Positions 1-64,000 of a stretch of 64,000 nucleotides of DNA are shown here, piece after piece (the first letter of the stretch is position 1; every line of letters begins with the position of its first letter). The stretch covers positions 38,291,729 to 38,355,728 of the forward strand of contig JAHRHZ010000144.1 in NCBI GenBank assembly GCA_024137785.1, read 5' to 3'. The notes under the pieces were generated by a model. That model did no database searches. It was not told the DNA's origin and saw only the letters and a program-made list of their open reading frames with translations. A program made the position numbers and the translations under genes. The DNA is from Ginglymostoma cirratum (lineage: Eukaryota).

Positions 1-12509: not shown

Positions 12510-13865
12510 TAATTTCTGAAGGTGGAAAATACTAATTTTTCTCGAGTTGTCTTTTTTCCCGTTCCATAAAGCCCTCCTACTTGCTGTCAACTGAATAAAG
12601 TTAGTCACCCATGTGACTGTACGAGCCAATGGCGAGGTCGGGCCCGATTCCCGGATAAGGAAACAGCTAATGACAATTTTTTACAAACTTCGTCCAGAAA
12701 ACCTTGATATAAAAATAAATTATAAACTGCAAAGTCTTTGATTTTTTTCCAGCAGTCACTAAGTATTTGAAGTAGATTCCGGAGAATGCATACAATAGAG
12801 GTTTCCATTTGGAGAGAATAATGACCACTCACTGAGCGCTCGAATATTGCTCAGGTAATTTGCTCTTTTGTCAAAAGAGAATTTTCACCATTCCTTGCTC
12901 TTTTTTCAAATAAATCAAAGATAGAGAATGCATTCTGCGTCTTTGTATTTTTTGTTGTTGTTTTCTCCCGATAGCAACGTGACAATAGCGAGGGAACTTG
13001 GGGAAACGGCCGGCAATCCAGCGTACGCAGGGTGACAAAGGAAGCATCCCGTTAGACAACAAAAAGAATAACAGAGCTGAAGAAAATAATTACAGCTATT
13101 ACCGATGCAGGAAGGTCTTCTGGACAAAGTTATTCAAAGACAAACATAGTCTACTCCGCTAAATTTAGAACAAAGCATCCTGCAACACAAAAAAACAGTT
13201 TGCACATGTTGCTTAAGGACATTGTAAGATCAAAGATACTTTCTCTGAAAGTTTAAAAATCTACAAAGTAGAATATAAGTTTTATATCCGATGGTCTCAA
13301 GCGTTTTTGCTCCAATTTCTGCATAATTTGTTTTTCTCCTCTCGCATCCATGCACATCTATGATCTTTCTAAATTAACGCAGCAACTAACTATTGTATTT
13401 GTAATATGTACAATTCGAATTTTAACTTTTGGCCTAAAATGTATTTTGATCCGATTCAATTCAAAAGCATCGTAAGCTAGTCAAACGCAATACGAAACCC
13501 CAGGCCAATCTTTGTAGATAATTTATCGCCATCGTCATGGAAACGGGCAACATTGAGAAAGAAATACTTAAGTTTCTGTAATCTTAGATTTCCTGAGAGT
13601 AAATCCGGAAGTTTAAAAACGACTACATTCTGACTAATGATCAGTAAATCAACACGTTAAACATCGCAGTTCGATTGCGAATGGAAGCCAAAATAAACCA
13701 TTCAAAGCTGAGCGGCAAGATCTAAAACCTCACTCAATATTGAAAACTGGATTCAAAACAAAAAAAGAGAGGTCACTCTTAATCAAATTACTCTGTATTA
13801 CTTAGAAATAAATCAGTCGAAGCAGTAAAACCCACGAAGAGCAAATTGCTGATTTTCGTAGTGTT

Positions 13866-13950
13866 GGCATCGACCATAGACTCCCCTAGAAACGAATCTG
13901 TGACCGAAACATCACACAAATTCGGTTCTACAGGGTATATATAGACGACG
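13866..13950 (-). ncRNA. mir10b: microRNA miR-10b precursor
   Basis: Mature 5p TACCCTGTAGAACCGAATTTGTG at 13937-13915. 3p arm ACAGATTCGTTTCTAGGGGAGT at 13901-13880 pairs with it. Canonical position upstream of HoxD4. Confidence 0.97.
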
Positions 13951-15581
13951 GGTTACAAACAAATTCGGTGACTAATTACAATAAGGGAAAGTGCTTTAAA
14001 AGACTGCACTTGCAAGCGATCTCCAAATAATTAATGGTGGCCTATTATCAATAACCAAGCAAGCAAAATTCAGACAAAGCGCTTGTTAAACTTTTAAACT
14101 GTTTATCCATTGAAAAATAACAGAAGTCATTGTTTTATATTTAATAGGTGGTAGCAAACATTTCTATGTTCGGTAGTGGCAGCAACATGAATCAGCGTGC
14201 AGAGCGGGCTTGTGCGTACAGTCTACAAGGCAGAAGTTATTATTTGTTACAGTGTTTATGAACCCTGGGTATTTCAGAGAGATTTTATAGGAAACAGTTT
14301 GTACCGATCCGCTCCAGCTAACATTACTAAGTGCCCCAGCGTGAATCAATAATTGCTCCAGATGCTAATAATTTGAACTCACCACTAACAAACCGCAGGA
14401 TGTTATAACAAACATCGCCCGGCCTAAACAATTCCTAAATCTAATCAAATGCAAGTTATACATGGGAGCGCAAATATTGGTTTATTTCGAAGTGTTTTCC
14501 ATTTATTGCTTCTTTCATAAAGTGATAGCAGCCCAGGAAAATAACGATTGTTTGTTCTATTCTAATCTCTACTATTTCCTGAGAGCTGGATCAAATAATA
14601 CTGCAGACAGTGTGCTTCCACATCTAATTAACACAAGTCAGTTGGATCGCCATATGCAAGAAAAAATATATACAATTTAATCTGCCAACTAATCAGGATT
14701 CCCTTTGCCTCTCATGTTTAAGGTGGTTTCTAAACTCGAGTGCATTGTAGGTTCCTTACTTTGCTCTCTCGAATGTCCCTGCAGTGCCACCGCGTTGTGT
14801 GTTAAAGGCTGAAGGGCACGGGGTCAGACTGAAATCATTTACAAACACATCGGAAAGTTGCATTATTATTTTCACTTTAGCGAGTGTCACACGCTGACCT
14901 TTTCTAAGTGTGTGAATCTTGCCGAACTAACTGTTCAGCTAAGTTTACAGTAATTCTCTTCATATATTCTAGTTTTTTTTTCAAAAAAAGGCGCACGCGA
15001 AACAGACTGAGAATAATTATAAACGTGCGCCAACGAAAAAGAGTAAGTGTATTCAATAGTACAAACATTACACTTAAATGCTTTGAGATGCGGTGATTAA
15101 CAAAATAACGTTGAAACTGTACTTTCTGACAGTAAATGTGTATGTCCAGTTCCTGATTTATCTGCTGTTTCTGTCAAGCACAACAAAGGTCTCGGTTTAT
15201 CTACGTTTTATTGTAGAGCAACCAAAATAATCCTCTACAAACGTTCAAATCTATACTTCAGCCTTAAATAAGTTGCTGCTTAGATTATTTTACCTTTGCA
15301 AGAAAAAATAACCTCTCTAAAAGTTTTATCTTATTTACCTGTGATTTTTTTTCGTTTACCCCAATGCGTTAGGAAAGAAAAGAGCTAAACTGTTTTCCAC
15401 AACCAGTGACGCCAACGAATACACCAGCAGTGAATTCTGCTTTTAAAAGCCTTTTTGCAAAGAAAATCCCAGATATCGTTGCAACAGCCGATAATTCGAA
15501 AGCCAATTCTCCTTACAGTTCAAATTATCGCACATTGTGAAGCTGATTGGTACAACGCATTTTAATATTTGTTAGACGCTG

Positions 15582-15598
15582 TGACCTGCATTTCACCT
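15582..15598 (-). promoter_or_regulatory. DR5 retinoic acid response element (Hoxd4 5' RARE)
   Basis: Minus strand AGGTGA-aatgc-AGGTCA, about 3.1 kb upstream of the HoxD4 ATG. Matches the mammalian Hoxd4 5' RARE as I recall it, including the spacer. Confidence 0.88.
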
Positions 15599-18500
15599 TA
15601 CTGCTCGACTCGTTCAGACAGGTCAATGCCAAAGAGTTATTGATGAACAAACCCGATTAAAATTCACCTCTTTTTTTTAACTGCCCACACAAGTGCTGCG
15701 ACTTTTGATCTTCCAGATTTTGACCTAGAGAATGTCAATGCAAAGTAAGTGTTTGGGAAGTGAACCCTATATTTATTCATAGATTCAGTGGTTCAATGAA
15801 AGCTGTTCTTGTCATGAGTCTGCTAAAGCCTTCCTACGTATAAGTACAACAATTAAAAAAAACAAGATTGAATTTTTAAAAAGTTCACCTTTCTAGTGAC
15901 CCAGAAAGTCATTTTCTTGCAGAGGTCCGTGCAGCATAAGCAAGACTGTTTTGGTTTTTAGTAGCAATTACTGTTGATTACATATCAACGCCTAAAGATT
16001 CGCATTGTAAAACTTCGTGCTGAAACGAAGGATCCGCTGCGCTGGCCCATTGCTTTGCGAATACCGGTTAAACATTATCTGGACCTATTTAAAGTGAGTC
16101 CTTGTTTGACGTTTATCTCGTGACTTATTTAGGCCGTTACTTGGAGGGAAAGTAGTATCGGATATTATGTGTAAAGATGGACTGGAGTCTGTAAATGTCT
16201 GAACTTAATATCCTAGCAGAGATTATAATTAGCTAAGGTGAAAAAGCAATCGTAGACCTACGGTGAAAAGAAACATTGACAGTCTCTGATGTGGAAAAGA
16301 CAGGATGTAAACATTTCTATTACTGGCTTTTGATAGCTAAATTGTAATTTACTCAAGATGCTTTACTGTCCCTTTGAAAGTATAGGTCTTGAACCTGTCT
16401 AACTTGATGTGGGGCGTTCTCGGTTTTGGCTGCGTTGATGTTGTCACATTTCCCTTAAATGTGCAGTTTCGAAATATTAGCGTCACATTATATTTGTGAA
16501 CCTATTAATAAGCCATTTCATTAACTACATCATTCATTGTTAACAAAACAACGAGAAAGTACTGAAGCCTACTTTCATTTAAAAAGTAACAAATGTTACA
16601 ATGAGTAATATAAGCTTTTAATAAGTAATTATTTTACCAACGACCTGGTCAACGGTTACAAAAAGCAATATGAAATCATAGAAAGGTAAGCCTAGCCGAT
16701 ATAATCCATGAAAAGGAATGCCCTGGTTAGTTAAATGAACAGTTTATTTAATGAACTGGCAGCCATAAGGCTTGCTGTTGGCCTACATGTTTACAGTGGC
16801 TGTGTTAGTAAACCTGGAGAGGTTTGGAATTTGCAGTTGTCTACACGCCTCTGTTGGCTCTAAAGGAGTACACTTTAAATATCGGCTTTAATTACTACCA
16901 CGTCACTCGACGAAACGGTTTTACAGATGTTATTAAAACCGGAACAATAATTTTCCTCCAAATGACCTTTTGAAGATACAGCCTTGCACTGGGAGGCGCT
17001 GTGTTGAACAGCACCAGTGCAAAATAACAAGCCAACTAAATCTGGCTTTGGATCGACACTATCACAGTAAGATTTAAACACGATTAAATTTTATCTGCAT
17101 TTGCTCTGTATATCTAAGAATCTTGTTCCTTTCAGGGAAAATGAATGTAACGTCATTTCTTCTACGCTGTCGTACAAATTAAACAAAGAATCGTAAAGAA
17201 CGTAAGTTACACACAATTGTTTCGAGAATCATTTTAGAATCCAGCCTAATGCTCCCATTTAGACACACAACGTGACCATCTCGTTTTCCATCCAAACCAC
17301 ATTCGAAACAAGTAACCGCGTCCAATCATTCGTCACGATTTAAGAGAAAACACACAGTTACTTACGAAAGAGTTTCCTCCATTCTGCCAAATCTGTAATA
17401 AAATATTTTTAAAAATTAGATTCTACAGTTAACTTTAAGTGAACCACACACCAAAGATGGAGTTCAATACAACATATAAACGCATGGACTTTCTTATCCA
17501 AACTACTCATGAAGAAACTGAAATACTGTAAACTTCACCAGTTCAGATTCTCTGTCTTCATTACGTTATTTTCAAAGGTAAAGATTTTCACTTTGATCCA
17601 TAAAATAACTTTATAAAAGCAGATCTGTATTTTTGCATACAGAATTTCAAGTAACAATCGATCATTTGTTTTTGGCCTACTAATTAACTTGACTGCCGGT
17701 TTTTTGAAGTTGTTTAAGCATTAAATATGACATGTACTGTCATATATTCTAGGTAAACTGTAATTTCAACATTGACTATGCGCTGTCTTAGCTGTTAATT
17801 GTATCTGGAAATGCACATTTAAACCCTTCATGAGTTAACATGACCACTCGTTGAACTTCTACATTACATCCTTAAGCTTAAAATATCGATCTGTAATGAT
17901 AAGCGACATTAATAAAAAGTCCTGTGTGGACAGTAATCCATTCTCAAATATTTTCCCGTATATCTTGGCATGTCCCTTTTCTCAGTGTTCTGTTTGGCAT
18001 TCTCGTCAATTGCCGTTTTTCGAACATTTAAAGCAGAAATTGCTTTCGCTCGTGTCGCTATGCCAACTTCTCTAACTTCGAAGACTTTCTAGATTTTCAT
18101 TTTTATTTTGTTTTAAGTTATGGATTAATCAATTCAACTAGGATAAAAGGACAAAAGTACCATTTAAAAGAAAAACAGATCCGAATTATTTATGGCTGTC
18201 GTGCCCACAATTTCATTTTTCAATTTAAACATCCTTCGACTCAGCTGTTTGGACAGAACCTGCCCCTGTCATGTTTAATATTTATTTATTTTTATTAGAA
18301 CGAAAATGGTGATTTCAGATCCCATTTTCCACTGTTTATTAATTTGTAGCCCCTCCACCCACTTACCCAACTTTAATACTTGCAATGTCATTTAGAGTTT
18401 CAAGTAACATTTAGCCATAGCTACTATCGATATATAACAAAACCAATTAATAGTGTTAGTTCACTGCGTCTTGCTTCACTCAGTGAGACTATCAAACCGG

Positions 18501-19439
18501 GTCTCGCCGACTGCAGTGTGTTCTTATTACAGCGTTTTTCATATTGAATAGTTGATTCGCAACAGATATTATTAAAAAATACTTTGAGCAGTATATTTCT
18601 AGTCTAAATTGTTCAGAATTAGATCAATTAGAAAATCCTCGAGACTGGACGAAACTGTGGCATTAATAACTGGACAAATGCGTTGAAAATGTCATACAAC
18701 CTCAGCAAATTAATACGGAGGAAAATCGGCAAAGAATGTGAAGTAGATATTTTACTCTTCTTTAAACTTGCAGAATTATTTCTCAAATCAGTTTACATTT
18801 CCCAAGCAGATTTTTTTTCAATTAATCTCGTACATTTATGCAGGAACAATGCGAGCTCCCAAAGCTGGCCTAAAAAACTTGTATATCAACTATATGTGAT
18901 CAAGCAGCACAAGGTTCTTTTATTAAATAAAGAATTCTACGTACACTTGCGTAAAGGATTAGATAAAATCCATAGTTTATTTCTGCATTTTTCATTTAAT
19001 AGTTAAACAGAATTATGACACATATTGTTTATGATTACGCATTTGAAATTATAATTAGATATTTAGGAACATATATAAAGTGCACTTTGTTTATAATATT
19101 GTGATATTATTTCCCTAACTGAACACGTATCATGTAACAGCTAGCTGTTGAATTAAACTCACGTCGCATTGTGATTTCGGGTTTTCTGGCTGGCCAGGAA
19201 ATCGTACATGCGCCCAAGAGCTCCGAATGACATCAGGTGTCACGCGTTCACCAGCTCTTTTAGCGATTAGAAATAACTTACTTGCGGCTTTTCCAGTGCG
19301 AAAGTACCAGGACACCAGAAGACTGCCAAGTCATAACGGTGGATCAGGACAGCTTGCTTCTTGGTGTCACTTTCCACAGACCCTCTCAAAAAACACTAAC
19401 CATCTGCACTTGTCTGCTCTTAACCTAATATATGATGTG

Positions 19440-19580
19440 AATTATATTTTGGCTTGTCAACTCCCAAACCATAAAACAAAGTTTAATGACATCACGTGTC
19501 CTTCCGTAGCCAGTAAGGACCCTGCTCTGGGCCGTCCCTATAAATAACCCTTAAACTTTAAAACTTTTATTCACTAAAGA
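19440..19580 (-). promoter_or_regulatory. Conserved Hox5-Hox4 intergenic element / distal promoter
   Basis: Minus strand CACGTGATGTCATTAAACTTTGTTTTATGGTTTGGGAGTTGACAAG: E-box, Cdx/Hox TTTATGG and TGACA. Resembles the block shared between Hox5 and Hox4 in several clusters. Confidence 0.6.
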
Positions 19581-20409
19581 CAGTCATGTTCATCGTAATG
19601 CTCTCCCAGTAATAGAAAGCTAAAACATCTGAGTACCCAAACGAAGTCTGCCTTGGAGAATAAGATGCCCTTAACTTTAATACGCAATCTGGACAGTAGT
19701 TCTCATGCAGCCACGGGGATCTAGTCGATTTGGTAAGTGTAAATATCCTACAAATAAATATGACCGATAGCTTCGAACCTACAGTGAGGAAAAAAACATT
19801 AACAATTGCTGCTTCCAATTACTTTCTTATCCTATATCTGTCGCTTCAATGGCCTATTATTTCCTTCTCCTTTTCGGTACACAAGTATTCTCAAAAAAAG
19901 TTAACCTAGAAAATTATTCCATGCAATGGATTCTGTCGTAAAACCTTTTTTATAAGAAACATAATTTATGCGATCACGTCTTATCAATTGCTGCATCAAT
20001 ACTCCCAAATATTTATGTCAACATCCATTAATAAAAACAAACTTGTATTATTCTTCCATTCAATAACAGTTGTGAAATTGCCTTTAGAAATTTGACGGGT
20101 CTGTAGTTTAGCTGCTGATTTTCTGAAGTATGACTCATATTCTTCTAAATAAAGTTATTGGAATAGTATGAACTCGACCAACAGTTCTTGCCAACAATAA
20201 TATTTTTTTCTAATTCAAAAAAACATTGAAAGACGGTTCAGCCCAAGGAACCTTTATGAGTTCTGAAACATTGGGTCTAGTATGAGGTGAACGTGGGTGT
20301 CAACCGAATAGATGTAAAGTGAGAAAGTGAAATGGTTTTTGGTCTATTCACAAGTAACCAATTGTTCGTCTCTTTATATATCATTGGAATTCATACACCA
20401 GCTGAAATG

Positions 20410-20433
20410 TTTATTGATAAAACTGACTTTATT
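20410..20433 (-). terminator. Candidate HoxD5 polyadenylation signals
   Basis: Two AATAAA on the minus strand (20428-20433, 20410-20415), about 620 nt after the stop. Confidence 0.45.
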
Positions 20434-21045
20434 TCAATGTCGTAGACAAAAAAAATCACTTATTTCATGTACATAGGACAAAGTTAGACATTGAAACATT
20501 ATATCTGTACAGAATATACAAGACATATATACCTGGGACCACAGCAACACTCGTGCCATAAACATTCCAAGGCAAAATCAAACAAAAGAGAGTTTGATGT
20601 AAAAAGAGATGAAGGGAACAATATTCATCTAAGTTTATAAAATATTATTAATTTAAAGTTTTAGCGAAGCTCTGTTTCGGCGTAGGATTCGTTTATTCAG
20701 AAACCAGATATACAGCACAACTTCATTCTGTTCGCATGAGACAAATGGTTTGCTTGGCTACATTCCGTCGAATGACCTCTTTTATTCTCTGTTATAATCT
20801 AAATTTAGGCATGGTTATTACCACCAATGTATAAAAACACGATTCAACATCTGTTGGTGACAACTGATAAATTGTATCCTTTTCTTTATAAATTGATAGC
20901 AAGACGTTGTACCCACATGAGAACAATGTATTAATAAACCCATCTCATAGAGGAGCACTTAATGTGGCCAAACAACCTTTCCTATTGCAACTTAAAAGAT
21001 CATCTGGACAGCAATATTATACAGCTAGAAACAGGATGAAACAAG

Positions 21046-21297
<252 letters not shown>

Positions 21298-21664
21298 TTA
21301 AGAAAAAGTTGAAAGATGCATTACTAAACGCAGTGAAATTTATGAAATTATAAAATTTCAGACAAATAGATTAATGCCTATGTCCATGATATTACAAAGT
21401 GTTAATTGTTCCGCTATTTTATGTGAAAATAATATAAAATATTTTAATTTTCAATCGGTAAGCTGCAAGCATGGTGCAACTTCTGGCTAATTGTTGTCCT
21501 AATTCGGAGCAACAGTCTTAATGTTCCCATATGATTCAAACTGTCATCCTCTTACAAGTAATCGTTATAGATTTAACTCATGCTTGCTAAGTTATTTAAT
21601 TACTCAGTCTGAAAAATTAATTCGATCACGAATAAAAGGCATGTTAAAAGGTCGAATGGCGTAC

Positions 21665-22163
21665 CTTGGTTAAGGTGCATCTTTTTCATCCATGGGTATA
21701 TCTGCATTTGCAGTGCTGGATCCTTGTCTAGTTGCCCACTTTCCGGTTTGGGGCTGTTCGTCCCCTTAGGATGTTCATCGTTTACCGGCGATGTGTCCTG
21801 GTATGAGTGATTGGACTCTGTGATAGTATCACCCGTCTTAATACCACTATCTGATGAACTTATTAAAGATCCCGAACGGAAGGCAGGTTCAGGAGATTTA
21901 ATTTTCACCCCAGATGAGCTATGAAAGGTGTTACTAACTGTTTGCAGGTAGTTGGTAGACCTTTCACTGTCACCGCACAGATTTGAGTTCGAGCGAGTCA
22001 TGCTGAGGTCTATCCCGGTGTAATCATAGCCATACCTGGCGGAGAGCATTGTCGACTCCCTGAAATGCTCGCCGACAGAAGCAGTGTTTCCATAACTCGG
22101 CAACTGATAATCGTGGCCATTTTGGTAGCGACCTGAGAAGGAGTTTAAAAAGTAGGAACTCAT
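21665..22163 (-). CDS. hoxd5: Homeobox protein HoxD5, exon 1
   Basis: [21 protein letters not shown]...[13 protein letters not shown], donor G|GTACGC, phase 1. Spliced CDS 750 nt, 249 aa. PG5 gene between HoxD4 and HoxD8. Confidence 0.95.
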
Positions 22164-22299
22164 CTGCCTTTAACGGGTTTTGATTTGTGGTTCTTAGACG
22201 TTTATTCGGCACTAGACCGCGCGATATATAATGAAATATGGAAATAAAAGGCACATGTCATTTCTCTGCTTTCTACGTATGCAACCAAATATGGGGCAC

Positions 22300-22345
22300 A
22301 AGTTTAGATCACGTGCTTTATTTGACCAGTCGTAAATTCTTGTGC
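22300..22345 (-). promoter_or_regulatory. Hox5 proximal promoter conserved block
   Basis: Minus strand AATTTACGACTGGTCAAATAAAGCACGTGATC (Hox-type TTTACGA plus E-box), typical of Hox5 promoters. Confidence 0.6.
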
Positions 22346-22406
22346 CTGACCCTGGGGTAATTCATGCAGTGACAATACTTGCTATGACTTAGCCAGCATG
22401 ATCCTA

Positions 22407-22425
22407 CAGCGCTCCCTGCTGGCAA
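22407..22425 (-). promoter_or_regulatory. CTCF motif at the Hox5|6 position
   Basis: TTGCCAGCAGGGAGCGCTG, a close match to the CTCF core consensus. Confidence 0.75.
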
Positions 22426-23329
22426 ACATGTAGAAAGCCAGGTTCATATCGACAAAACAAAATCCCCGGAAGAGGCTTTGACGTTTACACTTTGCTACCT
22501 ATTTTCCAAATAGGTTCATTTGTAGCATGGTTCATAGTTAAAACCCTGTTAAACATTGGGTATGAAAACCGTTTTCTGTTATCGACATTTGATTTGTTCT
22601 TGCCAAAGACATGTACAGGAGCACAGACACAAAGTGAGTATGCGAATAAAAACATACTGCTTAATAATTTTGTAAATGCATAGGTTCGTGTATTAATACA
22701 TATGCAAAGTAGTTTGTGGAACTGGCTTCTGCTGACGATAGGTACAATATTAAGGAACTGCAAAAATTGATGTGATCAGTTTGTTATTCAGCATTACAGC
22801 CCAATAATACAAAATGTTTTGTAACATCATTAACCCTTTCAAATTCAATTCAATTTAAAACTTTTCTTTCGTATTAATTATGCATTCGATCCTTTACTTC
22901 GATATTGGTTGAAAATGAACGATTTGATTGCGGTGAACTGCATGAATCGAAATAAATAACAAGTAAACCTTCTGCAGATATCCGACTCTGATTTTTACTC
23001 AAAGACTTAGGATTAACAACATCGGGAAAGTTTGTTTTCCTGAAAGACTGCTTATCTCAATATAGGATTCACAGGCAGCCTCCCCTCACTTACACCCACA
23101 ATCCGGTTCTCGACACTTAATAGAGATTACAATGTTGTTTTCGTAGAACACTGCGCAGAGCTATTTGCACATTACTTCTATATCTCCATACACAACGCAT
23201 TAAAATCATTTCATAAAGTTTCCCATTAGTTTCCCCATGCAACGCCGCAGCTTGCCCACGAAATTCCGATATCCGTACAATTGTATGTTGTCTGTTGTGA
23301 TTGGGAATTGGTTTCAAAAACGCCATTGC

Positions 23330-24850
23330 AACGTTGTATTTCACTTTGTGACTGGTTACTCGACTCCGAAACCAGCCTGGATAGACTAAGAAGCTAAGCG
23401 GCTGTGCCAAAGCGTTTATCTCTATTTTCGCAGCGGAATTCCTCGTGTATGTTACTACAGTTGTGCCTTGTACAACTCGTGTTTTACTTAGTACAGGTGG
23501 AGGTATTTCTGATGTCTGATGCATATTCCTGTGTACGTGCTGAGGGAATTAAAACCAAAAGAACTGTGGAAAGATAGCCTCCTATTTACAGATTTCCAAA
23601 ACATAAGGTGCAGACTTCAATTTTGGCCTGTTGTCGTTCTCTGCAGTGCAAAGCCAAACAATCTGAGTCCGCCAGAACGGCGTGAAAACTAACAGAGAAA
23701 TGAATGCAACATTTGAACTCGTTTTCGGTTTGAGGAATAGGCGGTTTATAAATTTCAGATTGCGATTTGGAAATGCACAGATGATGAAGGACAGTGGTGT
23801 CAAGCATCAACCGGGCTAGCGCGGGCCTGAAAGACTTCTTACAAAAGTCCGCTCAGAATGGCAGTAATCTTTCAAACACGTGGAGGACATCTATGTGTTT
23901 TCCTTTTCTTTTGCTTTGGAACGAAAAGGGTGTTCCTATAGATTAGTGCGTCGGTTAGCAACAAAATAGTGTTCTCTGGTTTTTGTTTTGACCACCCCAC
24001 CCCACGCACACTAGTTTCTCATACAAACCCACGCAGGATTTGATTTCCTTTCTCTCGCAGAAACATTTGACGTTATTTATCGTGACATGTTGTAGCGTTG
24101 GAGAATTGAGTTATTTGTACGTACTTTCCTGCTACCTATCACTCAAGCTTTTAAGAATTGAAGGGCTAAAGTATTACCAATTAATTGAACTCTGTGTAAC
24201 CACAGTCCGTGTAATCCATGCCAGGGTCCCCTCGACAACATAAACCCACATAGACCCCAGGTATTACTCTGGGCTAATAAGATGTAGAGCTGGATGAACA
24301 CAGCAGGCCATGCAGCATCGGAGAAGCAGGAAGGCTGACGTTTCGGGCCTAGACCCTTCTGAAATTATTCAGAAATTATTATTCTGGTCTTCGGTTTCAG
24401 GGTAGAACCGCAGAGGCCTTGAATAAAAGTGCATTGATTCCAGATCAATCATTGATTACAATTTATAGCTTGCGATGGGTTAAGCTTAAGAAGTAAAAAT
24501 ACAATATTTTAACAAGTGCATTTTAGATAAAATGCCAGACTATAGGGATGGTTTTATTTATCCTTTGTGAAGTTTGATTTGTGTTCCTTTCTTGTAATTC
24601 TGCTTGAAGAACGCAGTTGCGACACAGTCTAACTGACTCTGTCTGACGCTCGTAAATCTAAGGCTGCGGCAGCCGTGTGACACGCGGTGGAAGAAATATT
24701 GTCTTTGTCCTGTACTAACAAATCGGGCCGTTCTTAACAGTATACATTATTGAGCAGCATGTTTTCTACTGCTGACCATAGCGATTTTACTTCTTCTACT
24801 TCACATAACATTTGTACACTTGAAACTTGTGAAATAGGATAGTTCACAGT
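23330..24850 (-). pseudogene. Putative highly decayed HoxD6 relic (two exons)
   Basis: Ordered relics on the coding strand: GTG AAC..SYFT (24847-24828), ..V-YP hexapeptide-like (24420-24391), acceptor tccctcag (23540), IEINAL (23425-23408), WFRSR (23374-23360). Many stops and frameshifts. Confidence 0.5.
24282..24362. mobile_element. Short elasmobranch interspersed repeat fragment, copy 2
   Basis: gctggatgaacacagcaggccatgcagcatc...gacgtttcgggcctagacccttc, homologous to 7112-7201. Confidence 0.7.
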
Positions 24851-25360
24851 CAAACATTTTCCCTTTCAGCAGGCACAATTGTGGACTACGTTCTGACTGT
24901 GGAATGAAGAAATCCTTGCGTGCATCATATACCAACTCATCTTTGTTGATCGTCATTTTCCAGTGCGTCTCCCTTATGGCAAGCTCAGAAGAAGATCGCG
25001 TTCTGCAAATTCGTTTGTTTGCCAACACTGCGAGGACTGAGTTGTCTTTGAGATTGCAATGGACCGTTTCCTTTAAGCCTAGAATCTGTGTGGAATGTTT
25101 GCATTAAAATTGACCAACTTTCACAATGTGATGCCAGTATGAAAGCAGTGCAATAAATGATTTAATGCGAAATGGTTGTCGGGAATCAGACCACGTTTGT
25201 TACAGAAGTTAAATGAAAGATGCTTCCACGAAATTATTGATTCTAAAATTGTTATTTAGAAATCATATTTGAGCATCGAAGGTACCGAAGATGTAGTATG
25301 AGCAAATCCTATTTGAGTGAAGCTTCTAGATACACAATTGGACATTTACTGTGAATTATA

Positions 25361-25456
25361 TACACACACAAACACAAGCAGATATACACACAAGAGACGC
25401 GCGCACACACATAACGCACACAGACACACACACACAGACCGACGCACACAGATACA
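25361..25456. repeat. Degenerate (CA)n microsatellite
   Basis: Interrupted cacacaca runs. Confidence 0.8.
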
Positions 25457-27974
25457 GTGGTTCTTGTTAAGTATTTTAGCAGTTTCAGCAAAACCACGGC
25501 TACGTGACACATTACAACACAAATTAAATAATTCGATCCTAAAACTAGTAAATGGCCTGATAGCAAATATCCGCTTTCTGATTATTATAATTACAGTGAT
25601 ATTTCTGTGGCTCAGTTTTATTTTTCTACATATTCATGATAAATTACGGATTGTTATGAAAAAATCTGTGAAACCACAATTCAGCCTTTTCATATATAGT
25701 AAAAAAAAGTGCAGCGTATAATAGTCACATAATCCTGGGTAATCAGCTTTAACGAAAATTATTCTTGAACAACTTTGTCTCATTTCATTATTTAATGGGG
25801 GCGAGTAAAGCTTGATTTGCAAAGTCTGTAAAATAATTATCTGACACACAAGCATGAACATGGCGATGCATTAAGAATTATATAAGAGGTTTTATGAACA
25901 AAATTAATGTTAATTGCTGCCTGAAAATGTAGGCAAACCTGAAACTGCTTTGTCAATAGCGAATATAACATTACTTTTTCTAAACTGATTTAATTCAAGA
26001 GTGCATACATTGCTTTTTGTAGACTTTGACGAGAAAAGACCCAACATTTAATATCGAAACATTCACAATGTTATAAGGCAAATGATCAAATTACAGATAT
26101 TACACTATTTTTGCACATCATTTTGATCCTAGCGTCATTTTGAACAGCCTCTGTTTCACCTTCATAATATGTCTGTTGGTCTATACGATAGATAAACAGA
26201 TAGGCAGACAGACATTTAGATCGGTGTTTTACAAAATCTTCATTTACAAATAGATGCCAGATGCAGAACACATTAAGATCACTATAATAATACACAACAT
26301 GGATGGTCAAACTATAATTGTTTAATCTGTTTTCAATAAAAGAAGATTGAAAGAGAAATCAGTTTTCAAACTATGGACATAACCATTCATTTCAAATGGA
26401 TGCAATTATTGTAATGTTCAGTCAAAAATTTTAACAATTTTCTCCGAACATTTAATAATTGGAAAAATACATACAAGTCAATGCCTTGGCAAATTACAGC
26501 AAAGCAACACTGATCAGCTAATCTCCTGTTGACAGTATCTCGCATAGCAGCTCCCCCCAGCCTCACCTAGCTAGGCATACTTCTGCAGCAAGATTTTGCA
26601 ATTAAATAGTTCGTATTGAGAAAAGCTTCAGGACAAAGGAAAGGAGCTCAATGATTTCTGGTGATCATTCTGTTCTGTATTGTGAATTATTTTAACGTGG
26701 ACTGGAGCTGTCGGTTCCAAATTTAAAACACTTCACATATATAGACCCCACAGCTATTATAAAATATACAATCCGATTTGGGGACAAGTTGTTGCGGGAA
26801 ATTAATCGTCACATGGCCGAGTTACTATTATTTTAAACATTGCAAATATTGACGTAGTTAGAAATATTTCCTCATTCCCTGTTCGGTACAAGCATATTGA
26901 GGGCACAATCTGATATCTACTGCGGGGTACTGAGTGGAAGAGTACCACTCGTTTGTGCAAAGTTCCGTCACGTGGTCAGACATCATTAAAATGTTTGTTA
27001 AACGCATCTCCAAAATTCTGATTACTTCCATGATTAGTGCACGGAATTATTAGGATTAAGGCAATGTATGTCATTCATCTCTGCAGCTAATCCTTAACAT
27101 AGAAAGGTCTAACTCATGTCCTCTTATGCAAAATAGCAGAGAGAAACAAACTGAAGCCGCCAATCATCAGCTTCCGCAAAACAACAGCAATCAAAATAGC
27201 GCAATTTGCAACAGCACTAATAATTATCCCACTACCAAGTTACACATTCTGATACATCTCCACTCTGGATCATTTGAAAACATGTCAGCTGCCGGTGGCG
27301 ATGCTTTCATTTCAAAGATAGCCACAAATCGCAGCTCTCCGTTCTATTGCGGGAAATAAATATTTAATTAATCTGCGCCACAGACGCCATATGAATTCCA
27401 GTGACCACCTGGATCTGCTTTGAACGGACCGTTTTCAAACCCATGCTGGGGTTTGGTCGTTCAGCCCGATTAGCACACAACCTCCGAAACAGTTCCCCAA
27501 AATTCAACGAATGAAACAAGCGCCGTTTCGCTGCTATCCATTTACAGCAATATGATCTGTAACAGCAGAGCTTAAAACCGCACAGCACTTACCCGGGTAA
27601 GGGCGCTTCCCCAAAACAGTAACCAGCTGGATGTTGTATTCCATTTCTACTTTTTCGATCAATAAAATAACTTGAAAAAGATAAACCGAAAATTGAAGGG
27701 TAAATGGAAGACTGTAAACAGACGTCAGAGGTCTGTAAGAGTGATCAGGTTGCCGAATCCCAGCATGAGACCAATGACTTCCTCATAGTTGTACAGAAAA
27801 GGACTGGAAACTGCGAATACAGCAGAAAGTCTCCTTTTTGCAAGCAGCTGGCGTCAAGTACCAACGACAAAAGCAGGCAAGGGGAGATACTGACAGAAAA
27901 GACGATTTGAGACGAGTTTGCAGCGGAATGCAGTGAAATATTCACAAGGGAAATCATGAAAAGGCCATGAACGC

Positions 27975-28060
27975 AGTTACTAGATTCACATGACCAATGC
28001 CAGCCAATAGGATCACGGGCTCCGTCGTAAACGGTCCATTACAAAGTTGTAAATTTTCTT
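27975..28060 (-). promoter_or_regulatory. Hox-type promoter-like element in the HoxD5-HoxD8 gap
   Basis: Minus strand AATTTACAACTTTGTAATGGACCGTTTACGAC...ATTGGCTGGCATTGGTCATGTG: Hox/Cdx sites, two CCAAT boxes and a CATGTG E-box. Same architecture as the HoxD4, D10 and D11 promoters in this window. Confidence 0.55.
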
Positions 28061-29299
28061 CAAACAAAAAGGAATTCGCAGCAATTCCTTGCGGATTTCA
28101 CAAGTATAGCTAGCAAGCGCCATGTTCCCTTTAACGAGTTCTTTGCTACAGCCATTTGCTATAATGTGTATTGTAACGAACGCCTTAACTAACAATATCA
28201 GCGGAAATTCCACGACAACATCAAGAGGAATATTGACCAATGCGGGGCACATTCCATAGTGCTACTTCTTTAGTACGTCCTTTAGACGCATCAAGTAGAG
28301 ACATAGGCATTTTTGAAATTAAAGCTAATCCAAAACATAATAAAAAGGTAACACCCACAATACCTACCGCTGCCAGTTATGCATCAGAAAACTTCTTTTC
28401 GTTTCCTCTCGACATTCTCACTTCATTCAATAAGTTCTAATTAAAAGAAGAAAGCAAAGCAAACGAACCAGAAGCGCCTGCTAAATAGGCATCAAAACTG
28501 CGGCGACTTTCGTCCTTCCTTTTAATAACAATTAATATCACAAGGAAAGTTGTAACTTATTCGAAGCGTTGTATGATACATATTACACAGGTCCGAAACT
28601 GAAAAATAAATAGCAGCATATGTAGGTGTCTAATTACATAGAGCACGGCACTAAACTCCTCGTGTTTCCACTGTGGGGAGAAAAGGGCATAACATATTCG
28701 AGTGCTCCATGGAATTTGACTTAATCGGCTAAAATCGCTTCTGCACTGCGTTAACAGATTAGACGTGAATGCAAGCGTAACCATTTGAATCAGTTGGTTC
28801 GGTATCTTTTCCCTTCAGTGTCGGTGAGCGGGTTCAGCAATTAAGGTTGCACTATGTTAAATGCATGGGAACTTCGTCCATTAGGAGGAAAGTATGTCTG
28901 CTAGATATTTGCTTTCCAATTTTCTCCATTACCCCATATCTCCCGCAGATTTAACTCCAGAGAAAGCTAACATTTGCCGATCTTTGCTCTGGTGTTTTAA
29001 AGTGATCTTACGGTGAAAATCCAGAACAGCTAACCAGAAATGTGACGACTTCTCATCTTTAATTTATGACGACGATAAGACTACTATCAAGGTTACAGCA
29101 AAATAACATGCATTATTAATAAAACTTTCAACAGAGCAAGTTGCCATTATTCTGGGAAAATCTTTCTCTGGGGTGAGCTGGGGTTGGAGACTAGATGGGG
29201 CAAAGAGTTTCTACAGCGGTTTTGTTCGAGACCCAAACTGACCAGTCTTCAACAGCCAACGGGAAATGTATGCAAGAATTCAGAAGAAGATTTTTTAAA

Positions 29300-30645
29300 A
29301 CCCATCTTTGGCGCTGGTTAATCTCCATACTTTGGTAAAACCAAAGGAAGTTATGTCCATTTCAAAGTATTATTTCCACCCACAAGCTTCGTCATTGTGT
29401 ACACAATTCGTTCAGTGAAAACTTGAGATTCCTAAAATCTAATCCAAATATTTTATGAGGCCGGTTTTACCATCATTGTGCAGTCCCTTCCTGATCGCTG
29501 TTGTAGGGATTTGATGAATCAAGTTGTAAATAGGACCAAATGCAGAATAGCATTTTTAAATATATATACATATCCCGTTTGACACAGATTTGTGGAAACT
29601 AATGTTTTTGATGAAATAGAGCATCGCGGAACAATCATTCATATATTTAAAATAGTCCTGGTAATGCGTGTAAGAGAGCCATGAAAAACATAATTTTGAG
29701 CAATTATAGCCTCCCCCGCATGAAAATGCAATAAAAAGATTCTGTTACTAAATTATTTAGAATCGATTTATTCTGTAAAATTATTTATATATTGCGATCA
29801 GATAGATTGTTTGATATTTAAAATAGTGTACAAAATTTATTTGTATTAAAATAAAATATAATGCAAGTAATATTGAAATGCTTTAAATTGGCAATATGTA
29901 GCTCAAAAACTGCGAGTCCCCAATTGCTTTATTCTCTGTCTTCAACTGGTTAATTGTTGTTTCTTATCTGATCATACCTGATCCAGTGAGGATATTGCGG
30001 CCGTATGACTCTGAGCATTGTAACACAGAATTTCATTCAATTACATGGCTGAGGTTGTTTCGAAAATCACAGCTGTTTGTATTATCACAGTGGATTCTCG
30101 AACTCGCGGGTAAAACGCACATTGCTATTTTTAGTTCTGCAAATAAACAGCGGCTTTTAATTGTTTGTATAACATTTGAAATACAATGTTTGCATTTCCC
30201 CCCTCTCGTTGTTTCCTGTTTGTTCTTATGAATTAATCTTTATTGTTTCAGACTGATGATACTGTTGTACTCCCTGTGCAAATATGGAGATTCGAAATTG
30301 TCAGTTCTTATGGTTGAAGTTTATAAGCAACATGTCCACTGATACTAATAAAAATTAAATGTGGCGTAATCGCTGATAAAGGAAAATTTTGCGGAAAGTT
30401 GGAAGGTTGTTCGGCAACCCAAGATGTTGCTTTCTTCTCCAACCTTTAAACCAGAGAAAAATAAAATGGAGCCAGAAGTCTACAGTTTGTCGAGTGATTT
30501 GTAGTATTAGAACTTTTATTGTCGGTTTTACGAGATTTGCTGATATACGCGTACAGTAGACCGCAGTGTAACACCAAACACTAACTTTTACAGCGTCGGC
30601 TTAGCCACACATGAGCCGGGCATGTGATCTCATTAGCCAATGGTC
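29300..30645 (-). pseudogene. Putative decayed HoxD7 relic (promoter/5' UTR, exon 1, weak exon 2)
   Basis: Hox7-like leader TTTGGTG..TATATCAGCAAATCTCGTAAAACCGACAATAAAA..CTACAAATCA (30580-30495), AEQPSNF (30415-30395), SNVR-YPRVR hexapeptide relic (30126-30098), weak homeobox relics at 29500-29300. No ATG, many stops. Confidence 0.6.
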
Positions 30646-31252
30646 ACTGGAAATACTTTTAACTTGGAGCATAGATAAACTAATATTCTAATCATCGACG
30701 ATATCGTTAACTTTTATAACTACATATAAAGAATTACGCCATCTTCAGGCTTTTGCGTCCATGTAACGGCCGTGTTGCTGCATGACAGGCTTAAACATTG
30801 TGGCTACAGAGATACAGAAACAAAAATAAAGTACATCTGATTTCATTGGAAAGGAGCAGCCTAGAAGCAGCCGCAAAAAAAAACTGGCAAGATAGTGATC
30901 CAGTAATCTCAGTTGATTGTTTCGAGATGGCCGGATTGATTTTCCTTTCCAACATTTTTGTTCGTTCGGAATACTTGTCGGAAAATGAAACAAGTACACA
31001 ATTAAATGTAATCAACATTTATTAATTTAATCACATTCGAGCATCTTAAAAAGTGACTATTGCTGCGGAATACCTTGTCATTTTTTTGCTTGTGTTTATA
31101 ATATGCGTATCAGAGATAGGTAATGGTTGAGAATTTCCGGCCGCAATACACCACTAATTATTTCAAACGCACAGTAATTAAGACACGTCGTAAGTGCACA
31201 TTTTTTCTATCATTAAGTGTGTTCGCAATACATTCCAAATTATTCATTCTAT

Positions 31253-31273
31253 TAGGCAGTTCATGTTGTTGGG
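31253..31273 (-). promoter_or_regulatory. miR-196 target site in HoxD8 3' UTR
   Basis: mRNA CCCAACAACATGAACTGCCTA is complementary to miR-196a UAGGUAGUUUCAUGUUGUUGGG with one G:U pair and one bulged U. Confidence 0.9.
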
Positions 31274-31662
31274 TATAATCACAAAATGCTAAATAAAATC
31301 AACAAACTAAATCAATCACAATACCATCTCATATTTTCGACTTATTAAAAAGCAATAAAACCTTTATTCAAAATGGCGATTTCTTCTGTGATTTTGCCAC
31401 TTGCCACTTATAATATGGGGAGCCGCAAATTTCTATTTGATGGCTGATCTGTCAAGGTATGATTGAAAAGGTTAAAATGATGCACAGCGAATTCATGAGA
31501 AATAATGTTGAATTAAGGCTCTAAAGAACTTCAAAAAACAGGTGGACAGTTTACATTAACCTAGCCATCAATGAGCCGGAGATTCATTCTGTTCAACACT
31601 GTTTAACAGTGCAGTTTGGACGAACTGAATGACGTTTTGCTTAGAGGCCAAAGGGGGTAAAG

Positions 31663-31958
31663 TTACTTGGTCTCTTTTTCTGTTGTCTCCTGCTCAGGCT
31701 CTTCCTGTTCTTTTTTGACCTCTTCCTCCTCCTCGTCGTTCCGAGAGCTTGGAAATTTGTCCTTGTTGTTTTCCTTTTTCCACTTCATTCTCCTGTTTTG
31801 AAACCAAATCTTCACCTGTCTCTCTGTCAGTCCCAGAGCATGTGAAACCTCGATCCTTCGCTTTCGAGTCAGATACGGATTGAACAGAAATTCCTTTTCC
31901 AGCTCCAGTGTTTGGAATCGGCTGTAAGTTTGCCTTCCTCTGCGTCTGCCGGGCGCTG
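31663..31958 (-). CDS. hoxd8: Homeobox protein HoxD8, exon 2 (homeodomain)
   Basis: Read by hand: [73 protein letters not shown]...ETK*. Acceptor tttag|CAG. Confidence 0.96.
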
Positions 31959-32181
31959 CTAAACAACACGAGAATCATAGGAGACAGTAAATATTGGGAA
32001 AATGCACATAAGCAAATCACTACAGACTAGCAACAAGAACAGCAAGCCTTGCTTTGAACGGTAATGTCATACAAAGAAAGTGTTGCGATAAAAGCAGACT
32101 ATTACAGACCGCGTTAAAACACGTTGGCGATATAACTGTGCAGTAAAACGTGAGATGGAAGCTAATTCTAATATATCCAAC

Positions 32182-32608
32182 CTTGAGGTCTCATCCAGGG
32201 AAACATTTGAGTAGGAGACGAGTTCTGATTTAAGTGTTCTGGTTCTTCGCCAATATTACTGCTAGACGATTTACAGTCAGGATATTGTACCAGATCGGCC
32301 TCTTGCTGTGTTGTAAAAATTTGCTGTCTTTGTAAGTTATCGTATCCGTAAAATTTAGAGGGGTCACCATGACACGTAATTCCACAAGGATTCTGTTGAA
32401 AGCCAGCATTAGGAAGTGCAGATGTCCCATGATGGTAAAAATCTTGAACTTGAGCTGGGTGCTGGAAGCTTGCGCCGCTGCTGGGACCATAGACGACAGC
32501 GTGTCTGCTGGTCACGTCTTGTGGAAACCGGCAGTCGTAGTAAGTGGGACTCAGAGCTTCTCCTGGTTTATACTTAGAGTAGAATGGATTTACAAAATAT
32601 GAACTCAT
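32182..32608 (-). CDS. hoxd8: Homeobox protein HoxD8, exon 1
   Basis: [14 protein letters not shown]...[13 protein letters not shown], donor G|GTTGGA, phase 1. Spliced CDS 723 nt, 240 aa. Confidence 0.96.
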
Positions 32609-35087
32609 CTGTGCAGATTGTAGAATGGACAGTGGATATCAGCAAAATAAATGTTAAACAATACTGTGATGTTATTGGGTTACCCGATCTACACAGTGTT
32701 CATGATGGCAATGCAGGTCCAGTATGCACTGATGCCCCGTGGAACATACTCGCTAATACTGTAGGTACACAACTGCCTCACTGCTTTGGCTGCTTCACTT
32801 TGAAACCGCAGATCAGTTCTAAGCCAGCTGGGAAGATCGTTGACTCCCGTTTACAGTTGCCGCTTTCGCGGGCAATACGTCGTACTGGGAAATGATATTT
32901 TTTTCAAAAAAATGTACAGGGCATAGAGATCGGAAAAAAAAGATAACATGCGGATTAATATACTGAGCACACTCTCATTACAATTAGGCGGGCCGCATCA
33001 CAGAAAACATGAAATACGTGCGCCACTCAACTGAAGAGAAATGAAGCTGGCCTGGTTACAGCACAGCAATTAGATTTTAGAGCACAACAAGGTGAGACTG
33101 GTCTCAAGGTCAAGACATAGTCAAAAATGAGGGGGTGTTTTGGGGAGGGGTGTTGGTGTTCGGGGTGAAGGTGGGGCTGGGCGGGCCTTTGGCTGGTGAA
33201 GCCAAAGGGTTAAAAGGCTAAAGTTAGAATTAAGATCAGGGATTATTTTTATTGGGTGTTTCTGTAAATCTTGTTTGGTTTGTATCTATCTCTCAGTTTT
33301 TCACTCTCCGGCTTATGTTTTTAGATGTATATTTGCAATTACAGATGTATTTATATTTACAGATATGTATATATATACTTGCAGATATATATTCATACCT
33401 TTATACTTATACTTACAAATAGATATTTTGTTTTACTAATAGATATACATTTATGCCAATAGATATCTTTTTACTTGATAAAGCAGATATGTCTGCAATT
33501 TCCGTATAAACGGTTACCACTCAACTATAATTCTTCTTGTTATTGGAGGTAGTAGGGAGCAGCTGAACAAAGCATTCCTTGCTATTTAAAAATGTTAGCA
33601 AGATTCATAAAGATTATGAAGCCTCCCTTCTCCAAAGAACGCGGAGGAAATAGTTGCCCTTGCCTCAGAGATATGGGTTCACTTAACCAAAACTTCGAGG
33701 TTAATTACTGGCAAATGAAAATCATGCCTGTGAATACAATTTCCATCATTTCAGCCCTGGCATGCGTCATTGCCGAGGAAAAGTTTCTTGGCACTTCAGG
33801 CAAACACACAGTTTGAAGTGTGAGGTTCATAGTTGATCAAGACCTTAAGCATCGGGAGGAAGACCAAGCCTGAGATTCTAAGCGTGCTGTTCCCGAGCTG
33901 GTTAACTTCAGTTGTTAAAAGCTCATGAGTAAAGAGAATCCCATTTTCCCCCTTTAAGCGACTGTGTTTAAAGTTTAAGCGAAAAGAGTCCTTGATCTGT
34001 TAAACTTGTGTTCACCAGTGAACTTTGTTCCGCACGCTTGGGTGGCTGTCTCAACTCGCTAGAATGCTTCAGGGAAATAACACCAGCAATATCCTCATTG
34101 GCTGCTGCGCAGAAGAATTCTCCTTGTACTGCCATGAATTCAGAATACGTTCATTCAAAATGAGCCCAAATGTGCAGTAACTGTATTCCTTTCCAGCACC
34201 TCTTCATTTCTTTGCTGAAATCAGAAAGCCAGCTAAAAAGTTACAATTTGTACAATTATAATTTGATGATGATGAACTTATCCATGAATTGGAACTAAAA
34301 GCTTCAGTTTTTCCTGCTGTAACTCCATGGTAATTGCAGATTCTGATCGCATTCCACGCCAAATTCTCCGGCAAACCCGCACTTTTCAATAAACTGAATA
34401 TTGGCATCAATCGGTAACCCGATAAATACGATGGATATTAACTTTACTGCGTACGTATTTGCACATGGAAATTTATTCTTGGGTCAAATCATTCCTGCCG
34501 AAATGATTACTTCATTTAAACTAGTTTACAAGAAAGGATAAATGATATGAGGAGAATCTCTCGCTTCGCTGTGCTTCTTTCATAGAAAACATTCAAATTA
34601 ATTTACATATTAAAAAAAGGTTCTGAACCATAAATTGGAACGTTTACATATACAAACCGTTAATGCGTGCGTGTGTGTTTTAAACTTAGTTTTACATCTT
34701 TTTTGCTTTGTTATCTGAAACGATTACAAAGCCCCGTCTAATGGTAGAAAAATGCGTCAGAAATCCGAAAGATGAGTTCGCCATATCGGGTGAACTAAAT
34801 AATTCCGCAGTGATTAACGACAAATAAATACATACATCATGATTCGTATTAATGCAATGGAGAACCGAGTACATGCTAATATAAAATAGTTAAGTATATA
34901 TGTTCAGAAGAAAACGGTGGCAAGCGTTTTTATGGAAATCCTGGGAATATTTTCTTGTTGAGGAGATACATCAACAGTCATTGTGTAGACACAAACTAAA
35001 GCTTAAACCAGGCCCTCCTCATTTTGTTCTCTATGCAATATTTTAAAAAATGTAGTCAACTTTTTCCAGGATATGTATGGGAGATGT

Positions 35088-35197
35088 TATATTAACGCGT
35101 GCTATGCAAATCATTTTATTTTAGTTTGAAACGTGTAACTATATCAACGTGTGCTGTGCAAATCATTTTATTTTGAAATCTGTAACTATTTCAAACG
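35088..35197. repeat. Imperfect tandem duplication of a ~50 bp unit (2 copies plus start of a third)
   Basis: tatat(t/c)aacg(c/t)gtgct(a/g)tgcaaatcattttatttt..gaaa..tgtaac at 35088 and 35140. Confidence 0.8.
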
Positions 35198-36057
35198 TTT
35201 AAGATTACTCATAAATTATTGAAAATGATTCGAACATAATCTTAAAAGAAGTGTTTTAAGGACAAACTTGTAAAATTGGAGGCCGAGGATTTTTTCTAAA
35301 AACGTAGGCATGATCCCTTTCTCGTTGCTGTTTTGAAACTGGATTCTCGAGAAAATAAATCGATACTTACGCCGTTAAAGTCGAGAATTATACAGTTTCC
35401 TAAAATTAGTTCGAAATGCATTCCATTTGAAGCGACTTTGCTGTACTCGATTGTACAATTTCACTTTTCGTTACCGAATAGTGATTTTTATTAAACAATG
35501 AGGGGCGAAAAAACTCTGAAATCCTTCTTCCGGAAACCCACTCCGAACGGTAGATGACTATGACAGTCTTCGACAGTAGCATACAACGTCAACCGTTGCC
35601 CAAAAATCATATTTTACAGTTTCGAGGAATGGATATCATTGCAACAAAGAAGAATGCAGATGCGAATATGCAGTGTTCTTGTGAAAGTTATAGTTGCAAT
35701 TGACGCAGATTGTAATAGAAAACTATTCACATTCTTCACTCAAGTCTTTTAAATTCGAAAGTTTCCACTTGGAAGCTATTTTGAGATAAATTTCCAAATT
35801 ACTATATGGAATCCTTTATTTTGAAGTGATTACGTGCTTACTTACTCCCGTTTGATTTTGAACGTTTGGATTTGTATTTACGATTATTGTGTTAAGCTTG
35901 TAGTTTGAAACTAGTCCAAAATGTCAGGCTACAGATAGTACTGTTATTCACGTTTTCAAAATGTGATCTGACAATGAAAACTTATTACTTTCCTTTTAAC
36001 CGATTTCCGGTGAATCCGCACTCATTTATAGTTTTCTACTTTGTTGTAGTGGAGCGA

Positions 36058-36076
36058 CAGCACCGCCTAGTGGACA
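36058..36076 (-). promoter_or_regulatory. CTCF motif between HoxD8 and HoxD9
   Basis: TGTCCACTAGGCGGTGCTG, a close match to the CTCF consensus. Confidence 0.75.
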
Positions 36077-37286
36077 GTCGCATGAAGTACACCTAAAAAA
36101 GGCATTGCGGCTCTTTTGATTTTTCACGGAATCATTGAAGAACTAGTTGACATGCTGGTTAAGAAACGGAACACAAAAGGAGCTCCAGTGAGATTTCAAT
36201 AAATGCTATAAGTTGCTTTACATACAATTATTCAGAACTGTCAGCTAGATTTGCTTGATGTATAGTGCACTTTTAAAAAATCCTAAACTCCAGTACTGTC
36301 CCAACGAGTCTACGTATGTTTAAAAGTTAGATGATAGTTTGAAACTTACACTCTTGCTATTGAACAGAAAGCACTCGGCCAATTCTACATAATTTACTTG
36401 AAAAGGCTTTCTAAAACAAATGTAAGTTATAGCAAATCATTACATATATACTAAAATGGAAAAATATATATTCAGATTTTATAATCCGAATGGGAGATAT
36501 GTGGTTCTGGGATGGTGGGGAAGTGGGAGAGATGGAATGAGAGAGATGTGTTACTCTACGCGTGTTCAAAGACAAAGAAATAAACAGAGAAACAGAGGGC
36601 ACGATATTAACTAATATTAAATATTTGGTAAGATTCAAATTTGTTTTCCATAGACTGAGAAATGTCATTTGGATGTGTTGTACATGCTGCTACTGATATT
36701 GCTTGAATTTGTGAATAAATTTACATGCACATATGTGCGGGGTCAGAAACATTAACTTGGATGTACAAAATTAAATAAATTCATAAGCAGGCGCTGTGCT
36801 CAGTTTAGCTTCCACTGTCATTTAACAACCGGACATACATAAAAGCATATAAATCATTTTCATTTTGCAAAGAAAATACTTGGAACATGTAGACTTTTTT
36901 CTATCGCTTTCCTTTTCAGTTAATGACCTAAGCCGATAGCTTTCCTCGTTGTTGTTATTGTTATTGAACTAGACATGCGGATTAATCGTTATGTACACTT
37001 GCCTTATAGCGAAGTTTACTTCACTGCACTTCCTACATGCACGTTTGGGAATAGATAAGTTTGTCCAGACTGAAGTAACAAAGACGAATTAATTGTCTTC
37101 GCTCCTTTAACCAGAGTCTGCGTTTTTGTTTGTTATCAACAGGCAAAAACATCTGAATTGGCTGATTTCAAAGAAGTCTGTAATTACGTGAAGAAAACTA
37201 TAAAGCCATTAGGTCAGACGTCTAGCCAGTTGTGGAATTTATTGTACCCCGTTCCTTCCGGTTCTAAAGTACTGTATGTAGAATTG

Positions 37287-37304
37287 TGGCAATAGATGGC
37301 GTTG
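37287..37304 (+). promoter_or_regulatory. CTCF motif, opposite orientation, between HoxD8 and HoxD9
   Basis: TGGCAATAGATGGCGTTG matches the TAGATGGCG variant of the CTCF core. Confidence 0.6.
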
Positions 37305-38331
37305 TAATTCAACACCTTCCGAGCACTAAAGTTTTCAGAAGATTCACCAAAAAGAATGAAGTTCCAGTTTTAGAAGGACACGCGGTTGTTTTCAGTACAT
37401 TAATGAGATAGTAGCATAATATAAAATACTCCGGGGCCACATAGGCGTATAGTTACCGTAAATCCGCACCACGGTTTTGCCACCAGTGTGTACTTCGTTG
37501 TTTAGTTTTTATATCATTAACCAAAGCACCCAGTGTATTTGCAACTATGAATCATTCTAACGTGCTATGTGTCGGATACCGGCGATATTAATATAAATAA
37601 CTGATTGTTCCTACAATAGAAGATAAACTATAAACGCCTTTCTACACCAGCGACCGAAAGTAACTTCCTACGAGCAAATAGCAACTCGCAAACTAAGGAA
37701 ATAATCAAAGTCTATTGATTAAAAGCGTCCTTGTTTTACAAAATATTTTGAGCTGCATTTGCCATAGGAGTACATGTGTCGGTATGCGTTTGAGAAGGTA
37801 GTTGCTAGTTACTACAATTCAGGATTCTGAATTGTTTTTATAATTTATACCAACCAGTGGTCTTCTTCCATCCCGAGGTCAATAATACATTGATGATCAG
37901 CTAATTTAAGCAAAATCCTCTTTGGGTCATTATAATCTCAGTATCCTTTTAGCAACACTGATTTTCGGACAGAATTAGGGGCAATATAATGCCTTCTGAC
38001 GGAATATACCGCTTTGACGTCTGCTTTTAAACGACCAAGCGATTACAGTCAAATAGTGTTTATCGAATCGTAAATAACTTTTGAAACAGTCAGCAAAATT
38101 GAGATGTTTATAATTTTTTATTGTTATCGTGAGATACAAACCAGTGGACATGGATAGAACTTTCTGCTTAGTCTTTTGATATTTGCAGTACAGCATCAGA
38201 TCTATTGTCACATCTATGGTATCTAGTGAATACTGCAAAGGATCAGGGAGTAAGCGAAAAGCTACTATCTTATTATATTTTTACATCTTCATTACATTAA
38301 TTCCATTGTATTTTATCCAAGTAAGCACATC

Positions 38332-38337
38332 TTTATT
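38332..38337 (-). terminator. Candidate HoxD9 polyadenylation signal
   Basis: AATAAA about 790 nt after the stop; a more proximal one lies at 38844-38849. Confidence 0.4.
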
Positions 38338-39127
38338 GAAGTTGACACAATAAACACAAAATTAAAGCAGATCATGTTCACTCGTTACTAAAATAAGCTT
38401 GCTTCAGATTGTCCAAAACGCACAGAAAGATGTCCATGCTTTTTGAAAAAAAAACAACGTTTAAACACCTTTTAATTGATTTGTGTTCCTTAGTCAACGT
38501 GCCTTTAGTTTAATGACACTTTAAGGTTATTCGAAAAATGTGCATCCCATAACGACCATGATTGGTCTGCTAATTTCACTTGAAATATTTCAAATAAATA
38601 GTACATCTGCTCGACTCTTTATCAACACAGTGATAATGTCATTGCACTTGAAAATAACCGAATGATGTTCAGCTAGTGACATTTGTATTACATTTCACCG
38701 AATAATCGAACTAAAAAAATGGAATAGAAAGGCAAAGGATTTGCATTTCTTTATACTTATATCGAAATGGTACACTAACTGTACAGCGAAAATACAGCAT
38801 TTTACAAGTAGCACAACCAACGGAAATCTTCAAATTTCCATGTTTTATTTTTATATAAAACAAGTATATTATAATAATGTCAAAGTTTTAAAATAATACA
38901 GGCAACGTGCTGACTTCAGTTTAAGTTCCGTTTTAATGCATCCCAATAGCAGCAAGTCAGGAACAGTCTCTGGGTGAATGTCATTTGTTTAAACACGAGG
39001 TTGCTCTGGAGCAGTACAACACTGAGAAACATAAACCGTGCTTCGATTAGGCACCACTAGATAGACAAAACGCTTTATACACCGTCTGTAGGGTTTTCTG
39101 ACCTGTGGTTAAGAAACAGCTGTTCGT

Positions 39128-39369
39128 TCAAGGTTCTTCATTATTTTTCACCTTGTTCATCTTTTTCATTTTCATCCTTCTGTTTTGAAACCAAATCTTT
39201 ACTTGCCGCTCGGTAAGATTTAAAATTCTAGCGACTTCATAACGCCGGTCTCTGGTGAGATACATATTAAATAAAAACTCTTTTTCTAATTCAAGCGTCT
39301 GGTATTTGGTGTAAGGGCAACGCTTCTTCCTGGTAGAGCGCGCGTGGATCCAATTTATTGCGGGATGGC
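39128..39369 (-). CDS. hoxd9: Homeobox protein HoxD9, exon 2 (homeodomain)
   Basis: Acceptor tttcag|[74 protein letters not shown]. Confidence 0.97.
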
Positions 39370-39918
39370 CTGAAAGGAATGGGAGGGGGGGAAAAGCAAG
39401 AATTAAAGCATTAGCATCTCTTGAAATTTTCCATGGAATTTCAGACAGCTTAAAGAATGTCCACGTTCGCAATAATATTGATCAAAGCTGCAGTGCTCTT
39501 CCCCACTGCGTACTTGACAAGTTCAGTGAGATTTAATATACTGAGAAGTTGAAGCATTGATTTCAACTTATTTCGGGTCGTGTTGAAATGGGTTGAAATG
39601 AAACAGAAAATAATTTTTGATGGAAGGAATGGTAAAATACAGTTACAAAAGTTTAATTTGGGGAAAAAATCTACTTTCGACTTTCAAATTGCCCTGTAAA
39701 GTACAACGAGGAGGAATGCGCTGTCGTTTTAAAATCATGCCAGACTCAAATTTGTGTGTAAAAATTCCTGTAAACAATATGAACTCTTTACTATGGCCGT
39801 GGCTTTTCAGACTTGGGTAGGCGTCTAGACATTTTTATAGGTTTGTAAAACCATCAGCTTTGCATACTCGCTTCTACAGGTTCGGGTTGTAAATCAAGCT
39901 GCAATTTTTTGCACTTAC

Positions 39919-40474
39919 TTGGGTCAAGTTGCTGTTGTTTCTCCTCCTTGTGCTCACTGTTGCTCGTAGTCTCGGAGCTGGTGCAACCGAGCTCCTTGGG
40001 AAGCTTCTCCCTGCACTCTGGGTAGGAGCCGCAAGTGAAGTCCGGCAGGCTGAGAGTTTGCAGCTCATAGGAAGAGCACTCAGTCCTCTTGGTTGATAAA
40101 GTTTCTGGCTTGATCCCGTAATGCCGGCCATTAGGGTGGAATCCGGGGAAAGAGACTGAACTGGAAATCGGTTCTAACCACGACCGCATGTATCTACTGT
40201 CTCCAGCTGCAAGATGAGATTGATGCATGTAAGGATGATAGATTCCTGCAACGGCGGCAGAGGATTGAGGGTGAACGGGAGACCAGGGATTTGAAAATGC
40301 GGTTGACTTGGGGGTAAAACTGCAGGAAGAGAAATCTGAAGTGTCTGGTACACCTGATGGCCTTGAAGCTGTGCCGTGTGATCCTTGGGAATACCTAGCC
40401 GCATATAAGTCCTCTGTCTCTTGACCTATGAAAGAATCAACATAATAATTGTGTATAGTGCCACCGGTCGACAT
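39919..40474 (-). CDS. hoxd9: Homeobox protein HoxD9, exon 1
   Basis: MSTGGTIHNYYVDSFIG...YMRSWLEP...EEKQQQLDP, donor A|GTAAGT, phase 1; 265 aa. An in-frame ATG at 40495 would add 7 aa. Confidence 0.96.
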
Positions 40475-40574
40475 TTTAGGCTCTCTCGCTTTCATAGAAA
40501 AGGTTACACTGGAAAGTGTATCTGATACCTTCACACAGAACAATCATAGTATTTTGCCGACTGCAGTTGCAGCT

Positions 40575-40632
40575 ATTGGTTGCGGGACTCACGTGATTAT
40601 ATTTACCAATACAGCGAGTAAATCAATCCGCT
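40575..40632 (-). promoter_or_regulatory. Hox9 proximal promoter block
   Basis: Minus strand GGATTGATTTACTCGCTGTATTGGTAAATATAATCACGTG...CCAAT: Pbx/Hox-like TGATTTAC, CCAAT boxes and E-box. Confidence 0.6.
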
Positions 40633-43600
40633 CATCAGCCTGACCGCAACGGGGCCAAGCCCAGCTTTATACCAAATTGAAAACCATGCATTATGAATGG
40701 ACTAAACAAAATCACTTGATCAGAATTGTTGGAAAATTTCTGCTGGATCCAAAGGAGCAACATCTGCAAGCGCAGTTAAACCAGCCTGGAGAAACATGGG
40801 GACTACTTTCCCCGTCAGTTAATTAATGTCTGTCACTCATTTCATAATCAGCAGTGCGTAGTCCATGATCTATGTCAAGAGCAGATATCTGTTAGCTTAG
40901 TGCAATAAAGCGGCAAGAAAACACCTTCGAGGTACGTTGGTGCTTCTATCTGTACATCCCAGATTAGAAAAAAAAGCCTTTACAGACCATTGATTGGTTT
41001 ATCCCATAAAAGGAGTAAACGATATGTTGTAAAACGAAGAATTTGAGCTGCTTGTTTTAAAATCTGGTGTATAGCAACGTGCTGAGTCTATTTTCCACAT
41101 TTCGAATTTTCTTCAGCTAATATTTTATTTTGTTTTAAACATCATTGCATTTGAAGTAAACGGTTCTTCGCCCCTTTATAGTCTGTAGTCAGAAGCCACC
41201 ATAAATGCTTTTATGTCTATCAATAAAATTTTTATGAGGTGCATTTGATTATACATTAATGCGTCTTTAATAAAACAGGCCTCTTTTGGCATAGTGAAGC
41301 ACACTTAACCAAAACTGGACGGCAAAATATTCCCACAAAGGTGCGAGTATTCTGGTCTATAAATATGTTTGTCGTACATGGTCTGTTTATAGCAGACCAC
41401 TGTACCAGGGTATTCAAAAGAGGTGAATGTCCCCGCTTTTGGGGATTTAAATGCATCCCAGCTCCAGTGCAGTGTTTCAAGGCTGTCGCTGGTCGACACA
41501 ATAGAGAACTGCTGTGAGTTTGAGAGAAAGTGTCGAGAAGTTTGAACTGTTTCCGAATTTTAGAATATGATATCCATTAACGAGCTGCAGAGAAACGGCG
41601 TACTTCTTCAGATAGCACATTCATTGACGGTCCACCATGATACAAATCAGGCAAACTTCCTTTGTGAGAAAGGGAATAAGTTTAGTTATTTTTTTTTATT
41701 GAGACACATTTAGATTAATCCCTCTCTTCTTGATCGAACTGAACATTATTTTTTCAAATGGTCAGTAACTGCGCAGTAATCTTGGCATTCACCATGACGA
41801 GCTTATGGTAATTAATTGTGTCCATCTCACGGACGATTCACAAAATCCATCCGATTAAAACAAACTTTATTTTTATCGTCTCCGTTTACTTTCTTGTTTA
41901 TGGGCAAATACATTAATATTTGTCTTTTCTTCAAGATGAACGAGAAGAAAACATGCTTAACCGATCATGGTGAATGGTCAAAATAGGAAGATTAGGAAAG
42001 CTGAAAGATGACACACATTATGAACAGTTGAACTCAACTTCTCTGTGATATGAACTGTAATACATTACCTTAATGCACTCAAATCACTTTCTTCAAGCAA
42101 TTTGTAATCTTTGAAGACCTAATTTTCAATTTTACTTTGCCAAGTCAGATTTATCTCGATTTAAGGTTATACAAATAACAATCTTGCTGACTTTAGTTAA
42201 CACTTTCATACTTTTTTTCGCAAGTTGGCAGTTTTTGTGAAGTTGAAGCGATAGGAGCACGTTGATGGCAATTGTTCTACGTCATTAACAAATATAGCGG
42301 TTAGTTTCTTTCATGCTGGAATTTAAGAATAACGGAAGAAATCTAGGCTGCAGTTAGGTACGTGACTATTAGGTCTACACAACAGCATGATTTATATTTT
42401 TACAGTTAAGATTATTTCAGTAAAGCGAAAACAAACTCAAATTTCTACAACTTTGTTGTTTATAAAGTTGACGGGTTTAGAAGCAATGTCGTCAGAAAGC
42501 ACCACTTTTTGTTGATTGCCTTTTTACAGTAAGTCACGTAAAACTTTGTCTTTTACAGAGTTAACGTGGTTAAGATTGATTATCAACTATCTCTCCACCT
42601 TCACAAATTTACTCGCATTGAAAGAACGCATTGCAACTTAAATACCCGATGAACAGTGCGCCAGTGGTAAAGGATTACTTTTCTTGTAAGTTTCCTGTCA
42701 TGTGATACAGAAGACAAAACCAAAGTGCCCTGTTTAAATAATAGGTGCATTTGCACGGATCGGGATGCTACTAAACTCCAATTGGGAATTACTTTTCTAT
42801 TTATAACTGTTATCAATGAAAAGTAAGTACTTTAATCATTTATAGCTTTATAGCATTCATGTTAATTCACTTTCAAAGTACAAAGACGGTTGTTAAAACG
42901 AATTGAGCAAACTGTTCTCTGCTGTAGAGTAATCAGAGAGAGAAAAAAATAGTATTTGTTGGACTGAAGTTAAAAGTAATTATTATGCTAAACGATTCCT
43001 GCAATATTTCGGTTCTTGATTGTGTAAGAACTATGCTTTGTTTCAAACTTGGACTTGATTGAGTTAGTGGATGCGCTTAATTCGGTTTCATTTATACATC
43101 TGTTTTTACAATGCCCTTGTCCACTCTGTAATTTTAAAAGTTTCACGATTTTCCTATGACACACACACAGAATACGTGTTTACTTTAACGACTTTACAAT
43201 CTTTATGACACTAGTGTTTATGACATTATCGAAGGATTTTTGCAATGTTGAGATAACAGTAAGTCCGGCGTACTTGTTGCCATAACATTCGTGTCTTTTT
43301 GTCTTCTTCTTAAAAGGTAGTTCCGTACAATTATTGACAAAGAGTAGGAACTCGGTGGGCTTTGAAAAGAAGTGCATCCGTAAATTCAGATTTAACTTGA
43401 CTCCTGACGCTCTTCATTAATTAGATTGAGCCTTCTCCATTACAAAAAAAAGTGTACCAAATTAAACCTTTGACTAGCCGTCTCATTCAGCTCATTCTCC
43501 GCTCCTAACGCTTTGATTTGTTTCTTGTCTATGAAAATTAGATTAAGGGATGGCCTTTAAGAAATATCACGGAACTATGCGAAACTCGTTACGTTGTGCG

Positions 43601-44142
43601 CTAAAAAATATCGAAGATCTAACCATGTCACTGAAGTTATTATGTTTTATTTCCGCGGGTGGCAGTTACAAGATAAGCTGCGCATCCTAAAAGAACAGAG
43701 CATTGAATTCATGATGTTTGATCCCCACTGCAACCAAATATTGTTAGTATTTCGCACCGGATAAAATAACACTTGAGCATGAAAATGATCGTTTGCATTG
43801 AACATGTGGGAATCGCTAATACAAAGTGTCTATTTATTAACAGCAAGGTCGCAGTCATAAAGAAAAGTAGTTTTGATGTCCTGGTTAAAGTAAAACGCAA
43901 ATAAACAATGAAGCAGAACTGTGAAAGTTTTGTTTTCGTCAATAAAGCGGGTTACTATTTCCCCTAAATATTTCCTCAGAAAATCTTAACATTGAATGTT
44001 ATTGATCCAAATTGCTAAGTTAGACCTCACTTGCTTATGCCGCATCAGTAGATTTAGCTACAAACAGAAAAACGAAATGTACGGCGTATTATTGACGACA
44101 AACAAATCAGCGCATAGAGAAAAAGCATGAATAAATATGTAA

Positions 44143-44262
44143 CAAAAACAGAAATGCTGGAAAATCTAGAAATACTCAGCAGGTCAGACAGCATCCGCGG
44201 AGGGAAATCGAGCTAAAGTTTCAGGCGATTTCCAACGTTTTCTGTTTTTTTTTCCAGATTCG
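44143..44262. mobile_element. Older, internally deleted relative of the short repeat with terminal inverted repeats
   Basis: aaaaacagaaatgctggaaa...actcagcaggtcagacagcatcc...tttccaacgttttctgttttt. The ends are inverted repeats and the middle matches the 7112/24282 copies. Confidence 0.65.
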
Positions 44263-45341
44263 CGACATTCCCAGTGTTCTGCCGTTCGTTAAATAACTGC
44301 CTGCCCATTTTGGTGCCAGTTCCTAATTAATCTTTTTTTTATAAAACAAAAATAGACGTATATGGGCACGATAAGCCATGTTTTGATAAATTGATGTCTA
44401 CATGTGCAAGTTTTGTGGCTTGTCTCAAATTAGAGGCACTGCAGATTTTTTGTTTAATTTAGAATCTTGCAATTCAGTGTTAGTCTCCTACCTGTTACGA
44501 AAACGTAAAGTGATGTTCTAAAGTATAGTGCAGGGAAATACTATTTAATTAATATCTGCATTAACATCTGTATTAATATTTGCGTAGCTGCATTTATCAA
44601 ACCTTAATCTGTTATGAGAAACACTATGATTGACGTTGTTAAATCATTTTGTTGAAATATCCACAAATAATTTAACAAATTCACCTGTGGCCATTGGCAA
44701 AGCTTCCCAAGTTGTGAAATGGATTGAAGAAAGTGAAATCTAATTTAGGATTTATTATTTATATTTTTATATATATATACGTGCAACAGACACATGCATA
44801 TAAATAGACATGAAAATTTGCATCACGACTCCATCACAAACTCCAAAAAGGATCTAAGAATTTCTTCTAGAGACCTGATGAGTTTAACACGGTATTTTGT
44901 GGGACTACTGTTCAAGAGCAACTTCAGAATGAACAATTCAAATTGTCTGTTTCTGATACAATTTTTCACGATATTGTCACGTCTGATTTGTAATCACTAA
45001 ATAAATTTCATTTTTCTGTATATCCTAATTTTGTAAAATGTGATGTTCTGACATACGGCACACTTTCCCGAAATTACACGAATAATTGTAGCATGACAAA
45101 TAATTTAAAATCTACTTACTAAACAAAGTAAGTAGTTTGTCCCACGTTAGAGAGAGCAATTTCTCAGAAAATATTCTTGTTAAGATAAACGTGCTATTGT
45201 ACTTTCAAACAACCATAACACTAAAATGGAGAAATCAGAATAGTTGACAATATCCCAGAATGGAGAAAGAGAAGGGTTCCAGTCTCCAGTTAATCATTAC
45301 AATATTAAATGTTTGGGATCTCAGTGTAATCGTATTCACAC

Positions 45342-45613
45342 TCAAGAGAAGGTTAGATTAGTGGTCAGTTCTCGAATTCGGGTTTCCCGGTTCATTTTCT
45401 TCAGCTTCATTCTACGATTTTGAAACCAGATCTTGACTTGTCTGTCGGTCAGATTCACGCTCTTACTTATCTCTAGACGGCGCTCACGAGTCAGATACAT
45501 ATTAAATAAAAACTCTTTCTCTAATTCCAGTGTCTGATATTTTGTATAAGGACATCTCTTCTTCCTTCCACTCTTTGCTGTTAGCCAGTTGCTTATTGGA
45601 GTTTTGATCTCTT
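45342..45613 (-). CDS. hoxd10: Homeobox protein HoxD10, exon 2 (homeodomain)
   Basis: Read by hand: [90 protein letters not shown]. Confidence 0.97.
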
Positions 45614-46821
45614 CTAGCAGAAGGAATAAATAAGAAATAGTATTTCAGCGAACGTGCCTCCAACACATAAATTCAAACAAAACCCAGCCAGGGCGATGAA
45701 ACAGAATACTGATACCTTAAGTTATACACAGTGCAGCAAACCTCTACACGTTCTTCACTGTTGTCAAATAGTAAAAACAAATATACATATTAATAATATA
45801 ATTTGGTTCAATTTAAAGATCAAATTTCTTACTAATTCAAGGAAAATTTTAAAAACTGCTTTGGATATTGACAAACAGTATTATATCTCATGTTTTGTGG
45901 CAGGCTTCTTTGTGAATTGTTAACTAAATCCCAGAACATTAAAGATGCACGGACAACAGACAATTCGTCATATACGGATGTATGATTAGTAGGCAATACT
46001 ATTACTAGTGAATGAAATGTAAAGTTGTAGGTTAGTTGCACCGATAGAGTTTTTGCCAATAAGTCGTTTTTCAACTCCATAGCGCAAATTTAATGATTGC
46101 AAAATCTTAACAGTACAAACCTATGTGGCCATGACAATAATTCCTGAGGTAAATCTTAGGCTATTAAACATACTATCTTTTCCACTTATCAAGCATGTTA
46201 ATTGGAATTTATGATTGTATGTGCTAGCAATATTTCAAGTTCTTAGTATGGAACTTCTATTACTGCTCATTGTAATATGTCACATATCCAACATAAACTA
46301 TGGCAGGGAAAACGACCGTTTTAAATGCGACTAGCACTTTCCATCGAATATTCCTAAGTCAGCAAATGGTGCAAGTAGCTTACTTTTCACAATAGAATGA
46401 GTAAGACTGAGTTTGCGCTGTGCCTCTAAATATAGAAATAGGTGTTCTTAATATTTGTAGTTTACGGTAGTAAAAGTTTCGGGTTGCATTTTAGGAGTGG
46501 ATTAGGAGACACATGGCAACTCTAAAATGAAATTATCAATGTTAGACTGACATCTGTAAATGATTTGTTGGTCTTTACTACGTCATTAACAATGTAATGG
46601 TATTACGGAGTACATTTTTCAACAAGTAATAAAATAAAATTATCCTTTTCTGCGACATTTAGCAGAGTTTGTTTCTCGTTTGCAAATATTGAAGATCAGA
46701 AATACATATAAACCAGTCAAATACACTGTCCTGATATAGTTATGTATTGCAGTGACAATGCCAGTTTTTCTATCGGATGTACGATGTTGCCACGTTCAGA
46801 TTCAATATATTAAAGGCTCAC

Positions 46822-47560
46822 CTTTAGCCTCGTTATCCGATAGTTCCGAGCTAGATTCGGCTTCCTCAGCGGGTGCACTGGCCTCCACTAAACTCGGCTT
46901 TCGTTCAGGAGTTTCCACATAAATTCCCTTAACGGATTCCTGTGCGTTTGGCTTCTCGTTTATTTTCCCTTCCATTAGTGACTGGTTGGATACCTGGAGT
47001 TTACTGATAAGCCCTAGGTTTGACTGCGGCATTACATTTGAACGGATCTCCCCAGCTTGATTATAATCTAGGCTTTTCTCCAATGGATAAGCCTGACAGA
47101 GTCTGAAATATCCCGGGATGGGGATCTCAGGATTTTCAATCGAACAGTTTTCGGACACCAATCTGGGATAGGTAGGGATTGCGGTCGGGTTGAGTTTGGC
47201 TCGTTTATCTGAATTATACATGCAGCAAGTGCTTTCCTCCTTTATGCTAGCAGGGAAGGAGCACGTGGGCATCTGTGGACTAACAGGTTGTTCAATTCGG
47301 CATGGCCTGGAAGGGTCAGGCCAGCCATCTACCTGAGATATATACGGATGAACGCTGATGCTCATATTTTGATGGCTAACCTCTCCTCGTTTAGTCATGG
47401 TCGGGAGCAGTCCACAGGTCTGCATTCCGTAAGTTCCCATATCCGTGCTCGATGGCATGTACATAGAACTACTTGAATAGAAACCGTCACCCCGACAAGC
47501 ACTAATCAGGGAATCTACTAAAAACGAGTTCGTAGCGGGAGAGCTGTTGGGGCAGGACAT
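46822..47560 (-). CDS. hoxd10: Homeobox protein HoxD10, exon 1
   Basis: [23 protein letters not shown]...PIPGYFRL...DNEAK, donor G|GTGAGC, phase 1. Spliced CDS 1011 nt, 336 aa. Confidence 0.97.
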
Positions 47561-47649
47561 TTTGGAGAGTAATTTGAAGGAGGCAGATGATGTCCTTTGT
47601 AAGCTGACATCTCTAACAAAACATTCCCCGTGTAATTGTGGATGCCTCT

Positions 47650-47700
47650 GTAGAACCACATGACCACTGGGCCAATGGAATTTGAAAATGGCCTTGAAGC
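47650..47700 (-). promoter_or_regulatory. HoxD10 proximal promoter block
   Basis: Minus strand GGCCATTTTCAAATTCCATTGGCCCAGTGGTCATGTGG: YY1-like GCCATTTT, CCAAT box and E-box. Confidence 0.6.
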
Positions 47701-50700
47701 ACTACCCGCCCCCCGCACATCACATGATCCACAATCGTTTGAATTTGAGCTTAACTGCGGACAACAGCGACACCTACAACAGCATTTCAAAAGCAGCGCC
47801 CACTGCAGCTCACTTAATTCCCACACAGACCAGCACTCAAACGTCTCATCAAAGCCATTCCTCATTCAATGTTATCCAAGACAGCAGTGATGATCATTCC
47901 GCTAAAATCCAATCATTTTGTTATTGATGAACAAAAAAAAATTGAAGAAAAAAAATCGCTGTAATTTCTGGCCTTTGGAAATTAAAATATAGTTTTTAGT
48001 AGAAAATATCAGCGAAATGAACCGTGTACAGAGCAGGTTTATGATCTGATTGCCTTTATAGTTTCAGCGACGCTGGCGCTGCATCAGTTGCATGCACAGT
48101 ATATAACACGGCAATTAGATGTATAACCTGTCAGACAGTCCACCTTGCTCTGAAGTGAACCAAACATTTGGTGAAATCAATGTAAGAAATTATTCTTTTT
48201 GCATTTTTATCTGCAATCACTGGTCCAACATTTTCCATTGTACGGTATTTAGCAGCAACCATAAGAAATAGTTCAACGTGTAATAAAGCTAATGTTAGCT
48301 TGGAAAATTGACCGTGGCTGTAAGAGTCTACATTTGAATTTCCATAGAATACCTTATGCCCTGTACTTTCCATTAAGATAGCTAGCATACAGGCTTTCAG
48401 ATGTTGACACCAAACACTTCTATAATGTAATTTCATTTGAATATTTGCATAGACACCTTTCAACACCGTGGCTGAGCAAAAGGCGATTTGCGATTCTTGC
48501 CATTACTTTCGATGAGTTAATTTAGTCAGTGTTTTGGCGTTTCGATTCAACTAGCTTATCCTAAAACAAAACTTAAGTTTCAAATTCTCTCACATGTTTC
48601 TTTTGAGCTGTTGATAACTGGACTGAACATGTTCCCACAGTCTGTCATCAAAACATCGCCAAAAGCAACTGAAAAGGCACGCACCACATTTGCTCCGCAG
48701 CGCCAGCAGTGATACTGCTTGTTGTTTTCAGGATTCACTCCTTTGATGGAGTTGCAGAGCTGTGTTAACACAACTTACAGCTATTTTTCCGAACTTTCCA
48801 ACTGGAGAAAATTTGCCGTTTAACGGCGCATGCCTACTTCCGGTCACTGGGAGAATCCTTTGGAGTTCAAGAAAAAAGCAAACCACGAAGGACATCAGCT
48901 ATGGAGCAGCTATGTGAATTCCACACAAGGCCGATGAGATTTTCTTCTCAACAAGACGAACAGGAAAGGGGACAGTGTCAGGGTCAAGGCTGTCACGGTT
49001 CCTCTCTTTATTTCTTTTGCAATATAAATGTAATGTTAAGAATGTTATCGGTTTTGCGAACGTTAGTCTAAATCAAACTTCAAAAATTCTACCGATATTC
49101 AAAATGAACAAAATATTAGAAGACGTATAAATAATTGCGGGACTTGTAAGTCACACTGAAGAGTATATATGCCATTTCCGTACATCATTTGCGGCTGTTT
49201 ATTTATCCAACATTAGTTTTGATTTGATCGATTTTGTAGTCCAAATCAGTACGGTTAACATTCTGGCGCCTGTGCATGTAAGTTTTAGGTTCGGTTGAAG
49301 CGAACACCGATTATAAACCATAACTTTGTATACTATGCCTAGATGTTTTGTCACACATACAAAACATTTGCGACCACAAATAGTTCTATGTATACATAAT
49401 TATCTGGATCATATTCATCCCAAATAGATCACAATCCGGCTGTTAACACCTAAACTTGTGTGAGCAAAAGTTAGCCAAGTTGGTTTTGAATGTTCTTCAA
49501 CTGTACTTTTTTCCGTGTGAAATCATTCAGCAGAACTGTAAGAATGACCTGAGAAACTAGCGATACGATAGGGTAGGCAATGCATCCATTTGGAACTATG
49601 ATACATCAATGAGAATGCTTATATTAGTTTATTCACCGTTTGAATTAAAAATGGGGTTGGAAGTAAAAAAAAATTGAGGTAAATCTAACCCTTCAGGCAA
49701 GGCCAGGAATAGTAGTATGAAGGAAAACCATTTGTTGTTTTGGGCCTTTTGGAATCTGTTTGTAACATGAGTGAACATATATAAACTGAAAAAAACAGAC
49801 TGGTACACTTTTTACATTATTTAGATCCTCGTTAAATATCATTAACGGAAAAGCATAACGCCTGGTCAGTGCTAACGTGAATGCAGTTTACCTTCTAGTA
49901 AAATAGCAATTGACTGCTATTGTTTTATTATTTGTAACGGGTACTAGTCATTAAAGATGTATAGCATGACTGTATCTGGAGTAATATGATGCTTCGACAA
50001 CTGCTGTGAGCAGTAGGCTAAGCTCGATGATTTGTTTATATATACAAGGAAATTTTGAACGAGAGCCAACAGTGTGCATTTATTACAAAACGCCACCTCA
50101 TAATATAAGTAAGACTCAAATTCATGGCGAACAAAGTCAAACCAATTGTAGTTTTTTAAGCGGTGAAAAGCAAAATGTCTAGGGGTAGTGAATTTGGAAG
50201 TAAGAAAGACAAGACCCGACGCAGACAACAGATACTTCTTGCAGCCTTGAACGAGAGAATTCTCGGAGCCTTGAGGCCTGCACAGTACAGAACTGGTATT
50301 TATATCCAAATTATTATCTCAAAACAATATAACATCCAAGAGATGGCATTATATTTGAATGGGCAACGTACAGCTCAAAGTGTTTTCACCAGTAAATCTC
50401 TTTTTCATTTATTGCAGTATCTTCAGCTCAGTATCAGTGACTTGTGCAGACCATTTATTCGTACCTTACAATTGCTGTCATGTTAAATCGGCTATGTTGA
50501 AGGCAACATTAGTTAGTAATATTACTTCGGGAGTCTTTGCCACAATACATTTCTATTTTTAGTCCATTTATCAAATATGTAAGAAGATTGCTAAATTTGC
50601 AAAACCACTTTAATATTTTCGTCTACATTTACACTATTATTTATTCACGACAGTCTGTTGTTGGTTGCATCAATATGCTTATATAAAGCAAAACCAATTA

Positions 50701-53700
50701 TTGCTGGTTATCATGAAACAAGCCTTGCTGTTACTCTACGGCAATTGCCTGGATTGCGCTTTGAGTAAACAAAATAATTTAATTGTATCAAGCGGTCCTC
50801 TATGATATAGCATAATTGTTCATTTCAATGTACTCAAATAAAACCTGTATCATAACACCCCTAGTATGACAAAAAATACTCATAAAATATTACGACTGCA
50901 GACACACAGGAATTAACGGCTATGAAATCTTTGAACTATAAAGTTTCCTGGTATGTAGGGGAAAGGATTACAATATCAAATACAGTTATCATGAGAGTAC
51001 ACTCAACTCATGCAGACCCGGGTTTTAATATAGGAAAGGTTATATTGATAGCAACTAAAAAGTGAATTGACTGATTAGTCTCAAAACGATACTTCAATGT
51101 TTAATAACGTAGTTATAAGCTGTTTATGGGAGAAATGTTACACACAATTCTCCCTAAATTAGGTCTAATGATGGAGCTTAATTAAAACCTCGTAATACAT
51201 TAAAGCCCCAATGTGGGATGTGATTTGCTGGAAGGATTGTATACAGGGCAAGCTTTTGAATGTTAGTTTTAACCAGGAACATGAAGGCTGCATTATTGTA
51301 TTTGCACCGATTGCAACATTACACAAAGCAATGGTTCCCTTCTCTACAGACACATGTCAACAACAACTTCATTGTCAAAATAATGGAAAGAGCAATTAAG
51401 TTCGAAAACAATTGTCGCGTAATTTTAAAATCTTTGTAATGTAAGTGTTTCGATGGAACGATTTGTTTCTTTGTTTTTCTTGTAGGGTTAACCAAGCTGC
51501 TGGCCCTGTGCTTTGATGGAGGCTCACATTTCTGCTTTCAGACTTCCCTCTAGCATAAATTGGTATGGTCTTCTGACCATGAAACCGCCAGCCAATTGTT
51601 CCTTAACTTTCACCTTGAATCTTTTGACCGTTTTGCCACACTCAGAACTCAAATTGAAAGGTTATTAACTTGAAGCGCCTGTTATTAGTTTCAGCGTGAG
51701 CTTTTGTTTAAGATTTATCAGATAAATGTAGTAAAGATTGAAAGAAACTATACCCTTTAGCCGAAATATTCCATAAACACCCGGCTAAAATACGCCCAGA
51801 AGCGTCCGTCGTCCTACATTGGTTTGGCACCACAATAGTGCAAAGAAAATTTCGCATGTTACTGTCATGTTACATGTAGATACTTCGGAAATATTTTGGG
51901 TTGCTGGGCGCTTTCAGTTAAATTGTGAGTGAAAGCTAAATTGTATTGAATACGATTGCCGCGTAAATTACGTCTGACTACAAATTGCGAGCTACTAGCA
52001 ACTGAGTGCCACATATTAAAATCAATTCACTCCTTGTCACATTAAATAAGCTGTTGCGTATGTGCTATCAGTAACGACCATGTGGATCAAGAAACATTTG
52101 AACGTCTTGGAATATTAGTATGCTTATGCTTTAAATCCAATGCATTTTGTGTATTCAGTCAACAGTTTATCTGAGTAACTAACGTAATGTCACCATCTTG
52201 TAAGATAACTGGACAGGAAAATATCTTCCTTTCAAAGCACTTATTAGTCATTAAAAGTACATTAATTATATAAGTGCAAAACAAATTTTCCTCATACAAT
52301 TTGGATAAAATACACGGAACTAACGAGAATATTGTGGCCATTCGATAATAGGCCTGCCTTTCCACAATCAGGCAATAACCTCTTCTTCTGAAACCTCCTT
52401 TTGGGCAAATAGGAAATTTAAAGCAAAATAACCTATTGAATACTCAAGCATTAATGCTGTTGGAACGGGAATTAGTGACTATCATGAGTACTGCAATCAA
52501 TCACTTCTTACGATTTTGAAAGATGTGTATATGCGTTCAGTCTGTTTTACAAGACTTTGCGGATTATTCCCTGTCGTACAGTAGAATATTGCAAAATGGT
52601 AAAGCACTTTATCATGAAAGAGGAATAAATATCCTGTTGATTGTGGATTGTGAATGTGAAACAAACGGAGAGTATACACTGCCATTAGATTGGGAAATTA
52701 TGCTGTGTTTTTGATTCCACTTAAATGGCTTATACAAAATTGCCGCCAGATATTTCTTGTTACCAACACTGAGAGAATGTTGTCAATATTGGTTTTGTCC
52801 TTGCAGTAAACACTCCTTAAACGCTCAATTTTTCACTTCTACAAAAGAAGGTAGCAATTTAACAGACAGCAAACATGTTAACAGCGTTCCTTTGATATTT
52901 TGAGAATAACGAATCCAATGGTTAAACATAAGTCATCACCGAGGTGAAATGTATAGCCTGAAATGTTACTTGACTATCCAACATTATTCATTTCAAAACC
53001 GTACTAAAACTATCTAGATTATGCAGACGTTACAAGGTGGAATGCAGTATTGAGAAAGAGCTGATTCAAATAGTGCGCTGCCATTCAAACCGAACACATC
53101 ACCAGGAAGTAAACGTAAGCATTTAGTATTTTGCGAAATATTGGCTGTTTGATTTTTTTACATGGCTTCGCCTAATTTCCCAATCTAACGGTAGCGTATC
53201 CTCTCCGTTACTTTTTTTTCTGCATTCACAATGATAGCTTTTTTTTAGAGAATAATACATCAGCTCGGATTTGTTGCATGTTCCCGTTTTTCTTCGGCGC
53301 CATTACTTTGTAACTTCATGCATTTTAATCTCAACAAAATCCGATCAACAAGATTCAGCGAATACACCGAGTGAAAACTAATAAATCTTTCCAAATAATG
53401 TAATTGGCAAATTAGTTTTATTTTTTCCGGACTCATTACGATGAAAAAATTTAGGCCTTAGTCTTTGAAACCAACAGTAAAATAATCAAACTTACGACTG
53501 CAGTGAATTGACTTACATTTAATTCCATACTTCGACACGATGTTCCAGATATATGACAAAAGCAAGGAGAACTTAATTACTTGGAATATTGACATTATTT
53601 CAGATAATTTCCTATTCATCCCGAAAGCTGTTTTCAAGGTATAGGTGGTCTGGGCTGAACAGTAGCGTTACAGCGCGCCGCCGTGTGGTCATTTGCAGAA

Positions 53701-54310
53701 ATAACCACGCTGGCGATCATTGTAAACTACTAGCCTTACTGTTTTGACATCTTCTTTTAAAACAGCTTAATTAAATTATATATGTTATGGCAATTAAGTA
53801 AGATATTCAGACTGTAAAATCATGGTTAGATCAGTATGGTGCGTTATATAGACACAGAGAAAGTAGAAAGGCCGCGCTTGCTTCGGAAATTCTATTGAAA
53901 CGTAAATTATATTTCCCCACATTTCCATGGAAACAGAAACATTCGTGGCCGGTGGGTATACTATAGGGACATATGATGAAGATTTTTGACCAGTTCAGCT
54001 TGCATGAGAATAGCCAATAGGGAAAGATGCTGCTCCCAACGGCTAAGCATAGGAGAACAAAGGAACCTTCGTATTTAATAACGTTGCACAAAAGACCTAA
54101 GTGTGTATTATTGAATGCAACTTCTCGCAAACTCAACTGCTCATCTACATTAGGAAAACTGATTTTTCATATTGGTCCTTCTGTAGGCTTCAGCAGGAGC
54201 ACTTTGGTAACACATTGTAATAATGTTGAAGTAACATGTTAAAGCTTTTGTCTCTAGGAGGGAAACTGTAAGAACAACCCAACAGCCACCAGGCGCCTCT
54301 GTCTTCCAAA

Positions 54311-54354
54311 AGGTTAAAGGTGACGACCTTGACATTATAGAAGTTCAAAGGCAA
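54311..54354 (+). promoter_or_regulatory. Bipartite nuclear receptor element, probable Hoxd11 region IX homologue
   Basis: Two DR1-like repeats: AGGTTA-a-AGGTGA (54311-54323) and AGTTCA-a-AGGCAA (54342-54354), about 1.6 kb 3' of the HoxD11 stop. Confidence 0.55.
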
Positions 54355-55967
54355 CATTGTACGAATTCTCTGTTCGAAACATACTTTAACGTACTCACGA
54401 GCAGATGTTACTTCTTTCAGTTTCATTTGAATCTGCATTAAGTCCAACCAATATGTTTGATGCAACTTATCTGAGATCATGTTTCTTGAAAAAAAACTTT
54501 TTCAAATGGTGCACGTTATAAATGTAACTGCTTTTATGTTTTCCTTCGTTTTCAAATCTATTTTCATCGATTTCTTTCTGTTCTTTTGTTTGCTATATAG
54601 TGCAGGACCTTTCCTTAGTGAGTAGAAGGTGTAATAAGTCGCCATTAAACTGGTAAGAGCGGTCAACTTTACGATGTTGTCTAGACAGTTCAAGGTTTTG
54701 TAAACAGCAATGCTATGTCATGCGGCACGAAAACTTGGCAATTCGTTTTCGAAATAAAATGGAAACATTTTGAGAAGTCTCGCTCACTTCTTCGTCACTG
54801 AGACACTGAAGTTAGTTTCAAGTTATCATATGCTGTTTATAATTTAACTTCACCTCAACTTCAGATTTCAGATTCTTTTTAAAAATAGCTGCAATTGACT
54901 TTTTGTACAAGAAAATGAAACTTGTCAATTCAGTCCCAGACCAAAACACCCCTCATCTAATTATGGATACAAAAATTGTAATTAATTATCATACTTACAG
55001 GCAAAACACTAAATAAAAGTTCTGCCTTCCTTTTTAAACAAAAACATTCGCCAAAAAGCGCAATGTTTAAGCTGGGCATTAAATTGCAAAATAAACACAA
55101 AAAATGCTGGACGGACCCAGCATTTCAGGCACCATCTGGTATATTTCAGATTTCCAACATCCGCATTACTTTGGCTTTTGCGCAATAAATTGCAAAGTGT
55201 GCACTGCATTTCAGAGATAAATAGTATTTGCTTCCATTGGGACAATTTGAGGTCCTAAGTTAAGATCGTTTAGTACAGTCTAGCCACTTATTCATTAAAA
55301 AAAAACTTTATTAATAAGTTTTTTAAGTAAGGTTTTTATTGACTTGAGACAAAAAGACATTTTAACACATGCATCTACCATGAAATGTCAATTAGTTTGC
55401 AACCTTAAAACAAAATTATTATCATTACAACAGCATTAGACATCTCTACCTACAGTATTGTTTAATTACTTAATGAAATACAACAGAATAAGTAAAATAA
55501 TAAATAGGAATATATTTTGAATGAGGATAAACACAGCTTGAACAAGTATGGTTAGTGTGGCTGCACAATGACTATAACAGAAATAAAAAAATACTATATT
55601 ATCTGATTGACCTATCGCTTTGAACGAAAGATTGCTCCATTTCAGCCCTTTATTACTCCTGTTTATTGTTCAAAATAAACGATTGTATTCGACCTGATTA
55701 TTCCGCAGAATCGAAATTCTTCCGTTGGAACTGAATAACAGAAATGCTGAGGTAACAATGTTCTCTGATAAACATTACGGTCATGGTTCCCGCACAACCG
55801 TGGCACCTTAGATCCGATTTTACATCGATCGTAGCAAGGACAGTTTTCTCTCCGCACAACAACAAAACTATCCTGTCATCCTTGCAGTCACTCCATCTGT
55901 AAATAAATATTGACTAAGGCAAAGGGGAATTGCTGAAAGATCATCCACAGCGTAAAATGTATCACAG

Positions 55968-56200
55968 TCACAATAAAGGATTGGCAGTAAAAAAGTGCAG
56001 CCGGTCTCTGCTGAGTTTCTTTTCTTTCATTCTTCGATTCTGGAACCAGATTTTGACTTGTCGATCGGTGAGATTTAACATTCTCGACAACTGTAAGCGT
56101 TTCTCTTTGTTTATGTAAACGTTGAAGAAAAATTCTCGTTCAAGTTCCCGGATTTGATACTTTGTATAAGGGCATCTCTTCTTTCTGCATCGCAGGGGTC
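55968..56200 (-). CDS. hoxd11: Homeobox protein HoxD11, exon 2 (homeodomain)
   Basis: Read by hand: [77 protein letters not shown]. Confidence 0.97.
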
Positions 56201-56725
56201 CTGATGGAAGTAGGTTTTAAAAATAACGTTACAAACGACCATACCCAACAAATTTGCTCTTAAACTCCTTGTACTTAAATTCGACACCAAGCTATCATTT
56301 ACGTCCTAATTTCAATATGTATTGTTTGATAAAGTTTTGTTTTGGAAACGAATACACTTAATTACATTTTCTCTTCCCAAAATTTCAACTGAAAGCGGCA
56401 ATAGCAGGAGACACATAATCACAATACACCCTGTTAGCATGAAAGGAATGTACTTGCAATCAATAGAAACAAGAAAGAAATCCTTTGGTCAAATCGCAAT
56501 GATATTACCGAAGTCGTTCTATAATGGTAAAATGGCCTATTGGTGATTTTTCATATTCACGAAGCCCACCTAAACCGATTTCCCGTCGTAAACAATCTTT
56601 ACAACTTTAAAGCAGATCTTATAGGGTATATAAAAGCCTTCGTCTGCTTATAAAATTTCACATAAAATCTGTGAAACAAAATGTGTTGGCCTTGTAGTCT
56701 AACCCTGCGTTCATTCTGCACCTAC

Positions 56726-57329
56726 CAGATAGGCTGCTTTTCTCGGCTCCGATGTTACTGGAGGACTCGACGGTGTTTTTTTCGGTCGCACTTTCTTTCT
56801 CCTGGGCCGAAGAAAATTTATCAGATGCTGTGATAGTCTTGCGCTTCGATCCAGACTTTTCGGTTAACTGTTCATAACTCAAGCAGTCAGAAATCCCATA
56901 AGCTGTCTCAAAAAACTGATCAAAGCCTTGAGGAAGTATTCCATTCCTCCCCACTGCCGTGTAGAAATTGCAAGATGGGTTTGAGCCTCCACGTTGGCTG
57001 TATACAGGATCGTTTTTAAACAGCATTCCCGTCCTGGTCGGTGGTTGGATATAGTCCCTATGCATTATTTCTTCTGCAGAACAGTAAGAGGCATAATTGC
57101 CCCTATAATGCCACTTAGTGGAGTGTTCTAATCCGTAATCTCTGAACGACATCTCTCGGACAGGTTGAACCTGGGTTAAATTAGAGGGGTAAGGAAATGT
57201 CATTTGGCAAGAAGTGCTCTGCGGTAAAAATGTTGATACTGACGAGAAGTCTGGGGCTGAAACATAGTACGTGCAGCTGGGCAAATACATACTCGAGGCG
57301 CAGCTACTACGGTCTTCAAACTCTGTCAT
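56726..57329 (-). CDS. hoxd11: Homeobox protein HoxD11, exon 1
   Basis: [30 protein letters not shown]...[16 protein letters not shown], donor G|GTAGGT, phase 1. Spliced CDS 837 nt, 278 aa. Confidence 0.96.
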
Positions 57330-57447
57330 ATTTTGTTTTCTGAGTTGCGAGGACGAATGATCAGGATCGATGATGCTAAACATGCTCCATGTATTCTCCT
57401 CTAAAAACCGACGAACAGGGTCCGCGAAAGAAAAAAATTGCAAACGC

Positions 57448-57510
57448 AAGCTGACGTGCAATTCATTCTGATTGATTCTAAGGGTAAACGAGTCATGTGA
57501 TCCAATGTCG
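57448..57510 (-). promoter_or_regulatory. Hox11 proximal promoter block
   Basis: Minus strand ATTGGATCACATGAC...ATCAATCAGAATGAATTGCACGTCAGC: CCAAT box, E-box, Pbx-type TGATTGAT on the plus strand and a CRE-like site. Confidence 0.6.
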
Positions 57511-60500
57511 AAATTACCATAGATCAGTTTTGGTCATTAAGATCCATCCTTTGCAACTCGAAGGTATTACACTCGAAATTAACCTATCGGCTTTCAGGGT
57601 CCGCTAGGTAGCTCCTTTAACTCCCAGTGCCAAAGATTTGTCCTGTGACTAAGGATAAAGCAAACACTGCAACAAAATAATTCAATTTACACACCACAGA
57701 CTGTCACAGATACCTTTCTATATTTGGAAACTTCAAAAAAAAACATCTGCGTCGTTTCATTAACTGTTGAAGTCACGCTCTATCAAATAGGGCGAACGCA
57801 AATTCTGACACTTTTAAAATGCAAAAATCAACAGTCTGTCACAAGTAAGTAAGAAGACTTCCAAGCTGAGTTTTGGCCGTGCCCCGAATCATAAGACACA
57901 GTTTTAACTCAACTGCGAAATCAGATTGACGTGATAATATAATTTTTGACTTGTGTCTCTTAGTAAGAAATTAAGCGAAAAAAAGTCTATTAAAGCTTTC
58001 ACTTTTATTTTGAAGGGAGTGTTTTTCTACATTTCCTTTTCATATGTAATATCGAGTTTGGCAAATAATAAGACCATTCTCTACTGTTCCGCTTATTTTC
58101 TCAGATTTTTAGAATTGAGGTATAGATGCTGTAGTTTATATTACACAAAATAACCATCCAATGACCGTTTCATTTTAAAGTTTTGATTAATATGAATCGT
58201 AAATATGCGAATGGAATCAGATTTTGAAGTTTGTTGTCTTGAGAACTGCAGCAACACATTGTATTAATATGGTTGCGCTGCAACATTAAGATTACTCCTT
58301 GCCACAAATTGAGATTATTCCTAAAACATCAGATTTGATCGTTGCGTAAAATCTTCACTGTAATTCCAATAGATCATATTCGTGATTTACATAAATTAAA
58401 ACCCACCGATGGAAGTTGAATATGGAAGCTGCAGACGCTTTTTGTCGGCCGGGAATTAAAATTAGCGGTTTGTCGTGCTATTCCGTATTCTTAACCCATT
58501 TGCACAGCCTAATATATGCAACCTACCAACCAACAGGTTGACTTGGATGAAAGTAAGCACCTCACTTGAAAAGTGCTTGAATGTGCAAATGAAGACTGTC
58601 CTCTGCCCTTTTAAGTGAAGACCAGTCAAGCGAAGGACATCGTAGCGGATGCTTACGTGTAACTGTTAAATGCGAATTGATTTAAAGAGGGAAAAGGTGC
58701 ACTGAGAGAGAAAAATAATTAGAGAAATCTCTACTCATGTTCTAATTTACGTTTATTAACTCGTTAAATAATACTTGTCATTATCTATCATAACATTTAT
58801 CGCGTACCAGCAAGTAAGATGGATGTTTCTAATCGTTATTTCCTTTGGTCAGTTCCAACTGCACGAGTTATGTTGTCTCTATTTACAAATTAGTTCGAAA
58901 TTCTGTTGTAATCAAATGGAGTACCCTGCGGATAATCCCAAATAAAAATATAATCAAAGTGTAGATTTCATTGATTCTAAACGGAAGAATTGTTTGGTAG
59001 CAAAACTTGTTTTTTTTTACAAATTTTGATTCAAATTAAAATTTGGAGACCACAAATGTGTTGAATTTTGATTCGTTTGTTTCACTTGCTTCAAACTTAA
59101 CAGCCGCATTTATAAAATGCGACATCCGGCGGTTGTCGATATGAAGTATATGAAATCGTATTGCTTCAATCACTGAGGTAGAACAACACATTGTTGTCTT
59201 TGTTGGTTGTGAAATAACAACAGTAATTAATCTTAAATTAAGTTGAGTTATTTATCATTTCGCCTCTGATTACTTATACCGCAACATACAGTAAAGCCAC
59301 ATTGATATGAAGGGCGTCTGCCGAATATCATTCCTACACAACGGTTTGAAATGAGAAACACCTTGTTTATGTATTAACCCACTTTCAAAGAAATGTCTTC
59401 TTGAATGTATATTCCCTTTGTATAATTAATAATAATATCGTTGTACGTTGTGTTTATGGATTATAGAATCGGCTTAGTTATGCGCCCGTCATAATCTGAC
59501 TTTCATTGCTCCATGTAATGGCTGTAAAGCTGAAATGTGCCGGCAATGGTCTCCAATTCATTTCCAAACTAGTACGAACTAGCCAATTAAATAACATTAG
59601 TCAATGTGTTAAAAGATCCGGTTCAATACTGTGGCAAAGGCTGTAAAACAGAAAGGGAATTAAAAGTGTCCTTTGTTCTCATCTCGTGTTCAGATGACCA
59701 GTTCGGCCTGTATTGAATACTAAATGAGGACAAATATCTAACAAGCTGCTTAACATCGACAAGGGTCTAGAGGAGAGTCTGGCATACCAAGCTAAGAGTT
59801 TTACAGTTTATAAATTAGGATCGTCATTCTCTTACATGGAACAAAAGCCGATATTCGAGGAAAGTTTGGTAGGCGTATTTTTCTCTTACGCAATTCTTCA
59901 AGTCGACGAGTTGTTGTTTCACGTTGACGTTCCGGGCAAAATGTTAGCGTCTTCTTTGTGCTTTTATCTAACTGCACGCAACATTAAGTATTTCGAATGT
60001 GAAAAAAAACTCATTAGTCAAGCAAAGTCCACGTTCAGTAGGTATGTTAGACTTGTGCAACCTAAAAAGAGACACTAACTTGACCTTAACTTTGTTATGG
60101 CGCCCCCAGTATCTGGAGAACATGTACAGACACCGTCTGGCAGATCGACCCATAAAAGTGAGATGAAAAAGAGATTCTGAACGATTTCAATGTAATGTCG
60201 GACAAATTTCCAAAGCTCTGTCTCATACTGCTGCAGACCCGATCGCTTTGTTACAGCAATGCATTTTAGTTTTGGAGCGATTAACTTTGCTCACAATTAT
60301 CAAACAAATTAATGTAAATATCTGTCTGGAATGATGTGCCACATTTATTTGCACTCGCCGTATAATTGGTAAGGAAAAAAATCAGAAATTCAGCACCAGG
60401 CTCAGGTTTCATCAACCCAAAATAAAACAGCAGCCGTTGGAAGAGCAGAGTGATTCTGAACTTGGTCCGTTTCTTGTTCCATTTGAAAGGCAACTGACAA

Positions 60501-63500
60501 CGCTGAAATGCTGGACTATCAGGATATTTTAAGTTCACATTTGAGCCAGAAATGTAATCGCGCTGATAACGCTAAAATTTCAATATTGACGGATGCATAG
60601 TAGCGTAGATTTTGAAATAAACCTTACGTGTCGATAAAAGTACAGAAAATGTGTAAGACCTTCTAAAAATTGGGCGGGCATTCTTGGCTTCAAACGAATC
60701 GGTGACTGGATTTGATTCTCATTATTGTTTTTAATGTGGAGCTCGCGGGTGCCCTTCTCGCGTTCGGTAGAAGCTCCTTCAGACTTAGTCGCCCATACTG
60801 CTGACCTAAGCAGTGTTTTTATTAGATCATGGTGCCTCCAAAACAAGCTCCCCAAATTCAATGGGCTGGAAGTACACATTTACGTTAATTCTACCCAAAT
60901 CTCTAAAACGTATGCAATGGAATATTCTGCACACAATCGTTTTTCATTGCACTTTTAATAAAGATTCATGCAATCTCATCCGAAAGTTTGCAAGCCGATT
61001 GAAATGAACCTTTGATCATCTCAATACATATTTTACATTCAACTGTAATGGAGGAACATTCACTTAATTGTATGTGGTTTGAAAGTTTTCACATTGCACC
61101 TGCCTTTCTGAAATGTAAAACGATTGGACAATCACAGTAATATTTATTTCTGTTGTCATAATCCTAACAATACAAAAACTATAGTTCAATGCATCTGTGC
61201 TGTGTCAATTTCATTGACTTGAAACAAACAAAAAGCCCAGAGACAAGGGGTATGAAATGTTGCTTTAACACTAGCAAATAATTGAGAGGCAACATTGAAT
61301 CAAATTAATGTTACTTAAAATATGTGCATGCTGTTTGTAGCGCAAAAGTCGCATTTAAATAGCTTGCCTGAAAAAAAGTGCCTGAATTTCACAACATCGC
61401 TCAAATTAGACATTATTATCTGGACATATTTAAGGGGCTTTGCTGATTAATTCTAAGCAGGTACCCGGTAAAATGCCCAGAATTGAATAGCTAGCTGCAT
61501 TTTATCAGAGAACATTTATTTGCATTGATATATTTCAATAAAATGTCTTAAGAGGTTCATGAAATCGCGAAGTGCATGTTTAATTAATAGGAGTCCAGAG
61601 AAATGGCGGGGTTAGAGGTAATGGCTGTTCCTGCCCACCCACATCCTGAGTTGCTCGAATGAGAAGCGAAATGACTGCAACTCATTCATTGTCGGTTATG
61701 TCTTTTCATAGCTGCCGAGCTCAAATGTAAAGTGCGTCTCTATCAAACTACATTTTAACAAACGTACATATTCGCATCAAAGCATAACTTCAAACTTTTG
61801 AATTAATTAAAAATCAACCATACTTGAAACCGTCAAATGAGAGGGCCCGAGCATGGCTTTGTCATAAAAGGAACGCTGTAATAATAATTATGGAAAAGGG
61901 TTGATAGCCCTTGATTCCGTTTTCTTAAAAGCAAACACTATTGCCAACATTTTGAACTGTTTCATGAAAAAAAAAGACCCAAGTGCAGTTTGAATCGTAG
62001 TCAACCTGTGTGACAGGAAGGAAAACGTATTCACGTTTCAAGTGAAACAGATACGTGGCGCCCCGCATCCGTATGGAATTATATTCAATTTGCAGCAAAG
62101 GAAAGATTATTTCATTTTATAGCATTTCGTAAAAGCCTGTCTTAAATTTTTCTGCCGTTGAAGAATTTGATTTGTTATAAACTAATAGAAACGCCTTATT
62201 TAGCGGGGCACTTACCTTGTCGGTTAAAATAGGCGTGAGCCCTTAGTAAAAATAGTAACGGTGCTGAAACCAATGTTGAACAGTTTGTTGCAAAATCAAA
62301 CTCCATCTGAATAAAAATAGATATCCCCAGGATGTCTGCACTGTGAGCTTTCTATTGTCGCTCCGGCCTTGCTTTACTACGAGAACATAACCGAAGGCAG
62401 TTATTGTCTCAGTTCGTGTGGATATAATCTCCATAAATGTTGTTGTTCTCCATGCTTGGAATTTCCAATTACTCGAGATTTTGCACAGTTAAATTCCGAC
62501 TAGATCGGCAAAATGCAAGTTTGCATATCTCCTGTAGAAAATTGACAAACAGTACTTGGGCGCACGATATTTAGACAATATTATTTGAATACTAATGCAA
62601 TCATTTGAAAGCTATTAGTTACGAAACTATATCCTCTGAAATGCATCTAAACGACGATTTAAATTTCCAGCGCTCTAATCAAAGCGCGGTGTATACTAAT
62701 GCTTTCAGATTTGACCGCTAGTGTATAAATATTGGAACTTATTCACAAATTAGGTAGTGAAATAATATGTTTCTGGGACGAATGAACCAATAAATCAATC
62801 GTAGAAAAATGCAAGCTGTGTTTCTTTAATTTTATTTTGTTCAATACGATCCTTTAAAGAACTCAGGAAAAGTACAATTTCGTAACAGTTTTCGCACCCG
62901 TGTGTTTTCATTCATTATTTGTCATTTCTGGCACAGTTGATCATTTATGTAATTTTATGGTCAGGTTTCATGTGCAATTTCAGCAGAACAACTTCGGGAT
63001 TATGAAACCGAGGTCGCTGGAACTTTGAAAACAATTCGGCGTCAAGACACTGGTCAGTCACAACATATCAACAATACCAACACATTTCCAATCGTCTAAT
63101 TGAAGTCATCGCATACTGCTATCGTGCAGTGTGGAAATGCAGTTTTCGAAAATCAAATGTGACACTCCTGACTGCTTTGCGTATTTATCAGATATGAGTT
63201 AATCCACTGTCCAGCTCCAGCTTCACAGCAAGATTACAAAACATGAACTGTATATACAAATGAAAGAAATGCTTCGTCGTTCATTTTATTAGAACTAAAT
63301 GTACATAGGTAGAGTGCATGCATAATAGTTATATATTTAAGATTTATATTCCAACGTTCCATTCTAATGACCTGTTGTACTTACATTCTCAAATGCAGAA
63401 TATCTGCTTTTTACTCGAACGGAGTCATGTGAAAATTTAAACAAATGGAGGAATCAAAACAATGACAAATGTCTTTGAAACTAAGAAATGACGATGAGAA

Positions 63501-63839
63501 GAGGCCGGCACGTTATCCATGAACAGCAAAGTACAGACCACAACAAGTCAAATTTGTGCCTTACGATAATTTCCTGCTATGGCAAATGTTCACGAGGTAT
63601 CCACAGTTTGCATCTCAGTCCCTGTATGTCGCTGATGTTTATCTAAACCAACACGCCCTGGACTAGTGGCATTGGCAATGTAATGTAAAATTGCTGTTTT
63701 ATATGACAGCACGTCAAAGGAGCACCTATCCATTAAAACAATGGATATTCTTGATCTACATGCTTTCTGTAAGCAAGCTTAGTTAGCATTAAAAGTTCAA
63801 TTTGCGACCTTGAAACTCACATATGAACTTTACTTTGGC

Positions 63840-64000
63840 CTAAAAGAGTGAGAGTGTTTGTTCGCGCATAACAAGCCTTTTCTTTTTCATACGTCGGTTT
63901 TGAAACCAGATTTTTACTTGTTGGTCGCTCAGATTCAGTCTATCGGACAACTCCTTCCTCTTCTGTCGATTGATGAACTCGTTCGCCAGAAATTCATTTT
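63840..64000 (-). CDS. hoxd12: Homeobox protein HoxD12, 3' part of exon 2 (truncated by window edge)
   Basis: [52 protein letters not shown]; PG12 signature. Confidence 0.95.

Follow-up and report, generated by a model that had tools for sequence, protein, structure and literature searches.

Positions 30643 to 30475 on the minus strand of the window (the whole 64,000-nucleotide stretch of DNA analyzed here) are a real paralogue of the HoxA7 and HoxB7 promoter and leader, with the start codon destroyed. This identification stands independently of any coding relic. The element is probably an orphan Hox7 promoter and leader that selection has kept as a DNA control element after the coding sequence was lost in the C/D cluster lineage.

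Six-frame translation of the window places minus-strand homeoboxes at 63.9, 56.0, 45.4, 39.2, 31.8, 21.1, and 11.5 kb, which we take, by their diagnostic residues, to belong to groups 12, 11, 10, 9, 8, 5, and 4, respectively. For the group-8 gene, exon 1 shares 97% identity with a protein cluster that includes members named Hox-D8 in sharks and rays, and this match, together with the homeobox series, identifies the window as an elasmobranch HoxD cluster, on the minus strand and without D7 or D6. Between D8 and the start of HoxD5 at 22163, neither group 7 nor group 6 is represented by an intact gene, and none of the 13 open reading frames of at least 40 amino acids in 27800-31700 lies inside the would-be exon 1. 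In the same genome, HoxA is on contig C13 and HoxB on C105, and the A7 and B7 genes used for comparison were taken from both, the HoxA7 gene being named by its relatives. An Rfam search of the window returned only mir-10, whose precursor is at 13873-13944 on the minus strand. A block common to HoxA, HoxB, and HoxD lies behind Hox5 (19421-19518; E 2e-11 and 2e-12), and another, behind Hox9, is shared by HoxB and HoxA (C105:3843936-3843859 and C13:12785175-12785098; E 4e-11) and has no HoxD match. Two segments with short matches to unrelated loci on C249 and C34 (24275-24359 and 7115-7199) are probably fragments of a dispersed repeat within the cluster.

TABLE 1 Features in and around the Hox7 promoter/leader paralogue (positions within the window)
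Feature	Position	Strand	Basis or result
HoxD8, upstream neighbor of the leader element	31663..32608	-	Exon-1 protein match
Orphan paralogue of HoxA7/HoxB7 proximal promoter and 5' leader, whole element	30475..30643	-	blastn, profile log-odds, identity
ATTGG (inverted CCAAT box), likely NF-Y site	30637..30641	-	Aligned in A7, B7, and D
Two E-boxes, CACATG (30626-30621) and CATGTG (30613-30608), likely bHLH sites	30608..30626	-	A7 spacing
Leader core with invariant CTCGTAAAACCGACA	30520..30547	-	25-base pattern, 3 matches in genome
CTACAAATCA leader motif	30495..30504	-	Leader comparison
Leader tail and dead start codon (GTA at 30483-30481)	30475..30494	-	Anchored score
Possible EATSC-block remnant of Hox7 exon 1, unproven	30418..30434	-	6/1000 and 2/1000, ±60 bases
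Possible hexapeptide-end remnant of exon 1, unproven, not group-7 specific	30091..30126	-	Expected distance
Claimed homeobox relic, background sequence	29326..29496	-	374/500 and 270/500; 18-20% different in two other organisms
Second paralogous block, with ATTGG and E-box at 28008	27926..28076	-	blastn versus HoxA and HoxB; likelier H8/7-6

The resemblance to group 7 is strongest in the leader. Cluster-versus-cluster blastn aligned positions 30581-30486 with the A7 leader and 30547-30486 with the B7 leader (E 9e-4 each), and the leader profile yielded log-odds of 31.4 (A7) and 24.9 (B7), reached by none of 150 shuffles and none of 150 background stretches. The D element is specific to group-7 leaders (2 of the 11 tested): the nine other Hox leaders score from -7.3 to -0.7 against it. 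Its identity to A7 (102/166) and B7 (93/160) is 58 to 61%, and the two genes match each other at 115 of 160 positions. A 25-base core pattern with 19 fixed letters has exactly three matches in the 4.36-Gb genome, which are A7, B7, and the D element, and the reversed control has none. Used as a DNA query against the whole genome, the leader returned only the self-match, such a search being too coarse to detect 60% paralogues, and a metagenome pattern scan returned no matches. The first-pass annotation had described a CCAAT/E-box promoter followed by a leader resembling those of HOXA7 and HOXB7; the letters that it quoted from the minus strand are all present, about where it placed them, and both descriptions hold. 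The module of the CCAAT box and two E-boxes scores a log-odds of 14.5 (none of 500 shuffles, none of 500 background stretches), and the leader from TTGGTGT to ACAAATCA scores 24.6 (none of 300 and none of 300), ACAAATCA being present in group 5 and 6 leaders as well. Upstream of the CCAAT box, nothing significant was found, with group-7 similarity at 12, 17, and 172 of 200. The ATTGG and E-box module recurs in the window at 47676, 40610, 28008, and 12630; three of these copies stand just upstream of Hox genes (D10, D9, and D4), and that at 28008 is within the second block.

The absence of an ATG at the expected start, also reported by the first-pass annotation, is borne out: a GTA occupies the position of the HoxA7 and HoxB7 ATG. 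An alignment of the final 11 bases of the leader and the 9 that follow to the A7/B7 start has a score reached by 5 of 2,000 shuffles and 2 of 2,000 background stretches (P of 0.006 to 0.009 in an earlier version of the test). The frame running from this dead start meets a stop after 41 codons and has no Hox7 likeness, and there are stops in all three frames behind it. Similarity to A7 and B7 ends about 8 bases past the dead start. Among leader columns at which A7 and B7 agree, 78 of 106 are kept in D, and among such columns in the first 21 codons, 19 of 50 are kept (10 to 22 over 17 registers).

The element also occupies the syntenic slot, on the same strand, between Hox8 and a block that precedes Hox6/5, and it starts about 1.0 kb behind the D8 stop. 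The order Hox8, leader, second block, Hox5 is the same in D and HoxB, with spacings of 1,272 bases in D versus 1,644. From the leader to the second block, the distance is 2,476 bases in D versus 3,992 in B and 4,337 in A, indicating that about 1.5 to 1.9 kb of this interval is missing from D or was never there. The second block, 2.5 kb beyond the leader, is the stronger of the two (blastn E of 2e-11 and 4e-15 against HoxA and HoxB; log-odds 55.8, 0 of 200). In A and B, the copies of this block are flanked by Hox7 and Hox6, and the paralogues of the D leader lie upstream of Hox7. The leader had been equated with the four-cluster sequence H8/7-6, a name that we take to point to a position between Hox8/Hox7 and Hox6. 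By position and by the meaning of that name, the leader is probably not this sequence, and the second block is the likelier candidate. This block may have remained, once D6 was lost, as a distal promoter for Hox6/5 transcripts. A fourth copy of its 17-mer, on C34, was set aside, having no Hox context. The D6 relic that had also been proposed did not emerge from our searches: scans for its leader, N terminus, and hexapeptide peaked at 1.3 to 1.8, and the best Hox6 homeobox in 27900-22450 (log-odds 2.8 near 25160, within 25200-24950) did not reach significance (3 of 60 shuffles and 9 of 60 background stretches).

In contrast to the leader, the sequence behind it provides little evidence of a gene. 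That a recognizable HoxD7 pseudogene survives here, retaining the promoter, a decayed exon 1, the intron, and the homeobox in their places, is highly improbable. The LFS-like codons that had been read near the start fall in a segment (codons 4 to 28) whose match is at chance, being equaled by 601 of 1,000 shuffles and 192 of 1,000 background stretches. The whole of exon 1, anchored at the dead start, gives 42 of 300 and 76 of 300 against the two kinds of control, or 50 and 80 of 300 under the other decay setting, and an island model ranks group 7 (25/250 and 44/250) no better than Hox8 (20/250 and 20/250). When any block could be chosen, the best ungapped exon-1 segment was ordinary (233 to 385 of 1,000).

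Two stretches do favor a decayed exon, as does a slight positive lean in most group-7 exon tests. The best exon-1 match is not the register likened to PEQTS or AEPTS (EQPS) but an EATSC-like block, which requires a 34-base shift; it stands at 6 and 2 of 1,000 at ±60 bases, at 295 and 143 of 1,000 at ±30, and at 2 of 1,000 in a separate shuffle test. The other is the stretch that had been compared to the hexapeptide SNFRIYPWMR, which indeed lies at the expected distance, starting 408 bases from the leader core versus 409 in HoxA7. Its score is marginal (26 and 36 of 1,000 within ±30 bases, 37 and 82 at ±60, 69 of 1,000 against local shuffles, and 36 of 200 over the whole gap), and the Hox4 hexapeptide block scores higher on it (1.5 to 1.8 versus 0.3 and -0.5). 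The strongest result for a fossil gene is the joint score of three blocks, which was equaled or exceeded in 2 of 600 shuffles and in 9 of 600 background stretches, yet these blocks were drawn by hand after the matches had been seen, and the result is weakened when blocks are drawn by rule. Group 7 then gives 16/250 and 17/250, or 42/250 and 42/250, Hox8 (13 and 8 of 250) and Hox4 (27 and 28) are about equally good, and Hox5 and Hox6 give 50 to 224. The evidence for exon-1 relics is marginal and lacks group-7 specificity. In another organism, single-base indels at 30344 and 30385 argue against a shared reading frame. A faint remnant of exon 1, considered alone, is possible if somewhat doubtful, and the DNA behind the leader may derive from exon 1, decayed to or past the limit of detection. 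The exon-1 test found simulated relics almost always at 0.5 changes per site, 36 of 40 at 0.8, and 15 of 40 at 1.1.

The homeobox relics claimed at 29500-29320 are indistinguishable from background. The homeobox profile over the interval in which they had been read (29560-29280) is equaled by 374 of 500 shuffles and 270 of 500 background stretches, a search of 30080-28100 gives 23/150 and 58/150, and group-7 profile scans of 31600-22400 contain no segment above 1.1 log-odds. The claimed fragments have expected offsets of 57, 93, and 141 bases, and their actual offsets are about 72, 113, and 149. This result counts against a homeobox in place, since the same test recovers simulated relics (24 of 25 trials at 0.5 changes per site, 17 of 25 at 0.8, and 3 of 25 at 1.1) as well as a candidate relic of HoxA8 (0/150). 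Four-fold sites in the D and A/B homeoboxes agree at 27 of 79 positions and are near saturation, a divergence that we estimate at about 0.8 changes per lineage. Because power falls at 1.1 changes per site and these sites are near saturation, a very old relic would be at the edge of detection; the tests would overlook a true coding relic that had accumulated more than about 1 change per site, so that one may be present, although unproven.

The candidate HoxA8 relic lies on the minus strand at C13:12781087-12781035, about 1 kb before the HoxA7 promoter. It is a helix-3-like match to the Hox8 homeobox with log-odds of 4.85 (0/150, 0/150, and 0/200 in three null sets), higher than every D7 coding match, and the stretch is purine rich. 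Weak collinear exon-1 peaks occur beside it, near 12781740-12781660.

Similarity therefore largely stops at the leader, with exon 1 marginal and the homeobox at background. The proposal that the element is the promoter of a lost HoxD7 is sustained by the group-7 promoter and leader, the syntenic slot, and the dead start, but not by the coding relics, which are at or near chance.

Contigs from four of 24 listed runs, representing four other organisms, were aligned to 28200-31550; the library types are guessed or unrecorded, and pieces less than 80% alike were left out, which biases the divergence percentages. In organism B, at most 16 of 1,207 bases differ in 29974-31180 versus 42 of 798 in 29117-29973 (P = 4e-7, Fisher exact test), a fourfold-lower divergence than in the adjoining stretch. 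Organisms C and D differ by 12% and 10% just behind the leader; in the claimed homeobox region, the least conserved part among the compared pieces, the figures are 20% and 18% (P = 0.05 and 0.07). In organism E, 45 of 372 bases (12%) differ over 30472-30843 versus 17 of 314 (5%) in the D8 3' flank. The low divergence in organism B, the 12% in organism E, and the indels without a shared frame suggest moderate noncoding constraint on the element and the DNA just behind it.

These comparisons bear on whether the element is an inert fossil, surviving only through the slow change of shark Hox clusters. Chondrichthyan HoxA clusters are described as very conserved in PMC2746220, and the identity of the D element to A7 and B7, at 58 to 61%, is low enough to agree with such a fossil. 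Against it are a 15-base invariant core and motif-by-motif retention beside a coding start at background, together with the fourfold-lower divergence. Moreover, with synonymous sites near saturation, passive decay would not have spared the leader. An inert fossil was already disfavored, and we regard it as very improbable.

Selection might instead act at the level of RNA or through HoxD8, if the element lay within a long D8 3' untranslated region or a read-through transcript and the promoter motifs were passengers. The element's distance of about 1.0 kb from the D8 stop is compatible with this, and one run, RNA by guess, yielded contigs on the D8 3' flank as well as across the element. One of these, X19 from organism E, covers the element and runs 89 letters past 30843, and so spans the promoter instead of beginning within it. 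In two runs, each from a different organism, contigs terminate at about 30245-30251 (a loose-end estimate), beside an AATAAA at 30244, a weak hint of a transcript end. However, the contigs of a third run continue past 30245, further AATAAA motifs occur earlier, at 31368 and 31023, and conservation falls precisely on the DNA-binding motifs and on the spacing between them. Such an origin of the constraint is decidedly unlikely.

Under the preferred reading, the Hox7 coding sequence of the C/D lineage would have been lost and its promoter and leader retained as a cis element. The CCAAT box would serve as the binding site for NF-Y and the two E-boxes as sites for bHLH factors. The element would most likely start noncoding or long-leader transcripts running towards HoxD5 and HoxD4, or it might serve as a short-range enhancer of D8 and D5. 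Factor binding, present activity, the target gene, and the date of loss are inferences. As presented in PMC9456764, the DNA upstream of mouse Hoxa7 is a promoter whose activity is abolished by mutation of both E-boxes, and PMC4889920 gives 10 to 12 bases between CCAAT and E-box as the mark of NF-Y/USF sites. Mammalian Hox clusters have shared promoters and polycistronic transcripts, according to PMC1831499. A promoter that has outlived Hox7 by some 500 million years and is still firing, with the remains of exon 1 co-opted as the first exon of a noncoding or polycistronic transcript, is conceivable but rather unlikely.

The D element shares with the HoxA7 and HoxB7 promoters and leaders their motifs, the order of these motifs, the near-identical spacing to the start codon, and the slot behind Hox8. 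Unlike these genes, it has no ATG, open frame, or detectable homeobox, its second E-box is CATGTG rather than CACGTG, and its activity is putative. Three paralogous conserved noncoding sequences are common to all four vertebrate Hox clusters (as cited in PMC3595034). The D element is likewise a noncoding block common to duplicated clusters but differs from the four-cluster sequences in being the promoter of a gene that survives in two clusters only. Reported remnants of Hox genes include the HoxA14 and HoxB14 pseudogenes of the elephant shark (PMC3707753), HoxD12 in a caecilian (PMC4470032), and HoxA7 in the bichir (PMC1845163). In each case, as described there, a trace of a lost paralogue persists at the syntenic place, as in the D element; those remnants were recognized as pseudogenes or remnants by alignment, whereas only the promoter, leader, and dead start of the D element are significant, and its loss is likely much older than theirs. 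Our literature search found no report of a HoxD7 relic, which may be in print as a footprint in the main shark Hox and footprinting papers or their supplements.

No HoxC gene was recognized among the 70 homeobox matches in the genome. Contig C249, considered as a candidate HoxC region, was rejected because it holds a pair of genes that we take to be ParaHox-like. No jawed vertebrate is known to have a Hox7 gene in HoxC or HoxD. Because both clusters lack one, the loss of Hox7 may be ancient and may even predate the separation of HoxC from HoxD. A loss that early would also account for the saturation, and no working HoxD7 would then ever have existed. The A/B and C/D clusters represent the two lineages of the first duplication, as set out in PMC10972751. 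A once-complete D4-D8 series, proposed by the first-pass annotation, is already expected from genome duplication of whole clusters, and to derive it from these relics is an overstatement, as the gene may have died before the C/D split.

No fossil gene could be demonstrated behind the orphan promoter, the evolutionary implications are for the most part as expected, and the accepted picture that the clusters arose by whole duplication is unchanged. Nevertheless, the sequence of the element is direct evidence for the former presence of a Hox7 in the D (or C/D) cluster, and it offers a clean case of a promoter kept after the loss of its gene. If the promoter is indeed still firing, then, with the candidate HoxA8 relic, shark clusters would preserve a legible history of the first Hox losses that followed genome duplication.
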